Shown: positions 1-64,000 of the stretch, piece after piece
How the letters are laid out: every line of letters begins with the position of its first letter
Position numbering within the stretch: the stretch's first letter is position 1
NCBI GenBank assembly: GCA_900546825.1
Contig: UREE01000001.1
Coordinates: 1,733 to 65,732, forward strand
Reading direction: 5' to 3'
DNA length: 64,000 nucleotides
Origin: an uncultured Collinsella sp.
Lineage (GTDB): Bacteria > Actinomycetota > Coriobacteriia > Coriobacteriales > Coriobacteriaceae
The notes under the pieces: model-generated
What the model was told of the DNA's origin: nothing
What the model saw: the letters and a program-made list of their open reading frames with translations, nothing else
The model's database searches: none
Translations under genes and position numbers: made by a program

Positions 1-486
1 GCAATCGGCAGCGATCTTGTTGATAATGCACTCGCCACCAGAAGGCAGGGTGCCGATCTTTTTCATCATGCTGTCGTCAGTTGCGACGTGCATGACGATT
101 TCCTCGTTGGCAACGATCTCCTCGCCATACTTATTGACGAGCTCCTCGTGCGTCGACGGACGGTGCATGCCCGTAGCAACCAGAATACGCACACGGGCCT
201 CGGGCGCAGCGGCATGGATGTGATGCAGCAGAATAGGCATCGTCACACGCGAGGGAACGGGACGCGTATGATCGGAGCTAATGATGACAATATCCTTCTT
301 GCCAGCACAAAGCTCCTCGAGCGAAGGCGAGCCATAGGGGTTCGCAAGCGACTCCTCTACCAGCTCTTGCTGCGATTTCGTAGTCTTAAACTCGTTCTGA
401 TGACCTTCCATCGCACCCGCGAAGTTCTTGTCCTCGAGCTCCAGATGCAACGTCTTGTGGTCAAACGGCAGTTCACATTCAAACAA
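1..486 (-). CDS. larA: LarA-family nickel-pincer-dependent lactate racemase/epimerase (N-terminal 162 codons; rest of gene lies off the left window edge)
   Basis: Minus-strand translation from TTG at 484-486 (RBS GGAAGAGGG 9 nt upstream) gives LFECELPFDHKTLHLEL...GSPSLEELCAGKKDIVIISSDHTRPVPSRVTMPILL...RVRILVATGMHRPSTHEELVNKYGEEIVANEEIVMHVATDD. This matches the LarA N-terminal domain nearly residue for residue (SDHTRPVP, ILVATG-HRPST motifs). The plus-strand 88..489 ORF is antisense noise. Confidence 0.75.
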   Translation of the reverse strand, partial: MFECELPFDHKTLHLELEDKNFAGAMEGHQNEFKTTKSQQELVEESLANPYGSPSLEELCAGKKDIVIISSDHTRPVPSRVTMPILLHHIHAAAPEARVRILVATGMHRPSTHEELVNKYGEEIVANEEIVMHVATDDSMMKKIGTLPSGGECIINKIAADC

Positions 487-724
487 TGATGAGCGCCCTC
501 TTCCTTTCAACTGACACACTAGTCAAACCGTTGGAAGGATACGCCGCTCACCGAAAAACACCACCGTCCACCGACTCATTAACACAACGTTCATATTTGA
601 CCCACAACAAAACGGCCGCGATCCCAAACGCGCCGCCATGACAGACCCCATCCAAAACGCGCGAAGCGCGCCATTATTCCCCCAGCCAGTAATCCGCCGA
701 AGACCGGACATCGTAGGGCCCGCT

Positions 725-833
725 ATCAGTTTACTTTTAGGCACACTCCGCAGGACGCAAGAAGCCCTCGCCGCACGAAGTGCGCAGCGAGGGCTTCTTG
801 CATGTCCGAGGACGTGCCTAAAAGTAAACTGAT
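725..833. repeat. 109-bp near-perfect interrupted palindrome immediately downstream of ppc (probable bidirectional terminator or REP-like element)
   Basis: Arms atcagtttacttttaggcac (725-744) / gtgcctaaaagtaaactgat (814-833), inner arms gcaagaagccctcgc (756-770) / gcgagggcttcttgc (787-801), centre cgcacGAAgtgcg. Confidence 0.6.
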
Positions 834-863
834 GGCGGACCCGGACGACTACAGGGCTATCGA

Positions 864-3689
864 TTACCCCGTGTTCTGCAATCCTGCCGAGACGCCGGTC
901 ACAGTCGAAAGAATCAGGCTCATGTACTCGGCCTTCTTCTCCTCGGCCATCTCGTCCTGGTTCATACGCACCTCGCGAAGGGCGCGAACCTGGGCGATGG
1001 ATAGGGCGTCAACATAGGGGTTACGCACGCGGACGGCGCAGCCGAGCACGCGACGACGCTGCAGCGGCCATTCATCACCGACGATGGCAAGGACCCACTT
1101 ACGGGTGAGCTGCATCTCGGTAAAGACCTTCTCGGACAGATCCTGGCGATCGCCCAGGTGCAGATACATCTTGGCGATGCGCTGGTCGGTCTTGGCGATC
1201 GACATCTCGATGTTGTCGATAAAGGTGCGGAAGAACGGCCACTCCTGGTAGGCAGCCTTAAGCTGGTCCAGATCGCCAAACTGCTCGCAGGCGGTACCCA
1301 GGCCGTACCAGGCGGCCAGATTGATGCGCGCCTGGCTCCAGCTGAAGATCCACGGAATGGTACGCAGGTCGTCGAGCGACTTGGCACCCAAACCGCGCTT
1401 GGCGGGACGCGAGCCGATTGGCAGCAGACCGACCTCGGTCAGCGGCGTCACGGTCGAGAACCACGGTGTAAAGTCCTCGGTGTTCAGCAGGTCCAGATAG
1501 CGCTCGTGGCTTACGGCGTTGAGCTTCTCGGCCATATCCCAGAACTTCTGCGTGGTCTCGGTGTTGGTCTTCTCGACGCTCGGGGCCGACTGCAAAAGCG
1601 TTGCGGCGGCAACGGACTCAACATGGCGCTGAGCCAGCGTGCGGTTGCCGTAACGGGCAAAGATGACCTCGCCCTGCTCGGTGAGCTTAAAGAAGCAGTT
1701 GACCGAACCCTTGGGCTGCGCCAGCACGGCCTTGTTGGCCGGGCCGCCACCACGGCCCACGGCACCGCCGCGACCGTGCATGAGCACCAGGTCGATATCG
1801 TTCTTCTCGGCCCACTTGGCAATGCGCTCCTGCGCGGAGTGCAGCGCGAGCATGGCCGTGGTAGGACCGGCATCCTTGGAGGAGTCGGAATAGCCCAGCA
1901 TGACCTCCATGCGGCGGTTGGTCTGGGCAAGGCGCTTTTGCACCACGGGCAGCGTAAGCATCTGGTCGAGCACGTCGACGCAGCCCTCGAGGTCCTCGAG
2001 CTGCTCGAACAGCGGGATCACGTCGAGCTCGGGCACGTCCTCCTCGTGCGCAAAGGACAGGTGGGCAAGCTCAAAGACGTCGGCCACATGCTGAGCGCTC
2101 TTGGTGAACGAGATGATGTAGCGGTGCGCCATCTTCTTGCCGTAGCGCTTTTGGATGGAGCCGATAGCGCGGAAGGTGTCGATGACCTCGCGCGTCATGG
2201 GCTGCAAATCACCATGGATACCGTTCTCGTGAATATCCTTGAGGGCGCGGGCGTGCACCACGGAGTGCTGACGGAACTCCATCTCGACCATATGGAAGCC
2301 GAAGGACTCGACCTGCCAGATGATGGTCTGGACCGGGCCGTAGGCAGCACGGACGGCACCGCAGGCGGCCAGCGAGCGCTGGACGACGCGCAGGTCCTCC
2401 AGGAACTCATCGGCGCTGTGGTACATGGTGTCGGTGATGCGACGCACGGTGGCGTTCAGACGGTCGGCCATGACGAGCATGACGGCGCGATGCGGCTCGT
2501 GCTCGGAAATCAGCTCGGCGCGAGCCGTGTACTGGGTGCTCATCTCGACCTGATGGTTCCACAGGTTGATGAGCTCGGCAGACGGCTTGCTGTAGGTGGC
2601 CTCGAGCGTAAGGTTGCGGCCAATGCGGCGGCACTTGTCCTCGAGCTTGAGCACCATGTGGGTGAAGTACTTGGCGGCGACCTCACGGCTCACCTTGGCG
2701 GTGACGTTGGGGTTACCGTCGCGGTCGGAACCGATCCAGCTGCCGGGATGGAAGAACGCCGGGCACAGCGGCGGCACGGTACCGGCCTTGTCGCCCAGCA
2801 CCCAGTCGTCAAAGCGACGATAAATGACGGGGATGACGTCGAACAGCGTGTTATCGAAGATGTCGATGATGGTATCGGCTTCCTCGACCGGCGTGGGCTT
2901 CTTGAGCGCGATGGGGCTCGTACGCACCAGGGCGTCGATCTCCTGCAGCATATGGCGCTCGTTCTCCACCAGGTCGGAGCCGCCCAGACGCGGACGCTCC
3001 TCCAGCAGGTTGGAGATACGGCGAATCTTGCCCTCGACGGCCTTACGACGGGCCTCGGTGGGATGCGCGGTAAAGACGGGATGGAACTCAAGCTTGCCGA
3101 GCAGCTCGTTTGCGCCCTCGACGCCCAGCTCATTCACCAGCTGGTGATAGGCGACGGTGAGCTCGTTGGCGGGATCGACCTCGGTATCGGTTGACGCACC
3201 GGCCTCGCGCTCGCGCAGCTGCGCCACACGGTAGTTCTCCTCCGACAGGTTTGCCAGGTGGAAGAAGCTCGTAAAGGCGCGAACGATGACCTGCTGCTTA
3301 TCGAGCGGCAGGCTGTCGATCAGATCGACGACCTCACGGAATGCCACGGCGGTGGACTCGTCGGCAGTAGGCACGCCCTGCTCGTCGACGGCCTCGTCGG
3401 CAGCACGCGTACCGGGGTTGCCGGCATTGGCCACAATCTCGGCCAACAGGATTTTGTCGAACAGGTCCGCGATCTCAGGATCATACTCGCTAAGCACACG
3501 ACGCTCCAGGCGCAGGAACAGCGCCAGATTGTCGCGCAGCTCCTCGGGGATCTCGATCTCGGCGAGACGCTCCCTGGACTCGGCATTCGAGCCGATTCGG
3601 TTAACGAGGCGGTTGACCACGGCAGCGACGCGCGCCGCGGCTTCGGGTACAGACTGGTTGCTTAGGTTCTCAGCCACGTTTCCTCCCAT
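864..3689 (-). CDS. ppc: phosphoenolpyruvate carboxylase
   Basis: 941 aa; catalytic MHGRGGAVGRGGGP motif; C-terminal ...QNTG hallmark of PEPC. Confidence 0.95.
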   Translation of the reverse strand: MGGNVAENLSNQSVPEAAARVAAVVNRLVNRIGSNAESRERLAEIEIPEELRDNLALFLRLERRVLSEYDPEIADLFDKILLAEIVANAGNPGTRAADEAVDEQGVPTADESTAVAFREVVDLIDSLPLDKQQVIVRAFTSFFHLANLSEENYRVAQLREREAGASTDTEVDPANELTVAYHQLVNELGVEGANELLGKLEFHPVFTAHPTEARRKAVEGKIRRISNLLEERPRLGGSDLVENERHMLQEIDALVRTSPIALKKPTPVEEADTIIDIFDNTLFDVIPVIYRRFDDWVLGDKAGTVPPLCPAFFHPGSWIGSDRDGNPNVTAKVSREVAAKYFTHMVLKLEDKCRRIGRNLTLEATYSKPSAELINLWNHQVEMSTQYTARAELISEHEPHRAVMLVMADRLNATVRRITDTMYHSADEFLEDLRVVQRSLAACGAVRAAYGPVQTIIWQVESFGFHMVEMEFRQHSVVHARALKDIHENGIHGDLQPMTREVIDTFRAIGSIQKRYGKKMAHRYIISFTKSAQHVADVFELAHLSFAHEEDVPELDVIPLFEQLEDLEGCVDVLDQMLTLPVVQKRLAQTNRRMEVMLGYSDSSKDAGPTTAMLALHSAQERIAKWAEKNDIDLVLMHGRGGAVGRGGGPANKAVLAQPKGSVNCFFKLTEQGEVIFARYGNRTLAQRHVESVAAATLLQSAPSVEKTNTETTQKFWDMAEKLNAVSHERYLDLLNTEDFTPWFSTVTPLTEVGLLPIGSRPAKRGLGAKSLDDLRTIPWIFSWSQARINLAAWYGLGTACEQFGDLDQLKAAYQEWPFFRTFIDNIEMSIAKTDQRIAKMYLHLGDRQDLSEKVFTEMQLTRKWVLAIVGDEWPLQRRRVLGCAVRVRNPYVDALSIAQVRALREVRMNQDEMAEEKKAEYMSLILSTVTGVSAGLQNTG

Positions 3690-3834
3690 TCCTCCTTCTA
3701 TGCACGTAACATGCGGTATTCATTATAGGCGCTTGAGAAATACTTTCGACACTGATTGCGCTTTACCACACAAAAGTATTTTCTGCATTGCAAGGGTTTT
3801 TGCTCTAAATGGTCGTATTTCTCGGTGGACGGCA

Positions 3835-3880
3835 TACACAAACGGGGGCATTCCGCATAAATGCGAAACACCCCCGTAAC
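3835..3880 (-). terminator. rho-independent terminator downstream of hisS
   Basis: Minus strand reads ACGGGGGTGTTTCGCATTTATGCGGAATGCCCCCGT followed by TTGTGT. Confidence 0.5.
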
Positions 3881-3934
3881 AATCGCTCGCAATGAACGGG
3901 ACACTCAAGCGGGTCCGCAGCTCAAAAAGATGCG

Positions 3935-5254
3935 CTACAGGCGCTCGCGAACCGCCTCGACGACGTTGGCCAGATCGACCAGCACCTCGTCATGGCTCTC
4001 CATGTCGCGTACCTTGACCTTGCCGGCGGCAAGCTCGTCGCCGCCCAGGACCAGGATGAGCTTGGCGCCTACCTTATCGGCCTGCTTAAACTGGGCCTTG
4101 AGCGAACGGCCCTGGTAGTCGGCCTCGGTCACGATACCTGCGGCGCGAAGCTCCTGCGTAATGGTAAAGACGTTCTGGCGCAGCTCCTTGCCGGCGTTGG
4201 CGACATAGACGCACGGGGCCTCATCGGCACCCAAGTCGTTACCAAAGGCCTGAAGGGCCAGCAGCGCACGCTCAAAACCGACAGCGAAGCCGACGCCCGC
4301 CGTGGGCTTGCCACCCTCGAGCTCGACCAGGCCATCGTAGCGGCCGCCGCCGCCGATGGAGCCGACGCCGGCGCCAGGGGCCTCGACCTCAAAGACAGTA
4401 CGGGTGTAGTAGTCCAGGCCGCGCACCAAGGTGGGATCCTCGACATACTCGATACCGGCGGCATCCAGATAGCGCTTGACCTGCTCGTAGTGCTCGCGGC
4501 ACTCGTCGCACAGGTTGTCACCCATCAGCGGGGCCTCGGCCATGATCTCGCGGCAATGGTCGTTCTTGCAGTCGAAGGCACGCAGCGGGTTGAGCTCGGC
4601 GCGCTCACGGCACTCATCGCACATCTCGTCGGCGTGATCGAGGATGAACTGCTTAACCTGCTCGCGGTAAGCCGGACGGCACTGGGCGTCACCCATCGAG
4701 TTGATAAGCAGACGAAGCTTGGAAAGATCGAAGCCCAAGCGCTTGTAGAACTCCATGAGCATGATGATGCACTCGGCGTCTGCCGCCGGATCGGGAGCGC
4801 CGAGCCACTCTATGCCCACCTGGTGGAACTGGCGCAGGCGGCCCTTCTGGGGACGCTCGCCACGGAACATGGCCTCGGCGTAGTACGCCTTAAACGGCGT
4901 GGAGCCCTGGGGCACCAGATTGTTCTCGACGACGGCGCGCACCACGCCGGCCGTGCCCTCGGGGCGAAGTGCCAGGCGCTGCTTGGGCTTGAGTTTGGTG
5001 TCGGTGCCCTCGGTAAAGACGCGCTCCAGGTTGGCACCGCTGAACACGCGGAACATTTCCTTGCGCACGACGTCGGTCGACTGGCCGATACCGTGGACAA
5101 ACACGTCCACCTGCTCGATCGCGGGCGTCTCGATGGGTTTAAAACCAAACGGCTCGAACACGCCGGCCGCAATCTGCTGCATCTTTTGCCAGGCGCGCAT
5201 CTCGGCGCCGATAAGGTCGCGGGTTCCCTCCGCCTTCTGTGCCTGCATGGGCAA
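3935..5254 (-). CDS. hisS: histidine--tRNA ligase
   Basis: 439 aa; class II aaRS motifs LRPEGTAGVVRA and GGGRYDGLVE typical of HisRS. Confidence 0.93.
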   Translation of the reverse strand: MPMQAQKAEGTRDLIGAEMRAWQKMQQIAAGVFEPFGFKPIETPAIEQVDVFVHGIGQSTDVVRKEMFRVFSGANLERVFTEGTDTKLKPKQRLALRPEGTAGVVRAVVENNLVPQGSTPFKAYYAEAMFRGERPQKGRLRQFHQVGIEWLGAPDPAADAECIIMLMEFYKRLGFDLSKLRLLINSMGDAQCRPAYREQVKQFILDHADEMCDECRERAELNPLRAFDCKNDHCREIMAEAPLMGDNLCDECREHYEQVKRYLDAAGIEYVEDPTLVRGLDYYTRTVFEVEAPGAGVGSIGGGGRYDGLVELEGGKPTAGVGFAVGFERALLALQAFGNDLGADEAPCVYVANAGKELRQNVFTITQELRAAGIVTEADYQGRSLKAQFKQADKVGAKLILVLGGDELAAGKVKVRDMESHDEVLVDLANVVEAVRERL

Positions 5255-5380
5255 ACACCTTTCTTTTGTATCGCGTCATAGGTAATGGTCATTATACGGC
5301 ACAAACGCAAACAGCGACGGCGCGTCTGACCGAACGAGGGTATGGGGACTCGTTCGGCCAGGCGCGCCGCCGCTGTTTGT

Positions 5381-5442
5381 GATCCCTTTTCCTCCGTCCC
5401 CTTCGGATCACGTGATCCCTTGGGGACGGAGGAAAAGGGATC
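5381..5442. repeat. 62-bp palindromic element (GATCCCTTTTCCTCCGTCCCC...GGGGACGGAGGAAAAGGGATC around a central CACGTG) in the hisS upstream region
   Basis: The two 30-bp arms are reverse complements with 3 mismatches. One arm motif, GATCCCTTGGGGACGGAGGA, recurs at 13721-13740. Confidence 0.6.
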
Positions 5443-5552
5443 ATTTCGTAGGCCCGTAGCCGCCTTGGAAACCGAATGATGGTACGAGCATCCATTCGGC
5501 TTCCAAGGCGGCCACGGGCAGAACGGGGCGAACAGAAAAGAACGACGGACGT

Positions 5553-5961
5553 CTACTCCCCCGCCACGCTTGCGCGCAGCTTGGCGGCGATAGGCTCCGA
5601 GGCCAGCAGGAATACGAGCATGATCACAGAACACACCAGGCACACGATCCAGGTGCTCGCAAAGGAGCCCGTGGCGTCGAACAGCACACCCGAGACGATG
5701 GCGCCCACGGTGCCACCGACCATCTCGAGCGAGGTAATGGTGCCCGTGACCTTGCCCAGGTCGGCCATGCCAAACTGCTTAGACGCAGCGATCGTGGGCA
5801 TTGGAGATGTTGTACTGCGCAAGGGAAATGCCCAGGTCGCTGACGATGAGCGGCTGGAACAGGCTCATGCAGTTGACGAAAATTGTGTAGCACGTGGCCA
5901 TGATCACAAAGCCGGAGGCCACCACGAGCCAGCCGGGGAAGAATTTACGTTGCTGAGACAT
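5553..5961 (-). pseudogene. MFS transporter remnant with large internal deletion/frameshift
   Basis: The 60-aa N-terminal fragment MSQQRKFFPGWLVVASGFVIMATCYTIFVNCMSLFQPLIVSDLGIS (5779..5961) and an 89-aa C-terminal fragment ending ...VSGVLFDATGSFASTWIVCLVCSVIMLVFLLASEPIAAKL (5553..5822) lie in different frames and join near 5790. Only about 140 of the roughly 400 expected residues remain. Confidence 0.6.
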
Positions 5962-5964
5962 GGA

Positions 5965-7263
5965 TTACTCCTTGTGGTCCGCAATGTATCCGAGAGCGAC
6001 GGCGGCATAAGCCGCGGCGCCGAGGGGAAGCTCGGCATCGTTAAAGCGCGCTTTGGGATGATGCTGGGCAAAATGCTCGTCCGTGTCGGTTACGGCCGCG
6101 CCCACCGTAAAGTACGCACTTGGGATCTCGCTCGAGATAAGCGCGAAGTCCTCACTCGCCATGGCATGGAAAAGCGGCAAGAAAGCCGCCTTGGGCAGCA
6201 CTGCGCCCACGTAGCCAAGCGACGCCTGAGTCATATCGCTGTCGAGTACAAGCGGCGGAACATCCGAAAGCGTCTCGACGGTCGCCGGCGTACGATAGGT
6301 CGTGGCAACGCCTTTGACGACCTCCGCGATGCGGGTCTTGAGGTGCTCCATGAGCTCGACGTCGAAGCCACGCAGCGTTCCCTCGAGCACACAAGTGTCG
6401 GGGATGACATTTGCGGCCTGACCGCCGGCGAACTTGCCAACGGTAAGCGCGACCTCCTTGGCCGCCGGCACCTCGCGAGAGATAAGCTCCTGAAGCGCCA
6501 GATGCACATGGACGCCGGCCGTGATGGGGTCGATGCAGATCTCGGGGCTCGAGCCATGGCCGCCCTTGCCCTGAAGCGTGATGCGAAAACCGTACACGCC
6601 CGAGAGCGCCGGGCTGCCGTAGAGCACCAGGCCAAGCGGCGACTGGCTATTGACATGCATGGCAAAGGCGGCCTGGGGACGCGGGTTCTGCAGCAGACCG
6701 TCGGCGATGGCGGCGCGGGCACCCTCAAAGGTTTCCTCGCCCGGCTGGAACAGCAACTTAACCGTGGCGTTGGCGTCGACAAGCGCAGACTCGCGGGCCT
6801 TGAGCAGGCGCGCCGCTCCAAGCAACGCCGTCGCGTGCATATCGTGTCCACATGCGTGCATGCAGCCGTTCGTAGAGGCGAAAGGCTCGCCTGACTCTTC
6901 GGCAACGGGCAGGGCATCCATGTCGCCACGGAGCATGATGACCGTACCGGCCTGTTCGTCCGTGCAGACGCCATTGCCCTGGGCCGCGGCGGCGCCGGCG
7001 CCGACAAGGCCCACGACACAGGAACCATCGACGAGCGTGGCAAATGGGATTTCCATCTCGGTCAGGCGCGCTTGAATATACGCAGAGGTCTGTGGGAGGC
7101 TATTACCCAGCTCGGGCATCTGGTGTAAATCGTGTCGCCACGCAGCGAGCTCGTCTGCAAAAGCCTGAGCTTCTGCAACGAGACCGTCACCGATAGCGGC
7201 CTGCGCCGCTGCGGTGGCCTTGGGCGCTGATTGCGGTTGAAGATCGGACTGAGCTGGTGCCAT
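5965..7263 (-). CDS. M20 family metallopeptidase / N-acyl-amino-acid amidohydrolase
   Basis: MHACGHDMHATALLGAARLL metal-binding motif of the M20D aminoacylase/hippuricase family. Start most likely ATG at 7261-7263 (MAPAQSD, RBS GGAGGG) rather than the 7317 ORF-track start. Confidence 0.8.
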   Translation of the reverse strand: MAPAQSDLQPQSAPKATAAAQAAIGDGLVAEAQAFADELAAWRHDLHQMPELGNSLPQTSAYIQARLTEMEIPFATLVDGSCVVGLVGAGAAAAQGNGVCTDEQAGTVIMLRGDMDALPVAEESGEPFASTNGCMHACGHDMHATALLGAARLLKARESALVDANATVKLLFQPGEETFEGARAAIADGLLQNPRPQAAFAMHVNSQSPLGLVLYGSPALSGVYGFRITLQGKGGHGSSPEICIDPITAGVHVHLALQELISREVPAAKEVALTVGKFAGGQAANVIPDTCVLEGTLRGFDVELMEHLKTRIAEVVKGVATTYRTPATVETLSDVPPLVLDSDMTQASLGYVGAVLPKAAFLPLFHAMASEDFALISSEIPSAYFTVGAAVTDTDEHFAQHHPKARFNDAELPLGAAAYAAVALGYIADHKE

Positions 7264-7341
7264 AAATGCCCTCCAGTAACGTTTTTGCAGTAAGCACTTT
7301 GATAGCGTAAAGTGCAAGGTACAACTTTAAAGGCGAGTCAT

Positions 7342-7372
7342 AAAAAACGCCGCCCCAGGAGGGCGGCGCAAC
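7342..7372 (-). terminator. rho-independent terminator after the EamA gene
   Basis: Minus strand reads GCGCCGCCC-TCCT-GGGCGGCG followed by TTTTTTAT. Confidence 0.6.
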
Positions 7373-7379
7373 AAGTTGT

Positions 7380-8363
7380 TTACAATTGCGAGCGCGGCTT
7401 TCGACGCAAAAAATCGAAGTGAGTCTCGCTCAAGATAATCGACAGGAAGATAAGCACAAAGCCGGCGAGCAGGCGCGAGGTGAGCGCCTCCCCCATCAGC
7501 AGCACCGAAAACAACACGCCCGAAGGCGATTCCATCGAAAGGAGCAGCGAGCCCGTCGAAGCCGGGACATGCGCCAGGCCGACGTTTTGGATGAGCAGAG
7601 CCACGCATGTGCAGCCCACCGAGAGAAACGCCATCACACAGATAAAATTCGGCGTCCACACGGACAGAGGCGCCTGGGTCTCGAATAGCAGCGACGAGAC
7701 CAGGCTTAGGATGCCATTGCCCACAAACATCCAAAACGTGATGACGTTGATGTCCATTTTGCGACCGTACTTGGCGGTCACCGCCATCTGGATGGCGAAG
7801 AAGACCGCGCCGCCCAGCGTAATGGCATCGCCGATATTGAACTCGACGCTATCGAGTGCCACCAGGCCAATGCCCGCCAGGCACAGCAGTGCCGCACCCA
7901 GGTTATAGCGAGTGAGCTTTTCGCCGCTCAGGACATAGCTGGCAAACGGCACAAGGATACAGTACGTGCCCGTCAAAAATGCACTCTTGCCTGCCGTGGT
8001 CTGTGCCAGGCCAATCGTCTGCAGTCCGTATGCTCCCCACATGAGCGCACCCATGCCCAGCCCGACGATAAGGTTGCGAGCATTAAAGTGTGCGATGATG
8101 CGTTTACGGAAGATGGCGAACATAACCAGCGAAGCCGGGAGAAAGCGAACGTAGACCAGCTCGAACACCGGAACGGTATCGAGCGCATCTTTCATGGTGG
8201 TAAAGGAATAGCCCCAGATGACCGCCACCGAAAGCAGCAAGACCTTCCAGAAGAACGGAGAACGCGCGCCGGCGCCGCGGGAGGTGCCGCCGGCACCCAG
8301 GTCTTCGCGCGCTACAGGGCTATCGGGCATGTTTTCGATTTCATCAACGGCATTCTGGGCCAT
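7380..8363 (-). CDS. EamA/DMT-family drug/metabolite transporter
   Basis: 327 aa, about 10 TM segments, N-terminal WGYSFTTMK and duplicated EamA-like halves. Confidence 0.8.
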   Translation of the reverse strand: MAQNAVDEIENMPDSPVAREDLGAGGTSRGAGARSPFFWKVLLLSVAVIWGYSFTTMKDALDTVPVFELVYVRFLPASLVMFAIFRKRIIAHFNARNLIVGLGMGALMWGAYGLQTIGLAQTTAGKSAFLTGTYCILVPFASYVLSGEKLTRYNLGAALLCLAGIGLVALDSVEFNIGDAITLGGAVFFAIQMAVTAKYGRKMDINVITFWMFVGNGILSLVSSLLFETQAPLSVWTPNFICVMAFLSVGCTCVALLIQNVGLAHVPASTGSLLLSMESPSGVLFSVLLMGEALTSRLLAGFVLIFLSIILSETHFDFLRRKPRSQL

Positions 8364-8430
8364 AGGGCATCCTCGCGCTCAGTCTGGGCGTGGTGTCCGC
8401 ACGTGCATGGCCGCGTGCCGCCTCATGGTC

Positions 8431-8470
8431 AAATAAAACGGGGCGCACCGGACCCCCGGTACGCCCCGCT
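8431..8470 (-). terminator. rho-independent terminator after the YhgE/Pip operon
   Basis: Minus strand reads GCGGGGCGTACCGG-GGGT-CCGGTGCGCCCCG followed by TTTTATTT. Confidence 0.6.
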
Positions 8471-8563
8471 ACTGTAGCAACAACCGGTGTTGCATCGCAA
8501 TCCAGCATAATAAAGTATCAAACTGGAAGATCTCGATGTTCCGACGGCGTTTACCTGGCTGAA

Positions 8564-10753
8564 CTAGATCAACTTAGTCGACTCCAGCTTTTCGATGATC
8601 CAGTCGTTGGCTTTGATGACCGGGCGGCGGAAGACGACGCCCAGTGCCAGCGACGGAATCAGATAGCTCGCCAAGATACCCAGCTCAATCCAGTACTCCA
8701 TATGGTAGGCGCCAGCCATGGCGGCATGCATGGCGTTGATGCCGTGGGTGAACGGCAGGAACGGATAGATCGCCTGGAACACGGGGCCGGTCATCTCGAT
8801 GGGGAACGTGCCGCCCGAACCGCCGACCTGCATGACCAGCAGCACGACGGCGAGCGCCTTGCCGATATCGCCAAACGACACGGTGAGCGTGTAGACGATA
8901 TTGGAGAACACGAGACTCGCGACCCAGCCCGCCAGCACAAACTGCAGCGGGTTGTCGCACTGAATGCCAAAGAACAGAATGTCGCCCGCGCACACGAGCG
9001 TTGCCTGCAGCAGGGCCAAACCGCCAAAGAACAGGTAACGGCCCAGATAGATCTCGTGCAGGCGTACGGGGATGAGCTCGTTGATAAGTTCATCGTCAAC
9101 CGACACCTTCATCATGGCTGCCAGCACGATCGAGCCGACCCAAAGCGACAGAATCGTGTAGAACGGCGCCATGGCCGAACCGTAGTTGCGGATCGGATAG
9201 ACCGGCTTGCGATCGAGCGCGACGGGACCGGAAAGCGACACGGCCAAACCCTCGGGGTCGTTGCCAATCATCGTCTTGATCGTGGCAAGGTCGTCCGACA
9301 TCAGGGCGCCATCGAGCTCGTCCTTAAAGGCGCTGATCTTGTCCGATGCCTCACCCAGCTGATCGGAAGCCTTGTTGACCAGCGTCGCAGCCTTGGAGAG
9401 GCCCTTTGCGAGCGAGCCAGAGGCGTCGGTCAGACCGCTCACGGCGCTATCCAAGTCACCCGAGATACCGTTCAGGGAATCCAGAACGCCCGAAATGGTC
9501 TTCTTGAGCTCCTTGGCCTTAACCGAGAACGTGGAATCGTAGTCGGACTTGGCTCCCGAGATACCCGCCTTGGCATCGGCGATGGCCTGGTCGACCTCGG
9601 CACGCGAGTTGTTGACCTCCGCCATGCCGTCCGAAAGGGACTTTGCGGTCGCCGTCAGGTCCTTCGCATTGTTGCGGTACTCCACGGCAATTCTGCCCAG
9701 CGACGTCGCAGCGGACTCGAGACCGTCTTTGAGCTTGTCATCACTCACCTGGTCGGCAAGGTTACGGAGCTGATCGGTCATCGCATCGATATCGTCAGCA
9801 CGCGTATTGAGCGCCGCTGCGGCTTCGTTGAGCTGAGACACCGTAAGGTAAACATGCTGATTCGCGGCATCGAATGCCTTCGCAAGCTCGGCGGACACGT
9901 TGTCGAACGAGCCCGCGCTTCCGTCAATCGCCGCGTCAACGGCATCGTTGGCGGCCTTGAGCGCTTCCTTGGAATCATTGATGCCACTCTTGGCGTGCTC
10001 CATCAGCTGCTTCGTCGACTCATCAACGGTGCCCGTCTGCTTGAGCATGCCGCCCGCCGATGTCAGTGAATCGGACGTGGAGCTCAAAATGCCCGCGAGC
10101 GACGTCGCACTCGCCTGAACGTCCTGCAGGTCCTCGACCGAATCGCCCAGCGTCGAGGACAGATTGGCGATAAAGCTGCTCACCTGGTCGGTACTCATAT
10201 AGTCGAGCAGGCTGGACACGGTCTTAAGGCCGATGGTCGTGATGGTCTTGGTAAAGGTCTCGTTGACCTGACTCTGGACGGCGCTCGAACCCTTTTCAGT
10301 CACGATCTGTGCGATGGCGTTGGCCTTCTGATTCTCATAGAACTCGATATCGGCGTGCTTCACCTCGGTCGAGAAAAGCGTCATCATGTCGGCGCTAAAC
10401 GTTTTAGGGATAACGACGGCAGCGTAGTACGCGCCCGACTTAACGCCCTCAATCGCCTTATCACGGTCGTTGAGGACGACCCAGTCGAAGTTCTCGTTGC
10501 CGCGCAGGGTGGCGGTTACGTTTTCGCCCACGTTGACCTCGACGGGAATCAGATCGCTCTCGTAACCCTCATCGGTGTTGACCACTGCAATCTTAAGGTT
10601 GCCGGTATTGCCGTAGGGATCCCAGCTTCCGGCGATGTTAAACCATGCATAGAGACATGGCACGATGATCAGGCCCATCACGACGACCATGCCGATCACG
10701 GAGCGAGACACGTTTTGGACATCGCGCTTAAACAGGTGCAGGATGTTTTTCAT
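8564..10753 (-). CDS. YhgE/Pip-domain membrane protein (phage-infection-protein / EsaA-like), copy 2 of a tandem pair
   Basis: 729 aa. N-terminus FKRDVQNVSRSVIGMVVVMGLIIVPCLYAWFNIAGSWDPYGNTGNLKIAVVNTDEGY is the canonical YhgE/Pip N-terminal domain. Long extracellular coiled-coil middle and C-terminal ABC-2-like TM bundle. Its start ATG directly abuts the stop of the upstream paralog (TAAATG). Confidence 0.85.
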   Translation of the reverse strand: MKNILHLFKRDVQNVSRSVIGMVVVMGLIIVPCLYAWFNIAGSWDPYGNTGNLKIAVVNTDEGYESDLIPVEVNVGENVTATLRGNENFDWVVLNDRDKAIEGVKSGAYYAAVVIPKTFSADMMTLFSTEVKHADIEFYENQKANAIAQIVTEKGSSAVQSQVNETFTKTITTIGLKTVSSLLDYMSTDQVSSFIANLSSTLGDSVEDLQDVQASATSLAGILSSTSDSLTSAGGMLKQTGTVDESTKQLMEHAKSGINDSKEALKAANDAVDAAIDGSAGSFDNVSAELAKAFDAANQHVYLTVSQLNEAAAALNTRADDIDAMTDQLRNLADQVSDDKLKDGLESAATSLGRIAVEYRNNAKDLTATAKSLSDGMAEVNNSRAEVDQAIADAKAGISGAKSDYDSTFSVKAKELKKTISGVLDSLNGISGDLDSAVSGLTDASGSLAKGLSKAATLVNKASDQLGEASDKISAFKDELDGALMSDDLATIKTMIGNDPEGLAVSLSGPVALDRKPVYPIRNYGSAMAPFYTILSLWVGSIVLAAMMKVSVDDELINELIPVRLHEIYLGRYLFFGGLALLQATLVCAGDILFFGIQCDNPLQFVLAGWVASLVFSNIVYTLTVSFGDIGKALAVVLLVMQVGGSGGTFPIEMTGPVFQAIYPFLPFTHGINAMHAAMAGAYHMEYWIELGILASYLIPSLALGVVFRRPVIKANDWIIEKLESTKLI

Positions 10754-13612
10754 TTATGCCTCACCTCCTTTAGAGTGCTTGCCAAGCGAGGTGGTGTCCC
10801 CGTCGTTTCCGTTTACGTTGTCAGCGCCGTCGGCATCTTGAGCCTTACGATGCGCACCAATATGCGGCAGACGGCTCGTGGGCTGTTCGCTGTCCTTGGT
10901 GCCCCGCTCGCTGGCGTTGAGACCAAACATGCGACGGGCGGCAGGGATGGCAGCCGTGTGCTCGCGCATCTCGCGGCGCAAGTCCTCGTCCGAAAGCGCC
11001 GAGATGCGCATCTGTGTGTTGAGGCTTGCACGGATGTACTCGATGTTGATGAGCCAGCCGCAGATGGCAATGACCGAGATAATCCAGATAACGAGCAGGA
11101 TGATCTTGCCGTTATTGTCGATATCGAGCACCGTCGAAAGCACAAAGAGCAGAACCTGCACGCCTACCACGGCGGCAAAACCGCCCTTGATGTAGTACGG
11201 GTAGCGATGCTCAAACGCCACGGCATGATCGAGCAGCTCGCGACGGTACGAATCGGAATCGAGCATGACACGCATGGCCGTGCGCAGCGAGTAGCGCTGG
11301 CGCGGCAGGTCATTGGACTCGCAGATCATCAGACCCGTCGTGGAAAGCTGCTTATCAAAGAGCAGATTGAGGTTGAGCAGCAGCGGACGCAGCTGCAGAC
11401 CGATAAAGAGCGCCACGATCAAGAACACGCCCAAGATGCACAGGTTGAACAGGTAGTTGAGCGAGTACATGCCGCCGACGGTCTCGCGCAGCAGGTTGAT
11501 GCCATAGGTGAAGGGCAGCAGCGGATGCAGCCATTGGAAGAAGCCGGGCATCATCTCGATGGGATACATGCCCGACGAACCCGGAATCTGCACGATAACG
11601 AGAATGACACCGATAGCCTTGCCGATATGCTTAAACGTGGTGGACAGCGCATAGATGATGTTGACGTAGGTGAACGAGATAGCGATGCCGCCCAGCACGA
11701 ACAGCAGCGGGTTGACGCACTGCACGCCAATCACCAAATCGCCCACCGTAACGATGATGGCCTGGAACGCACCCAGGATCACCATCAGCAGCCAGCGGCC
11801 AAAGTAGCCCTGACGCGCCGTAAAGCTACCGATGCCCTCGCGGTCGACCTCGAGCTTGTAGATAGCGATGAGCACATAGCCGCCTACCCACAGCGCCAGA
11901 TTGGTGTAGAAGGGCGCGATGCCCGAGCCAAAGCTCTTGACCGGATAGATTGACTTGGACGTCAGCTCAACCGGAGATGCCATGAAATCTGCCACGTCAT
12001 TGACGTCGACGTCCATGAGGTCGGCTAACTCGCCCATAGACTCAGAGGTCTGCAGCGCCGCAATGTCATTAGCGGCTGTCGCGAGCTTGTCCTGAACCTT
12101 GGCAAGAGAGGCATCGGTTTGAGACAGCGTGGTCTTTGCCTGCTTGAGCGTGGCGTCGAGCTGCGCCAGCGTGCCGCGCGCGCTCGCTATCGTGGGGGTC
12201 ATACCCGATACAATGCCGGTCAAATCGCCCGAAACGGCGGCAAAGGAGTCCAGCGCGCTCGAAGCCTTCGGCAGTGCGTTCTGCCCCAGATCGGTCTGAG
12301 CCTGACCGAGGTTAGCCGTACCGGTCTGAATTGCCGTGTTGAGTGGTTTGCTCGCGTTCGAGATTGCCGTAGCGTCGTTTGCCATGGCGCGCGACTGTGC
12401 AGAAAGGCCATCCTTAATACTCTGCAGCTTCTGGTTTTGCTCGCGAAGCGAATTGATGGTCGACGCGATGAGCGCATCGGCGTTCTCCGATCCCGTCGAC
12501 GTATCGTTAACGAGAATCTGCAGGCGCTCGATGACAGCGCTGTTGTGGTCAATCGTCGCCTGAAGGGATTCGAGCGAGTTGTCGATTCGAGTGGTCGTGG
12601 ACGTAACCGTACCGGTAAGCCTGCCAATCGCGGCGTTCGCAGAAGCCGATGTCTTACTCAGCACGATGCTGCCCTCCGAAAGTGCCTTGGAGAGCGAGGT
12701 GATGGACTTGCCAGCCGTGGTGCGAGCTTCGCCCAGCAGATCATTACCCTGAGCGATTGCCTGCGTTAGCGAAGGCGCCTGTCCCTGCAGGCCCGCCAAC
12801 GCAGCATCGGCCGAAGCAATCGAGCTGCTTGTCTTGTCGATGGCGGTGTTCATGTCGCCGATGGAATCACGTACTTCGCCCAGGGTATCAGACGCTTCGG
12901 ACACCGAACCAGCCAGCGAATCCTGGGTCTGGGTCGCTTTGTCCTTTAAATCGACTCCGGCATCTTTCGCGATTCCGGCAACAGTCTCGCCCACCGTGGA
13001 GACAAACTCCGAGTTGATCTGCTCCTCGATGGTGTTGGCACCGGTATCGGTGACCTTGGGCGCAATGGCGCTCTTTTTCTCGTTGACGTAATAGGTGAGC
13101 TTCGGCTGATGGTAATTGCCGTCGAGCATCGAGACGAGATTGTCGGAGAAGTTCTTGGGAATCACGATGGCAGCATAGTATTCGCCACTTTCGACGCCCT
13201 CTTTGGCATCTGCCGCCGAGTCGACGAAGGTCCAGCCAAGCTGGTCGTTCTCCTTGAGCTGGTCGACCACCTTATCGCCTGCGTTGAGCTCTCCCACTAG
13301 GTCGTTCTGGGTGCCCTGATCGTTGTTGGCGATGGCGATTTTAATGCCCTGGGTATTTCCGTACGGATCCCAGTTTGCAACGATGTTGTACCAGGCATAC
13401 AGCGAGGGAATGACGCACACGCCCAGGGTGACCACCAGGGCGACGGGATTCATAAGCAGTCGCTTAATGTCGCGCTTAAATATCGCAAAGGAGACCTTTG
13501 CGTTGGATAGTTTGCTGCCGAGACTCACGCTTGGACCATCCATCCTGTCGTTGAATCGAATCGTACTATCGACAACCATTGTACGTAGACGCTTTAGTGC
13601 CTCGCGGCACAA
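10754..13612 (-). CDS. YhgE/Pip-domain membrane protein, copy 1 (longer paralog with hydrophilic C-terminal tail)
   Basis: 952 aa with the same architecture (FKRDIKRLLMNPVALVVTLGVCVIPSLYAWYNIVANWDPYGNTQGIKIAIANNDQG). The true start may be an internal Met (e.g. MVVDSTIRF at about 13579). Confidence 0.85.
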   Translation of the reverse strand: MCREALKRLRTMVVDSTIRFNDRMDGPSVSLGSKLSNAKVSFAIFKRDIKRLLMNPVALVVTLGVCVIPSLYAWYNIVANWDPYGNTQGIKIAIANNDQGTQNDLVGELNAGDKVVDQLKENDQLGWTFVDSAADAKEGVESGEYYAAIVIPKNFSDNLVSMLDGNYHQPKLTYYVNEKKSAIAPKVTDTGANTIEEQINSEFVSTVGETVAGIAKDAGVDLKDKATQTQDSLAGSVSEASDTLGEVRDSIGDMNTAIDKTSSSIASADAALAGLQGQAPSLTQAIAQGNDLLGEARTTAGKSITSLSKALSEGSIVLSKTSASANAAIGRLTGTVTSTTTRIDNSLESLQATIDHNSAVIERLQILVNDTSTGSENADALIASTINSLREQNQKLQSIKDGLSAQSRAMANDATAISNASKPLNTAIQTGTANLGQAQTDLGQNALPKASSALDSFAAVSGDLTGIVSGMTPTIASARGTLAQLDATLKQAKTTLSQTDASLAKVQDKLATAANDIAALQTSESMGELADLMDVDVNDVADFMASPVELTSKSIYPVKSFGSGIAPFYTNLALWVGGYVLIAIYKLEVDREGIGSFTARQGYFGRWLLMVILGAFQAIIVTVGDLVIGVQCVNPLLFVLGGIAISFTYVNIIYALSTTFKHIGKAIGVILVIVQIPGSSGMYPIEMMPGFFQWLHPLLPFTYGINLLRETVGGMYSLNYLFNLCILGVFLIVALFIGLQLRPLLLNLNLLFDKQLSTTGLMICESNDLPRQRYSLRTAMRVMLDSDSYRRELLDHAVAFEHRYPYYIKGGFAAVVGVQVLLFVLSTVLDIDNNGKIILLVIWIISVIAICGWLINIEYIRASLNTQMRISALSDEDLRREMREHTAAIPAARRMFGLNASERGTKDSEQPTSRLPHIGAHRKAQDADGADNVNGNDGDTTSLGKHSKGGEA

Positions 13613-13755
13613 TGGTGCTGAGTTTTGCGGGTAGCAATATACTACGAAGATGATTTAACGTACAGTTGTACAGTATCTTTAATTTCAGCAGGTCACAAAA
13701 CCACAACCCCGACAAATAATTGATCCCTTGGGGACGGAGGAATGATTCAAAAGGA

Positions 13756-13825
13756 AACGAGAGTGGAAAATCTCCCACTTCAAGCCCGCATTCGAGCCAA
13801 AAGTGGGAGATTATCCACTCTCGTT
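13756..13825. repeat. 25-bp-stem inverted repeat downstream of htpG / upstream of the YhgE operon (terminator-like)
   Basis: aacgagagtggaaaatctcccactt (13756-13780) and aagtgggagattatccactctcgtt (13801-13825) are reverse complements (2 mismatches) with a 20-nt loop. Confidence 0.6.
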
Positions 13826-13855
13826 CTAATCTAGTTACGGTGCCGTATCCCCGAA

Positions 13856-15880
13856 CTACATCAAGTTGCAGACGGCTGCCGCGAAGGCTACGGGATCCTC
13901 GGGCAGAATGCCTTCGACCAGCAGGGCCTGATCGTAGAGCAGGCCGGAGTACTGCTTGATCTTGTCGGCGTCACCTGCCTTCTGGGCAGCGACAAGCTTG
14001 TCAAAGACCGGGTGCTTGGCGTTGAGCTCGAGCACGCGCTGGCTCTTGGGCATGCCGTCGGGCGCGCCCTCGGGTCCCTTCTGGAGCACCTTCTCCATCT
14101 CGAGCGAAAGCGGACCCTCGGTGGTGATGCAGGCGGGAGCGTCAGTCAGACGCGCAGAGACGGCAACCTTCTCGACCTTGTCACCGAGCGCCTCCTTCAT
14201 AGCGCTAAAGAGGTCCTCGTTTTCCTTGGTGGCGTCCTCGGCCTCCTTCTTCTCGTCATCGGTCGCCATGTCAAGATCGCCGGTCGCGACGTTCTTAAGC
14301 TCCAGGTGACGATCCTCGACCTCGGGCTCGGCACCATCGGCAACTGCCTTCTCGGCAGCCTCGCGAGCAGCGTCATCCTCGTAGACCTTGGGCATATCGG
14401 CAGCCACGTACTCACGCATGGCCTGGAAGGTGAACTCATCCACGTCCTGCGTCAGCAGCAATACATCGTAGCCGCGGTCGAGCACGCCCTTCACGACGGG
14501 CATCTTGGCCAGACGCTCGCGCGAATCGCCGGCGGCATAGTAGATTGCCTTCTGGCCCTCGGGCATGCCCTTGGCATACTCGGCAAGGGTGATCATCTTC
14601 TGCTCCTTGGCAGACCAGAACAGCAACAGGTCGGCGAGCTCGTCGGCCTTCATGCCGTAGCTCGAGTAGATGCCGTACTTCAGACCGCGACCAAAGTTCT
14701 CAAAGAACTTCTCGTATGCCTCGCGGTCGTTATCGCGCATGTCCTCAAGATCGGCAGTGATCTTCTTCTCGACACGCTTGGCAATGGCCTTGAGCTGACG
14801 GTTCTGTTGCAGCGTCTCACGCGAAATATTGAGCGTCACGTCGGCAGAGTCCACGACACCGCGCACAAAGTTGTAGTAGTCGGGCAGCAGGTCGTCGCAC
14901 TTCTCCATAATCAGCACGTTGGAACTGTAGAGCGCCAGGCCCTTCTCGTAGTCCTTGCTGTACAGATCGAACGGGGCGCGACCCGGCACAAACAGCAGCG
15001 CATCGTACTCAAGCGTACCCTCGGCATGGAAGCTGATAGTGCGCGCGGGATCGTCAAAGTCGTGGAACGTGGACTTGTAGAACTCGTTGTAATCCTTCTG
15101 CTCAACGTCGGAGCTGCGCTTCTTCCAGATCGGCGTCATGGAGTTGATGGTCTCGAGCTCCTGGTAGTCCTCGTACTCGGGCTTGTAGTCGTCGCCGGCG
15201 TCCTCGGGCTTGGGTTTCTGGCGGCTCTTGCTCACCATCATCTGAATCGGGTAGCGCACATAGTTGCTGTACTGCTGAATCAGGCTCTTGAGGCCCCACT
15301 CGGTCAGGAAGCGATCGTAGGTCTCGGCCTCGCCGTCGGCGTCGAGCTTCTCGTTCTCGCGCAGCGTCAGGATGACATCGGTACCGTGCTCAGCACGCTC
15401 GCCATCCTCGATGGTGTAGCCCTCAAGACCGTCGGACTCCCAAACGTGGGCGGTGTCCTCGCCATAAGCGCGGCTGACGACCTTCACGTGGCTGGCGACC
15501 ATAAAGGCGGAGTAGAAGCCCACGCCAAACTGGCCGATGATGTCGACATCGGAGCCCTGTTGCTCGGCGTTCTCGGTCTTAAACTCCTCGGAGCCGGAAT
15601 GGGCGATGGTGCCCAGATTGCGCTCGAGCTCCTCGGCGGTCATGCCAATGCCGTTATCCGAGATGGTAATGGTGCGGGCGTCTTTATCAAAAGAGACGCG
15701 AATAGCCAGGTCGCCCTGGTCGAGCTTGACACTCGGGTCCTGCAGGCTCTTAAAGTTGAGCTTGTCGACGGCGTCACTCGCATTAGAGATAAGCTCGCGC
15801 AGGAAGATTTCCTTATTGGTGTAGATGGAGTTGATCATGAGGTCGAGCAGTTTTTTGCTCTCGGTCTTAAATTGACGCAT
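13856..15880 (-). CDS. htpG: molecular chaperone HtpG (Hsp90)
   Basis: 674 aa; N-terminus MRQFKTESKKLLDLMINSIYTNKEIFLRELISNASDAVDKL is the Hsp90 ATPase signature. Confidence 0.95.
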   Translation of the reverse strand: MRQFKTESKKLLDLMINSIYTNKEIFLRELISNASDAVDKLNFKSLQDPSVKLDQGDLAIRVSFDKDARTITISDNGIGMTAEELERNLGTIAHSGSEEFKTENAEQQGSDVDIIGQFGVGFYSAFMVASHVKVVSRAYGEDTAHVWESDGLEGYTIEDGERAEHGTDVILTLRENEKLDADGEAETYDRFLTEWGLKSLIQQYSNYVRYPIQMMVSKSRQKPKPEDAGDDYKPEYEDYQELETINSMTPIWKKRSSDVEQKDYNEFYKSTFHDFDDPARTISFHAEGTLEYDALLFVPGRAPFDLYSKDYEKGLALYSSNVLIMEKCDDLLPDYYNFVRGVVDSADVTLNISRETLQQNRQLKAIAKRVEKKITADLEDMRDNDREAYEKFFENFGRGLKYGIYSSYGMKADELADLLLFWSAKEQKMITLAEYAKGMPEGQKAIYYAAGDSRERLAKMPVVKGVLDRGYDVLLLTQDVDEFTFQAMREYVAADMPKVYEDDAAREAAEKAVADGAEPEVEDRHLELKNVATGDLDMATDDEKKEAEDATKENEDLFSAMKEALGDKVEKVAVSARLTDAPACITTEGPLSLEMEKVLQKGPEGAPDGMPKSQRVLELNAKHPVFDKLVAAQKAGDADKIKQYSGLLYDQALLVEGILPEDPVAFAAAVCNLM

Positions 15881-16082
15881 GTGCAGTCCTTTCGCGCTAC
15901 CCCCGTCCGCAAAAACGGCCCGGTTGCCCGAGCCGCATCGCAGACCTGCTATGTCCAGACTTAGATTTTATAACCCATTAGCGCGCATATATACATACGG
16001 AATCGAAAAACTGTATGTCCAAACGCTCTGATACGCCAATTGCCAAGGAGTGTCCCCGACTGCCGGCAGGAAAGGAACGTCC

Positions 16083-16583
16083 CTATCTGCCATCTACGCG
16101 CTTGGCCATCCAAGCATGGGGCTGGCCCTCGTCTTCGTAGTCCACCGGGGCAATCTGCGTGTAGCCCGCCTTGGCATAGAGCGGCAGCACGTATTCCTGC
16201 GCATGCAGCTTAATGAGCTTGGCGCCGGCATCACGCGCGCACGTATCACTGGCCTCGACAATCTTGCTCGCCAGACCGCGACGGCGCATGCTCGGCAGCA
16301 CAGCCACGCGCCCCATAATGTAGGTCTCCCCCGCCGCGACGCCTTCGTCCAAGTCGCACGCCGGCGACACCGGAGCCCCTGCGTCAGCCGCGCGCTCAAG
16401 CTCTTCGGGAAACACGCGCGAGCAACCAGCAAGCTCGCCGTCTACATAGAGCGTCACATGAATGCAGTTCGGATCCTCGTCGATAGCGTCGAACTCATTC
16501 TCGTAGCCCTGCTCGTCCATAAAAACGACGCGGCGCACCAACGCCGCGTCATCAAAGCATCCCGTCTTAAGTTGGATATCCAT
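16083..16583 (-). CDS. GNAT-family N-acetyltransferase
   Basis: 166 aa; acetyl-CoA-binding-type motif RRRGLASKIVEASDTCARDAGA; typical GNAT length. Confidence 0.75.
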   Translation of the reverse strand: MDIQLKTGCFDDAALVRRVVFMDEQGYENEFDAIDEDPNCIHVTLYVDGELAGCSRVFPEELERAADAGAPVSPACDLDEGVAAGETYIMGRVAVLPSMRRRGLASKIVEASDTCARDAGAKLIKLHAQEYVLPLYAKAGYTQIAPVDYEDEGQPHAWMAKRVDGR

Positions 16584-16621
16584 GCTGCCCTTTCATTCAA
16601 TGCGAACGTTAGGGACAGATT

Positions 16622-17272
16622 TTAGCGAAAATGAGCTCCGCGCACGCTAAACTTCGCGCGAGCCTTCGCCAGGCAATCGTAATGACCCACGTTATGGGCA
16701 TCGCTCGCGATGAAGCTGTACAGGTTCTGATCGAACAGGCGCTGTGCCGGCTTTTTCTCGCGACCAAAGCGACCGCCGGCAATAAAGTCCGCCGAAGCTT
16801 GCAGCTTGCAGCCCATATCGACCAGGCGCTCCGCCACGCTTACATCCTTTTGAACCGCACGATAGCGCTCAGGATGAGCGATGATCACCTGGTAGCCACG
16901 GCACTGCAAATCGTAAATCGTGTTCTCGTACTCTCTAAACGCATACGCATCGGCATGCGTCGAAAGCTCGAGCAGAAACTCGTTGGTCCCATCGAAATGC
17001 AGGTGCTCCGCGGCATCGATACCAAGCTCAACGAGCTTTCGATGGTTGACCTCGAAGCCCATCTGGAGCGGAAAACCGTCAGCGTTATCACGCAGCAGCT
17101 CAAAGGCATCCCACATCTTGTCGTAATCAAAATAGGGATCACGGCAGTGAGGAGTGCAAACGATTCTGGTTACACCGGCCCGCTTGGCAGCCTCGAGCAT
17201 CGCCAAGCTCTCATCGAGATCGGCGGCGCCGTCGTCTACACCCGGCAAGATATGGCAATGAATGTCACGCAT
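16622..17272 (-). CDS. PHP-domain protein-tyrosine phosphatase (CpsB/YwqE/Wzh-like)
   Basis: MRDIHCHILPGVDDGAADLDESLAMLEAAKRAGVTRIVCTPHC is the CpsB/YwqE signature. Confidence 0.85.
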   Translation of the reverse strand: MRDIHCHILPGVDDGAADLDESLAMLEAAKRAGVTRIVCTPHCRDPYFDYDKMWDAFELLRDNADGFPLQMGFEVNHRKLVELGIDAAEHLHFDGTNEFLLELSTHADAYAFREYENTIYDLQCRGYQVIIAHPERYRAVQKDVSVAERLVDMGCKLQASADFIAGGRFGREKKPAQRLFDQNLYSFIASDAHNVGHYDCLAKARAKFSVRGAHFR

Positions 17273-17289
17273 AGGTCAGCCTTAATCAA

Positions 17290-18027
17290 CTAAACGTTTG
17301 CTCGGTTGGTGAAGATGCCCTTTTTGGAAGTCCCCTGATTGTCGGAGCCCTTCTTAACCTTCTTACCGTCCTTGGTGTAGTAAGAATAGTAGTACTCGCT
17401 GGTCTCGGTCTCACAGTAATTCATGACGGTACCGATGAGCTTGACCTTCTCGGACTTCTTAAGCTGACCGATGGCGTTGAGCGCCTCTTCGCGCTTGGTA
17501 AAGTTCTCGCGCACCACGAACAGCGCGCCGTCGGTCAGGCTGGCAATCTCGGCAGCATCGATGAAGGTGCCGACCGGGGGAGCGTCGAAGATGACGTACT
17601 GGAACTTGGCGGACAATGCCTTTACCAGCTTGGCAAAGCGATGGGAGACGATGATGTCGGCAGGATTGGGAATGTGCGGCTCGGCATCGAGGAAGTAGAA
17701 GTTCTTCTGACCCGTCTCGACAATCGCCTGGTCGATAGAAACCTGCTCGGACAGGACTGCATAGAGTCCGCCGCGGGAGCGGACGCCGAGCATATCGGCA
17801 AGGGACCTGCGACGCATATCAGCCTCGACCAGCAGGACACTCTTGCCGCTCGTGGCGATTGCCTGAGCAAGGTTAATGGAAACCGTAGACTTGCCCTCGT
17901 TGGGAATCGAGGAGGTAACGGTGATGGTGCGAATGGGGTCATCCACGCTCGCAAAGCGGATGTTGGCCAGAAGGGTCTTGGCGGCATTCTGCACAACGAG
18001 CTTATCGGTGTTCTTTGCCTTAGCCAT
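17290..18027 (-). CDS. BY-kinase catalytic subunit (CpsD/YwqD/PtkA-like tyrosine-protein kinase)
   Basis: Walker A SSIPNEGKSTVSINLA and Walker A' VLLVEADMRR; 245 aa. Confidence 0.85.
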   Translation of the reverse strand: MAKAKNTDKLVVQNAAKTLLANIRFASVDDPIRTITVTSSIPNEGKSTVSINLAQAIATSGKSVLLVEADMRRRSLADMLGVRSRGGLYAVLSEQVSIDQAIVETGQKNFYFLDAEPHIPNPADIIVSHRFAKLVKALSAKFQYVIFDAPPVGTFIDAAEIASLTDGALFVVRENFTKREEALNAIGQLKKSEKVKLIGTVMNYCETETSEYYYSYYTKDGKKVKKGSDNQGTSKKGIFTNRANV

Positions 18028-18029
18028 GC

Positions 18030-18686
18030 CTATTTACCACCTTTCATAGCCGGAATTCGGCCAACAACGGGAATACCCAGGAGCTCTTCTGCCTCTTCGG
18101 CACCGCGGATGCGGGTATTGAGCATGTCTGCCAAAACGACATAGGCAACTGCGATAAAGATACCGGCGAGGAACGCGACGGCAATATACAGCGTGCGCTT
18201 GGGGCCGCTGGGGGCTTCGGGGGTCTTAGCCTCGTCGATAACGTTGATGCTCTGGGCAGCGCCGACGTTCTGAGCGACCGTACTCACCGAGCTGGCAATG
18301 GCCTTTGCGACCTCAGCCGTCTCCTTGGCATCGGTGCCGGTAACCGAAAGCGTAATGACACGCGTGGTGGTCTCGGAGGAAACAGACACCTTGTAGTCAT
18401 CCAGATCGGTAAGGCCCAGTTCTTTGGCGGCGCCGCTCTTAACGCTATCGCTATCCAGCAGCGTGGCGATATCGTTGGAAAGCATCTGGCTCGCCGAGAG
18501 ATCGTTGTAGCTCATCTGACCGCTATCGTCGGTCTTGGCGAGAATGTACATGCTCGTCGTCGCGGTATAGGTGTTGTCCATCGCAACGAAGGACACGATG
18601 CCCATGGCGATCGCGCAGACCACCGGAAGGGTGATGACCAGCTTGAGGTGCTTCTTCAGCAGCTGGAACAGTTCGAGAAGGGTCAT
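18030..18686 (-). CDS. BY-kinase transmembrane modulator (CpsC/YwqC/Wzz-like chain-length determinant)
   Basis: 218 aa; two TM helices flanking an extracytoplasmic Wzz-like segment; 3-nt spacing to the kinase gene. Confidence 0.8.
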   Translation of the reverse strand: MTLLELFQLLKKHLKLVITLPVVCAIAMGIVSFVAMDNTYTATTSMYILAKTDDSGQMSYNDLSASQMLSNDIATLLDSDSVKSGAAKELGLTDLDDYKVSVSSETTTRVITLSVTGTDAKETAEVAKAIASSVSTVAQNVGAAQSINVIDEAKTPEAPSGPKRTLYIAVAFLAGIFIAVAYVVLADMLNTRIRGAEEAEELLGIPVVGRIPAMKGGK

Positions 18687-18827
18687 GCAGCTTGCCTTTC
18701 ATTTCCCCAGTTCGGATTGACAAAACTGTCCGTATGTTATCGCATCTTTTTACCGAGACCAAACTCTATACATAAGAAACAGGCTCTCCTGTAAAAATGT
18801 CGGAAGCAATCGTAAAATTGCGCAACA

Positions 18828-18856
18828 ACGCCGCACCCGAAAGTCAAATGCGGCGT
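18828..18856 (-). terminator. hairpin between the histidine-kinase gene and the cps-like operon
   Basis: ACGCCGCA...TGCGGCGT stem; weak U-tract. Confidence 0.35.
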
Positions 18857-18881
18857 CTACATCAATATCTATGTTGTATCG

Positions 18882-20306
18882 CTATGCGAATGGCTCGTCC
18901 TGCTGTATGGGAAACGTCACCGTAATGGTGGTTCCCACGCCCAACTCACTCGACAGATCGAGCGTGGCGTGATGATACAGGGCCGCATGCTTGACAATGG
19001 CAAGCCCCAGGCCGGTTCCGCCGCGTGCCTTGGACCTACTCTTGTCCACGCGATAGAACCGCTCAAATACCTTGCCCTGTTCTTCAGGCGCGATACCGAT
19101 TCCCGTGTCGGCGACAGCGAGGAACGGATGGTCTTCGTCGTTGGTGCCGCACTGCAACGTAACCGTACCGCCGGGTCGATTGTAGCGGATGGCGTTGCTT
19201 GCCAGATTATAGATGAGCTCGTCGATCAAGCGCGACACGCCTTCGATGACCACAGGCTTGGTCTCATGACTTATCGTCACATTCGCCTGACGGGCGACCT
19301 GTTCAAGACGCTGCTCAACCGCGTAGATCGCACGCGAGAGCTCAATAGGCTCCGTGGAACCAATGGGCACTGTCTCGCCTTCAGTCGCACGTTCGGCCTC
19401 GTCCAAGTTAGACAGCGTAAGGATGTCGTTGACAAGCGCTGCCAAGCGGCCCGCCTCACGATAGATGCGACCGCCAAAGTTGCGCAGGTCGTCCTCGCCC
19501 TCGACCATGCCATTTGCGATGAGCTCGGCATAGCCCGAAATCGCCGTAAGCGGCGTCTTGAGCTCATGGGTGATATTCGCCGTGAACTCGCGGCGCATAC
19601 GGTCGTTGTCCGCTAGCACCGCCATTTGGCGCTTGAGTTCCTGGCGCTGCGACTCGATGCGCTCAAGCATGGGAACCATCTCGGCATAGGCGTGCTCATA
19701 GCTACGGCGTGGGTGATCCAAATCCACCTCTTGTAACGGCGCGATGATGGCACGGGACTCACGGCGCGCCATAAAAAACGAGAGTACTGCACCCGCTGCT
19801 GCGATAAGCAGCATCGGCGCCAGCATCGACAGCAAAATCGCCGCAACGCCAGGCTGGGCCTGCGCCAAGCGAACGACCTGGCCGTTATCAAGGGTGACGG
19901 CGCGATACAGCATAATCTCGTCGAGCGTAGAGCTTGCGCGCTCCGCGGAACCCAAACCACTCTCAAAGGCCTCGATGACCTCGGGGCGATCACCATGGTT
20001 GGGCAGTGCGGAAGGCGACGCCTCGTTGTCGTAGGCAACCGATCCATCCTTGTTAATCAGCGTGATGCGTAAGTCCTCGCGATCGAGGCTACGCAAGAAC
20101 GGGATGGGCTCCTGCTGCTCGTCGAGGGCGGCAGCAATGAGCTCGGTTTCCTGCGCCAGATTGGCACTCGTGGCATCCGCCAAGGTGTTTTGCACAAAGA
20201 ACGCACCCAGCACCGTAAACGCCACGATAACCGCCATGGCGCAAACAAAGATCGTCACAAAAACGCGGTGCGACAACGTTTGTTTTCCCTGGGGGGCGAA
20301 GACCAC
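18882..20306 (-). CDS. sensor histidine kinase (PhoR-like, 2 TM plus extracytoplasmic domain)
   Basis: H-box FTANITHELKTPLTAISGYAEL; N/G boxes IRYNRPGG...DTGIGIAPEEQ...GGTGLGLAIVK. Confidence 0.88.
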   Translation of the reverse strand: MVFAPQGKQTLSHRVFVTIFVCAMAVIVAFTVLGAFFVQNTLADATSANLAQETELIAAALDEQQEPIPFLRSLDREDLRITLINKDGSVAYDNEASPSALPNHGDRPEVIEAFESGLGSAERASSTLDEIMLYRAVTLDNGQVVRLAQAQPGVAAILLSMLAPMLLIAAAGAVLSFFMARRESRAIIAPLQEVDLDHPRRSYEHAYAEMVPMLERIESQRQELKRQMAVLADNDRMRREFTANITHELKTPLTAISGYAELIANGMVEGEDDLRNFGGRIYREAGRLAALVNDILTLSNLDEAERATEGETVPIGSTEPIELSRAIYAVEQRLEQVARQANVTISHETKPVVIEGVSRLIDELIYNLASNAIRYNRPGGTVTLQCGTNDEDHPFLAVADTGIGIAPEEQGKVFERFYRVDKSRSKARGGTGLGLAIVKHAALYHHATLDLSSELGVGTTITVTFPIQQDEPFA

Positions 20307-20309
20307 GGG

Positions 20310-21038
20310 TTACTCCTCCGATGCAGTGGACGCGGTGTCGTCACCTTCGGCACCATCACCGGCCGAAGGCTCGGCCAGACGATAGCCCACGCCGCGCACG
20401 GTCTCGATGGCGCTCGCATGCTCGCCGAGCTTTTGGCGGAGCGTCTGCACATGTACGTCGACGGTGCGCGAACCGCCGTCGAAGTCCCAGCCCCATACGC
20501 TCTGCAGCAGCGACTCGCGGGTAAAGACCACGCCAGGTTTGCGCATGAGGTACTCGAGCAGGTCGAATTCGCGCAGCGTGAGCTTGAGCGGTTCACCGGC
20601 AACAGTCACTTCGCGGTGGCTGGGCGAAAGTACGATATCGCCCACGCTGAGCACATCGCTCGCCTGCTTGACCATGCCGCCGCGACGCAGCAGTGCGCGG
20701 CAACGGCTCGCAAGCTCCATGAGCGAAAACGGCTTAGTCAGGTAATCGTCGGCACCGCCATCGAGCGCCATCACCTTGTCGAGTTCGGTGTCCTTGGCGG
20801 TAAGCATCATGATGGGCACCGTCGCCGTCAGGCGATCGGCACGCAGGCGACGCATAATCGCCAAGCCATCGGTGTCGGGCAGCATGATATCGAGCAGCAC
20901 AGCATCGGGCACCCGTCGCACCACGGCAGCTTTAAACTCGCCATCGCACGAAAAGCCCTCGGCCTCGATTCCCTGCTTGCGCAGCGCGTAGACTGTCAAA
21001 TCCCTGATGTTGTCATCGTCCTCGACGTAATAGATCAT
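20310..21038 (-). CDS. OmpR/PhoB-family response regulator
   Basis: REC domain (DAVLLDIMLPDTDG, TAKDTELDKV) plus winged-helix (LTLREFDLLEYLMRKPGVVFTRESLL); acidic C-terminal tail. Confidence 0.9.
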   Translation of the reverse strand: MIYYVEDDDNIRDLTVYALRKQGIEAEGFSCDGEFKAAVVRRVPDAVLLDIMLPDTDGLAIMRRLRADRLTATVPIMMLTAKDTELDKVMALDGGADDYLTKPFSLMELASRCRALLRRGGMVKQASDVLSVGDIVLSPSHREVTVAGEPLKLTLREFDLLEYLMRKPGVVFTRESLLQSVWGWDFDGGSRTVDVHVQTLRQKLGEHASAIETVRGVGYRLAEPSAGDGAEGDDTASTASEE

Positions 21039-21102
21039 GTTGAACCCCTTTGCGGCCGATATGACCGCATCTTAACCCTAAAGGCACCTGCAAAAGACAG
21101 CG

Positions 21103-21993
21103 TCAGCCAAAACGCCCCGTCAAATAATCCGCGGTGCGCGGATCGGACGGATTCTTGAAGAGTTGCGCGGTGGGCGCGTGCTCCACCAGCTCACCCAGCA
21201 AAAAGAACGCAACCGAATCGGAAATACGCGCGGCCTGCTGCATGTTGTGCGTCACGACCACCAGCGTGCAGGTCTCCTTGAGCTCGCAGGCCAGCTGCTC
21301 CACCACCAACGTCGACACAGGGTCGAGTGCCGAGGTCGGCTCGTCCATCAGCAGAATGTCGGGCTGCACGGCAAGTGCGCGGGCGATGCACAGGCGCTGC
21401 TGCTGTCCACCCGAAAGACCCAGGCCCGACTCCATGAGCTTGTCCTTGACCTCGTCCCATAGCGCAGCGCGACGAAGGGAGTCCTCGACCAGCTCATCGA
21501 GCATGACACGGTCGCGCACACCCATACCGCGCGGACCGTAGGCGACGTTGTCGTAGATGCTCATGGGAAACGGGTTGGGGCGCTGGAACACCATGCCCAC
21601 GCGCTGGCGCAAACGGCAGATGTCGTAATCGCCCAGGATATCTTGACCATCGAGCGCGATCTTGCCCTCGATGCGGCAATCCTTGATGCCGTCGTTCATG
21701 CGGTTAAAGCAGCGCAGCAACGTGGACTTTCCGCAGCCCGAAGGCCCGATGAACGAGGTGATCTGCTTGTCGCGGATCTTGATATTCACGTCCTTGAGCG
21801 CATGGTGGTCGCCATAGAACAGGTCGAGGCCCTCGACATCGATGCGCGTCGGCGAGGCGGCAAGATCCTCTGCCGTGGGGCGAGTCGCATCCCCAACCTC
21901 GCGCTCATGCGCGGCCTCGGCCTGCGCTTCCATGAGTTCTTCAAGCTCCGTGGGCTCCACAGCCGCAGCAGCCTTCATACCGCACACCTCCAT
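21103..21993 (-). CDS. pstB: phosphate ABC transporter ATP-binding protein PstB (orphan; no pstSCA/phoU in window)
   Basis: GPSGCGKST Walker [16 protein letters not shown] signature, C-terminal ...[10 protein letters not shown] hallmark of PstB. About 50-aa N-terminal extension, or a later start. Confidence 0.85.
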
Positions 21994-22081
21994 ATCGATA
22001 TCAATTCAGCAGTATCGATAGTAGGAATCGCGGCTCATACGCACGTGAGCACATTGTCAAGTGTTTGTAAGGGCACGCAGG

Positions 22082-23326
22082 CTATGCGGCGGGCAGCCCG
22101 ATGGTGAATATCGTGTGTTCGGGCGTCGATTCACATGCAACGGTACCGCCGTGTGCCGCGATGATCTCCTTGGCAATAGCAAGGCCCAAACCGGCACCAC
22201 CGCGATTGGTCGCACGCGCCGCATCCAGGCGATAGAACTTCTCAAAGATCACCTTGAGCTTAGCCGCAGGGATAGGATCGCCCTGATTGATAAAGCGCAC
22301 GCGCACGCCGCCATCGTCTTGGCGCCTGGCCTCAATCGTGATAGTCGAACCCTCATAGCTATAGGCGACGGCGTTTTTCATGATGTTGTTGAACACGCGG
22401 GCCATCTTGTCGCCATCCACGAGCACCGTCAGGTCCTCGCGAATATCAACTTGGGCTTCCTTATGCTGCTCGTTGAGGATGGGATAGAACTCGTCAGCCA
22501 CCTGAGCCAGCAGCAACCCCAGATCAACATAGCCGCGCGTGAGCACGATATCGTGGAAGTCAAAGCGCGTGATATCGAAGAACTCTTCGATGAGCGCATC
22601 GAGCCGGTGCGCCTTGTCGAGCGCCACGCCCGTAAAACGTGTGCGCTGCTCAACCGGCAGCTCAGGAGCCTCTTGCAGCAGCGAAAGATAGCCCACCACA
22701 CTGGCAAGCGGGGTGCGTAGGTCATGTGCCAAGTACGTGACCAAATCGTCCTTGCGATGCGACTCGTCACGCAGAGCTTGCTGCACCTTGCGCTCACGGT
22801 CACGCACGCGGTTAAGGGCGCCCTCGACCTCCAAGAAGTCGCCGTCGATGTTATCCCAGGTGTCGGGGTGATCGATCAGGCGATCTTGAATACGAGCGGC
22901 CAGCACACAATCGGCATGCTGCTCGCCCTGCTCGTAGCCATGGTAGTACAGGGCGCGGCCGCAAAAGAACAGCACGCACACGGCAAGCGCCAGCACAAAG
23001 CCAAGCATGTTGAATACAAAGCCGGCATCGAACAGCACCGGCCCTTCGATGCCGCCGAGCGCCATGGCGCCAATCGCCAACGTCATGGCCCACGCGGCAC
23101 CGCCAATCACCACGCAACGGCGCACGATTTCGAATCGATCGATCAGCAAAAAGCCGACAAGCAGCACCGCCAAGATTCCAGCGATGTTATCGATGCCAAT
23201 CAGCAGCAGGCTCAGCAAAAAGAGCAGCACCGTTGCAAGCGCGCGGTTGTCGACGACCGACCTCACGTATTCAAAGAGTCGATCGGGCACCTCGAATGCC
23301 TGCCTATCGTCTTTTGTCATATCCAC
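22082..23326 (-). CDS. sensor histidine kinase (VanS/BaeS-like)
   Basis: H-box LAHDLRTPLASVVGYLSLL; ATPase boxes NNIMKNAVAYS...NQGDPIP...GGAGLGLAIAKEI. Confidence 0.88.
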   Translation of the reverse strand: MDMTKDDRQAFEVPDRLFEYVRSVVDNRALATVLLFLLSLLLIGIDNIAGILAVLLVGFLLIDRFEIVRRCVVIGGAAWAMTLAIGAMALGGIEGPVLFDAGFVFNMLGFVLALAVCVLFFCGRALYYHGYEQGEQHADCVLAARIQDRLIDHPDTWDNIDGDFLEVEGALNRVRDRERKVQQALRDESHRKDDLVTYLAHDLRTPLASVVGYLSLLQEAPELPVEQRTRFTGVALDKAHRLDALIEEFFDITRFDFHDIVLTRGYVDLGLLLAQVADEFYPILNEQHKEAQVDIREDLTVLVDGDKMARVFNNIMKNAVAYSYEGSTITIEARRQDDGGVRVRFINQGDPIPAAKLKVIFEKFYRLDAARATNRGGAGLGLAIAKEIIAAHGGTVACESTPEHTIFTIGLPAA

Positions 23327-23345
23327 TTCCCCACCATTAAAGGCG

Positions 23346-24041
23346 TTATTCGATTATGTAGCCGACGCCCCAGACGTTTTTGATAAAGCGCGGCTTTTGA
23401 GCGTCGTCACCGATCTTTTCGCGCAGGTGGCGAATGTGCACCATCACCGTATTGTTGGAGCCGGGCATAAAATCCTCGTTCCACACCGCGCGGAACAGAT
23501 CCTCCACGGCCACCACACTGCCGCGATGCTCGACCAGATACAGCAAGATGGAATACTCGATGGGCGTGAGGCGAACCGGCGCACCGTCCACCGTTACGGA
23601 ACGGGCATCGCGGTTGATCTCTAGGCCGTCGAACTGGATGGTCGGCGACTCGGCCACCTGCGCGCGGCTACCGTAGCTGGTGTAGCGACGAAGCTGAGCA
23701 TGCACGCGCGCGATGAGCTCCAGCGGACGGAACGGCTTAACCACGTAATCGTCCGCGCCAAGCGAAAGGCCCTCGATCTTGTCTTGCTGGGCATCGCGCG
23801 CCGTCAGCATGATCACGGGATAGGTATGGCTGGAACGGATCGTACGCAGTAGCTCAAAGCCATCGATATCGGGCAGCATGACATCCAACAGTGCCAGATC
23901 GAACTCCTGCTCCAGGATTGCCTTGGCAGCATCGGCCCCGCTATAGGCAATCTGGACATCAAAGCCCTCTTTTGTAAGGTAGATACCAACCAAGTCGGCG
24001 ATGGCCTTCTCGTCATCAACTACCAAAATGCGCTCGTTCAT
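23346..24041 (-). CDS. OmpR-family response regulator (VanR-like)
   Basis: ILVVDDEKAIADLV...LDVMLPDIDGFELL...LTARDAQQDKIEGLSLGADDYVVKPF plus winged-helix C-terminus. Confidence 0.9.
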   Translation of the reverse strand: MNERILVVDDEKAIADLVGIYLTKEGFDVQIAYSGADAAKAILEQEFDLALLDVMLPDIDGFELLRTIRSSHTYPVIMLTARDAQQDKIEGLSLGADDYVVKPFRPLELIARVHAQLRRYTSYGSRAQVAESPTIQFDGLEINRDARSVTVDGAPVRLTPIEYSILLYLVEHRGSVVAVEDLFRAVWNEDFMPGSNNTVMVHIRHLREKIGDDAQKPRFIKNVWGVGYIIE

Positions 24042-24169
24042 GCGTGCTCCTCTCGCGCTCCATTATGCCCGAGGCGACGCACGCCACACACAACAAGCGT
24101 GGGTGATTAAGTCGGCCTTAAGCACCCTTGTGCCCGTTCGGGCGCGGATGTGGGCCACGCACGCACGCG

Positions 24170-25579
24170 ATGATCGCCGACGCCGGCAAACGATATACTC
24201 TAGTTCCAGAAGAGACCATCCCGTCGAAAGCGAAATCCGTGAAGTCCCTCACCTCTTTTGCAAAGCGCTCAGCCCAGCTTGCCGCCGGCTTTGTCTGCGC
24301 TATCGCCCTTGCCGCTGGCGCGCCCACCGTCGCCGGCGCCCAAGTGCTCACGACCGACAATGTTTGCGGCAAAACCGCCGATGCGCGCGGCATCACGGCC
24401 GAAAACCTGCCCGATATCGATGCGACCAATGCCCTCGTCATGGGCAAAGACGGCACCGTCTACTATGCCCGCGGCGCCGATGAGCAGGTCAAGATTGCCT
24501 CGATCACCAAGGTCATGACCGCAATCCTAACCGTCGAGAATTGCAAGATGGACGAGAAGGTCACGGTGAGCAACGCCGCAGCCACCGTGGGCAATTCAAC
24601 AGCCGGCCTACTCGAAGGCGACGAGCTCACCGTGGAGCAGGCACTGCGCGGCCTGATGATTCCCTCGGGCAACGACGCCGCCATCGTGCTCGCCGAATAT
24701 GTGGGCAAGAAGATCGACCCTAAGACCAAAGACGCCGAGGCAACATTTGTGAAAGCCATGAACGAGCGCGCTAAGAAGCTCGGTTGCACCGGCACGCTTT
24801 TTGAAAACCCGCATGGTCTGGACTTTGATGAGTGGGCTGGCGATATGCACTCAACCGCACACGACGTAGCGCTGATGATGCAAGAGGCCATGAAAAACGA
24901 CACGATCCGCGAGGTCGTAGCGAGCGAGGATTCCTGGATCGAGGTCACGGGCGCCGACGGCACCGACCATTCGCATTCCATGGACACGCATAACTATTTG
25001 CTAGGCCAAGATGGCAACATCGGTGGCAAGACCGGCACCACCGATGATGCAGGCTATTGCTTTACGGGTGCCTACAACCGCGATGGCGACGAGATCTACA
25101 CCGTCGTTTTGAACTCCACCACCACCGACCAGCGCTTTACCGATACCGCAACCCTTGCCAATTGGTACTACGGTCACAAGGTGACGGTCGCAATCGCCAA
25201 CACGCAGGAAAAGACCGCCAACGGCAACCCGCTTATGGCGCGCATTGGCCAAACCGACTGGACGGATAAGACGATCGACGCCACGCTCGCCGATCCTACG
25301 GCGCAAGCGACCGTGTTTTCCCTTGCCGGCGAGGTGACCGAAAAGGTTAGCTACGACGATCTTTCGGGCACGGTGCATGTGGGCGACAAGGTGGGCAGCG
25401 TTACGCTCAAGCAGGATGGCACCAAGATCGCCGTCATGGACCTGGTTGCCGACGAGGAAGGCGCAGGGCCGAATCCCATTGAATGGCTGCTCGTGAAGCT
25501 CGATCGCTTGGGCCGTCGCATCGACAACCGCCCACTCACGGCAGAAAGCGAGACCGTCGCCAAGGCGCCCGAGGTGTAG
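24170..25579 (+). CDS. D-alanyl-D-alanine carboxypeptidase (S11, DacA/PBP5-like) with signal peptide
   Basis: SITK active-site motif (KIASITKVMTA), SGN motif (IPSGNDAAIVLAEY), C-terminal PBP5-C-like domain. Divergent from the VanRS-like TCS. The ORF-track start 24128 may be upstream of the true start. Confidence 0.85.
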   Translation: MIADAGKRYTLVPEETIPSKAKSVKSLTSFAKRSAQLAAGFVCAIALAAGAPTVAGAQVLTTDNVCGKTADARGITAENLPDIDATNALVMGKDGTVYYARGADEQVKIASITKVMTAILTVENCKMDEKVTVSNAAATVGNSTAGLLEGDELTVEQALRGLMIPSGNDAAIVLAEYVGKKIDPKTKDAEATFVKAMNERAKKLGCTGTLFENPHGLDFDEWAGDMHSTAHDVALMMQEAMKNDTIREVVASEDSWIEVTGADGTDHSHSMDTHNYLLGQDGNIGGKTGTTDDAGYCFTGAYNRDGDEIYTVVLNSTTTDQRFTDTATLANWYYGHKVTVAIANTQEKTANGNPLMARIGQTDWTDKTIDATLADPTAQATVFSLAGEVTEKVSYDDLSGTVHVGDKVGSVTLKQDGTKIAVMDLVADEEGAGPNPIEWLLVKLDRLGRRIDNRPLTAESETVAKAPEV

Positions 25580-25603
25580 GGCGCAAGAATAATAAGTCCA
25601 CTG

Positions 25604-25637
25604 AAAGGAGGCGTCCGAAAGGATGCCTCCTTTTTTG
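25604..25637 (+). terminator. rho-independent terminator of the carboxypeptidase gene
   Basis: GGAGGCGTCC-GAAA-GGATGCCTCC followed by TTTTTT. Confidence 0.85.
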
Positions 25638-25660
25638 AGGGTTCGAATCCCCAGCCGCCA
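25637..25660 (+). repeat. inverted partial copy of the tRNA-Ser 3' end (T-arm plus acceptor plus CCA)
   Basis: GAGGGTTCGAATCCCCAGCCGCCA versus the tRNA-Ser 3' end GGGGTTCGAATCCCCAGCTCTCCGCCA, which lies on the opposite strand 50 bp away. Confidence 0.5.
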
Positions 25661-25710
25661 TTCTTGATAATAAAAAGGGCCCCAAATGGGACCCTTCTTC
25701 AAATTCGTAC

Positions 25711-25801
25711 TGGCGGAGAGCTGGGGATTCGAACCCCAGATGCCCTTTTGGGGCATACTCGCTTAGCAGGCGAGCACCTTCGGCCTCTCGGTCAGCTCTC
25801 C
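25711..25801 (-). tRNA. tRNA-Ser (anticodon GCT)
   Basis: 91 nt; GGAGAGC acceptor stem, anticodon loop CTGCTAA, long variable arm, GGTTCGAATCC T-arm, encoded CCA. Confidence 0.9.
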
Positions 25802-25893
25802 GTAACAGCCGTTCTATAGTAACCAAACAGCCAAGGATGAGCAAGAGGAAATTTTCTAATTGCCTAGCAGCCTTTCCTTCTTGAAAGCTTCGC

Positions 25894-28335
25894 CTACCCC
25901 AGCGAGCGGTTGAGGGAGCCGAGCTCGTCGTTGCCCATGGTGCGCCACATTTGGAAGATACAACCGCGCGCCAGGAAAAAGAAACCGTTGTCGACCAGTT
26001 GCACAGCGGCATCTGCCAGCTGATTCGTCACGGCGGACACTGGCGGCAGCTCTAGTCCAGCCTTGTGGATGGTCTCGACCGCTTCCTCGAACGTCGGAGG
26101 CCCGCTGACGCCCATCTCGTTCATAAGGCCCTGCATTTCTTCCAGCGCGCTGCTGCCCGACTCCTCGCCGCGCGGCACCAGACGGTAACAAGCCAGCGCC
26201 AGGTCGAGCTGATCGCAATTCCAATAGGCAAACGCCAAGCGATAGAACAGGTAGCCGATTGCAGAACGATCGCTGGCAATACGTAGGCCGTGGCGCGCCA
26301 CCTCGATAATCTCGTCAAAGCGCTCCAGACGCGCAAGCACGTTGATGAGCGCAAAGTGCGACTGCATGGACGAGCGCGCCAGATCGTAAAGATGGCGCAC
26401 CTCGGGCAGTGCTCGTTCAAAGTCCTCTTGCTCGGCGTAAAAGCTGCAGATCTCGTGCTGGGCAAAGTACAGCGCATCGGGCGCACGAAGGATTCGCACA
26501 GAGCGGTCTTCTTCCAACACCGGTAGCACCATGCGCACCAGCTGGTTATCGCAAAACTGCGTTTGAACCGGACCTGTCGCCAAAAGCTCGGCGACGGCGC
26601 ACTTAGCCTCCAACTCCTCAACAAGACGGGAAAAGCCTTCAAAAGCACCTGTACGGTCGACTTTTGCCTGCTCGCGCAATTCAACAACACGGGCCACGTA
26701 TGGGTCGTCGTCCTCTTCCATGACCTCCAGCTCGTCAGCCGTATCGGCAAGCAGCAGATCGCGCAGCGCCGGCGGCAGCATGCGATGGTCATCACGCGGA
26801 CGAGCATGAACCTCCGCAGGTTCAATCGTCTCCGGAGCGGTTGACTCATATGCCTCAAGCACACGCTTGCACGGCATATCGTCCATGTCCATGCTCTCAA
26901 GATCCTTGGCGACAGGCACGCAATCGGCCAGATAGGCCGCGCGCCCAAAGAAATACGTTGCAACAACGCGCTCGCCCTGCTCACTGTCGGGAGCAGCAAT
27001 CTGCACATAGCAGCGCGTGATGCAGGTGCCCGCGGCAAAACACGCTGCCGCAAGCGTGAGTGCCACGCGCGCATCGTGCTCCGCGGCCCAGATCGCACGC
27101 GCGTCCTCGTCCAACTCGCGCCAGGCGTCATCTTGAGCGTCGTATTCACGTTGCGGCATGGCATCAACGACAGACTGCCCAAACCGAACGAGCATGATCC
27201 CTTCGGCAACGTTGGCCCGATAGGTATAGTCGAGCCGCGTGACCACGTTAAGTGCCTCGACAATACGCGCGAAGCGGGTACGCACATCCCACTCACCGCC
27301 CGGCTGGCAAGCCACCGTACCCGGTTTGCCCCACGGGTTATCGCTCGAGGCCGTATCAAGCAGTCGGGGAACATCGTTGGTCGTCTTGGCGATATGCCAC
27401 GCATCAAAGAGCGCGCAGCCCTCAAGGCTCGGCGAGGATGCCGCAGGGACCAATCCGGCCCCGATGTGCTCAAGGATGCCGGAGAGACGGTTAAGACGGC
27501 ACTCGATGGCAAGCAGCATGTCAATCTCGTCCCGGTCCAGCAGGCTGCGATCAAAATTGAGATAGAAAAGCTTTGAGCGATCGATGCGAGCCAGGCTCAT
27601 CTCGGACTTAGCGGCGATGGTGCGCAAGCGAGGCAAGTCAATTTCACTCATAAGGGCGGCGGCATAGCGCTCGATACCGCTCGGATTCTCGGCATGGTCA
27701 ACGCGGTAGAGCAGCGTCTCGATAGCGTCAGGTAGCGGTGTCGTGTTAAAGCCCAAAAACACCTCGACCGGCTCGGGCAACTTTACGAGCTTGATCTTGT
27801 CGACAACGTTTTGCATACCCTCGTCGAGTCCGTCGGCGTCCGCCGTGCTCGCAATGGTATTTTCGGAGTCAGCGAATATCACGTAGCGCAGGAACATCGA
27901 TGCCATGAACTCACCGTAAGGAAGGGAGCGGGTCGAATTCCATGTCTCGTGATCGGACTGTTCGCGCATGGGACCTTCGGGAGAGCCGACGGTTCGCGCG
28001 CACGCGCGCATCGTGCCGTTTGCTCCCCTCACCATAATCTCACCAATACCGGAGTCCGACTCGTCAAGGACCAGTTCCATGTCGGGATCGTTGGGCAGCG
28101 GAGCCTCGCTGACGGGGCGGTCCACCTTGCACACCTCACCCGAAACGCTTACGTAGCCCAAAAGCGACACATGGCTTTTGCCAACGAATTCGACGACATA
28201 ACAAGATTCATGCTGATCCTCGCCAAAGAGTTTCCAGACCACGCCATATGAGCGTCCCGCAGGCTGCTCGGGCATCGCCGGAAAGCGCTTCTTGGGATCG
28301 AGAAACCTGAGCTTGTATGTCGGACGCTCTGCCAC
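25894..28335 (-). CDS. hypothetical cytoplasmic protein, 813 aa, acidic, no recognisable catalytic motif; C-terminal third helical/TPR-like
   Basis: Single long ORF with genome-typical codon bias filling the tRNA-Ser/tRNA-Arg interval; no TM segment; no family recognised from sequence. Confidence 0.6.
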   Translation of the reverse strand: MAERPTYKLRFLDPKKRFPAMPEQPAGRSYGVVWKLFGEDQHESCYVVEFVGKSHVSLLGYVSVSGEVCKVDRPVSEAPLPNDPDMELVLDESDSGIGEIMVRGANGTMRACARTVGSPEGPMREQSDHETWNSTRSLPYGEFMASMFLRYVIFADSENTIASTADADGLDEGMQNVVDKIKLVKLPEPVEVFLGFNTTPLPDAIETLLYRVDHAENPSGIERYAAALMSEIDLPRLRTIAAKSEMSLARIDRSKLFYLNFDRSLLDRDEIDMLLAIECRLNRLSGILEHIGAGLVPAASSPSLEGCALFDAWHIAKTTNDVPRLLDTASSDNPWGKPGTVACQPGGEWDVRTRFARIVEALNVVTRLDYTYRANVAEGIMLVRFGQSVVDAMPQREYDAQDDAWRELDEDARAIWAAEHDARVALTLAAACFAAGTCITRCYVQIAAPDSEQGERVVATYFFGRAAYLADCVPVAKDLESMDMDDMPCKRVLEAYESTAPETIEPAEVHARPRDDHRMLPPALRDLLLADTADELEVMEEDDDPYVARVVELREQAKVDRTGAFEGFSRLVEELEAKCAVAELLATGPVQTQFCDNQLVRMVLPVLEEDRSVRILRAPDALYFAQHEICSFYAEQEDFERALPEVRHLYDLARSSMQSHFALINVLARLERFDEIIEVARHGLRIASDRSAIGYLFYRLAFAYWNCDQLDLALACYRLVPRGEESGSSALEEMQGLMNEMGVSGPPTFEEAVETIHKAGLELPPVSAVTNQLADAAVQLVDNGFFFLARGCIFQMWRTMGNDELGSLNRSLG

Positions 28336-28450
28336 GGAATATCACCCTGATCGGTCGCTTGAAGAAGGAGTGGTCGCGAATAAGTCGCGACATCTACTCG
28401 GAATCTTACACGAGTCGACAGGAAATCGTCCCTTTGGACGAAAGCACTCA

Positions 28451-28708
28451 AGCTGGCGCAAAAGAAAAGCCCCCGTTGCCGGGAGCTTTAATCTCAAATG
28501 GTGCGGCGTATAGGATTCCGCGCATCCGCTGCGCGGATCCGCACCGGCTTCGCCCGCCTGCCGGCGGACTCGCCCGCTCGCTAAAAACGCTCCGCGTTTT
28601 CTTGACGCTCGCGCCTCGACCGAGGTTCGAATCCATGCGGTGGCGGCATAAAAGAAAAGCCCCCGTTGCCGGAGGCTTTCAATTTCAATTGGTGCGGCGT
28701 ATAGGATT
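28451..28708. repeat. tRNA-Arg-associated structure: 59-bp direct repeat (terminator plus tRNA-Arg 3' 20 nt), 138-bp GC-rich unit, second copy of the repeat that runs into the intact tRNA
   Basis: Copy A 28451-28509 (aaaagaaaagcccccgttgccgggagctttaatctcaaatggtgcggcgtataggattc) versus copy B 28648-28708 (aaaagaaaagcccccgttgccggaggctttcaatttcaattggtgcggcgtataggattc). The intervening unit is about 80% identical to the unit at 33496-33627. Confidence 0.8.
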
Positions 28709-28765
28709 CGAACCTATGACGTTCTGATTCGTAGTCAGACCCTCTATCCAGCTGAGGTAACGCCG
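28689..28765 (-). tRNA. tRNA-Arg (anticodon ACG)
   Basis: 77 nt; GCGGCGT/ACGCCGC acceptor, anticodon loop CTACGAA, GGTTCGAATCC T-arm, CCA encoded. Confidence 0.9.
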
Positions 28766-28843
28766 CAGCGCAAGACATATAAAACCACTTTAGCTTATTG
28801 GAGTCAAGCACAATTTCAAACTTTTTTGTGGAACGCAGTCTTG

Positions 28844-29221
28844 TCATGCTGCTCCGCATATACCGCCATTCCCCGTACGATCGATTGGCTTTTCGATCAC
28901 GTCAAACTTAGCATCAAGTTCCCTCAGGAGCGATCTCACCCGCTGGGCACAATCATAATCGGCAAACGAGATGCTCAACATGCGAGCAACCTGATTAGAT
29001 GTCTGGACCCCATAGAAATGCTCTAGGGCCACAAGCCCCTCGTGCGCCACAAACGTCTCAACCACATGAGGCGACTCCTCGTAGCACCATTGCGTCAACG
29101 GCCCCTCGCTCGTCTGTCGAACCACCAGGCCACCCATGCCAGACGGCTCACACGTCACAAGCAGGTACTCCCCGCCCTCGTCGCTCTCAAACAAAACCAC
29201 CCGATCATCAAACAGCTCCAT
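28844..29221 (-). CDS. hypothetical protein (125 aa)
   Basis: ORF with typical codon usage between tRNA-Arg and serS; no family recognised. Confidence 0.5.
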   Translation of the reverse strand: MELFDDRVVLFESDEGGEYLLVTCEPSGMGGLVVRQTSEGPLTQWCYEESPHVVETFVAHEGLVALEHFYGVQTSNQVARMLSISFADYDCAQRVRSLLRELDAKFDVIEKPIDRTGNGGICGAA

Positions 29222-29392
29222 CGCGTCCCCTTTCTCTCGCTCTTATTTAGCAAAAGCATAGCAGGTAGATGGCTGTATACAGAACAGTTGTTCGTGTGTT
29301 TTCTATTGAGCTGTCCGCACAGCATGGTATGGCCGCACACAAAAAGGGCACCCCAAAAAGGAGTGCCCTAGCAAATCGCTTATGCAGCCAAT

Positions 29393-30676
29393 CTACGCGA
29401 CCGGCTCGATCTTCTCGAGGCCGCCCATGTAGGGACGCAGAACCTCGGGGATCGTGATGGTGCCGTCAGCGTTCTGGTAGTTCTCCAGAATGGCTGCCAT
29501 GGTACGGCCAGCCGGCAGACCGGAACCGTTGAGGGTGTGCAGATAGCGCGAACCCTTGAAGTTCTCGGGGTCGCGATACTTGATGTTGGCGCGACGGGCC
29601 TGGAAGTCACCGCAGTTGGAGCAGGAGCTGATCTCCTTGTAGGCGTTGTAGCTCGGCAGCCAGACCTCGATGTCGTAGGTCTGACGGGCAGAGAAGCCCA
29701 AGTCGCCGGTGCACAGGCTAATCACGCGATACGGAAGACCCAGCTGCTGCAGCAGGAACTCGGCCTCGGCGGTCATGCTCTCGAGCTCCTTGTCGGACTC
29801 CTCCGGCTTGGCAAACTTGACCATCTCGACCTTGTCGAACTCGTGCTGGCGAATGATGCCGCGGGTATCGCGACCAGCGGAGCCGGCCTCCTCGCGGAAG
29901 CAGGGGGTGAAGGCGGTGTAGCGGCGCGGCAGGGTATCGGCGTCGAGGACCTCACCGGCGTGCAGGTTGGTGAGCACGACCTCGGCGGTGGGGATCAGGA
30001 AGTTGTCGCCCGAGACGTGATAGGCGTCGTCCTCGAACTTGGGCAGCTGGCCCGTGCCGAACATGGTCTGACGCTTGACGACGATGGGCGGCCACCACTC
30101 CTTAAAACCACGGCTGGTGTGCGTATCGAGGAAGAAGTTGATGAGGGCGCGCTCAAGACGGGCGCCGGCGCCACCGAGAACGGTGAAGCGGCTGCCGGAG
30201 AGCTTGTTGCCGCGCTCGAAGTCAAGGATGTCGAGATCGGTGCCCAGATCCCAGTGCGGCTTAAAGTCGAAGTCGAACTCGCGCGGGGTGCCCCAACGAC
30301 GGCGTTCGATGTTCTCGTCCTCGTCCTTGCCGTACGGCGTGGCCTCGCAAGGAATGTTGGGCAGGTGAGCCATGAAGTCGTACTGCTCCTGCTCGAGGGC
30401 GGTGCGGCGCTCGGCCAGACCGTCAATTTTCTCGTTGACGGCGCGCACGGCCTCTTTGGCGGCCTCGGCCTCGTCCTTCTTGCCCTCCTTCATCAGGGCG
30501 CCGATCTTCTTGGACTCGGCATTGCGCGTGGCTTGAAGTTCCTCGACCTCGGTGATGACGGCACGACGCTCGTCGTCGAGCTCAAAGAACTTCTCGCGAT
30601 CCCAAGACGTCTGGCGGTTAGCCATGGCGACATCGATGGCATCGGGGTTCTCGCGAACAAACTTGATATCAAGCAT
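29393..30676 (-). CDS. serS: serine--tRNA ligase
   Basis: N-terminal coiled-coil [12 protein letters not shown]..., class II motifs ([36 protein letters not shown]). Start ATG at 30674-30676 with GGAGGA RBS. Confidence 0.93.
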
Positions 30677-30787
30677 TAGATCCTCCGGCGATATACATTC
30701 CATTTAGGTTGCAACCTTGTACATGTATGGGCAAGTATATACTTATGAGCGTTTACGACCCAACTCAACTACGCAAGAAGGCACCCA

Positions 30788-30961
30788 ATGGACGCAGTTT
30801 TTTCCTTTTTGTTTGGCACCCGCACCGGTTTTGCCATCCTTTTCGCCGGCGGCATCCTGCTGTTTGCGATTATTGCCTTTGTAATGGAGAAGCGCACCCA
30901 TAAGATGTATGTCGACCGCGGCCCCAAGTCCGAGGACGAAGAAGACAGCTTCTGGGACTAA
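30788..30961 (+). CDS. small single-TM protein (57 aa), not in supplied ORF track
   Basis: atg at 30788 preceded by AAGAAGG RBS (6-nt spacer). Encodes MDAVFSFLFGTRTGFAILFAGGILLFAIIAFVMEKRTHKMYVDRGPKSEDEEDSFWD: one hydrophobic helix then a charged tail. Followed by a large hairpin. Confidence 0.45.
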   Translation: MDAVFSFLFGTRTGFAILFAGGILLFAIIAFVMEKRTHKMYVDRGPKSEDEEDSFWD

Positions 30962-31113
30962 CCTGCCAAAAAGGGACAGGTTTATTTTGGTCGGTTTTAT
31001 CTGGGCAAACGCAAGTGCCTCGCAACTGGAATTGAGCCAGTTGCGGGGCACTTTTCGCTAAAAGGACAAAACCGCAGGAAAAACCTGCCAACATAAACCT
31101 GTCCCTTTTTTGG
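30962..31113. repeat. nested hairpin / flanked-inverted-core repeat between the small ORF and proC (bidirectional terminator candidate)
   Basis: cctgccaa-AAAGGGACAGGTTTAT-tttggtcggtttta (30962-31000) and cctgccaac-ATAAACCTGTCCCTTT-tttggtcggtttta (31084-31123 region): identical flanks with the 16-bp core inverted. Inner IR gcctcgcaactgg/ccagttgcggggc. Confidence 0.6.
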
Positions 31114-31119
31114 TCGGTT

Positions 31120-31890
31120 TTACTGGAGGGTTGCGTCGATTGCCTTGACCAGGGCGCTGCGCATGCCGGCGTCCTCGAGCGCAACGACGCCCTTGATGGT
31201 GGCACCACCGGGCGAGCATACGGCATCCTTCATCGCCGCAGGATGCTGGCCAGTTGCAAGCTGCAGCTTTGCCGTACCCAGCACCATCTGGCTCACAATG
31301 CGATAAGCATCCGCACGCGGGATACCGTGCTTGACCGCCGCATCGCCCAGGGCCTCGATTGCCATGGCGACAAACGCCGGAGCGCAACCACCCACCGTGC
31401 CGCCCACAAACAGCAGGCTTGTGTCGAGCTCGACGACAGCGCCAAGCTTACCGAGCAGGTCGAGCACCACAGCACGCTGCTCGTCGTTAAGCGTCGAAGC
31501 CTTCTCGCAGGCGATGACGCCCTCGCCCACCGAAACCGGCGTGTTGGGCACCGTCGAGATATGCGCGACGCCCGGCAGGACCTGCTCCCACTTGGCACTG
31601 TCCCAGGTCCAGGCAACCGACAGAACGACCTTTTTGGCAAGAGCATCCTTGAGCGGGGCGAATACCTTCTCGATCATGTACGGTTTGACCGCAGCGACCA
31701 CGATATCGGATGCGGCGACAACCTCGGCGGCATCGTGGCAGGCGACCATGCCGCGCGCCTCGCAGCGCTCAACCAGCGCGTCGTAGCGACCCGCGCAGGC
31801 GCACATGTCGCTCGCAGCTACACCGGCAGCGATCCAGCCATCGGCCATAGCGCTCGCCATATTGCCAAAACCGACAAATCCAATCTTCAT
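31120..31890 (-). CDS. proC: pyrroline-5-carboxylate reductase
   Basis: 256 aa; NAD(P)-binding MKIGFVGFGNMASAM, ProC C-terminal dimerisation domain. Confidence 0.9.
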   Translation of the reverse strand: MKIGFVGFGNMASAMADGWIAAGVAASDMCACAGRYDALVERCEARGMVACHDAAEVVAASDIVVAAVKPYMIEKVFAPLKDALAKKVVLSVAWTWDSAKWEQVLPGVAHISTVPNTPVSVGEGVIACEKASTLNDEQRAVVLDLLGKLGAVVELDTSLLFVGGTVGGCAPAFVAMAIEALGDAAVKHGIPRADAYRIVSQMVLGTAKLQLATGQHPAAMKDAVCSPGGATIKGVVALEDAGMRSALVKAIDATLQ

Positions 31891-31963
31891 ATCTCATAGT
31901 CCTTTCAGACACATTCCTCAAAACGAAAGGTATTGTCCCACGCCATTGTTTCGTATTGCCGAC

Positions 31964-32434
31964 CTATTTGTGATACGGCTCGCCACGACTGATCTTGCAG
32001 GCACGGTAAATCTGCTCTAGCAGCACCACACGCGCCAGGTTATGCGGCAAGGTAATGCGTCCAAAGCTGAGCATCTCGTCGGCGCGGGCGCGCACCTCAT
32101 CACTCACGCCGTCCGAACCGCCGATTACAAAGGCAATGTCGCTGCTGCCTCGCAGCATAAGATCGTCGAGCCTCGCCGAAAACTCCTCGCTCGAGCGCTC
32201 CTTGCCCTCGATAGCCAGCAGGATCAAATGCGCTCGAGATGGCAAGGCGGCAAGAATCGCCGCCCCCTCCTTGTCGCGCGCGGCATCCACGCCGCCCGCC
32301 TTAGCCGGGTCGATATCGGCCACCTCGCGGATATCCACCTTGGCATAGGCACCTAGGCGCTTGGTGTACTCAGCGCACGCGTCCTTCCAAAAGCGCTCCT
32401 TGAGCTTACCGACGCAAACGACGGTGTATTTCAC
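31964..32434 (-). CDS. rlmH: 23S rRNA (pseudouridine1915-N3)-methyltransferase RlmH
   Basis: 156 aa SPOUT fold; MKYTVVCVGKLKE...ILLAIEGKERSSEEFSARLDDL...VIGGSDGVS. Confidence 0.9.
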   Translation of the reverse strand: MKYTVVCVGKLKERFWKDACAEYTKRLGAYAKVDIREVADIDPAKAGGVDAARDKEGAAILAALPSRAHLILLAIEGKERSSEEFSARLDDLMLRGSSDIAFVIGGSDGVSDEVRARADEMLSFGRITLPHNLARVVLLEQIYRACKISRGEPYHK

Positions 32435-32440
32435 GCGCGT

Positions 32441-33400
32441 CTACTCCTTCGAATCGTTTTGAACTTTGCCGGCGGCCAGCATCTGCTCGAACATCGAGGC
32501 CGACTGCGAAAAGTCGCTCGGCAGCACGACCGTCGAGGTTTTAGCCGTGCGAGCGAACTCCGTCATCATCTCGGACCACTGCGTAAACATGAACAGTTGG
32601 TTGGCCTCGTCATTGCCGACACCCGTCTCCTGGATGATCTCGAGCGAATCTTTGATACCCAGTGCGATGGCCTTGCGCTGGTTGGCGATGCCCTCGCCCG
32701 CCTTTTCCATTGCCTCGGCCTCGGCGGTCGCCTCGGTGACGCGCTTGATGCGGTCTGCCTCGGCGAGCTCCTGTGCCGCAGCGCGCTTGCGCTGGGCGGC
32801 GTTGATGTCGTTCATGGAGTTCTCAACCTCGGTCGGCAGTGCGATTTTGGTGATGAGCGTCGACACGAGGGTGAAGCCGTAGGCGGCCATCTGCTCGGAA
32901 ACGGTAGCGTTGACATCCTTGGCGATGTCATCCTTCTTGGCAAAGACCTCATCGAGTGTGTAGACAGGAATCGAAGAGCGCAGGGCGTCGGTGATGAAGT
33001 CACGCATCTGGTCGACGGGCTCCTGCAGCATGTAGTAGCTCTTGTAGATGCCCGAATCTGCCGGGCCGGCGCCCATGTCGTAGCTCACGTGGTACTGAGC
33101 GGAGACCTCAAGACCGATGGTCACGTTGTCCTGGGTCTTAACGTCGATGCCAAAACCGTTTTTCATGGTGCGCAGGCTCACCGTGGCGGCCTTGCGGTCG
33201 ATCACGGGCACCTTCACGTGGAAGCCCGCGTTGACGATACGATTGAACTTACCCAAGCGCTCGATGATCACAGCGTGCTGCTGCTCAACGACGTAGCAGG
33301 CGTTGGGAAGCAACAGCAGCAGGATGATGATGGGAATCAAAAGGCTCGTAAGGGCAGCGATGATACCGGAAAACAGCATGGTCTCTCCTCTGATAGGCAC
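32441..33400 (-). CDS. SPFH/band-7 (stomatin/prohibitin-like) membrane protein
   Basis: N-terminal TM, SPFH core (YVVEQQHAVIIERLGKFNRIV...), coiled-coil Ala/Glu-rich C-terminus. Confidence 0.85.
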   Translation of the reverse strand: MPIRGETMLFSGIIAALTSLLIPIIILLLLLPNACYVVEQQHAVIIERLGKFNRIVNAGFHVKVPVIDRKAATVSLRTMKNGFGIDVKTQDNVTIGLEVSAQYHVSYDMGAGPADSGIYKSYYMLQEPVDQMRDFITDALRSSIPVYTLDEVFAKKDDIAKDVNATVSEQMAAYGFTLVSTLITKIALPTEVENSMNDINAAQRKRAAAQELAEADRIKRVTEATAEAEAMEKAGEGIANQRKAIALGIKDSLEIIQETGVGNDEANQLFMFTQWSEMMTEFARTAKTSTVVLPSDFSQSASMFEQMLAAGKVQNDSKE

Positions 33401-33440
33401 ACGTTGCCATTAGGATACCCGTCCAAGGAGATCGTGCATA

Positions 33441-33684
33441 ACAAAAAGCCCCCATTGCTGGGAGCTCTTTCATTTAATGGTGCGGGCGAAAGGACGTCCG
33501 CGTATCCGCTTCGCGGATCCGCACCGGCATCGGCCGCCTGCCGGCGTCCTTGCCAGCTCGCTAAAAACGCTCCGCGTTTTCTTGACGCTCGCTCCTTCGC
33601 AGGTTCAAGTCCCCGCGATGGGCACATAACAAAAAAGCTCCCATTGCTGGGAGCTCTTTCATTTAATGGTGCGGGCGAAAGGAC
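33441..33684. repeat. tRNA-Leu-associated structure: 55-bp direct repeat (terminator plus tRNA-Leu 3' 18 nt), 132-bp GC-rich unit, second repeat copy that runs into the intact tRNA
   Basis: Copy A 33441-33495 (acaaaaagcccccattgctgggagctctttcatttaatggtgcgggcgaaaggac) versus copy B 33628-33684 (aacaaaaaagctcccattgctgggagctctttcatttaatggtgcgggcgaaaggac). The unit shares GCGGATCCGCACCGGC...GCTCGCTAAAAACGCTCCGCGTTTTCTTGACGCTCGC with the 28510-28647 unit. Confidence 0.8.
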
Positions 33685-33753
33685 TTGAACCTTCATGGGG
33701 TTGCCCCCATACGGACCTGAACCGTACGCGTCTGCCAATTCCGCCACGCCCGC
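33667..33753 (-). tRNA. tRNA-Leu (anticodon CAG)
   Basis: 87 nt; anticodon loop TTCAGGT, long variable arm TGGGGGCAACCCCA, GGTTCAAGTCC T-arm, CCA encoded. Confidence 0.9.
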
Positions 33754-33796
33754 GTGCAGGAATTAGAATAACGGAGCGCCACCGCGAACGCAAGAA

Positions 33797-34714
33797 CTAT
33801 TTTTGAAAAAGTTTGCAGGCATTTTCCCAAGCGGCATGCGCGATTGTTTCGGCGTCCTCACCAGTGCGATCGATACGGTCGTTAACCAGCGCGTTTGCCG
33901 TAATGGAGATCATTGCGGGCTCGCATTCAAGACCGCGGATGGGCTCCGGAGCCATATACGGGCAATCCGTCTCGAACAAAATTCGATCGAGTGGGGTTGC
34001 CGCAAATGCCTCGCGCACGTCGTCGTTGCGCTTAAAGGTGGCCGCACCACCATAGGCGATATAGCAGCCCAGCTCCACAAAGCGCTCCATCGTGGCGCGG
34101 TCCTCGCCAAAACAGTGCAGCACACAACCGGCCTGGGGCACGCCCACCCCACGAAGCACGTTGTAGGCGTCCACGTGCGAGGTACGCTCCTGGTCCATGT
34201 CCTCGTGACGCAGATGCAGCTCCACCGGCACGTTACGACGCACGGCAAGCTCGAGCTGGCGCGCCATGCAGTCAATCTGCACGTTATGGGGTGCCGGCGC
34301 GATATCGTCGTCATAGTCCATGTGGTAGTCCAGACCGATTTCGCCAATACCGGCGCACAAAGGGTCATCAAGCGCAGCAACAACCTGCGCGTGAATGTCG
34401 TCGGTATAGTCCGGCGCGCCATACGGATGCACGCCGGCAAGATACTTGATCTGCGGGATATCCTGCATCGGCAGAATTTCGCGCGTCAGCCAGTCGCTAT
34501 AGTCCGTCACGCTGCGCTTGTCGGCGATGGGGTCGAAGACCGTCACCAACAGGTCGATGCCTGCCGCCTTGGCACGCACGAGTGTCTCGGGCACATCCTT
34601 GCCCCAGAACGAAAGCAGATGCGCATGTGTGTCGGCAAGCGGTGCCAAGGGCACGGGACAAGCAACCGTCTTCTTTTTCTTGGTAAACGTCACGCGTTCG
34701 GCATTAAGCGTCAT
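33797..34714 (-). CDS. tatD: TatD-family metal-dependent hydrolase (DNase)
   Basis: DTHAHL N-terminal motif and TatD (beta/alpha)8 fold. Start taken at MTLNAERV (34714) to avoid a 120-nt overlap with rsmA. Confidence 0.8.
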   Translation of the reverse strand: MTLNAERVTFTKKKKTVACPVPLAPLADTHAHLLSFWGKDVPETLVRAKAAGIDLLVTVFDPIADKRSVTDYSDWLTREILPMQDIPQIKYLAGVHPYGAPDYTDDIHAQVVAALDDPLCAGIGEIGLDYHMDYDDDIAPAPHNVQIDCMARQLELAVRRNVPVELHLRHEDMDQERTSHVDAYNVLRGVGVPQAGCVLHCFGEDRATMERFVELGCYIAYGGAATFKRNDDVREAFAATPLDRILFETDCPYMAPEPIRGLECEPAMISITANALVNDRIDRTGEDAETIAHAAWENACKLFQK

Positions 34715-35564
34715 GGGAAAGCTCCCGAGCCAGGCACACAAAGTCGGCGACGCCGAGCGTCTCGGCGCGCGTGGTGGGCGCGATACCGCAAGCCTCAAAG
34801 GCGGCATCGAGCACGTCCTTGGCAAAGCCGTTGGCGCTCATGGAATTGCGGATGGTCTTGCGACGCTGAGCAAATGCAGCATCAATCACGCGGGCCACAA
34901 ATTCGCGATCGAGTCCTTCGGGCACCACACCGTCAACACGGTCGATACGCACGACGGCCGAGTCCACGTGTGGCGCCGGCATAAAGCAACGCGGCGGCAC
35001 CTCAAAGCGACCCGTTACCTGCGCATACAGGCCAAGCTTTGCCGTATAGCCGCCATAGGTCTTGTTGCCCGGCACTGCGGCAATGCGATCGGCAACCTCC
35101 TTTTGCACCATGACGACGGCGCGCTTGAGCGCCGGCATCGTCTGGAATAATTGCAAAATGATCGTCGCCGCCACGTTATAGGGCAAGTTCGCGACAAATA
35201 CCGTCGGCTCACCGCCCGCAGCCTGCTCAATCTGCCCCGGCGTCACCTTGAGCGCGTCGCCCATGATAAAGCGGAAGTTGGCATAGTCGGCGGCGTGGGC
35301 ATCGAGCACCGGCTCAAGCTCGGAATCGGCCTCAATGGACGTAACGCACGCCGCTTCCTGCAGCAACGCAAGTGTCAACGTACCGCAACCTGGACCCACC
35401 TCGAGTACGCGCTCGTCACCTGCAAGCTCGGTAAGCTCGCAGATACGTTCGATCACATGGTTGTCGATCAGGAAGTTCTGGCCCAGGCGATGCTTGGTCG
35501 CAAGGCCAAACTCCTCCAGCAGCTCCCTTGTTGCCGTGGGGTTTGCCAAAGGCGAAGTTGTCAT
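34704..35564 (-). CDS. rsmA: 16S rRNA (adenine1518/1519-N6)-dimethyltransferase RsmA/KsgA
   Basis: RLGQNFLIDNHVIERI...VLEVGPGCGTLT SAM-binding motif. Confidence 0.93.
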   Translation of the reverse strand: MTTSPLANPTATRELLEEFGLATKHRLGQNFLIDNHVIERICELTELAGDERVLEVGPGCGTLTLALLQEAACVTSIEADSELEPVLDAHAADYANFRFIMGDALKVTPGQIEQAAGGEPTVFVANLPYNVAATIILQLFQTMPALKRAVVMVQKEVADRIAAVPGNKTYGGYTAKLGLYAQVTGRFEVPPRCFMPAPHVDSAVVRIDRVDGVVPEGLDREFVARVIDAAFAQRRKTIRNSMSANGFAKDVLDAAFEACGIAPTTRAETLGVADFVCLARELSHDA

Positions 35565-35589
35565 AGTTGCCTCCTTAGCATGATGGCGG

Positions 35590-35625
35590 CGTCTTGAAAC
35601 AAAAGGGCATGGACCGTTGCGGCCA
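35590..35625 (-). terminator. rho-independent terminator after metG
   Basis: Minus strand reads AAGGGCATGGCC-GCAACGG-TCCATGCCCTT followed by TTGTTT. Confidence 0.6.
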
Positions 35626-35671
35626 TGCCCTTACATCTAAACAGCAAATTGCCGATATGGCGCGCGGCGTC

Positions 35672-37273
35672 TTAGCCCAGACGCGGGAACAGCGGCTCAC
35701 CCTTCTCGACGGGCTGACCACCGGCAAGCAGGCCCCAAGCGCAAATGCCCTTGAGGTCGTCGCTCGCGGCCTCGTCCTCGCAGGACAGGCGGCGCAGGGC
35801 TTCGGCAGAGGTCTGAGGCATGAGCGGCATCAGCAGGTGAGCGGCAATGCGGATGGCCTCGAGCAGGTTGTAGATCACAAATGCCAGCTCGTCAGCCTTA
35901 GCCTCATCCTTGGCAAGCGCCCAAGGCTCGGAGTCCTCGATGTAGTGGTTGGCGGCGTGGATGAGCTCCATAACCTCGTCCTTGGCTCCGCCGTAATCGA
36001 GCACGTCCATCTTGGCCATGTAGCGCTCGACCAGGCCGTCGGCGATCTTTGCCAGCGGGTTGTCGAACGCATCGAACGATGCGGGCTTGGCGGGCGCGCA
36101 GCCGTCAAAGTACTTGCCGCTCATGTTGAGCGAACGCGAGATGAGGTTGCCCCAGCTGTTGGCCAGGTCGGCGTTGTAGACCTGCTCCATGCGATCGAAG
36201 CTGATGGCGCCGTCGGTGCCGGGGACGACGTCGGTCATAAAGTAGTAGCGATAGCCCTCGACGCCCAGCATGTCGATAACGTCCTGCGGAGCGATAGCGT
36301 TGCCGCGGCTCTTGGACATCTTCTCGGCCTTGCCGGTCTCGGCATTGCGCACGGTCAGGAAGCCGTGGGCAAAAACGTGCTCGGGCAGGGCCTCGCCGAT
36401 GGCCATGAGCATGGCGGGCCAAATGACGCAGTGGAAGCGGATGATGTCCTTACCCACGATGTGGAACTGCGCGGGCCAGCGATAGGCCAGCTCGGCACGC
36501 GCCTCGTCGGTATCGACACCGTAGCCGACGGCCGTCATATAGTTGAGCAGCGCATCGAACCACACGTAGGTCACGTGGCCCTCGTCAAACGGGACCTGAA
36601 TGCCCCAGTCAAAGCTCGTGCGGCTCACGGAAAGGTCGTTAAGGCCGCCCTCGACAAAGCTGCGCACCTCGTTCATGCGGAACGCAGGCTCGACAAAGTC
36701 AGGATGCTCGTCATAGAGCTTGAGCAGCTTGTCCTGGAAGGCGGAAAGCTTAAAGAAGTAGGACTCCTCCTGCACGCGCTCAAGCGGACGGTGGCAGTCG
36801 GGGCACAGGTGCTGGCCGACGCTGCCGTACTCCTCGTCGCCCTTCTGGACCTGCGTATCGGTGAAGTAGGTCTCGTCAGGCACGCAATACCAGCCGTCGT
36901 AGCTGCCCTTATACAGGTAACCGGACTCCTTCATGCGCTCCCACAGGTACTGCACGGCATGATGCTGGCGCGGCTCGGTGGTGCGGATGAAGTCGTCGTT
37001 GGAAATCTCGAGCTTGCTCCAAAGCTCCTTGAAGTGCGGGGCCTGGCTGTCGGTCCACTCCTGCGGCGTCATACCATGCTTGGCTGCGGCCTCGGCGACC
37101 TTCTCGCCGTGCTCGTCCATGCCGGTCAGGAACTTGACGTTATAGCCGGCGGAGCGGCGATAGCGAGCCTGAACGTCGGCGATGATGGTGGAATAAGCCG
37201 TGCCCAGGTGCGGATCGGCGTTGACGTAGTAGATGGGCGTCGTGATAAAGAACGAAGGCTTGCTTTGATCCAT
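35672..37273 (-). CDS. metG: methionine--tRNA ligase (short form, no C-terminal tRNA-binding domain)
   Basis: HLGTAYSTIIADV (HIGH-like) and KMSKSRGN motifs; zinc knuckle CPDCHRP. Confidence 0.93.
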   Translation of the reverse strand: MDQSKPSFFITTPIYYVNADPHLGTAYSTIIADVQARYRRSAGYNVKFLTGMDEHGEKVAEAAAKHGMTPQEWTDSQAPHFKELWSKLEISNDDFIRTTEPRQHHAVQYLWERMKESGYLYKGSYDGWYCVPDETYFTDTQVQKGDEEYGSVGQHLCPDCHRPLERVQEESYFFKLSAFQDKLLKLYDEHPDFVEPAFRMNEVRSFVEGGLNDLSVSRTSFDWGIQVPFDEGHVTYVWFDALLNYMTAVGYGVDTDEARAELAYRWPAQFHIVGKDIIRFHCVIWPAMLMAIGEALPEHVFAHGFLTVRNAETGKAEKMSKSRGNAIAPQDVIDMLGVEGYRYYFMTDVVPGTDGAISFDRMEQVYNADLANSWGNLISRSLNMSGKYFDGCAPAKPASFDAFDNPLAKIADGLVERYMAKMDVLDYGGAKDEVMELIHAANHYIEDSEPWALAKDEAKADELAFVIYNLLEAIRIAAHLLMPLMPQTSAEALRRLSCEDEAASDDLKGICAWGLLAGGQPVEKGEPLFPRLG

Positions 37274-37342
37274 GGGGTTTGTCCTCCAGAAAAACGTTGC
37301 ATACAGGGGATGATTCTAGCGCAAGGGCTGGATATCCTCCAT

Positions 37343-38221
37343 CTATTGCATATCGAGCACCATGGCATAGACATCGCGCTTGCGGCGCGAATACTTCTGA
37401 GACAGGCGCTTGGCCACCGCAGAGGCGGGCTCCCCCTCCTCGAGTGCGGCGCGGATATCCTCGCGCAGGGCCTCATCGGGATCCGCTGCCGCGGCGCCAA
37501 CCGGCACGATGCCGACATCCTCGTCCTCGCTCGGCGGCGCGATGACCAGCGCAATCTCGCCCTTTACCTCGCCGCGAGCACGCAGCTCTTCGGCGAGCTG
37601 GGCGGCGGGCCCGCGCAAGACCTCCTCGTGCAGCTTGGTGAGTTCGCGGCAGACGGCAACCTCACGCTGGGGAAAGACCTCCGCCACGGCCTCGAGCGTC
37701 GCCACGATGCGATGTGGAGACTCGTAGAAGATGAGTGCGCCGGGCACCACGGCAAGGCGCTGCAAACGACGCACGCGGTCGCCGTGCTTTCGGCCCAAAA
37801 AGCCCTCGAAGAAAAAATGCTCACAGGGAATGCCGGACGAAACGAGCGCCGTGACGCAAGCAGAGGGCCCGGGGATAACTTCGACGGGCACATCGGCCTC
37901 ACGTGCCGCCTCGACCAGCGCCTGGCCGGGATCGGACACGCTCGGCATGCCGGCGTCCGAGGCAAAGGCGAGGGTCTCCCCCGCCAGCAGACGGTCGACC
38001 AGGCCGGCGGCGCGGCTGGCGATCACATTCTCGTCGCAACGGACAAGCGGCTTGGAAATTCCCAGGTGCATCAGCAGCTTTGACGTCACACGCGTGTCTT
38101 CGCAGCAAATGGCATCGGCGGCGGCAAACGCCTCGCCAACGCGCGGGGACAGGTCGCCCAGGTTACCGATGGGCGTGCCGACCACATAGAGTTTGCCCGT
38201 GTGGGCGCTGTTTTGCGTCAT
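37343..38221 (-). CDS. rsmI: 16S rRNA (cytidine1402-2'-O)-methyltransferase RsmI
   Basis: LYVVGTPIGNLGDLS...CEDTRVTSKLL tetrapyrrole-methylase-like fold typical of RsmI. Confidence 0.9.
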   Translation of the reverse strand: MTQNSAHTGKLYVVGTPIGNLGDLSPRVGEAFAAADAICCEDTRVTSKLLMHLGISKPLVRCDENVIASRAAGLVDRLLAGETLAFASDAGMPSVSDPGQALVEAAREADVPVEVIPGPSACVTALVSSGIPCEHFFFEGFLGRKHGDRVRRLQRLAVVPGALIFYESPHRIVATLEAVAEVFPQREVAVCRELTKLHEEVLRGPAAQLAEELRARGEVKGEIALVIAPPSEDEDVGIVPVGAAAADPDEALREDIRAALEEGEPASAVAKRLSQKYSRRKRDVYAMVLDMQ

Positions 38222-38227
38222 ATCAAC

Positions 38228-39292
38228 CTATTCAATCATGCCGCGTTCGAGCGTACCGAGCGCCGCGCGAGCGTCCCATGCTGCAATGCGCTTCTCGGTC
38301 TTCCACGTTTGGAAGAACCAACCGGCAGCCGGCGCAAACGAAGCCAGCTGGTTGGCGATAAACACGCGCTCGTAGGCATTGCGGCCCTCGGGCGTAACCG
38401 ACGAGTTGGCAAAGATCGCCGCACCCGACCATTCGCCCACCAGCACGGGGAACCCAGTCGAAATCGCTTCTTTAAGCTCGCGCTTGTTACGCGAAATCGC
38501 CGTCGTCAGCCCGCGAGGGCTCGTGATGTCGAGCGCATACTCGTCGCGGTAATGGTACAGGTGAAGATCCATGTAGACGTTCTTGTACTTGGCGCCGCGC
38601 ATAAAATGCTTCCACTCGCTGGGATGCCCCGACGACGAGAAGACGACGATCTTATCCTCGGGCATATACGAACGGACGAGCTCGTAGGCATCGCGATAGA
38701 AATTGCGCAGGTAGTGAGCAGGAATGCCATCCGTCATGGTGAAGAGGCTCTTGCGAACGCTCATCTGCGGCGTGTCCAGCAGCTCAATGCCCAGCAGGCT
38801 CTCGGCCTCGCCATAGCGATCGGCCAAGCGCTCGAGCACGTCGAGTGCGACATGACGGCCGTTGGTGGACGAATGCCACTCGGCAACAGCCTCCGGCGTG
38901 GTGGGCGAATCGTTGGAATCGCCCTGGCCACCGGGCACGGTTGCCAGATCGAGCAGCACGCGGATGTCGTACTTGGCAGCCCACTCAATTGCGCGGTCGA
39001 TGTAATCGACAACCGATATGTAGGAGGCATCGGACTCCTGTGAGCCAAAGGCATACCAGGGCACCGGCAGACGCACGGCATTGAGACCGATCTGCGCCAT
39101 GCGGCGAAAATCGTCCTCGCTCACAAACGTCTCGTAATGGCGGCGCATGCGCTCGTTATAGGCGGCGGTACCCATGGCCTCCTGTAGCTCAGCCGCGTTG
39201 GATGCACCGGTCGCCGCGTACAGCGACGGGGTCACCCAGGGCTCGGGAATAAACCAGCCAGAGAGATTAACGCCGAGTATCCTCTCCATCAC
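38228..39292 (-). CDS. glycoside hydrolase family 5 protein (beta-glucosidase/cellulase-like)
   Basis: GH5 (beta/alpha)8 signatures including NEP motif region (VGEWSGA) and conserved aromatic positions; 354 aa. Confidence 0.7.
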   Translation of the reverse strand: MMERILGVNLSGWFIPEPWVTPSLYAATGASNAAELQEAMGTAAYNERMRRHYETFVSEDDFRRMAQIGLNAVRLPVPWYAFGSQESDASYISVVDYIDRAIEWAAKYDIRVLLDLATVPGGQGDSNDSPTTPEAVAEWHSSTNGRHVALDVLERLADRYGEAESLLGIELLDTPQMSVRKSLFTMTDGIPAHYLRNFYRDAYELVRSYMPEDKIVVFSSSGHPSEWKHFMRGAKYKNVYMDLHLYHYRDEYALDITSPRGLTTAISRNKRELKEAISTGFPVLVGEWSGAAIFANSSVTPEGRNAYERVFIANQLASFAPAAGWFFQTWKTEKRIAAWDARAALGTLERGMIE

Positions 39293-39584
39293 TGCCCCCT
39301 TCGGATCATGCAGGTCGAACCCGCATCGTATTGCGTAGGATAAGTATCGTTTTGAGTATACCCGCGTGTGCGGACAGGCGACCGAACGGTCTGCAAAGTG
39401 ACGCGAAAGTGGGAGGAACGTCTGGGAGCAGACGGACTCGGAATGGCGCGACGAGGTGTGTACGCGCGCCGGAGGCAGGCACCGGAAAGTGTGTCCCGTT
39501 CTGAGCCCTTATTCTGGGACGCAGTTTCCGCAGAACCCTACATAAAAGAAAAGGACCCCTTTGCAGAGGTCCTAGTCAATTCAA

Positions 39585-39659
<75 letters not shown>

Positions 39660-39782
39660 ATTTGAGGTGTGCCTTGTTTCAAGGCTTGATTAGTATAACC
39701 AAGGACGCGTTCCGGTCAACCGAGAATTTCAAAAAAGTTTTTGAGCACAGCCTCGGTTCTTTAAATCGGCACGTCAGAGGCA

Positions 39783-40070
39783 TCAGCCGGCAGCAAGAAG
39801 TTTTTCGCTCAGAGCCGCACGGGCAAACTCACTTGGCGTCATCCCCTCGGCAGCCGCCCGTCGACGAATGGCCTCCTTCATTCCCAGAGGAATCTTGACC
39901 GACAGCGTTGCCGTCCCCTCACCTGAGAGTGGGGGCCGTCCATGCACGATCCCACCAACGGTGTGTTCGCCATCCGGAAACTCTCCGCGCTCGTACGACT
40001 CGCACCACGCGTCAATCATTTCATCCGTTACAACCTGACCATTAGCGGCCGTATACGTCTTGCCCATCAT
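39783..40070 (-). CDS. type II antitoxin, ribbon-helix-helix (BrnA/CopG-like)
   Basis: 95 aa; C-terminal ...GRPPLSGEGTATLSVKIPLGMKEAIRRRAAAEGMTPSEFARAALSEKL RHH pattern; overlaps upstream partner by 29 nt. Confidence 0.65.
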   Translation of the reverse strand: MMGKTYTAANGQVVTDEMIDAWCESYERGEFPDGEHTVGGIVHGRPPLSGEGTATLSVKIPLGMKEAIRRRAAAEGMTPSEFARAALSEKLLAAG

Positions 40071-40334
40071 CGACCCCTTTGCCGAGCCCGTTCAATCTCC
40101 TGCCAAAATTTCTTCTGGACTGGAGACAAGGCATGAATGATAAGCCCCCACGGACAAGCTCGACCGCGACAAGCTCCACGCTTCGTCCGTCTGGGAGCCA
40201 TCCAATCGCAAGCCATCTCGGCGGCTCGTCCTTCGGCTCGCGACGAATGCACTCAGTAACCGCAAGCCAAGCGCTAAGCACCTGCTTTTCCGTCAGGTGC
40301 TTTTTAGCGTTGGGATGGATCTCAACATCCATGC
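40042..40334 (-). CDS. putative type II toxin (RelE/ParE-superfamily-like or BrnT-like), about 98 aa
   Basis: Start at internal MDVEIHPNAKKHLTEKQ...; small basic protein immediately upstream of, and overlapping, the RHH antitoxin gene. Confidence 0.5.
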
Positions 40335-40390
40335 ATCTTCTCCTCCATCTTACCCAATTTCGTATGACGAAAGTCCGCTGTCGCCAATTC

Positions 40391-40771
40391 TTAAGCCGGC
40401 ACGCGTTGGAGAGCAGGGGTCGAAACAATGATTGAAGAACGCTCTAGTACGGCCCAGGCGCCGGGGCAGGAGCACATACGCCAGGGACGTACGTTTTCGT
40501 AGCATACGAGGACATAGCCACGTGCATCGATAAAGGCGATATCGATGGGATAGGCCATAAAACACGTATGGACCGAAGAGCAGCGTGGAAATGCCATGAC
40601 GAGCGGCAGACCGTTGGCGGCAACCGGACACCGTCCCAGCATGCCGCGCAGGCGCACGGCAAACGACTCCGCCACCGCAAACTCGGCCGGCGTCCAGCCC
40701 AGCCTATTGAGTGCCCGCGCGTAGGCGATGTAGGACGAGACCGCGGTCACATGACCACCCCCGGACGCCAT
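40391..40771 (-). CDS. DUF192-domain protein
   Basis: FAVRLRGMLGR...GLPLVMAFPRCSSVHTCFMAYPIDIAFIDARGYVLVCYENVRPW...AWAVLE matches the DUF192 (COG1430) core. Start uncertain (40771 or 40855). Confidence 0.65.
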   Translation of the reverse strand: MASGGGHVTAVSSYIAYARALNRLGWTPAEFAVAESFAVRLRGMLGRCPVAANGLPLVMAFPRCSSVHTCFMAYPIDIAFIDARGYVLVCYENVRPWRMCSCPGAWAVLERSSIIVSTPALQRVPA

Positions 40772-41223
40772 GGATCGACCGTCACCGCGCGCTCGTGCGA
40801 CAACGTTGTCGGCGCCCCCAGCGGAACGCCAGCGATGCTGAGAGAAGTCGGCCACGGCTCATAGTGCATGGTGCAGGTGTAGGTCCTAAACGTACCGGAT
40901 AGGGAGAGCAGGCCACCATCCGATGCCTCCGCGCCTTGCTCGCTCGACACTTCGATCTGCAAGTCATAGCCTTCCATGGCATTCAGAATTTGAGTCCGGA
41001 CCGTCGCCGAGGCATCGACAGAGCTTTCGTCGCCCTCCCCGCTCGGCGCCACGGCGTGCGCCAACACGATGTCGGGCACCACGCGGTCGAAGCGCGCGAC
41101 AGCGCTGGCATAGATCATGACGTTGTATACGATGAGTGCCAGCACCAGCAAAACGGGCGTAACCACTGCTATCTCCACCGTCGCTTGGGCGCGCTCCTCG
41201 CGCAGACGCATGCGGATACTCAT
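40747..41223 (-). CDS. TadE-like Flp pilus assembly protein (pseudopilin)
   Basis: Start MSIRMRLREERAQATVEIAVVTPVLLVLALIVYN is the TadE N-terminal motif. Its ATG overlaps the upstream stop (TAATG). Confidence 0.8.
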   Translation of the reverse strand: MSIRMRLREERAQATVEIAVVTPVLLVLALIVYNVMIYASAVARFDRVVPDIVLAHAVAPSGEGDESSVDASATVRTQILNAMEGYDLQIEVSSEQGAEASDGGLLSLSGTFRTYTCTMHYEPWPTSLSIAGVPLGAPTTLSHERAVTVDPWRPGVVM

Positions 41224-43283
41224 TACGACCCACCGCCCAGAGCGCCAACCAGCGTGGCGACATCGACGGTGAGCGGGATGGAGCCGCCGCCGGGCAGAGG
41301 AATCTCCGCAAGCGTGAACACCGTACCGCTGATGGTGCGTTCGACTTGATATTCCAACGCCTCGCAAAGCGCCTTGGGATCGGTCACGCCCAACGGAATA
41401 CTTCGCAGTTTGTCTTGCGCTTGAGAGAGACCAGCAATGTCAGACCCCGAGCTCTTAATGACGTTGGCGGAATCAGTCAGCACCGGCTTTCGCAGGCGCA
41501 AGTCGCACGGTTCCAAACCCAGCGCCGCCACGGACGCCGAAACGGTATCGCCGAGCCACGATGCGATGGAGCCCAACGCGCCGCTGCCCCCTCCTAGGCC
41601 TTTAATCATCTCGTCCATAAGTTCGTCGGCCGAACCTTGGATGTCTCCGTATCCCACAAGCAGCCGTCCCCAGACATCCATGACGCCATCGAGTACGCCG
41701 GCAACGCCACCCGAGCGTTCCTTCAATGTCGAGAAAAATCGCGAAAGCACGTTGTTTTGCGCCGTCGCCTCATCGGGCGCCAGCACCGCGGCAGAGATGG
41801 CACCGCGATCGCCAAGCCTGACTGCCGTGTTAAACGAAGAGTTGAGCTCATCGGGGCTCGAGATGGCACCCGAAACCGCAAAGGCAACCACGCCGTTGCG
41901 ACCGGGCGGAGCGATACGCGGACGCTCGCCCGAAAGCGCTTTAATGGCCTGGTCAAACGCATTGCTCGCACGGTCGGCCTCATCCTCGGTCTGACGCATG
42001 AGCTCAAGCTCTTTGTTCCGACATTTGACGTATTCCTCCAAGGCCTTTTTGAACTCGTCGAAGTGATATTCGAAGCCGTTTTCGATAGAGGTTGAAGGCG
42101 CCGCAACAGCACCAAGCGACAAAACGCCAAAATGGCATTTGCTGCATTTATCCTGTCCATCGTAATCGGCAACCGAAGCAAATCCGCTCGGCGTCCCTTT
42201 CTTATAGTTAGGGCAGGTCGTCCCGTAATGCAGATACGCCTTGTCATCGTTCACGCTAGTCGGCCACACCGCATCGGTATAGAGTTCCGTCGCCCGAACC
42301 TCATCAGAGTTGCGCGGCAGCAGCGGAATATAGGAGGAAACCCTGTCTCCGTTCTCGGTTATATGCGCCCGATCGACCTCCGCGCTCGCATAGGTATAAA
42401 ACGCCTTACGCGCCGCAGACTCTGCCTTCATCTCGACACTCGAGCCGTGGGGCTTCTCATTTGTCAGACGCCAATGGTAGTAGTCCTTCGCGCGATCAAG
42501 GGCAACTTGGGGCTCCCACGTAACGCTCGATGAGTAATGCGGATTTTGAACACCGGAGAGATCCGTTAGGCTTTTCGCACGCTCCCACATGCAAGAACAG
42601 CTGCCGACCGAGCCCTTGTCAGACCCACCACAATCCGCCAGCCAAGCACGCTCTTTAGCCTTCGCCGTGTCCTCAGAAGCCTTCCGCAGCTCCTCGGCCG
42701 CACACTCTAAATCATCTGATGTGTCTTTAATGGCATCGGTCGAGATCTCGGACCCCTCGAGCGCAGCGAAGTCAGACTCGGATGTCCTGGGCACGGCAAG
42801 CGCCGTACCGGTATAGGTCACACTATCGGTATCCTGCGCCGACACCGCCTGCGTGGCACGCGCGGCGATCAGATACGGCAGAGCCGTCTCGATTTTCTGT
42901 AAGCCTTCCGATGCGCTTTTGGCAAACTTGTTGCGCGTTTTAATGATCTCAATCCCGGTGTCGACCATATTGCCGGCAACCGGCTCGGCACCCGGGATGA
43001 GGATGGCGACCAGGCCCGTCCCGATCGTGGCAAACCCCGCCAGCCCCAGACTCAAGATGCTCGCATCAACCACCGTGGCAGCCGTGTGATAGGACGACAC
43101 TACGTTGGCACCCGCCAGCGCGCCACTATCAGCCGCCACCTGAGTATCCCCGGCACGCGACATGCTCCATATCGCCGCGGTCGACGAAAACAACAATGTG
43201 AGCACCACTAGGATGACCACGGCAGAAGAAAGCGTGGTATAGGCGCCGTCTTCGATAAACAGATCGACACCGGCTCGACCCAT
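41223..43283 (-). CDS. giant TadG-like pilus-associated protein (about 690-755 aa) with Cys clusters
   Basis: N-terminal TM plus DTQVAADSGALAGANVV (TadG-N-like AADAAALAGA motif). Long extracellular region with C-x11-CSC and CSKCH motifs. Start ambiguous (43283, or 43490 per ORF track). Confidence 0.7.
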   Translation of the reverse strand: MGRAGVDLFIEDGAYTTLSSAVVILVVLTLLFSSTAAIWSMSRAGDTQVAADSGALAGANVVSSYHTAATVVDASILSLGLAGFATIGTGLVAILIPGAEPVAGNMVDTGIEIIKTRNKFAKSASEGLQKIETALPYLIAARATQAVSAQDTDSVTYTGTALAVPRTSESDFAALEGSEISTDAIKDTSDDLECAAEELRKASEDTAKAKERAWLADCGGSDKGSVGSCSCMWERAKSLTDLSGVQNPHYSSSVTWEPQVALDRAKDYYHWRLTNEKPHGSSVEMKAESAARKAFYTYASAEVDRAHITENGDRVSSYIPLLPRNSDEVRATELYTDAVWPTSVNDDKAYLHYGTTCPNYKKGTPSGFASVADYDGQDKCSKCHFGVLSLGAVAAPSTSIENGFEYHFDEFKKALEEYVKCRNKELELMRQTEDEADRASNAFDQAIKALSGERPRIAPPGRNGVVAFAVSGAISSPDELNSSFNTAVRLGDRGAISAAVLAPDEATAQNNVLSRFFSTLKERSGGVAGVLDGVMDVWGRLLVGYGDIQGSADELMDEMIKGLGGGSGALGSIASWLGDTVSASVAALGLEPCDLRLRKPVLTDSANVIKSSGSDIAGLSQAQDKLRSIPLGVTDPKALCEALEYQVERTISGTVFTLAEIPLPGGGSIPLTVDVATLVGALGGGS

Positions 43284-43359
43284 AAAGCCGCCTCGTTTGC
43301 GGAGAGCGCCTGGTCGACGGCGGGCCGCAAACCCTTGCGTCACCCGCAACAGGCAGCGC

Positions 43360-43896
43360 CTAATCCCATGCAGCAATCCACGAATCATAATCTCCCTCCA
43401 GCCATTCGGGACGCGATTGATACGAGACATCGACCTTGAGCTCAACGTAGCCGCCCTCGGCGGTACCACCCATAGCCTGCGCAAACGCACCGATCACAGG
43501 CAACGGCTTGACCTCGCCGGAAACGGACACGGACGAGACGCCACCCGCACCGGCCCGGCCAAGCTCGATATCCCACGACAACGGCCCGCCGGCATGAAAG
43601 ATCGAAACGTTGGGCACTGCGGCAAGTCGGCGGCGGGTGAACTCCTTAAGATCGTCGTCCTCCGCCGTCGTCGTGGTCATGAGCCGCGCGGTCTCGGCGG
43701 CGGCAGACTCCATGACCGCGCGCGTATAGAGCAGGCACACCGGTTGCAGCGCGAGAAGGATGAGTGTCAGAAACGTCGGCAGCAAAAAAGCGGCCTCGAC
43801 CGTAGACTGCGCCCGGTCCTCGCGCGCGGCATCAATACAACGCGATGTCCTTAGCGGCCGCAGCGGCGTCGATAACCGACGTCGAGGCAACGCCAT
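43360..43896 (-). CDS. TadE-like protein
   Basis: EDRAQSTVEAAFLLPTFLTLILLALQPVCLLYTRAVMESAAAETARL TadE N-terminal motif. The upstream part of the 313-aa ORF is probably non-coding. Confidence 0.7.
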   Translation of the reverse strand: MALPRRRLSTPLRPLRTSRCIDAAREDRAQSTVEAAFLLPTFLTLILLALQPVCLLYTRAVMESAAAETARLMTTTTAEDDDLKEFTRRRLAAVPNVSIFHAGGPLSWDIELGRAGAGGVSSVSVSGEVKPLPVIGAFAQAMGGTAEGGYVELKVDVSYQSRPEWLEGDYDSWIAAWD

Positions 43897-44050
43897 GGGA
43901 TGCCGCCCGCTCAACCAGCGCCGCCAAGCGCCCATCGGTGCCGGCACGCCAAAGTCCCGCGATCGCCAGCACGATCGATAACAGCGCCACCGTGACGATG
44001 GCGTATTCGACCGTCGCCTGGGCAGATTCCTCACGCAGGACATCATGCAT
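43832..44050 (-). CDS. small TadE/Flp-like pseudopilin (72 aa)
   Basis: MHDVLREESAQATVEYAIVTVALLSIVLAIAGLW: the Flp/TadE-type class III signal motif. Confidence 0.65.
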   Translation of the reverse strand: MHDVLREESAQATVEYAIVTVALLSIVLAIAGLWRAGTDGRLAALVERAASHGVASTSVIDAAAAAKDIALY

Positions 44051-44051
44051 T

Positions 44052-44615
44052 TCACGATCCCTCCTTTGAGTCCGTTGCCTGCGGGCTCAGGCGCACGGCG
44101 CGCAGACGACACGAAGCATCGCCAGCATCCGCGGCAATTGTCACCATATCGACCCAGCCGCGTTCGTCGCGCACGATGGCGCCCCACACGTTTCCCTTGA
44201 TGTCGAGATAGCCGCTCAGAGCAAGTTGCGCCGTGGGTACCTCGCGATAGGCACGCAGCATATCCGCCGCCGCTTCGGTCATCGGTCGGTCCTCGGACCA
44301 TGCAAGCCGGACCGCAATCGCGTTGCCCTCAGGCGAATCCGTCGCAGTGCCAGACCGCTTGTCGAGCGTCCGCAGAAAGGTTTGCGCCGTGACAGCGACA
44401 TCCGAATCGTCCGCATCTCGCATCTCATCTTTTTGAGACGCCACCGCCGAATCTGAGCCCAAATCGGAGGCGGTCCCAGGACGCTGCTGCCGCGCGGCGT
44501 TAAGCCCCCAAAGCACCGCCGCTATCGCCACGGTCAGGCAAGCAAACACCAGCAGCACCCCGATGGGGCGCTCGCCCTCTACAGGCTGTTGATGCCCTCG
44601 CTGATAGCGTTCCAT
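44052..44615 (-). CDS. hypothetical membrane-anchored protein in tad locus
   Basis: 187 aa; N-terminal TM (IGVLLVFACLTVAIAAVLWGL) then acidic extracytoplasmic domain. Confidence 0.55.
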   Translation of the reverse strand: MERYQRGHQQPVEGERPIGVLLVFACLTVAIAAVLWGLNAARQQRPGTASDLGSDSAVASQKDEMRDADDSDVAVTAQTFLRTLDKRSGTATDSPEGNAIAVRLAWSEDRPMTEAAADMLRAYREVPTAQLALSGYLDIKGNVWGAIVRDERGWVDMVTIAADAGDASCRLRAVRLSPQATDSKEGS

Positions 44616-44812
44616 AGATCTTGGACCTTGCCCTTAAATGCGACGATGGCGATAATCGCGATCACCACGAGCACGCCGACCAAGATGGCATACTCGGTGG
44701 TACCCTGTGCACTCTCCTCCTGCAATAGTTCCTTGGCGCGCTGACGAACATGTGCCGCCCGGCAAAACGCCCAGCCCTGGACCTTGCCAGCAGCGTCAGT
44801 CATCGTGTTCAT
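44579..44812 (-). CDS. flp: Flp-family type IVb pilin
   Basis: LLQEESAQGTTEYAILVGVLVVIAIIAIVAFKGKV: the Flp motif (G/TTEY... hydrophobic stretch); 60-77 aa depending on start. Confidence 0.85.
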   Translation of the reverse strand: MNTMTDAAGKVQGWAFCRAAHVRQRAKELLQEESAQGTTEYAILVGVLVVIAIIAIVAFKGKVQDLWNAISEGINSL

Positions 44813-44822
44813 GTATTCCTCC

Positions 44823-45464
44823 CTACATCATCCCGCCTGCTCCCAGCAGCGGGCCCAATATGGACAGAAGCAACGCCGGCAAGATGAGCGTGCCGGTGGG
44901 AATCAGCAGCTTGACGGGTGCACGCTCGATCTCGCGCTCGACCGCGGCGCGATGAGCCGCACGGATCTCGCGACTTTGAGCGGCCAGCGTCTCGGCAAGT
45001 GGGGCACCCAGGGCGAGCGCCTGCCCCACCGTGATGGCAAAGGTCTCGAGCGCTCGCACGTCCAGGTCGCGCGCGGCGGCCAACAACTCGTCCTCACGCG
45101 TGCCCACGCCCACCTGCCACGCCATGCAGGCGCGCTCAAGGCGAAGAGCCAGCACTGACCGGCGGTTGGCGCAGAAAATCTCAAGCGCCGCATCAAACGA
45201 AAGACCGGCCGAAAGACCCAAGCGCACAACATCGATCATCTCGGACACTTCGCCGAGCGACACTCGCGCCGGGCCGCCCGCTCCAACCGCGCCCTTCACT
45301 CGTGCGGTCAGAGCATCGACCACCGAGCGACCCGCGGCAGCGACCAGCACCGCCTCGCGCTTGCAGGCCCCTGCGATCTTGCGTGCATCCGCCCGATCCA
45401 AACCCGTCGCGACAAATACACTCAGGGCGCACAGGCAAGCCGCAACTGCAACCGGGGCGCTCAT
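44823..45464 (-). CDS. tadC: TadC-like type II secretion system F-family membrane protein
   Basis: T2SSF domain; start taken at MSAPVAV (ATGA overlap with tadB stop). Confidence 0.8.
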   Translation of the reverse strand: MSAPVAVAACLCALSVFVATGLDRADARKIAGACKREAVLVAAAGRSVVDALTARVKGAVGAGGPARVSLGEVSEMIDVVRLGLSAGLSFDAALEIFCANRRSVLALRLERACMAWQVGVGTREDELLAAARDLDVRALETFAITVGQALALGAPLAETLAAQSREIRAAHRAAVEREIERAPVKLLIPTGTLILPALLLSILGPLLGAGGMM

Positions 45465-46387
45465 AGCTCCACCCGCATAATGCGCCGGATAACCACCAGG
45501 GCAACGGCGTTGAGGGCAAGACCCAGCACCACAGCGCCCGCGCCGGCAGGCGTCGCAAGACCGCGACGAAAATCTGCCGAAAGCAGCGCCAACACCGCGC
45601 ACATGCCCGCCGGCATCGCCGCGACCATATGCGCAGACATGCGAGCCTGCGACGTCTTAACATCCAGGCGGCGCTTGAGCTCAATGCGCTCCCCCACCAT
45701 GCTCGACGCCTCGGACAGTAAGTCGGCAAGCGGAGCGCCGGTGCGCTGAGACACCTTAAGCGCCAAGGTCACAAGCGAAAGACCGGGGGCGTCGATACGC
45801 ACGAGCAAGTCATCGAGCGCGTCGGTCGCCGAGATGCCGCAATCGATCGCCGCCGCCACCCGCAAAAACTCGGTATGCACTGGCTCTTGCGCATGAGCGC
45901 CCACAAAGCGCATGCCCTGGGCCAGCGAATGTCCCGAGGCAAGCGACATGGAAAGTGCGGTAAACGCCTCGGGCATTGCCTCTTCTGCATCGTGTTGCTC
46001 GCGCCGGCTCTCAAAGCCATCCCGAGCGGCACCAACGGCAAACGGAGCAACAAGTCCCAAGGCAAATCCGAGGGGCGATAACGACACCATCGTTAGTAAA
46101 ACGCAGCAGAGACCGCTCGATAGCAGCAGAAACGCCAAACGTCCCGAAGCATCTTCGATCACGAGGCCAAGGCGATGCGCCGGAGCCAGCGATGCCCACG
46201 AACGGGCGATCTTTTTCAGCAGATCGTTTTCCACCAGCTCACGCGGCAGCTTCTCTGCCACCGTCTCGAGCGCCTGACGTGCCAGCTCCGCCGGCGGTAC
46301 CTGCGGCACACGAGGTTCCGCCCCGCACGCCGTCGCGACAGAAAGCCCTGCCAAGCCCCCTACGACGAGGGGCACAGTGATCTCCAT
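45461..46387 (-). CDS. tadB: TadB-like type II secretion system F-family membrane protein
   Basis: 308 aa with T2SSF domain; overlaps cpaF stop. Confidence 0.8.
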   Translation of the reverse strand: MEITVPLVVGGLAGLSVATACGAEPRVPQVPPAELARQALETVAEKLPRELVENDLLKKIARSWASLAPAHRLGLVIEDASGRLAFLLLSSGLCCVLLTMVSLSPLGFALGLVAPFAVGAARDGFESRREQHDAEEAMPEAFTALSMSLASGHSLAQGMRFVGAHAQEPVHTEFLRVAAAIDCGISATDALDDLLVRIDAPGLSLVTLALKVSQRTGAPLADLLSEASSMVGERIELKRRLDVKTSQARMSAHMVAAMPAGMCAVLALLSADFRRGLATPAGAGAVVLGLALNAVALVVIRRIMRVEL

Positions 46388-47688
46388 TCGTCCACCTCCT
46401 CTTGTGTGAGCGTCCCCGACCGCAGGCCTTCTGCGATAAACGGCGGCTCGCGGTCAAGCGTCCAGGTGCGCTCGGCGGCATCGAACGTCACATAGCGCTC
46501 GAGCTCTACGCCGCCCGATGCGGCGCGTCGCACCCCCGAATACGAGGAGACGAAACGCCTGCCATCGGCGTGACGCTCGGACATCACGATGCCGTCGAGC
46601 GCCATGGCAATCTGCTCCTCGATGAGCTCGCTCGGCAGATCGATGCCATAACGTGCAAGCAACGTCAGACGCACCACGGTCTCCTGTTCTGAACCCGCAT
46701 GAAGTGTGGTGAGCGACCCGTCGTGGCCCGTGTTCATGGCCTGCAACATGTCGCAGCACTCGGCACCGCGCACCTCGCCCACCACGATGCGGTCGGGGCG
46801 CATGCGCAGGGCATTAGTTACCAGGTCGCGGATCGTCACCGCGCCCTCGCCCTCAATTGAAGCCTCGCGCGCCTCTAGGCGCACCACGTGCGGATGATGT
46901 GCAAACTTGAGCTCAGCAGAGTCCTCGATCGTCACGATGCGCTCGCCGGTGGAAATCTCACATGACAACGCGTTGAGCAGGGTGGTCTTACCAGATCCCG
47001 TGCCTCCCGCAACCGCCAGGTCCTGTCGCAGCGACACCGCACACGACAGCAGCTGCGCATACCAAAGCGGCAGCGACCCCAGCCCCACAAGCTCGTCCAG
47101 CGAGCAGATACGGTCCGAGAACTTTCGGATGGTGAGAATCGGTCCGTCAATCGCCACAGGCGGAATCACCGCGTTGACGCGATAGCCCGTTTTGAGGCGG
47201 GCGTTGACGATGGGGCTGCGCTCGTCGATACGGCGACCAAGTGGCGAGATAATGCGGTCGATAAGCACACGGATCTGCTCATCATCCTCAAACGCATGCT
47301 CGATGGGGTACAAGACGCCGCCGCGTTCAAAGAAAGCCGAGCGGCAGCCGTTGATCATGATCTCGGTAACGGTGTCGTCCTCGATGAGCGGCTGCAACGG
47401 CCCCAAGCCCACCACGTCATCCAAAATCTCGTCGATGATGGTCTCGCGCTCGGGCGTCGCGAGATCGGTCGGCTCCTCAACATTGAGCGCCGCCTCCACC
47501 GCAGGACGCAATTCCGAGCGGGCAAGTGCCGGGTCGATATAGGCGCTGATACGCGCCACTTCGTCGTAACCCATGCGGTCCATCACGGCGCGCTTGGTGC
47601 GTCGTTTCACGGCGCGGCGACGCCCCGCATCTACAGGCGCTGCCGCCGCCGCAGCGCCGGCAGCCTTAATCCTCGTTTGCAGGCTCAT
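46360..47688 (-). CDS. cpaF: CpaF/TadA pilus assembly ATPase
   Basis: Walker [19 protein letters not shown], Asp/His boxes, VirB11-type secretion ATPase architecture. Confidence 0.92.
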
Positions 47689-49337
47689 CGCTGATCACCC
47701 TCGCGCGACCAGGGAAGGCGGATACGCGGGCGTTCGGTGCGCGTTGCACGGTCGGCGACCATATCGCTCCAAGGGCCGACGGCGCACCCCAGTTCCACGA
47801 GCATCTCGCGCGTGGCCTCGCGCACGCTAGTCGCAAAAGCGCTGGTCTGCCCCACTGCCTCGTCAGCGCGCCCAAACGCCATGAGCGCGGCGAGATCCTG
47901 CCCGCCATCGGCGATACGAATCTTGGAGCTTAACGCACAGGCAATCTCAAAGCGCATGGCGACGTCCTCGTCTGCCCCGCGCGCACCGAACCGGTTGAAC
48001 ACGGCGCTCATGCGCGTGCGCGGCACACCTACTCGACCTGCCAGTTCAATGACGCGCGATGCCGATGCCGCGGACGACACCGCCGCATCGCCAACGACCA
48101 GGCAACGGTCGCTCGCCGCCACCGCAGCCGCCACGGCGTCGCCCCAAAAGACCGAGGTATCGATAAAGACCACGTCGGATTCGCGACGCAGAACATCAAG
48201 CAGTAGCTCCACCGGACGCGCCATGAGCTCGGCTTGCTCGGGCGCTGCGACGGGACCCCAGAGCGTAACGCCCGGTGCCACGCGCATCGATGTGGCTACG
48301 ATATCCGGCTCGGTGAGCGTGCCCGCCGCCGACGGCTCGATAAGTGCCGCCATATCGCGCGGAGCATCGACGCCTAACAAGTCGTAAAGGTTTCCAAACA
48401 TCAGGTCCAGGTCGAGCACGGCGGCACGCAAGCCCAACAGCGACGATGTGTGTGCCATGGTGGCAACGATCGTCGACTTGCCGCAACCGCCCGAACCCGA
48501 AATGGCGCAGATGACCGGAGCTCGATGCGGCGAAGCGGCAGCGTCTGCCGGCGGCATCGGAGGCGGCGGGGCGGGCGTCGGTGACAGCGTCCCCGTCTCC
48601 CCCGCCGCAACCACGTGCTGCGTCCAAGCCGGCATGGCTGCTTGTTCGGTCTGCGAGGCAGGCTCGTTCTGCGCAATCTGCTCATGCTGCATCAGCGACA
48701 ACTCGCCGCACCCGGCAAAGCCCTCAACTTCATCGAGTTCATCCGCCAGATTCACGCCGTGCACGTATCCCATATCTACAGCCGGGGAATCGCCAGCATG
48801 CTGCGCCGGCCCTCCAGCGTCATCGTATACAAGGGGGTTCCGGGGGCGCCGACCATGCTCGGCTTCCGCTTTTCCATAATCATCAACACGCGGGCCTCTT
48901 GTAGCGCGAGGCGCCCCGGGTTCCCTATCAACAAAAGCATCGGGCTCAATCGTCATGCTCCGATCGGAATCAACCGCTCCCTCGCCCGCGCGCCCGTTGC
49001 CGCATATACTGTGTGCAGCGATGACCTCGGTCGCCCCCGCGCGAAACAGCCCCTCGATATCCGACGGATCGAGCGCTTCTATCAACACGACCACGCGACT
49101 CACGCGGCCTTCGGCCGTCAGGCGCGCAACAGTCTTGCGCACATCTTCGGTATCAAACAGAGACGCCGCGATGATGGCAGCCCCGCGGCGCGACGGAAAC
49201 GCCCGCGCCATGGAAACCAGCCCGTCCAGGTCACCCACGCGAAGCACCTGTGCACCCACATCACGGCCCTCGACTTCCCGCTGCAACAGCCCGTAATCGC
49301 CGCACGCGCAGCACGCAAGCCAGATCGCCTTCATCAC
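47685..49337 (-). CDS. TadZ/CpaE-like pilus localisation ATPase (ParA/MinD-like with N-terminal REC-like domain and Pro/Ala-rich linker)
   Basis: Deviant Walker A ISGSGGCGKSTIVATMA; N-terminal receiver-like fold; 550 aa. Confidence 0.8.
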   Translation of the reverse strand: MMKAIWLACCACGDYGLLQREVEGRDVGAQVLRVGDLDGLVSMARAFPSRRGAAIIAASLFDTEDVRKTVARLTAEGRVSRVVVLIEALDPSDIEGLFRAGATEVIAAHSICGNGRAGEGAVDSDRSMTIEPDAFVDREPGAPRATRGPRVDDYGKAEAEHGRRPRNPLVYDDAGGPAQHAGDSPAVDMGYVHGVNLADELDEVEGFAGCGELSLMQHEQIAQNEPASQTEQAAMPAWTQHVVAAGETGTLSPTPAPPPPMPPADAAASPHRAPVICAISGSGGCGKSTIVATMAHTSSLLGLRAAVLDLDLMFGNLYDLLGVDAPRDMAALIEPSAAGTLTEPDIVATSMRVAPGVTLWGPVAAPEQAELMARPVELLLDVLRRESDVVFIDTSVFWGDAVAAAVAASDRCLVVGDAAVSSAASASRVIELAGRVGVPRTRMSAVFNRFGARGADEDVAMRFEIACALSSKIRIADGGQDLAALMAFGRADEAVGQTSAFATSVREATREMLVELGCAVGPWSDMVADRATRTERPRIRLPWSREGDQR

Positions 49338-50008
49338 TCGTCGCCTCCGCTCTTTTTGCCGCGCGCCGTGGCGGGAATCGTCAAGCTGACCGTTCCCTTG
49401 CCCGAGGCTCCCAGCAGTTCCTTGACGTCTTCGGGGTCAGCCGCCAGCGTCACCCATTCGATCTTGCCCTCGCGCGTGGCACCGGAATCCTCACTGGTAT
49501 CGATCACGTGCGCGCCGCACAGCCGATCGGTCACGCCGTCCTTTTGCACGTACACGTCCACGTAGCTGCCCACGCCCGTGGCACCGCCGACCGAGTGCTC
49601 GGCATCGACCGCCACCGAAACGGCAACCTTGCCCTTAGGCACCTCGAGCTTGCGGCTCTCGGCCTTGGTGTAGACATTGCAGATCACGGCGTTTTTGGGA
49701 ATACGCGAAGTCGTCACGTCGCCGCGCACCTGGCGCAGCTCGGTCGCTGCGTCACGCGGCAGCAGGCTCGTCAGCCATTCCTGGGTTATGACATTGGTCT
49801 CATCGAGGGTCTCGCCCACATCGATATCGCGCGCCGCGACGCAAACCTCGACGCGATCGCCACCGTACTTGGCCAAGGTCTCAGCCTGGACCTGTTCGGC
49901 TTGCGAGCGGATCGACGAGCCGTAAACCATGCAGAGCAGAGCAGCGAGCACGCCCGCGACCAGACTGACGGCGATGCGCTTGCTCTTGTTCACGGCCGCT
50001 CCTCTCAT
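49334..50008 (-). CDS. cpaB: CpaB/RcpC-family Flp pilus assembly protein
   Basis: N-terminal TM, SAF domain (VCVAARDIDVGETLDETNV) and RcpC beta-clip C-terminus. Confidence 0.8.
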   Translation of the reverse strand: MRGAAVNKSKRIAVSLVAGVLAALLCMVYGSSIRSQAEQVQAETLAKYGGDRVEVCVAARDIDVGETLDETNVITQEWLTSLLPRDAATELRQVRGDVTTSRIPKNAVICNVYTKAESRKLEVPKGKVAVSVAVDAEHSVGGATGVGSYVDVYVQKDGVTDRLCGAHVIDTSEDSGATREGKIEWVTLAADPEDVKELLGASGKGTVSLTIPATARGKKSGGDE

Positions 50009-50195
50009 GGCAGTGCCGGGCGAATGCCCGTACCACCATTGTCTGAGCGGTCAGAGTGCAAAGCGGCGCAATCGCAATCTTGGTTTTCGATGTCAAACCA
50101 ATCGCTGACCAAAAGCTGACCAGCCCGTCAAGCTCGTGGCAAGGTTTTGGTCAGCACGTCAGCAAACTGTATGTTTCGAAGCTTTTCCGCAGCAA

Positions 50196-50236
50196 AAAAA
50201 GCCGTCTCCCGAACAGTTGGGAGACGGCTGTCATAG
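50196..50236 (-). terminator. rho-independent terminator after rsgA
   Basis: Minus strand reads AGCCGTCTCCC-AACTGTTC-GGGAGACGGCT followed by TTTTTTT. Confidence 0.8.
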
Positions 50237-50246
50237 GAAAAATCAA

Positions 50247-51533
50247 TTACAGATGGACATCGGGATCGAGCATTTGAGCGCTCACGCGCATGGATGACGC
50301 CAGGTTTTGGAACGTTTCCAGACGCAGGCTATCGATCTGCCCGGCGTCCTCGGCCTCGCGAACGGCGCAGCCCGGCTCATGGGTATGCGTGCAATCGCCA
50401 AACCGGCACGCGCGCGATGCCTCGACAATCTCGGGGAAAGCGCGCGCCAGACCCCGCTCGTGACCCACGAGCGGCAGGCTGCGCAGGCCCGGGGCATCGG
50501 CGATCACGCCGGCGTCGCCCGGCAGTGCCACCATCACGCGCGCGACGGTAGTGTGACGGCCCTGATCGTCGCGTTCGCGCACACCGCCGGTCGCCAACGT
50601 ATCGTGGCCCAGCAGCGCATTGAGCAGCGTCGACTTGCCGGCACCCGACTCGCCCAGAATCATGGCGCAGCTCCCGGCGGGCACGCAGGCACGGACCTCG
50701 TCCAGGCCGCGGCCCTCGGCAGAGGACGTCACGATCACACGCACGTCCGGACCCACCAGGCGGCGCGCGCGGTCCAGATCGCGCTCGAGCTCCTCGGCAT
50801 CGCAGCGATCAGCTTTGGTGAGTACCACCACCGGCTCGGCATCGCAGTCGAGCGCCAACACCAGCGAGCGCGCCACGCGGTCGAGCAGCACCTCACCGGC
50901 ACCGAGCGCCTGCACGATTAGCACGCTATCCACGTTGGAGCAGAGCACCTGGCGCTCTCCGCGGGCACGGCCGCGCCAACGCTCAAAGCTCGTACGGCGC
51001 GGCAGCACGCATTCAATCACGCCCATATCGTGCCCGGGAGCGCGGCGCACCGCCACACGATCGCCCACGGCAGGCAGCAGGACCTCGTCCCCACCGCGCG
51101 ACTTGGCAAATCCCACGGCATGCTCGGCGCGGAAGGTATCGTCGGCAGTCGCCACCAGCGGAAACCCACGATCCAAGCGCACCACGGCGCCAAGTTGCAT
51201 CTGCTCGGGCTCCTCGGCATGTGCGCAGAAATCATCAAAGGCAGCCTGCTGAGCTTCATCGACCGGCAGGTCATCAAACGCCGGAACATCCTGCAGCGCG
51301 TCAAGCCCCGGTACACTCGCCAGCAACTCCTCAGCAGATGCAGGGGGTTCGGTCGCGAGCTTCCGACGACGATCGCGCTTAGCCCGCGCCCCCGTCGTCT
51401 TTTTCTTCGCTTTAGCCTTAGCCTTGCCCACAGATGCCTCCCAGCACAAAACCACACAACTGAGCAGGTATTTTAAATCAAAAAGAGCTGGCCGGGCAAA
51501 GCCCGACCAGCTCACAAACTTTCCCTCAGCCAA
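50247..51533 (-). CDS. rsgA: ribosome small-subunit-dependent GTPase A (RsgA/YjeQ) with Lys/Ala-rich N-terminal extension
   Basis: Circularly permuted GTPase motifs (ILGESGAGKSTLLNAL, DTPG-like); C-terminal zinc finger CRFGDCTHTHEPGC. Confidence 0.88.
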   Translation of the reverse strand: MAEGKFVSWSGFARPALFDLKYLLSCVVLCWEASVGKAKAKAKKKTTGARAKRDRRRKLATEPPASAEELLASVPGLDALQDVPAFDDLPVDEAQQAAFDDFCAHAEEPEQMQLGAVVRLDRGFPLVATADDTFRAEHAVGFAKSRGGDEVLLPAVGDRVAVRRAPGHDMGVIECVLPRRTSFERWRGRARGERQVLCSNVDSVLIVQALGAGEVLLDRVARSLVLALDCDAEPVVVLTKADRCDAEELERDLDRARRLVGPDVRVIVTSSAEGRGLDEVRACVPAGSCAMILGESGAGKSTLLNALLGHDTLATGGVRERDDQGRHTTVARVMVALPGDAGVIADAPGLRSLPLVGHERGLARAFPEIVEASRACRFGDCTHTHEPGCAVREAEDAGQIDSLRLETFQNLASSMRVSAQMLDPDVHL

Positions 51534-51550
51534 TGGTCCCGAGAGGTTAT

Positions 51551-51656
51551 CCGAAGGCCCGCCCGCCGGGAGGGGTTTCTTCCGAGCGATCCCGCAGCGC
51601 GAAGCGCGAGGACCAGCGAGGAAGAAACCCCGCAGGCGGTCGGGCCGGTGGGAAGG
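51551..51656. repeat. about 105-bp nested-hairpin repeat element (family copy 1)
   Basis: GGGGTTTCTTCC...GGAAGAAACCCC 12-bp perfect stem with extended GC-rich outer stem. Core ATCCCGCAGCGCGAAGCGCGAGGAC shared with 60314-60408. Confidence 0.7.
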
Positions 51657-51669
51657 ATGGCCTTTCGAC

Positions 51670-54351
51670 CTACTCCTTCTCGACCGCGCGCATGATCGCC
51701 TTGTAGATCTCCATCAGCGGGATGATCAGGAAGGCCAGGCCCAGGGCAGCGACAACGCCCTTGAGCTCAAGCGTCACGGGGCCAAAGAACATCTCGGCAA
51801 GCGTCGGCTGCACGGTTACGATCACCGTCAGCACCAGTGCCAGCGCGGCGGAAGCCCACAGCCACTTGTTCTGCTTTTTCATGGTGAACAGCGACGCACG
51901 ACGGCTGCGCATATTGAAGCAGTGGAAAATCTCAACCATGTTGAGCGTGATGAACGCCATCATCACGCCTTCCTCGTCGGCATTGCCGGCGATCATATCG
52001 GCGATGTGGATGTAGCCCATGTCAAAGTACACGCCCACAAAGAAGCTCGCCAGCACCAGCACGGTGATGATAAGGCCCTGGACCACACAGTCCAGGCCCA
52101 TATGTCCGGCAAAGACACCGTCCTTGGCGTTGCGCGGCTTGCGCTTCATGATATCGCCCTCGGCGTCCTCCATGCCCAACGCGAGCGCGGGGAAGCAGTC
52201 GGTGACCAGGTTCACCCACAGCAGCTGCACCGGCTGGAAGATGGTAAAGCCGATGAGCGTGGCGATAAACACCGAGAAGACCTCGGCAAGGTTAGCCGAA
52301 AGCAGGAACTGGATGACCTTGCGGATGTTGTCGTAGATGCGACGACCTTCTTCGCAGGCGCCGATGATGGTAGCGAAGTTGTCATCGGCAAGTACCATGT
52401 CGGCGACGTTCTTGGTGACGTCGGTACCGGTGATGCCCATACCAACGCCAATGTCGGCGCGCTTGATGGACGGGGCGTCGTTGACGCCATCGCCCGTCAT
52501 GGCCACGATCTGGTCGCGCGACTTCCAAGCCTCGACGATGCGTGTCTTGTGCTCGGGCTGGACGCGGGCGTACACGCCGTAGTCCTCGATGTGCGCGTCG
52601 AGTTCCTCGTCGCTCATGCGATCGAGGTCGGCACCGGTGATGGCATGGCTGCGATCAGTGACGATGCCCAGCTGCTTGGCGATGGCCACGGCGGTGTCGA
52701 TGTGGTCGCCCGTGATCATGACGGTGCGAATGCCAGCGTCGTGGGCCTCGCGGATGGCTTCGGCGACCTCGGGACGAACCGGGTCAATCATGCCGGACAG
52801 GCCGCAGAAGACCAGGTCGTGCTCGAGCGCAGCGGGGCTGCAGTCGCTCGGGACCTCGGTGTAGGTGCGGCTTGCCAGCGCCAGCACACGCAGGGCCTCG
52901 TCGGCCATGGCCTTGTTGGCGGCCACGAGCTCGGCACGACGCTCCTCGGTCAGGGGGACGACCTTATCGCCCTCGTAGATATGGGTGCACAGGCCGATCA
53001 CCACGTCGGGCGCGCCCTTGGTGTACTGCTCATACTCGCCGTCAAGGGTCTCGACGACCACGGACATCATCTTGCGGCCCGAGTCAAACGGGGCCTCGCC
53101 CACGCGCGGATGCTCGGCAGTCAGGCCAGTGAGGCCCGCCTTGCCGGCGTCGTTGACGAGCGCGCACTCAGTCGGCTCGCCCACGGCCTCGCCCAGCTCC
53201 TCGTCCCACTGAGCATCGGAGCACAGCGCCATGCCGGCCAGGAACTTCTCCTTGGGCGCAGCGAGCTCGTGCTTGACGACGGTCATCTTGTTTTGGGTAA
53301 GGGTACCGGTCTTGTCGGAGCAGATGGTCTGCGTGCAGCCGAGAGTCTCGACGGCAGAGAGCTTGCGGATGATTGCCTGGCGCTTAGCCATCTTGGTCAC
53401 GCCAAGCGATAGCACGATGGTCACGACGGCGACCAGGCCCTCGGGGATGGCAGCGACGGCGAGCGAGACGGCGACCATAAAGGTATCGAGCAGGGCGGTC
53501 GGGTCGGTAAGAACGTTGCCCACGCCGTGGCGGATGATATCAACGCCAAAGATGACGACGCAGATGACGATAACCATAATGGTAAGGATGCGGCTGAGCT
53601 CGGCGAGCTTCACTTGCAACGGCGTGAGCTCTTCCTTGGCCTCGGCCAGGGCGCCGGCGATCTTGCCCATCTCGGTGTTCATGCCGGTGCCGACCACGAC
53701 GGCGCGACCACGGCCGTACACGACGGTGGAGCCCATATAGCACATGTTCTTACGGTCGCCGAGCGGCACGTCATCGGTGCCCGCAGCGAGCTCGATCACG
53801 TTGGCGTGCTTCTCTACGGGCACGGACTCGCCGGTGAGCGCGGCCTCTTCGATCTTCATCGTGGCGCTCTCGAGCACGCGGCAGTCGGCCGGGACGGAGT
53901 CGCCCGCCTCGAGCATGATCACGTCGCCGGGCACGAGCTCGGCGCTCGGCAGGTGCACGAGCTTGCCGTCGCGCAGCACCTTGGACTGCGCCGCACTCAT
54001 CTCCTGCAGGGCCTCGAGGGCCTCCTCGCTCTTGGCTTCCTGGACCACGCCCAGCACCGAGTTGACGATAACGACGAACATGATGATGGCAACATCGGCA
54101 AAGTCGGGCTCGCCCTTGACCATGCCCGTGAGCGCACTGATGACGGCGGCAACGATCAGCATGATGACCATGGGGTCGGCCATCTGCTCAAAGAAACGCT
54201 TCCACAGCGGTGTCTTCTCGGCTTCCTCGAGCTTGTTAGGGCCTGTCTTGGCGAGGCGCGAAGACGCCTCGTCGTTGCTCAGGCCGAGGTTCTCATCGAC
54301 ACCTTGGTCGCTGAGCACCTCCGCCGCGGCGGACAGGTATTCCTTTTGCAT
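51670..54351 (-). CDS. P-type cation-transporting ATPase, PMCA/SERCA-like (probable Ca2+ pump)
   Basis: ICSDKTGTLTQN phosphorylation motif, TGDGVNDAPSIKRADIGVGMG hinge, 10 TM; 893 aa. Confidence 0.88.
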   Translation of the reverse strand: MQKEYLSAAAEVLSDQGVDENLGLSNDEASSRLAKTGPNKLEEAEKTPLWKRFFEQMADPMVIMLIVAAVISALTGMVKGEPDFADVAIIMFVVIVNSVLGVVQEAKSEEALEALQEMSAAQSKVLRDGKLVHLPSAELVPGDVIMLEAGDSVPADCRVLESATMKIEEAALTGESVPVEKHANVIELAAGTDDVPLGDRKNMCYMGSTVVYGRGRAVVVGTGMNTEMGKIAGALAEAKEELTPLQVKLAELSRILTIMVIVICVVIFGVDIIRHGVGNVLTDPTALLDTFMVAVSLAVAAIPEGLVAVVTIVLSLGVTKMAKRQAIIRKLSAVETLGCTQTICSDKTGTLTQNKMTVVKHELAAPKEKFLAGMALCSDAQWDEELGEAVGEPTECALVNDAGKAGLTGLTAEHPRVGEAPFDSGRKMMSVVVETLDGEYEQYTKGAPDVVIGLCTHIYEGDKVVPLTEERRAELVAANKAMADEALRVLALASRTYTEVPSDCSPAALEHDLVFCGLSGMIDPVRPEVAEAIREAHDAGIRTVMITGDHIDTAVAIAKQLGIVTDRSHAITGADLDRMSDEELDAHIEDYGVYARVQPEHKTRIVEAWKSRDQIVAMTGDGVNDAPSIKRADIGVGMGITGTDVTKNVADMVLADDNFATIIGACEEGRRIYDNIRKVIQFLLSANLAEVFSVFIATLIGFTIFQPVQLLWVNLVTDCFPALALGMEDAEGDIMKRKPRNAKDGVFAGHMGLDCVVQGLIITVLVLASFFVGVYFDMGYIHIADMIAGNADEEGVMMAFITLNMVEIFHCFNMRSRRASLFTMKKQNKWLWASAALALVLTVIVTVQPTLAEMFFGPVTLELKGVVAALGLAFLIIPLMEIYKAIMRAVEKE

Positions 54352-54699
54352 ATAGAGTCCCCTCCTGGGATTCGGGCCACTCAGCAGATTGATGCCCGAT
54401 CATAATTCCCAGGAGAAGGGCAAGGGCTCATCAAGGCTGCCGTGCTGAGCGGCAGTTGATAGTGGAGCTATGGTACCCCAAAGCGACGCGTCTAGCCAAA
54501 ACAATCGGTTTGGAAATATGGTCCGCACGCAACGGTGCAGACCGTGTGATGCTCAACATTGGTAAAACGTTTTTTCTTCGGCACATCGCCAAACTGACAT
54601 ATCTCCCAGATAGCAGCGGTTGGAGTGGTTGGTAAAGATTTTTCATATACCGTTTTTCCCGCAAAAAATGAACTTCCATTTCGGCATACGGTCGATTTT

Positions 54700-54730
54700 T
54701 TGGGGTATTCGGTCGGCATTTCGTTATAAT
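54700..54730 (+). promoter_or_regulatory. candidate sigma-70-type promoter for pyk
   Basis: TTGGGG (54700-05), 19-nt spacer, TATAAT (54725-30), in an AT-rich divergent intergenic region 64 nt upstream of the pyk ATG. RBS GGAGG at 54783. Confidence 0.35.
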
Positions 54731-54793
54731 CATCTCGGTTTTATTTCTTATGGTTTATCTATCAGCGCAAGACGATGTCAGATGGAGGTCTGA

Positions 54794-56254
54794 ATGTACA
54801 AGCGCACTAAGATTGTATGCACCATGGGTCCCGCCTGCGATAGCGACGAGACCATCCGCGAGATGATCAAGGCGGGCATGAACGTCGCCCGTTTTAACTT
54901 CTCGCACGGCTCCTACGACGAGCACCACGGTCGCATCGAGCGCGTCCGCCGTATTTCCAAGGAGCTCGGTCTGCCTGTCGGCATCCTGCTCGACACCAAG
55001 GGCCCCGAGGTCCGCACCGGCCTTCTGGTCGACGGCAAGAAGGTTGCCGTCAAGACCGGCGATAAGATCGTCGTCACCGCTCAGCCCACGTCCGAGAATT
55101 TCCACGGCACCGCTGAGCACATCTCCCTCGACTACCTGGCTCTGCCTTCCGAGGTCGAGAAGGGCTCCCTCATCCTGATCGATGACGGCCTGGTTGCCCT
55201 CGAGGTCGAGTCCGTCAGCGGCCAGGACATGACCTGCGTCGTTAAGAACGACGGCCTGATCGGCGAGCGCAAGGGCGTCAACATGCCCAACGTCAACATC
55301 TCGCTGCCCGCCATCACCGAGCGCGATCGTCAGGACATCCTCTTTGGCCTGACCGAGAACATCGACTACATCGCCGCTTCCTTCATCCGTGACGGCGAGT
55401 CCGTCCGCGGCATCCGCGAGCTTTGCCGCGAGAACGGCGGCGAGCACGTGACGATCTTCCCGAAGATCGAGTGCGCCTTGGGCGTCGAGAACTTCGACGA
55501 GATTCTCGAGGCTTCTGACGGCATCATGGTCGCCCGTGGCGACCTGGGCATCGAGATCAAGCCCGAGCTCGTTCCGCACATCCAGAAGGAGATCATCGCC
55601 AAGTGCAACGCGGCCTACAAGCCCGTCATCACCGCTACGCAGATGCTCGACTCCATGCAGCAGAACCCGCGCCCGACGCGCGCCGAGGTTGCCGACGTTG
55701 CTAACGCCATTTATGACGGCACCGACGCCGTCATGCTGTCCGGCGAGTCCGCTGCCGGTAAGTACCCGGTCGAGGCCGTCAAGATGCAGGCCAGCATTGC
55801 TCTCGAGACCGAGAAGTACCTCCCGGCCCACGCTCCGCTCGAGGTTCCGGCCGATGCTCACGGCACCCGCGTCGTCAACAACGTTGTGGGTATGTCCGCT
55901 GTGAACATGGCCACCACCGTTGGCGCCAAGTGCATCACCGTGCCGACGACCACCGGTCGTACCGCTCGCCTGATCTCGCACTTCCGTCCCAACATGCCGA
56001 TCTGCGCGTTCTCCCGCCACGAGTGGGCCGTCCAGCAGATGATCATGTACTGGGGCGTTATCCCGCACCAGGCCGAGATTACCCAGGGCACCGTCAACGG
56101 CACGATCGTCAAGGCGATCGAGACCGCTAAGGAGCTCGGCTACGTCGAGGCCGGCGACCTGACCGTCGCCACCGCCGGCGATCCCCGCATGAGCGTCCAG
56201 CTCGAGGACAAGGTCTCCTCGACCAACGTCGCTTACGTCGCTCAGGTGCGCTAA
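54794..56254 (+). CDS. pyk: pyruvate kinase
   Basis: MYKRTKIVCTMGPA...; 486 aa with all three PK domains. Confidence 0.95.
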   Translation: MYKRTKIVCTMGPACDSDETIREMIKAGMNVARFNFSHGSYDEHHGRIERVRRISKELGLPVGILLDTKGPEVRTGLLVDGKKVAVKTGDKIVVTAQPTSENFHGTAEHISLDYLALPSEVEKGSLILIDDGLVALEVESVSGQDMTCVVKNDGLIGERKGVNMPNVNISLPAITERDRQDILFGLTENIDYIAASFIRDGESVRGIRELCRENGGEHVTIFPKIECALGVENFDEILEASDGIMVARGDLGIEIKPELVPHIQKEIIAKCNAAYKPVITATQMLDSMQQNPRPTRAEVADVANAIYDGTDAVMLSGESAAGKYPVEAVKMQASIALETEKYLPAHAPLEVPADAHGTRVVNNVVGMSAVNMATTVGAKCITVPTTTGRTARLISHFRPNMPICAFSRHEWAVQQMIMYWGVIPHQAEITQGTVNGTIVKAIETAKELGYVEAGDLTVATAGDPRMSVQLEDKVSSTNVAYVAQVR

Positions 56255-56281
56255 ATCGCACTTGCAAGCAGATTTGCATTG

Positions 56282-56320
56282 CAAAGGGCCCGGAAGGCAT
56301 TGCCTTCCGGGCCCTTTTTA
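56282..56320 (+). terminator. rho-independent (bidirectional) terminator after pyk
   Basis: AAAGGGCCCGGAAGGC-ATT-GCCTTCCGGGCCCTTTTT. Confidence 0.85.
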
Positions 56321-56455
56321 GACCTTCTTCGTATGCCGCATCATCGATTTGTGTTCAGTCGCAAGCCTCTCCGATGCCGAGCGCACCACCGAAGACGCCC
56401 TGCGACGGGAGCCGTTGGTCAATTGGAATGAACTGTTCACCGTTAAGCCGGCCGG

Positions 56456-57316
56456 CTAGCAGCTAGCGATCAGGGGGACTGCGGGAACGTCAGAAGCAGC
56501 GACGCGAGCCGCAAATCCCGCCTCGGTCAGCTCGATGACCTCGGTAAACGTTGCATCGAAAAACTCCTCGGTTAGCAGGCGATACGGCGGATGATCGGGC
56601 TCGCCGGGGTTTTCGCGTACAATCTCGTGCATGACGCCGATAGTCTTGAGCACATATTCTTTATGGATGGGATACTGCCCAAAACGCGTCGCAGCGGTAT
56701 AGAGGCGATCGGTCGCACGCGGAATGGAAACGATGCCCAGCGTCTTGCCAAACCAGTCAAAATCGCCCTGCTTTTTAATGCGGAATTCCTCGCACGGCTT
56801 GCCGCCGCGTGCTTCCAGATACTGGTTCACACGCGTGTTCCATACCGTGTCGGCCACCAGATGCGACCAGACGCCCAGCGTTAAATCGAGCAGCGACTGC
56901 GCCACATCTTCGGACGCAAGCGAGAACTCACAGGCGCCGGGACCGACAACCGGCTCGGCATCCCTGTAGCGCTGAGGATAGTGCACGCGGTTCAGTCGCT
57001 CGCGCTCCTCGACAATCGAGGTAGCCTCAGCAGGTTCGCCCGCGGGTGCGCCTTTAAGCAGCGGCGCCACATAGGTATCCCAGAACTCGTGCTCGCGCGG
57101 CTTAGGGATAGGCTCGGGCTTTGCAAAGTGCGTAATGCGATACGGAATGGGATCGGCGATGCCAGGGACCATATAGCCCACGAAGATATCCGGAACCACG
57201 CAGCCAAACAAAAAGGCATTACGGTCGCGCACGCTATCGGCAAGCACGCTAGCACGTGCCAGCAAGCGCTCCGTTTGAGCGATATGAATGTTCCAACTTG
57301 GCATAGCCACCCCCAT
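56456..57316 (-). CDS. zinc-dependent phospholipase C-family protein (uncharacterised)
   Basis: N-terminal SWNIHIAQTE (W..H motif), PD...HF motif (VVPDIF...RITHFAKP), later HLVADTVWN. Confidence 0.5.
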   Translation of the reverse strand: MGVAMPSWNIHIAQTERLLARASVLADSVRDRNAFLFGCVVPDIFVGYMVPGIADPIPYRITHFAKPEPIPKPREHEFWDTYVAPLLKGAPAGEPAEATSIVEERERLNRVHYPQRYRDAEPVVGPGACEFSLASEDVAQSLLDLTLGVWSHLVADTVWNTRVNQYLEARGGKPCEEFRIKKQGDFDWFGKTLGIVSIPRATDRLYTAATRFGQYPIHKEYVLKTIGVMHEIVRENPGEPDHPPYRLLTEEFFDATFTEVIELTEAGFAARVAASDVPAVPLIASC

Positions 57317-57382
57317 AAAACCTGGTTAACTATACCATCACGGCAGAGTCGCACAGGCGGCCATACATACCCTACGCAGCAA

Positions 57383-58342
57383 CTATTCCGCAGCACCGCT
57401 TTCGGTTCCATACGACGGCACGGGCGCCTCGACCACATGGTGATATCGATCGATATAGATGGCACGGGCCTCCAGGCGGCGCACCAAATCTTGATGGTGC
57501 GTACTCATCAAAACCGTCTTACCGGCAGCAACGTAGGCCAGCAAAAAGTTGACTACGATGTCGCACGAGTCCTCATCGAGCCCGTTGGTGGGCTCATCGA
57601 GCACTAGGATATCGGGGTTCATCGACACCACCGCAGCCAGCGCAACGCGCTTCTTTTGCCCGCCCGAAAGCTGATAGGGCGAGGCATCGACCAGATCGGC
57701 AACCTGGAACAGCTCCATGGCATCGCGGACGCGGCGCTCGAGCTCGTCTGTCGGCAGCCCCATCTGCGCGGGGCCAAAAGCAACTTCCTCGCCCACCGTA
57801 GCGCAGAACAGCTGGGCGTCGGCATTCTGGAACACAAAGCCCACGCGCTGATGAAAACGCTGAGCGGCTGCGGAATCCTTGAGATATGCCGCATCGATCA
57901 CGTGCCCGTCAAACAGGTACGCACCCGCGTCCGCTAGTTCAAGACCGTTGATAAGGCGCATAATCGTCGTCTTACCGCAGCCGTTGGGACCGAGTAGGGC
58001 AACGAGTTCACCACGATCGACCTGCAGCGACACACCATCGACAACCGTATGCCCCGCATAGGAGAACAGCACGTCGCGAAACTCGATGAGCGGCACGCTC
58101 TTGGCGCCAGTAGCACCGCTCGCGCCCATCACGCCATTCGTATCGTTTGCCAAAACGTCGCCCTTCCCTATCCACATCGACGGCTCGGCCGCCCGCGCTA
58201 CAGCACCGCGCACAACACGGCGAGCAGCACCACGACGACCGCATAGACCGCATCGCGCCAGCCAAAGCCGCTCCGCGCGGGAGTCGGATACGCACCGGCA
58301 AAGCCACGGCAAAGCATAGCCTCGTCCATCGCGCGGCTGCAT
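57383..58342 (-). CDS. ECF/cobalt-type ABC transporter ATP-binding protein (CbiO/EcfA-like)
   Basis: Walker A LLGPNGCGKTT, signature LSGGQKKRVALAA, Walker B ILVLDEPT. Likely true start near 58177 (MWIGKGD...). Confidence 0.85.
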   Translation of the reverse strand: MQPRDGRGYALPWLCRCVSDSRAERLWLARCGLCGRRGAARRVVRGAVARAAEPSMWIGKGDVLANDTNGVMGASGATGAKSVPLIEFRDVLFSYAGHTVVDGVSLQVDRGELVALLGPNGCGKTTIMRLINGLELADAGAYLFDGHVIDAAYLKDSAAAQRFHQRVGFVFQNADAQLFCATVGEEVAFGPAQMGLPTDELERRVRDAMELFQVADLVDASPYQLSGGQKKRVALAAVVSMNPDILVLDEPTNGLDEDSCDIVVNFLLAYVAAGKTVLMSTHHQDLVRRLEARAIYIDRYHHVVEAPVPSYGTESGAAE

Positions 58343-59040
58343 TCCATCGCCTTGATAAAGGTCATGCCCATGATACCCGCGATCGAATCGGTACGCGAAA
58401 AACCCGCAGGCGCACGACCCACACTGCGCAGCATGACCGATTCGGTCAGATCGTGCGCCGTGCGTCCCAGCACCTCGATGTGCTTGAGCGCCATATCAAA
58501 CGTAAAGATGACCTCGTCGGGCAGCTGTAGCGTCTTGAGCGCCGCCGACATGCGGCTCCAGGTGAGCGTCCACGAAACGCCCAGCACGAACGACACGTTA
58601 ATGAACGTCTTGAGCGCGATCTTGAGCATGGCGCCCGCGGCAGAAGCGCCCAGCAGCAGGGCAGGCAGTGCCAGAACCACCGCAAGCCCCGTGGCGCCGA
58701 GCGCCGGTACAAAGGTCGCACGCAGCCCGCGTACGGGGCGCACGGCAACGAGCACCAGCGCGATGGCCGCCATCAACATGAGGTACAGCGGGCTCTGCGT
58801 CAGACACACGCACAGGACGCAAACGAACATCCCCACCAGGCGCACCGGAGCCGAAACGCAAGAAAGGGCGCGGTCGACCATCGACCCGCCCTCGTGCGCG
58901 CCTCCACCCAGGCGAACCCGCTCAAGCAGGCTCGCCAGGTGCAGGACATTCTTTTGCATCACACGATGCCGAGCCCCCGCGGGCTCGTAACGCTCCTCGG
59001 CCGCAAGCCAACTAGGCAGCTCGGCTATTGCCATGAGCAC
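58198..59040 (-). CDS. ECF transporter transmembrane (T) component CbiQ/EcfT
   Basis: Multi-TM protein with C-terminal CbiQ motif region (LKHIEVLGRTAHDLTESVMLRSVGRAPAGF). Confidence 0.8.
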   Translation of the reverse strand: MLMAIAELPSWLAAEERYEPAGARHRVMQKNVLHLASLLERVRLGGGAHEGGSMVDRALSCVSAPVRLVGMFVCVLCVCLTQSPLYLMLMAAIALVLVAVRPVRGLRATFVPALGATGLAVVLALPALLLGASAAGAMLKIALKTFINVSFVLGVSWTLTWSRMSAALKTLQLPDEVIFTFDMALKHIEVLGRTAHDLTESVMLRSVGRAPAGFSRTDSIAGIMGMTFIKAMECSRAMDEAMLCRGFAGAYPTPARSGFGWRDAVYAVVVVLLAVLCAVL

Positions 59041-60106
59041 CGCTTTCCTTGACCGTCAGCGAGACCAGGCGGAATGTGATGGTGAGCACCGCCACGCCAA
59101 TCACGCCCGAAAGAATATACATCGCAGCCTGGCCGGCAAAGCCAAGGCCCTGCTCCTCGGAATAGGCCTGCAGATAATCGCCCGTGGGCAGGGCGTCGGC
59201 AAAGGTCGGGGTGTCGAGGCCGACCGAAGCCTGCAGGCTGTCGTCGCCAGCCTCCTGAACGGCGGTCGCGGCGCCCTCGGCGTCCCACTCACCCCAGGCG
59301 TCACCGGTGGCGAGCAAGCCGAGCGGCGTAGCCACGACAAGCACGGCGACCAGAATGAGCGTGGGAATCAGGGAAGTCTTCTTGGCGGTACCATCGGCGG
59401 CAAGCTGGCCATCGGCGGCTTCGGGGCCGACGATAATGCTCGGCGCCGTCTTCTTAATGAAGCCGTAGATGGCGGCCGTCGCCACGCCCTCGATCACGCC
59501 GGCAACCAGCATATGCGGGATCAACATGGCCGGAATAGCCACGGACAGCGGGAAGGGGCAGTACAGAGGGGCGCCCGAAGCGTTGGTGAAGAGCATCGGC
59601 TGAATACCAAACTCGATTGCCGCGCACAGGGCCGCCAGGCACAGGCCGACCCAACCGCTCACGATGGCAGAAACCGAGGTGCCCCAGCTCTTGTCGTGCA
59701 GACGGCTGTTGAGCGCACGGAACACGATAGCAGCGACAAACGGCAGCACAAAGGCCATGTTAAAGCAGTTGGCGCCAAACGACAGAACGCCGCCGTCGCC
59801 AAACAGCAGCGCCTGCAGCGCCAGAGCGACCGAGACAGCGATAGCCGCGGCCTCGGGGCCCAGCAGCAGCGCGATGAGTGCGCCGCCGACGGCGTGACCA
59901 GTGGTACCGCCGGGCAGCGGAACGTTGAACATCATGAGCAAGAAGGAGAATGCGGCGCAGATGCCCAGGAACGCCATATGCTCGCGATCGAGCGTGGCGC
60001 GCACCTTTTTGATGCAGTGAACCCATACGGGCACCATCGCCACCGCCATAACGGCATCGGTCTGCGGGGACAGATAATTATCGGGAATATGCATGAGCCC
60101 TCTCAA
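59012..60106 (-). CDS. CbiM/NikM substrate-specific component fused to a CbiN-like (PDGLE-domain) C-terminal module
   Basis: N-terminal MHIPDNYLSP (the CbiM Met-His metal-binding N-terminus), 7 TM. C-terminal about 130 aa has two TM helices flanking an acidic periplasmic loop, like CbiN. Confidence 0.8.
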   Translation of the reverse strand: MRGLMHIPDNYLSPQTDAVMAVAMVPVWVHCIKKVRATLDREHMAFLGICAAFSFLLMMFNVPLPGGTTGHAVGGALIALLLGPEAAAIAVSVALALQALLFGDGGVLSFGANCFNMAFVLPFVAAIVFRALNSRLHDKSWGTSVSAIVSGWVGLCLAALCAAIEFGIQPMLFTNASGAPLYCPFPLSVAIPAMLIPHMLVAGVIEGVATAAIYGFIKKTAPSIIVGPEAADGQLAADGTAKKTSLIPTLILVAVLVVATPLGLLATGDAWGEWDAEGAATAVQEAGDDSLQASVGLDTPTFADALPTGDYLQAYSEEQGLGFAGQAAMYILSGVIGVAVLTITFRLVSLTVKESGAHGNSRAA

Positions 60107-60313
60107 TCAGAACGTTGTGTGTTACGTTTCCAACAATCCGTAACACCGACTCTGCATACTAACAAAAAGGCGCACCGCCCACAACGCAGCACGCCCTTGC
60201 AATACGTACGTTATTAGCCCAGGTCCACGCACCGCCCAATAAAGGGCCCATGCACTCCCAACTTTCCGGTCACCCGGAAGAAGGTGCGATCCGCTCGCAA
60301 CAAGGTTAACGCA

Positions 60314-60408
60314 GGAACCCGCCCCCGAGAGGGGTTTTCTAAGGCAACATCCCGCAGCCGCGAAGTGGCGAGGACGTTGCCGTGAAAACCCCGCAGGGGG
60401 CGGGTTCC
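60314..60408. repeat. about 95-bp nested-hairpin repeat element (family copy 2) in the cbiMN leader / pheT trailer
   Basis: GGAACCCGCCCCCGAGAGGGGTTTTC ... GAAAACCCCGCAGGGGGCGGGTTCC outer stem; inner GGCAAC/GTTGCC; core ATCCCGCAGCCGCGAAGTGGCGAGGAC. Confidence 0.7.
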
Positions 60409-60420
60409 GAACAGCAAAGA

Positions 60421-62874
60421 TTACGAGCGGACTTCGCCGTTTACGCCCTTGCACACCTTGGTGACGATCTTCTGGTGCGCCTTCTCGACCTCTTCGCTAG
60501 TAAGCGTGTGGTCGTCCGAGCGATACGTGAGCGCAAAGGCCATGGACTTCTTGCCCTTGCCGATACGAACCGGATCGCGGTAGACATCGAACAGGCGCAC
60601 GCCCTCGAGCAGCTTGCCGCCGGCGCTGGTAATACGGCGCTCAAGATCCTCGCAGGTCACGGCATTGTCGACCACAATGGCAAGGTCGTGCTCAACGGCC
60701 GGGTACTGCGAGAACTCGCGGTAGTTCTCCTGGTTGCGGGCGCCCTTGATCAGCTTGTCCAGGTCAAGCTCAAAGGCAACGACAACCTCGTCGATGCCGC
60801 AGGCCTCGCGCGCCTCGGGGTGGATCTCGCCGACCCAACCCAGCACGGTGCCGCCGGACAGAACCTCGGCCGCACGACCCGGCTGCAAAAAGGCATAGCC
60901 CTCGCCCTCGACGGGACGGAAGCGAACCTTCTCGATGCGCAGCTGGGCGAGCAGCTCCTCGACGATACCCTTGCCAAAGAAGAAACGCAGTTTACGGTAC
61001 TTCATGTTCCAAGACTGCTCGCTCCACTGGCCCGAGAGCACACCCGCGACGGACTTGGTCTCCTTGGGCAGGCTGGCGTTCTCGCGACCGTGGAACAGGC
61101 TGCCGACCTCGTACAGGTGCACGTTGGGCGTACCGTGCGCCTCGTTGTAGGCCACGGACTGCAGCAGGCCCGGCAGCAGCGAACGACGCATCTCGGTCTG
61201 CTCGGCCACCAGCGGGTTCATGAGCACCACGGGGCAGCCGCGACCCTCGGTGGGCATGCCGATCTTCTCCAGGTCGCCCGGGGCGGCAAAGCCAAAGGTC
61301 GTGGTCTCGTTGAGGCCGCAGGCGCGCAGGATCTCGCCGACCTTGCGGGTGAGCTTCTGCTCGCGGGTCAGGCCGCCGATGTGGTTCTTGGCAGCCGGGA
61401 TGGTCGCCGTCACACGGCCCATGCCCCATAGGCGCAGGACCTCCTCGATCAGGTCAATCTCGCGCGGCAGGTCGGGACGGAAGCTCGGCGGGGTAACCAT
61501 AAAGTCCTCGCCGTCGCGCTCGACGGTGCAGCCCAGACGGGTAAGCGAACGCTCGATAAAATCGGGCTCGATGTCGGCACCGCAGATGGCATGCACGCGG
61601 GCCAGGCGCAGCTTGATGCTGTCGATGGTCTTGGGCGCGGGGAAAACATCGACATAGCCGGGAGCAACCTCGCCGCCGGCGATCTCCTCGATGAGCGCGC
61701 AGGTAACGTTGGCGACATCCACGCAGCCAGTCTCGTCAACCTGGCGCTCAAAGCGAATGGAGGCGTCGGAGATCAGCGACAGATCGCGGCTGGTGTGCGA
61801 GGTGCGACCGGCGTTGAAGCAAGCGCTCTCGACCATCACGTCGACGGTGTCGTCCTCGATCTCGGAATCCATGCCGCCCATAACGCCGGCCAACGCCACG
61901 GGGCGCTCGCCGTCGGTGATAAGGCCCATGCCGGCGTCGAGCACGCGCTCTTCGCCATCGAGCGTCGTGAATTTCTCATCCTGCTGGGCGGCGCGAACCA
62001 CCACGCGACGGTGGCCATCGCGCTCGGCAAAGGTGTCCAGGTCAAAGGCGTGCAGCGGCTGACCGGTGAGCATCATCACGTAGTTGGTGATGTCGACGAT
62101 GTTGTTGTGCGGACGCACGCCCAGGGCGTTAAGGCGCTTGACCATCCAGTCGGGCGACGGGCCGACCTTCACGTTGCGCACGATGCGGGCGACATAGCGG
62201 TCGCACAGGCCCTCGTCGGCAATCTCGACGGAAAGCTCGTCGTCGGTCGCGCGGCCAGTCTCCGCCTTGATGGCGGGCAGCTCCACGTGGAAATCGCGGT
62301 CGAAAATGGCACCGGTCTCGCGGGCCATGCCGATCATGGACAGGCAATCGGGACGGTTGGGCGTGATCTCGCAGTCGAGCACAGTATCACTCGAGCCCAC
62401 GTACTCGGCAAACGGCATACCGCAGGGCGTGTCCTCGGGCAGAATCATGATGCCGGAGTGGTCGCCACCCAGGCCGAGCTCGCGCGCAGAGCAGTTCATG
62501 CCCATGGACACGACGCCGCGAAGCTTGCTCTTCTTGATCTTGACGTCGCCGGGCAGGACAGCGCCGATCATGGCCGTGACGATGTGGTCGCCGGCCTCGA
62601 AGTTCTGCGCGCCGCAGACGATCTGCAGCGGAGCGGGATTGCCGTCGGCATCGAGGTTCTTGTCGCCCACATCGACCGAGCACACATACATGTGGTCGCT
62701 ATCGGGGTGCGGGGTCTTGGTGAGCACCTTGGCGGTCACCACGTGGTCGAAGGACTCGCCCACGGTGTCGATCGCCTCGACCTCGGTGCCGGTACGGATA
62801 TATTCGTCCGAAAGGGTCTTGGGATCCTCCGGAATATCGATCATGGTCTTGAGCCAGTCGTAAGAAACGCGCAT
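60421..62874 (-). CDS. pheT: phenylalanine--tRNA ligase beta subunit
   Basis: 817 aa; N-terminal tRNA-binding domain, B3/B4, B5 and FDX-ACB domains. Confidence 0.95.
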   Translation of the reverse strand: MRVSYDWLKTMIDIPEDPKTLSDEYIRTGTEVEAIDTVGESFDHVVTAKVLTKTPHPDSDHMYVCSVDVGDKNLDADGNPAPLQIVCGAQNFEAGDHIVTAMIGAVLPGDVKIKKSKLRGVVSMGMNCSARELGLGGDHSGIMILPEDTPCGMPFAEYVGSSDTVLDCEITPNRPDCLSMIGMARETGAIFDRDFHVELPAIKAETGRATDDELSVEIADEGLCDRYVARIVRNVKVGPSPDWMVKRLNALGVRPHNNIVDITNYVMMLTGQPLHAFDLDTFAERDGHRRVVVRAAQQDEKFTTLDGEERVLDAGMGLITDGERPVALAGVMGGMDSEIEDDTVDVMVESACFNAGRTSHTSRDLSLISDASIRFERQVDETGCVDVANVTCALIEEIAGGEVAPGYVDVFPAPKTIDSIKLRLARVHAICGADIEPDFIERSLTRLGCTVERDGEDFMVTPPSFRPDLPREIDLIEEVLRLWGMGRVTATIPAAKNHIGGLTREQKLTRKVGEILRACGLNETTTFGFAAPGDLEKIGMPTEGRGCPVVLMNPLVAEQTEMRRSLLPGLLQSVAYNEAHGTPNVHLYEVGSLFHGRENASLPKETKSVAGVLSGQWSEQSWNMKYRKLRFFFGKGIVEELLAQLRIEKVRFRPVEGEGYAFLQPGRAAEVLSGGTVLGWVGEIHPEAREACGIDEVVVAFELDLDKLIKGARNQENYREFSQYPAVEHDLAIVVDNAVTCEDLERRITSAGGKLLEGVRLFDVYRDPVRIGKGKKSMAFALTYRSDDHTLTSEEVEKAHQKIVTKVCKGVNGEVRS

Positions 62875-62933
62875 GTAGCTCTCCTAGTTCTTAATCTCCG
62901 CATAGGGAGGAAATATCAAATGAAGACGTTCGC

Positions 62934-63041
62934 CTTAGGGTTGTCCAGGTGCCCCAGGTTGGCGTGAAAGAGGAGCGACGCGTACTAAAGGTACGCGAGC
63001 GACGGTTTGAACGCCAAGATGGGGTGCCTGGACAAGCCTAA
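62934..63041. repeat. long imperfect hairpin in the pheS-pheT intergenic region (overlaps pheS stop)
   Basis: cttagggttgtccaggtgccccaggttggcgt (62934-62965) versus acgccaagatggggtgcctggacaagcctaa (63011-63041), 27/31 complementary; inner gtacgcg palindrome. Confidence 0.55.
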
Positions 63042-63990
63042 AATTGGTTCAGGAAGCGCATATCGCCCGTCATGAGCGTTCTGAGGTCCGGCAGGTCGTA
63101 GCGCAGGGCCGCGACGCGCTCGGCGCCAATGCCAAAGGCGAAGCCGGTGTACTTCTCGGGATCGATGCCGCAGTTGATCAGGACGTTGGGGTCGACCATG
63201 CCGCAGCCCAAGATCTCGATCCAGCCGCTGTGCTTGCAGAAGTTGCAGCCCTTGCCGCCGCACACGTGGCAGCTCACGTCCACCTCGCAGCTGGGCTCGG
63301 TGAAGGGGAAGAAGTGCGGGCGGTAACGCGTCTTGCGATCCTCGCCAAACATGCACTTAACAAAGTAGTCGAGCGTGCCCTTCAGGTCGCCAAAGGTGAT
63401 GCCCTCGTCGACGACCAGGCCCTCGATCTGGTTGAACTGCGGCAGGTGGCAGGCGTCGGCCGTGTCGGGACGGTAGACGGTGCCCGGGCAGATCATGTAG
63501 ATGGGCGGCTTCTGCGACTCCATAGTGTGGATCTGCACGCCCGAAGTCTGGGTGCGCAGCAGCACGTCGGACTCGCCGTGGGCGTGAGCCTCGGGGTGCG
63601 CGACGCTGCCGGGGTTGTTGTCGACCACGTAGAAGGTATCGCGGGCCGAGCGGCTCGGGTGATCCATGGGCGCGTTGAGCGCGGTGAAGTTGTAGTAGGA
63701 GGTATCAACCATGGGGCCGGACTCGACGGTGTAGCCGATGCCGCAGAAGATGTCCTCGGCCTCCTCGATAATCTGCTTAATCAGATGCTGGTGACCGATC
63801 TGCGGACGGATGCCCGGCAGCGTGATGTCGACGGCCTCGTGCTCGAGCGCGTGCTTAAGGGCGGCGGCCTTCATCTCGGTAGAGCGCTCGTCGAGCATGC
63901 CCTCGATCAGCTGGCGCATCTCGTTGGCGCGCTTGCCCATGACGGGGCGATCCTCGGGGGCGAGCTTGCCCATCATGCGCATCAGGCCGG
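63038..63990 (-). CDS. pheS: phenylalanine--tRNA ligase alpha subunit (N-terminal roughly 40 codons lie off the right edge)
   Basis: Class II motifs, FFPFTEPSCEVDV...GWIEILGCGMVDPNVL...GFAFGIGAERVAALRY, C-terminal ...MRFLNQF. Confidence 0.93.
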
Positions 63991-64000
63991 TGATGCGGCC

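Follow-up and report, generated by a model that had tools for sequence, protein, structure and literature searches.

Small structured elements of an apparently undescribed family at the 3′ ends of tRNA and tmRNA genes in gut Coriobacteriia

The tails of tRNA and tmRNA genes are classic landing sites of islands and prophages. In the 64-kb window (the whole stretch of DNA that was analysed), two tRNA genes on the minus strand, tRNA-Arg(ACG) and tRNA-Leu(CAG), each have a unit of about 130 nt behind them, and the question raised by these loci is what kind of sequence this is, as it carries no gene, is folded, and contains a copy of its target's T-arm. The first-pass annotation had considered tyrosine-recombinase integration, either of a miniature element or with the unit as the scar of a larger excised island, and also a structured RNA.

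Read in tRNA sense, the same arrangement was confirmed at both loci: an intact tRNA, a terminator, the unit, and a second tRNA 3′ end with its terminator (Table 1). The duplicated segments proved to contain genuine tRNA 3′ ends, starting in the T-loop, and the repeats are spaced by 190 bp at the Arg locus and 189 bp at the Leu locus. In the Arg unit, the parts in tRNA sense are a variable stretch x, the inverted T-arm, hairpins H1, H2, H3, and H4, and then ...GCGCGGA. The similarity of the two units, previously put at about 80%, was real and that figure too low, with 91% identity, ungapped, over the 100-nt cores (28517-28616 and 33497-33596) and 85% over 127 nt. A 37-nt block common to both units occurred exactly twice in the window and in none of 100 shuffles, and a family covariance model run on the 64 kb matched only the Arg and Leu copies, both on the minus strand. 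The genes adjoining the loci are housekeeping genes, encoding SerRS, ProC, RlmH, an SPFH protein, TatD, KsgA, and MetRS.

The described duplication of tRNA end plus terminator held at the Leu locus. At the Arg locus it was not a clean duplication: the two repeats differ at approximately 6 of 59 positions, and, relative to the tRNA-Arg tandem array found in other genomes, the terminator of repeat 1 is the variant of its first member and that of repeat 2 the variant of its last. The best explanation is that the Arg copy in the window is a collapsed array and the Leu copy a plain single insertion.

Table 1 Features of the Arg, Leu, and Ser loci and their positions in the window
Feature	Positions	Strand	Basis or details
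tRNA-Arg(ACG), intact host gene	28690-28766	minus	ARAGORN; Rfam tRNA, 66 bits
Arg direct repeat 1: last 18-20 nt of tRNA (from T-loop), trailer, intrinsic terminator	28650-28709	minus	Repeat comparison; terminator prediction
Intrinsic terminator in Arg direct repeat 1	28655-28680	minus	
Arg unit, ~131 nt	28519-28649	minus	Covariance model match 28505-28642 (minus), 128 bits
Inverted tRNA-Arg T-arm	28623-28634	minus	Plus strand AGGTTCGAATCC; tRNA-sense strand GGATTCGAACCT
Arg H2	28576-28612	minus	Outer stem GCGAGC/GCGAGC (tandem G·A pair) around invariant hairpin AAGAAAACGC-GGA-GCGTTTTTAGC
Arg H3 hairpin	28552-28569	minus	tRNA sense GTCCGCC-GGCA-GGCGGGC; compensatory changes in 4/7 pairs
Arg H4 hairpin	28520-28542	minus	tRNA sense GCGGATCCGC-GCA-GCGGATGCGC; compensatory changes in 8/10 pairs
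Arg direct repeat 2: tRNA tail, trailer, terminator	28460-28518	minus	tRNA tail 28499-28518; terminator 28466-28489
tRNA-Leu(CAG), intact host gene	33667-33753	minus	ARAGORN; Rfam
Leu direct repeat 1: tRNA nt 59-76, trailer, terminator, GTTATG	33625-33684	minus	
Leu unit, ~129 nt	33496-33624	minus	Covariance model match 33485-33620 (minus), 139 bits; folded as RNA, z = -3.66
Inverted tRNA-Leu T-arm	33601-33612		AGGTTCAAGTCC
Leu H2	33556-33592		
Leu H3	33532-33549		
Leu H4	33500-33522		
Leu direct repeat 2: tRNA tail of exactly 18 nt, trailer, terminator, GTTATG	33437-33495	minus	tRNA tail 33478-33495
Solo inverted tRNA-Ser(GCT) 3′ end	25639-25660	minus	TGGCGGCTGGGGATTCGAACCC; after terminator of tRNA-Ser(GCT) (25711-25801)

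Outside the window, more than 300 units were counted in Collinsella and its relatives, all tRNA/tmRNA-associated, and nine or more distinct tRNA/tmRNA genes serve as their hosts in gut Coriobacteriia, compared with the two claimed initially. The Arg and Leu loci belong to an apparently undescribed family of small structured elements; no description of such an element was found in a full-text literature search. The pattern scan of genomes gave more than 117 loci and that of metagenomes at least 120 further loci. A regular-expression census assigned the units to Arg(ACG) (n = 169), Leu(CAG) (n = 104), Ser(GCT) (n = 29), Leu(TAA) (n = 2), Glu(TTC) (n = 1), and Leu(CAA) (n = 1), and further hosts were tmRNA (3 copies) and, in Slackia, the 3′ half of a tRNA. 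Wherever the host gene lies within the retrieved sequence, the unit was downstream of it and on the same strand. Across the family, the elements are approximately 100–135 nt long and non-coding, and the 130-bp unit contains no ORF.

A copy starts, in tRNA sense, with the intact tRNA, its trailer and terminator, and a short variable stretch, after which comes H1, a hairpin containing a 12–17 nt reverse complement of the host's own T-arm. These are followed by the invariant H2, the variable H3 and H4 with C-GNA-G loops, ending ...GCGGAC, and the second host segment, which extends from the T-loop (mostly nt 59) to beyond the terminator. The invariant hairpin of the family is AAGAAAACGC-GRA-GCGTTTTTAGC (26 nt). 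The host-specific inverted T-arm segments noticed earlier at the Arg and Leu loci are real, and the segment matched the local tRNA at every host, the identical stretch being longest at Glu (17 nt) and at Leu-CAA and tmRNA (16–17 nt) and shorter at Arg, Leu-CAG, and Leu-TAA (12 nt); in some Arg copies it (GGAGATTCGAACC) fits the host less well. TYGAACC, which makes up about half of the inverted T-arm, is the complement of a near-universal tRNA motif, and the strictly host-specific part is therefore only 4–10 nt. The TTGACG of the first-pass annotation, taken there for a -35-like hexamer, is not conserved, reading GTCAAG, GTTAAG, GTAAAG, or GTAAGG across the family, and no promoter was predicted in the unit.

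The suspected structured nucleic acid was borne out by compensatory covariation. In the family alignment, compensatory changes were found in 22–23 of 41 pairs, and paired cells amounted to 85–88%, versus 27–44% with the partners slid; none of 500 shuffles reached the observed values on four of five measures, and 19–22 of 500 did so on further pair types. The ATCCGC/GCGGAT palindrome recognized earlier is the covarying H4 hairpin. The outer stem of H2 covaries as GCGAGC/GCGAGC, GCGGGC/GCCCGC, GAATTCGC/GCGAATTC, and CTTTTGGC/GCCGAAAG, and in a helix between the unit 5′ end and the start of repeat 2, 5 of 6 pairs differ between hosts in a compensatory manner. In 182 of 190 distinct copies, folding favoured the tRNA-sense strand over the antisense strand by approximately 10 kcal/mol. 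At one stem position of H1, orthologous Leu copies had G·T in 24 of 60 distinct copies and A·C in 1. Folding and the asymmetry between G·T and A·C point to the tRNA-sense strand, which is the lagging-strand template, as the functional one, acting as RNA or single-stranded DNA.

One reading of such a strand is a domesticated host RNA, that is, a small RNA of the 3′ external-spacer type arising by read-through or processing, with the anti-T-arm hairpin and the mimic of the 18-nt tail acting on the cognate tRNA as a decoy or in quality control or processing. Functional tRNA 3′ trailers are known, e.g., 3′ETS-leuZ in E. coli. The RNA fold is well defined, and pairing is kept in vertically inherited orthologues, with G·T common and A·C nearly absent. 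Unit identity between genomes is 0.92–0.97, similar to neighbouring coding sequence and above the 0.75–0.77 of the flanking spacer, although this extra conservation is a weak test of function because the whole locus is 0.9–1.0 identical among the sampled Collinsella. However, the unit is dispensable: about half of the genomes lack it at Ser(GCT), a few lack it at Leu(CAG), and Arg loci hold varying numbers of copies. Between the tRNA and the unit stands a good terminator, and no promoter of the unit's own is predicted. Homologous cores behind nine genes would still require past mobility, and we regard a host RNA as improbable.

The proposal that the unit is the scar of a larger excised island fails, because the same size, architecture, and 26-nt hairpin are present across tRNAs and genera, and independent deletion scars would vary in length and sequence. 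The scar is a variant of a more general explanation that needs no dedicated element, namely template switching at hairpins during replication (tandem inversion duplication): if the copying snapped back at the terminator and at the T-arm, the tRNA tail would end up in direct, then inverted, then direct orientation. The order of tail, terminator, inverted tail, and direct tail is indeed the direct-inverted-direct pattern that the model of the Roth laboratory reportedly gives for tandem inversion duplications, and the inverted copy is roughly symmetric about the terminator, with 22–25 nt on each side at Arg and Leu. An arrangement without the core also occurs as the solo copy at tRNA-Ser(GCT). 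Nevertheless, template switching is largely refuted by a conserved, covarying core of about 100 nt with the same junction at nine genes in several genera, and it is very improbable. Of the other Collinsella genomes, about half have a full divergent unit at tRNA-Ser(GCT), with only the solo remnant kept in the window; the solo form is therefore best read as loss by recombination between repeats.

Complete copies are flanked by repeats of 59–60 bp (93 bp at Ser-GCT) whose first bases lie in the T-loop. In repeat 2, the tRNA-derived portion was exactly nt 59–76 at Leu-CAG, Leu-TAA, and Ser-GCT and 18–20 nt at Arg; at Glu, it started at nt 59 and the match ended at nt 74. At Leu-CAA and in Slackia, and possibly at tmRNA, the junction was at nt 56–57 instead of 59, and at four to five hosts it lies directly after TTCRA (nt 54–58). 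The right-hand end of the duplication was variable, lying 0–20 nt past the terminator; it reached exactly through the inverted T-arm at Ser(GCT) and in Slackia, and into H2 at Arg. Unit-free single-repeat sites were also present: tRNA-Leu(CAG) had a single repeat and no unit at four loci (L030, L113, L295, and L313), the empty site being one repeat copy, and all unit-free sites could be secondary losses via repeat recombination. Tandem arrays of 190 bp were found at five loci (L016, L051, L054, L106, and L111). Repeats 1 and 2 at Leu were 95.7% identical within genomes versus 94.9% between genomes, with identical pairs in 13% of genomes. This low identity within genomes indicates that the Collinsella copies are old residents, with no recent insertion event.

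The classical attL/attR signature is a pair of direct repeats made of a tRNA/tmRNA 3′ end and beginning in the T-loop, as is well established for tRNA-integrating islands, reportedly by Williams in 2002. A minimal integrase-dependent element ('attP-only' or CIME) would leave them if a tyrosine integrase encoded elsewhere crossed over in the T-loop, the repeat being the attP/attB identity segment, the unit the remains of the attP arms, and the excision product a 190-bp circle. This agrees with an identity segment that stops at an arbitrary point past the terminator and with a unit-free site of one repeat, and larger islands do occupy the same genes, upstream of the tmRNA 3′ end (L235) and of the Slackia tRNA 3′ half (L098). 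The tyrosine-recombinase integration proposed in the first-pass annotation nevertheless found no direct support: no integrase was present in or near the loci when the neighbouring genes were checked, and no copy was present in viral, phage, or plasmid collections. Pattern scans of viral contigs returned nothing or chance matches only (16-mer matches were unrelated by BLAST, and L320 was a coding region of an AT-rich phage), blastn in distant mode gave no match in the plasmid and phage collections, and a metagenome pattern built to leave out Collinsella copies also gave no match.

Properties of the unit itself bear on the integrase explanation as well. The attP arms are double-stranded DNA, for which neither a strand asymmetry of 10 kcal/mol nor selection of G·T over A·C is expected; an inverted T-arm matching the host would serve no purpose in attP; and an H2 of 26 nt that is invariant at nine targets and across genera is unlike the attP arms of different integrases. 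The repeats should moreover be borne by the element, yet those at L203 carry the host's A/T-rich trailer and terminator and look host-like, which the unit does not: the contig end bearing it has approximately 52% GC, the neighbouring genes mostly 39–48%. The tyrosine-recombinase model accounts for neither the strand-specific structure, nor the inverted T-arm that matches its host, nor the position of a GC-richer unit between host-like repeats in a host of about 45% GC. We judge this model unlikely, though far from negligible. Compared with tRNA/tmRNA islands and CIMEs in general, the units are alike in the direct repeats from the T-loop, the intact tRNA, the unit-free site of one repeat, and tandem accretion. 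They differ in being only approximately 130 bp long, with no gene, integrase, or arm-type repeats, and in the strand-specific fold, the host-matched inverted T-arm, and the single invariant hairpin at nine targets.

The tRNA-derived tail raises the possibility of a retroelement-like origin, in which a reverse transcriptase encoded at another site would copy an RNA, the inverted tRNA 3′ end would correspond to a primer-binding site, and the tail would start at nt 59 as reverse transcription of the tRNA or pre-tRNA halts at m1A58. In retroviruses, an 18-nt copy of the tRNA primer is made, ending at m1A58; the units have an 18-nt tail (nt 59–76) at Leu-CAG, Leu-TAA, and Ser-GCT and the nt 59 start at Glu. 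The solo copy at Ser(GCT) consists of TGG plus the almost full complement of the tRNA 3′ end, resembling a primer-binding site, and the layout of repeat, primer-binding-like site, internal part, and repeat resembles LTR-PBS-internal-LTR. An RNA intermediate would be suited by the sense-strand structure and by a site behind very strongly transcribed genes, and truncated copies always retained the sense 5′ part. LTR retroelements and TRIMs likewise have direct repeats, a short internal part starting with a stretch complementary to a tRNA 3′ region, and an 18-nt tRNA piece ending at 59. The repeats of the units, however, are host DNA, unlike LTRs, and extend 6–20 nt beyond the terminator T-run, past the expected transcript end. 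Complementarity is centred on the T-arm rather than the CCA end, the CCA-proximal part being degenerate in most copies, and the junction at nt 56–57 at Leu-CAA and in Slackia, possibly also at tmRNA, departs from the expected stop. Both a polypurine tract and a short target duplication are missing, the host is a bacterium with no associated reverse transcriptase, and no such enzyme was found in the loci examined. We consider a retroelement quite unlikely.

Other classes of small elements were compared as well. The palindrome-associated elements of the IS200/IS605 type and REP/BIME sequences with RAYT are, like the units, small, non-coding, and built from hairpins, which in this type matter on one strand and in the units have a sense-strand bias. 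Insertions of the IS200/IS605 type follow a specific motif of 4–5 nt; the unit lies directly 3′ of a conserved pentanucleotide (TTCRA, in the T-loop) at four to five hosts, but its junction is at nt 56–57 at Leu-CAA and in Slackia, and perhaps at tmRNA. The probable functional strand is the lagging-strand template; the unit also has C-GNA-G triloops, which form very stable DNA mini-hairpins. In contrast, elements of this type make no target duplication and use a guide of 4–5 nt, whereas the units have 59–93 bp duplicated and a complementarity of 12–17 nt. No Rfam or sequence similarity between this type and the unit was observed, and no Y1/HUH transposase was found. In Rfam searches, only tRNAs scored, both at gathering thresholds over the whole window and at E up to 10 for the two loci, and also in L278, L203, L097, L073, L110, and part of L098; no ribozyme, omega/HEARO RNA, retron ncRNA, tRNA-like, or sRNA family gave a match.

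MITEs, as derivatives of DDE transposons, have terminal inverted repeats and a fixed target duplication of 2–10 bp; the duplication of the units is 59–93 bp and variable, and complementarity of their ends is limited to 6–9 nt, shared by the unit 5′ end and the tRNA tail beside it. By analogy only, type V-K CRISPR-associated transposons, which are directed by a guide to sites beside tRNA genes, and IS110 elements with bridge RNA are alike in the short match to a tRNA gene a fixed few tens of bp away from a downstream insertion and in a structured part resembling non-coding RNA with a target-complementary loop. The unit, however, is not accompanied by transposase or Cas genes and has no similarity to known guide or bridge RNAs; these systems make a target duplication of 5 bp or none. 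Group IIC introns also lie directly downstream of a terminator hairpin, structured and in sense orientation, but the unit is far too small, has a flanking duplication, and has no domain V/VI, intron boundary sequences, or Rfam match.

The reading that we favour, and to which we assign about an even chance, is that the family represents new non-autonomous, T-loop-targeting structured elements that are now mostly vertically inherited. For their mobilisation, the main candidates are a single-strand route guided by base pairing and an integrase acting in trans. Entry into each gene would be a site-specific event at the T-loop, and the tRNA stays intact because its 3′ segment ends up duplicated. 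The element would act through its tRNA-sense strand, as single-stranded DNA or RNA, and would recognise its target by pairing of the H1 hairpin with the T-arm, a putative guide role that we infer from complementarity alone. As it has no genes of its own, it would depend on a factor encoded elsewhere. In Collinsella, these elements would at present be inherited mostly vertically, be lost by recombination between the repeats, and be amplified along with tRNA-Arg tandem arrays, the hairpins being maintained by selection.

More tentatively, and with less than an even chance, the family may be a new class of miniature mobile elements that would base-pair with the T-arm through their own hairpin loop, pass through a folded single-stranded DNA or RNA intermediate, and integrate at T-loop position 58/59 while duplicating tail and terminator, so that the essential tRNA survives; the machinery could be supplied by a nuclease, HUH enzyme, or reverse transcriptase, either the host's own or encoded at a distance. 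If mobilised by base pairing, the elements would form a compact system, retargeted in nature and by now adapted to nine or more targets, and a new source of tandem amplification and rearrangement of tRNA genes in an abundant human-gut genus. An integrase parasite of this size would be the smallest such satellite known, and a functional RNA would make a new tRNA-linked class, whose members carry a hairpin against the T-arm and imitate the 18-nt 3′ tail of the tRNA.

Further readings were considered and rejected. A supposed cargo island fused to the units at tRNA-Leu was a neighbouring, separate AT-rich MITE of approximately 210 bp, and supposed cargo in L110 was a sequence loosely like the unit start that runs into an ordinary gene for a 406-aa membrane protein. 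A small-RNA gene on the antisense strand, ending in a tRNA-like 3′ end and driven by a TTGACG promoter, was dismissed because folding of that strand is poorer, the hexamer is variable, and promoter prediction gave nothing. A tmRNA-like or minihelix acceptor pairing of the unit ends was also rejected, as on inspection the stretch beside the inverted T-arm was hypervariable and unpaired with the acceptor strand. The units are repeats with 90–97% identity, and they give rise to chimeric joins in metagenome assemblies of Collinsella.

Four tRNA genes were detected in the window by ARAGORN, all on the minus strand (see table). The arrangement that the first-pass annotation had described at two of them, tRNA-Arg(ACG) and tRNA-Leu(CAG), was confirmed: read in tRNA sense (the strand of the host tRNA gene), an intact tRNA with trailer and intrinsic terminator precedes a GC-rich unit, after which the tRNA tail, trailer, and terminator occur a second time. 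The spacing between the two copies of the tail (repeats 1 and 2) was 190 bp and 189 bp at the two unit loci. The unit cores showed 91% identity over 100 nt and 85% over 127 nt, and a 37-mer common to both, with two occurrences in the window, was absent from all shuffled sequences. Scanning the window with a covariance model of the unit family, built from 19 diverse copies, returned only the two known copies (139 and 128 bits). The surrounding genes have housekeeping functions (SerRS, ProC, RlmH, an SPFH protein, TatD, KsgA, and MetRS). The interval separating the SerRS and ProC genes also contains a 36-nt inverted repeat at 30968-31110 (86% complementary, 71 nt between arms; AAAAAGGGACAGGTTTATTTTGG...) that resembles a further small MITE; a similar motif, GACAGGTTTATTTTG, lies 3′ of a tmRNA-associated unit in L235 (L-numbers denote loci of other genomes or metagenome contigs).

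tRNA genes and the solo inverted tRNA end in the window
Feature	Position	Strand	Source or remark
tRNA-Ser(GCT)	25711-25801	-	ARAGORN
tRNA-Arg(ACG)	28690-28766	-	ARAGORN
tRNA-Leu(CAG)	33667-33753	-	ARAGORN
tRNA-Phe(GAA)	39585-39659	-	ARAGORN
Solo inverted tRNA-Ser 3′ end, TGGCGGCTGGGGATTCGAACCC	25639-25660	-	After tRNA-Ser(GCT) terminator, without unit

Units matching the conserved-hairpin pattern were found at more than 117 genome loci among the matches listed, nearly all in Collinsella, and in at least 120 metagenome contigs. In a regex census of the collected loci, the adjoining gene was tRNA-Arg(ACG) in 169 cases, Leu(CAG) in 104, and Ser(GCT) in 29, with Leu(TAA) (2), Glu(TTC) (1), and Leu(CAA) (1) as rarer hosts. 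Further units lie 3′ of tmRNA and, in Slackia, 3′ of a class-II tRNA 3′ half, and two additional host tails are known from chimeric contigs. These results show a discrete, homologous, structured entity at no fewer than nine tRNA or tmRNA tails, located downstream of and on the same strand as the host gene wherever that gene was in the available sequence. The units matched no Rfam family, no copy was found in IMG/VR, phage or plasmid collections, and no integrase, transposase or reverse transcriptase was found near the units examined. A literature search returned no description of such an element, and the family appears to be undescribed.

Both flanks of each copy are host-specific (left, an inverted T-arm; right, a direct tail), and the host tRNA is intact in every case. 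Repeat 1 consists of the real gene's tail from the T-loop on, the trailer, the terminator, and 0-20 nt beyond. After a short hypervariable stretch, the inverted T-arm, within or beside hairpin H1 (the first of four, H1-H4), copies that of the host itself. The identical stretch measures 12 nt at Arg, Leu-CAG, and Leu-TAA, compared with 17 nt at Glu and 16-17 nt at Leu-CAA and tmRNA. In H2, an outer stem surrounds an invariant AAGAAAACGC-GRA-GCGTTTTTAGC, replaced in the Ser(GCT) subfamily by the compensated variant CAAACGC-GAAA-GCGTTTG. The stems of H3 and H4 vary freely between lineages with pairing kept, and a C-G pair closes each loop (GGA, GAA, GCA or GGCA). The unit terminates in ...GCGGAC, followed by repeat 2, the tRNA part of which comprises exactly nt 59-76 at Leu-CAG, Leu-TAA, and Ser-GCT. 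The Glu copy shares the start at nt 59, but its match stops at nt 74; elsewhere the length of this part is 18-20 nt (Arg and tmRNA, ambiguous) or 20-21 nt (Leu-CAA and Slackia). Reverse transcription classically stops at m1A58, and the fit of the 18-nt tail to such a stop, together with the resemblance of the inverted tRNA end to a primer-binding site, suggests a retro-type route; however, the repeats are host DNA running past the terminator. Template switching alone could not account for the conserved core.

Compensatory changes were present in 22-23 of the 41 pairs of the hand-drawn structure, and 85-88% of cells were paired, compared with 27-44% when partners were slid by 1-3 columns. On four of five measures none of 500 shuffles reached the observed values, and on further pair types 19-22 of 500 did so. 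The same helices were recovered independently by RNAalifold. The H2 outer stem occurs in a tandem-G.A form (GCGAGC/GCGAGC) and in Watson-Crick forms (GCGGGC/GCCCGC, GAATTCGC/GCGAATTC, and CTTTTGGC/GCCGAAAG). In 182 of 190 distinct copies, folding is about 10 kcal/mol more favourable for the tRNA-sense strand than for its complement, and as RNA the Leu unit has one dominant fold (z = -3.66). At one H1 stem position, G.T was found in 24 of 60 distinct orthologous Leu copies and A.C in 1, as selection on the sense strand predicts. Structural selection acts on the sense strand. An extra helix between the unit 5′ end and the first bases of repeat 2 covaries with the host (5 of 6 pairs compensated), which is another expression of the match between the inverted segment and each host tRNA. 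A domesticated RNA function would fit the selection in situ, but the unit is dispensable. The TTGACG hexamer previously proposed as part of a promoter is not conserved in the family, and no promoter was predicted in the unit.

Sites without the unit were observed at tRNA-Leu(CAG) in L030, L113, L295, and L313, each with one repeat; they place the end of the Leu repeat 10 nt beyond the T-run, at GTTATGGGCC. At tRNA-Ser(GCT), approximately half of the other Collinsella genomes carry a full divergent unit between 93-bp repeats, and the remaining sites, including that of the window, have one repeat still ending in the inverted T-arm. The solo copy in the window includes the complement of CCA and, compared with the tRNA, has a gap of 4 nt. 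At Ser(GCT) and in Slackia, the repeat end coincides exactly with the inverted T-arm end. The earlier description as a miniature non-autonomous element targeting tRNAs holds in outline, and its alternative, an excision scar, was not borne out. In L203, the unit-bearing contig end is about 52% GC, the neighbouring genes are mostly 39-48%, and the repeats carry the host's A/T-rich trailer and terminator. Identity between Leu repeats 1 and 2 was barely higher within genomes (95.7%) than between genomes (94.9%), indicating that the Leu copy is old and vertically inherited. Other Collinsella genomes contain tandem tRNA-Arg(ACG) genes (2-4 genes, period ~425 bp) with a unit in each, as well as 190-bp arrays of unit plus repeat, and copies truncated at the sense 3′ side. 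Since the window Arg locus combines the terminator variants of the first and last array members, it looks like a collapsed array and not a fresh insertion.

We have filed the family as a tRNA-tail-integrating kind of element. Copies most likely arrived by a T-loop-specific event through a folded single strand, in which H1 would pair with the T-arm. Recombination between double-stranded att sites by a classical integrase is the best account of the repeats, yet we consider it improbable and prefer the single-strand reading, because the strand bias and the inverted T-arm matched to the host both have no explanation in double-stranded att arms, and because one invariant hairpin is common to elements aimed at nine different genes. 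That the family is something categorically new, a base-pairing-guided element borne on a single strand, is put forward tentatively and is itself rather doubtful.

Several minor observations were made at these loci. In the tandem tRNA-Arg arrays (L105 2989-4624; also L020, L049, L050, L054, L061, and L111), a separate promoter, terminator, and unit accompany every tRNA copy. At L066 ~6487 (tRNA-sense orientation), a tRNA-Arg copy has its terminator loop split by foreign sequence opening with an ORF (MAGNALYDVGMRLRAAELHDEG...), which looks like an insertion sequence. Metagenome contigs L220, L253, L205, and L289 combine the proximal unit half of one tRNA locus with the distal half and repeat 2 of another (pairings Leu/Arg, Leu/tmRNA, Arg/unknown, and Leu/unknown), being either assembly chimeras formed via 90-97% identical units or real recombinants between dispersed copies. 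Apparent cargo beside some Leu units proved to be an unrelated AT-rich MITE of ~210 bp with terminal inverted repeats resembling GGCAAAAAATGTCAAATATGAGTACTG, located beside the Leu unit or replacing its distal half (L017 2450-2720; L052 and L272 next to tRNA-Leu(CAG)). In L235 (~3080-3290) and L098 (4460-4700; both in tRNA-sense orientation), the tmRNA or tRNA 3′ part ahead of the unit directly adjoins unrelated sequence, which is AT-rich in L098; larger islands therefore appear to have inserted at more upstream positions of these genes, near the 3′ end in tmRNA and near the anticodon loop in the Slackia tRNA. A second, unrelated insert of ~190-220 nt, matching no Rfam family, was found at tRNA-Ser(CGA) in L278 (~2200-1900) and L231 (~9700-10040; metagenome Ga0268262), in the order tRNA plus terminator, insert, and second tRNA tail from nt 57. 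Within it lie an inverted T-loop/T-stem copy (GGGGGGATTCGAA) and a region that resembles a three-way junction and has a GAAA loop. This insert follows the same logic as the unit and suggests a broader class of elements.

Follow-up and report, generated by a model that had tools for sequence, protein, structure and literature searches.

The unit beside the tRNA-Leu(CAG) gene of this uncultured Collinsella genome is one of more than 300 copies of a family of ~190-bp elements that encode no protein and sit at tRNA T-loops in gut Coriobacteriia. On balance we favor the view that it is a small (~190 bp), protein-less and non-autonomous mobile element that inserted in the T-loop of the tRNA-Leu(CAG) gene between nucleotides 58 and 59. 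Judging from the databases and literature that we searched, the family is apparently undescribed. The literature search returned no described equivalent of the unit, and Rfam 15 contains no family for it at either gathering or E-value thresholds, with only tRNAs reaching threshold and the remainder being spurious terminator-like matches. Collinsella-1 (RF01700), tmRNA and tRNA-like RNAs were rejected as the identity of the unit, as none gave a credible sub-threshold Rfam match.

The locus lies in a window of 64,000 nt, the whole stretch of DNA that we analyzed, and positions are counted from its first nucleotide. A repeat finder aligned 33443–33495 with 33632–33684 (53 nt, 98% identity, spacing 189), and if one 1-nt indel (A5 vs A6) is allowed, the identity reaches left to ~33437/33626. 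The first of these repeats, copy A (33437–33495, minus strand), is a direct repeat of 33626–33684 and consists of an A-tract, a terminator hairpin, a spacer and nt 59–76 of the tRNA. Copy B takes in the final 18 nt of the tRNA-Leu(CAG) gene (33667–33684) together with the terminator; the intact gene occupies 33667–33753 on the minus strand (ARAGORN; Rfam tRNA, 50.6 bits), and the non-tRNA part of copy B forms the terminator module beside it (33628–33666, minus strand), where a terminator scan and the repeat finder place a perfect hairpin at 33636–33655 followed by a spacer. The sole substitution within the 53-nt repeat (AGCCCCCA in copy A vs AGCTCCCA in copy B) leaves one stem mismatch in the terminator hairpin of copy A, which reads AGCCCCCA-TTGC-TGGGAGCT (33447–33466, minus strand). 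The 18-nt fragment in copy A (33478–33495, minus strand), with the sequence GTCCTTTCGCCCGCACCA on that strand, is identical to 33667–33684. Between the two copies, the unit spans 33496–33627; a preliminary description had recognized a 135-bp unit flanked by a direct repeat at this locus, and the repeat and the unit are as described while the measured length is 132 nt.

Beginning next to copy A, the unit contains hairpin P1 (33499–33523), with an 11-bp stem and a GAA loop on the minus strand (GCGAAGC), hairpin P2 (33526–33554), with a GGCA loop on the minus strand, and hairpin P3 (33556–33592), recognized by pattern matches, in which an internal loop separates an outer stem from the inner stem AAAACGC-GGA-GCGTTTT and which is the most conserved core of the family. 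These are followed by a small hairpin, H1 (33593–33604; CCU-GCGA-AGG on the minus strand), which overlaps the 5′ end of a copy of the tRNA T-arm. All four hairpins are assigned to the minus strand. The T-arm copy itself, AGGTTCAAGTCC (33601–33612, plus strand), lies on the strand opposite to the tRNA and is a 12-nt exact match to nt 51–62 of its own tRNA-Leu, so that its minus-strand counterpart, which we refer to as the anti-T-arm segment, can pair with the T-arm on both sides of the nt 58/59 insertion point. A variable segment without assigned strand (33613–33627) runs from the T-arm copy to the A-tract of the terminator, and was found in 16 variants among Leu units and 46 among Arg-type (GGTTCGAATC) units. 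An explanation of this segment as a direct or inverted copy of the acceptor stem was rejected, as cognate and non-cognate alignment scores were equal; the exception in this comparison was an extended T-arm match in Ser, Gln and Leu(CAA).

The window contains two occurrences of the unit core, where shuffles predict 0. The second occurrence is at tRNA-Arg(ACG) (28460–28766), where the layout is the same as at Leu and the unit core is 91% identical over 100 nt, in agreement with the earlier claim that the two loci are alike. This sister copy (28499–28638, minus strand; covariance model 120.7 bits, E = 1.6e-28) includes a displaced tRNA 3′ fragment at 28499–28518, the unit, and the T-arm copy AGGTTCGAATCC at 28623–28634, beside the tRNA-Arg(ACG) gene at 28690–28766. 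The Arg and Leu units are nearly identical in P1 to P3 but distinct in their T-arm copies and 3′ fragments. At tRNA-Ser(GCT) (25711–25801) we observed a relic without a unit, consisting of the T-arm copy GGTTCGAATCCCCAGC and a variable segment (25641–25662, plus strand) joined directly onto the terminator of the carboxypeptidase gene upstream (24128–25579). At the same position L077, L100 and L012, from other Collinsella, have a complete unit of the Ser type and a second T-arm copy, and diverged units are found in other Collinsella at both Ser(GCT) and Phe(GAA), the latter being an empty site in the window genome. The Ser and Arg loci are ~2.9 kb apart, with similar spacing across Collinsella. 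The neighborhood in the window is a housekeeping one (SerRS, ProC, RlmH, SPFH, TatD, KsgA, MetRS), and the two ORFs flanking tRNA-Arg, 25894–28335 (minus strand, 813 aa) and 28844–29221 (minus strand, 125 aa), gave no Pfam or NCBIfam match.

Within a species-representative genome set, the unit core was found in more than 117 genomic stretches, mostly from Collinsella and with one Slackia genome, and in these loci the unit is always on the opposite strand to the tRNA gene and faces it, with the core ~110 nt away. A looser pattern (AAACGC-N3-4-GCGTTT-N18-30-GGTTCRANYCC) matched at least 120 metagenome loci and 8 viral-contig loci, the viral contigs containing host flanks only around their matches. 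In 267 of the 319 instances listed, a tRNA gene lies on the opposite strand, facing the unit, 48–62 nt beyond the T-arm copy, and among the matches listed 18 tRNA species from Collinsella, Slackia and gut metagenomes carry a unit. Orientation relative to the tRNA is constant and every copy is downstream of the tRNA gene. The family shares a four-part anatomy comprising a tRNA 3′ fragment, three to four covarying hairpins, an inverted T-arm copy, and a terminator with the intact tRNA. The preliminary description overlooked both the membership of the unit in this large family and the target-matched T-arm copy within it.

The T-arm copy, 12–18 nt long across the family, follows the tRNA at which each unit resides: its longest exact match averages 13.2 nt (range 8–17) to the cognate tRNA vs 8.4 nt to non-cognate tRNAs. 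Read by eye, the 7-nt T-loop is identical in most contexts, following seven different T-loop sequences, and the match includes position 57, which is outside the duplicated segment. At the other end of the unit, a direct copy of the tRNA 3′ end (at least 16 nt) abuts P1 in ~90% of copies, with the junction 2–5 nt into the T-loop and the tRNA fragment beginning at ~nt 59. Several Gly, Val and His copies repeat only the last 17–21 nt of the tRNA, ending at CCA. Across the family the duplicated length ranges from 16 to ~87 nt, and because of this variation no single staggered-cut rule fits.

A covariance model (139 positions, 44 pairs) was derived from six minus-strand sequences without gaps. It detected 129 copies among 100 metagenome loci; in the window it gave exactly two hits, at the Leu and Arg loci (E = 2e-37 and 2e-28). 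Helix cells were paired in 91.1% of cases compared to 75.9% in shuffles, 37 of the 44 pairs showed both-sided changes, and the covariation score was 0.33 against 0.12 when shuffled (reached in 0/500) and 0.03–0.06 with slid partners; the alignment was fitted to the model, which makes these figures lean toward structure, and the slid controls are far lower. Both-sided changes occurred in 10 of the 11 pairs of helix 8, which is P1, and in all 10 pairs of helices 6 and 7, which form P2; P3 corresponds to helices 3–5 and H1 to helix 2. RNAalifold on a plain MAFFT alignment detected P3 and H1 only, missing the rest because P1 and P2 were misaligned, a problem that the covariance model solved. According to the model, the tRNA-sense strand (minus at Leu) is predicted to fold into a five-way junction with GNA and GNNA loops. 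Its closing helix is formed by the anti-T-arm segment and nt 59–65 of the displaced tRNA fragment and encloses H1, P3, P2 and P1, and the acceptor 3′ strand and CCA are a free tail outside it. At Leu, the fragment at 33478–33495 (model positions 122–139) supplies both the 3′ strand of this helix and the tail, and copy A thereby pairs with the inverted T-arm segment of the unit in a covarying helix. A predicted DNA fold likewise pairs the T-arm with the inverted copy (z = −7.1).

Several observations bear, indirectly, on which strand carries this fold. Of 49 diverse units, 41 had the more stable fold on the minus strand (p = 4e-7), and with DNA parameters this held for 38 of 40. Its P3 triloops are GNA in 67/67 cases and its P1 triloops in 84/116, and GNNA tetraloops account for 64/70 in P2 and 78/94 in H1. 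Such loops characterize the d(GCGNAGC)/d(GCGNNAGC) mini-hairpins described for single-strand phage origins (PMC13037366), and they lean toward DNA because many of the tetraloops are GNYA and fall outside the RNA GNRA class. Counts of G-U vs A-C pairs were 84 vs 75 in MFE structures and 244 vs 110 in the model-fitted alignment, with the A-C pairs concentrated at two helix-end pairs; this leans toward the minus strand moderately and not decisively, and the alignment was fitted with the minus-strand model. The GC skew of the plus strand is negative, which makes the folding strand the lagging-strand template. A small RNA gene on the plus strand was rejected, since a promoter-like site was not found, the TTGAC motif is unconserved across the family, and the fold and loops favor the other strand.

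The two copies of the repeat were compared across relatives. The preliminary description had taken copy A for an att-like relic, pointing to its imperfect terminator stem next to the perfect stem of copy B and expecting mismatches to accumulate in copy A. The stem difference is present in the window, and the displaced status of copy A holds up, but its decay and loss of function do not: among 52 Collinsella Leu loci a stem mismatch occurs in 10 copies A and in 16 copies B, at Arg nearly all of the 75 loci have one stem mismatch in each copy, and the 18-nt tRNA fragment of copy A is unchanged in 47/52 Leu loci (substitutions in 5/52 for copy A and 0/52 for copy B). The C/T site in the stem is polymorphic in both copies across the population, and the mismatch in the window is accordingly best described, from these alignments, as a population polymorphism. 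Equal conservation of both copies in relatives had been named as evidence against a relic, and this is largely what we observed, with near-zero diversity in both; in the Collinsella Leu loci, per-site diversity is near zero in copy A, the unit, copy B and the tRNA, and the adjoining unique flank is highly diverse. Copy A is plausibly the displaced original 3′ end, showing no faster decay than copy B. We read it this way because of the empty alleles, the junction that always falls in the T-loop, and the decayed outer copies of arrays.

The empty alleles were observed at several tRNA genes. At Leu, L030 and L113 have a single copy of the repeated segment, the same as copy A, and other empty alleles occur at Phe (the window itself vs L063 and others), Ser and Arg. 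At ~13 Gly(CCC) loci with tandem arrays, the copy beside the tRNA scores 155–166 bits and the farther one or two copies 33–50 bits. All three units of the L162 array end with the same 18-nt tRNA fragment, and in its distant copies the terminator is gone and little of the anti-T-arm segment is left. This pattern fits what would be expected of repeated insertion at the live tRNA, with older copies pushed outward. Identical tandem units with a 190-nt period (L016 and others) fit repeated insertion or unequal crossing-over alike, and truncated copies always retain the tRNA-proximal end. By eye, the body of the Gly(GCC) unit is closely similar to those of the Arg and Leu units, again with different targeting parts, and a shared P1–P3 body with different targeting parts at Arg, Leu and Gly requires movement between unrelated tRNA genes.

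The low diversity and the arrays also bear on an alternative in which the unit does not move. Here it would be a functional module of the tRNA 3′ flank maintained by the host, acting as a read-through trailer RNA or as a single-strand DNA priming or restart signal located past heavily transcribed tRNA genes on the lagging-strand template, and changing in copy number by unequal crossing-over only. In its favor, the whole element, copy A included, is as invariant as the tRNA next to a highly diverse flank, and the very low diversity across Collinsella could reflect host selection rather than selfishness. Helices that covary over long evolutionary distance, an orientation fixed relative to the tRNA, an anti-T-arm segment present at most loci of relatives (58/63 for Leu(CAG) and 167/197 for Arg(ACG)) and arrays of identical units with a 190-nt period all speak for it, as do the three to four mini-hairpin-capped stems within ~140 nt, which recall the primase-dependent G4-type phage origins (PMC13037366). 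Against it stand the near-identical P1–P3 bodies with target-specific ends, which need movement between loci, and the decay of outer array copies, which are evidently not maintained. Strains with empty sites exist, the window genome itself having no element at Phe and just a relic at Ser, and a host module leaves the duplicated tRNA 3′ fragment without a role and has no promoter-like site in the sequences searched. We therefore judge a host module unlikely, while giving it appreciable weight.

A mobile element inserted in the T-loop would account for the locus as follows. The element would enter the tRNA-Leu(CAG) gene at nt 58/59 and bring its own version of tRNA nt 59–76 and a Rho-independent terminator, which become copy B and leave the tRNA intact and terminated. 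After the terminator on the minus strand would come the variable segment, the 12-nt anti-T-arm segment, and then H1, P3, P2 and P1, and the original 3′ end of the gene with its terminator would be pushed downstream as copy A. The insertion would be made by an enzyme supplied in trans. Counting against a mobile element, no recombinase, transposase or reverse transcriptase was found in or next to any copy. The anti-T-arm segment, complementary to ~8 nt 5′ and 4–9 nt 3′ of the insertion point, may help to find or align the target. The active form would be single-stranded, with the loop types and the strand bias favoring DNA of the lagging-strand template, an indirect argument for both the strand and the choice of DNA over RNA. 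Among the 245 loci examined, a larger protein-coding relative was not found, and candidates for an autonomous parent element were rejected, the instances without a tRNA being arrays, contig ends, prophage junctions and insertions of another element. The presence and absence alleles can also come from deletion between the 57–64-nt direct repeats or from spread by homologous recombination.

A bolder version of the mobile element, which we consider unlikely and put forward tentatively, is that of a guided mobile DNA. The ~190-nt protein-less module would move as a folded single strand, pairing of the anti-T-arm segment across nt 58/59 would align the spare 3′ end with the cut target, and a host or distantly encoded enzyme would recognize the mini-hairpins. 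With two parts exchanged, the anti-T-arm segment and the 18-nt fragment, one P1–P3 body would be redirected to any tRNA, and the sequences of the Arg, Leu and Gly units give the appearance of such retargeting.

Tandem arrays of tRNA-Arg(ACG) with one to five genes and a ~425-bp period are present at many loci (L002–L116, including L020, L050, L061 and L105), with at least three different upstream regions and a unit at some genes and none at others; the copy-number variation often ends contigs. Chimeric units were also seen. In L021 (1–230), copy A and P1 are of the Leu type and are joined to a T-arm copy of the Arg type with tRNA-Arg, and L224 joins a Gln-type 5′ part to a Glu-type 3′ part; either units at different tRNA loci have recombined or the chimeras arose in assembly. 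In some Collinsella genomes, copy A and the 5′ part of the Leu unit are replaced by a ~250-bp MITE with perfect terminal inverted repeats (AAATATGAGTACTGTCAC ... GTGACAGTACTCATATTT; L115 ~4870–5130, L052 ~5000–5250, L075). A further multi-copy element is inserted at the junction of the variable segment and the terminator A-tract (...AAAAG|ACGATATGAGAAAGCCATTGGGG...), in all cases at contig ends (L069 1–160, L002 ~7965–8000, L059 ~6430–6505, L075, L106, L121) and in units of four tRNA types (Arg, Phe, Leu, Val). It has a ~130-nt leader, a ribosome-binding site and an ORF starting MPHVTSIG, and we take it to be a putative IS110-type element with a leader RNA; a group II intron was rejected for lack of an Rfam match. 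Prophages were observed at the extreme 3′ end (last 6–9 nt) of unit-bearing Glu, Gln and Lys tRNAs (viral loci L238–L245, L206, L224), leaving the unit and terminator outside themselves. In Slackia sp. ZJ119 (L098 4300–5860), the unit-adjacent tRNA is cut at the anticodon loop by an inserted island, whose 397-aa ORF (4666–5859) is presumably an integrase, and the 87-nt duplicated block includes the T-arm copy as well.

Direct repeats of a tRNA 3′ end that start in the T-loop are the classic signature of tRNA-integrating islands, and sublocation classes of integration within tRNA genes were reportedly set out by Williams in 2002. The unit resembles most a tRNA-integrating island reduced to its attachment region, but without the defining integrase. 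With the islands and prophages that use tyrosine integrases and T-loop sublocations, and with cis-mobilizable elements and tycheposon remnants, it has in common the insertion at a tRNA 3′ end, the replacement 3′ end, the direct repeat starting in the T-loop (at Leu, 18 nt of tRNA within a 53–57-nt repeat that has the intact tRNA at one end), the tandem arrays, and precise empty sites in related strains (Leu, Phe and Arg). It differs in being ~190 bp long, with no arm-type repeat sites and no parent found, and the 132 nt plus repeat hold neither an integrase nor any other gene-sized ORF; unlike islands, it also contains hairpins specific to one strand and, internally, a stretch of complementarity to the target T-arm. 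It might nevertheless be the dead scar of a classical integrase-mediated island or prophage, deleted down to joined ends between the att repeats and perhaps still moved in trans by related integrases, as cis-mobilizable elements are. Beyond the island-like repeats, this is suggested by the prophages and the island that use the same tRNAs in related genomes (viral loci L238–L245 and the Slackia locus L098), and islands, tycheposons among them, are known to accumulate in tandem at a single tRNA (bioRxiv 10.1101/2020.12.28.424599). However, across more than 300 copies we found neither a linked integrase nor a continuation into a larger element, and searches of phage and plasmid collections gave no match to the unit. 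The prophages and island that we observed use other integration points, either the extreme 3′ end or the anticodon loop, with the unit remaining outside them, and independent scars at 18 tRNAs would not share covarying hairpins or a target-matched inverted T-arm. We hold a scar of this kind to be quite unlikely.

A SINE-like retroelement, copied via cDNA with the 18-nt tRNA 3′-end complement as primer-binding site or with a CCA-tailed minus-strand RNA used by a reverse transcriptase, is very improbable: retroviral primer-binding sites do have a length and position like those of the 17–21-nt fragments that in several copies run exactly from nt 59 to CCA, and every truncated copy keeps its tRNA-proximal end, but no copy is linked to a reverse transcriptase, the duplication passes CCA into the terminator in most Collinsella copies and so reflects the gene and not the mature tRNA, CCA is genome-encoded and a boundary there is not diagnostic, and truncation from one side would likewise follow if deletions of the terminator or tRNA are selected against.

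Other known systems match the unit in part. Like REP/REPIN sequences with RAYT and like IS200/IS605 and its palindrome-associated derivatives, it is short, multi-copy, protein-less and hairpin-rich, and the activity of those systems depends on one DNA strand, the lagging-strand template. In IS608, short internal guide sequences pair with the cleavage or target site, and the complementary segment of the unit is longer (12–18 nt). These elements, however, have no long direct repeats and use 4–5-nt target motifs that are not tRNA, and their left-end and right-end hairpins resemble each other whereas the hairpins of the unit do not. Integron attC sites and CTX-phi attP(+) share with the unit two inverted partial target copies, some tens of nucleotides apart, that can fold within one strand into a duplex mimicking part of the double-stranded target, and with them too repeated integration gives rise to tandem arrays; the target here is a tRNA T-arm and not attI or dif, and the folded helix is 4–11 bp in the excised configuration. 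Group I internal guide sequences and group II exon-binding sites are, like the anti-T-arm segment, inserted sequences complementary to both sides of the insertion point. The unit, in contrast to introns, duplicates the downstream exon instead of interrupting the gene, its loop types favor DNA, and an Rfam search at E up to 10 returned no intron family and thus no group I or group II ribozyme core. G4-type single-strand initiation signals, like the unit, span ~140 nt with three stem-loops that end in GCGNAGC/GCGNNAGC mini-hairpins on one strand (PMC13037366); the unit differs from them in being chromosomal and tied to a tRNA 3′ end, in having a target-matched T-arm copy and a duplicated tRNA fragment, and in that we saw no conserved primase start motif. 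DDE-derived MITEs have terminal inverted repeats and a fixed duplication, in contrast to unit ends that lack such repeats and a duplication of variable length, and of the features of LTR-type retroelements we found the 18-nt tRNA 3′-end complement but no reverse transcriptase or LTR. The unit was not seen to have the full set of defining features of tRNA islands, of IS200/IS605/REP, of attC/CTX-phi or of introns.

If the unit is indeed a mobile element, many tRNA genes of gut Coriobacteriia carry a compact, structured, target-matched insertion element. This would account for the tRNA-flank repeats that break assemblies in Collinsella, for the copy-number variation of tRNA-Arg arrays, and for partial tRNA fragments. 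It would also provide a natural example in which base pairing guides the choice of site and the element encodes no protein, and the 12–18-nt anti-T-arm segment, being changeable, offers a simple experimental handle. Even as a host module, a conserved five-way junction tied to 18 tRNA species would represent new tRNA-gene biology.
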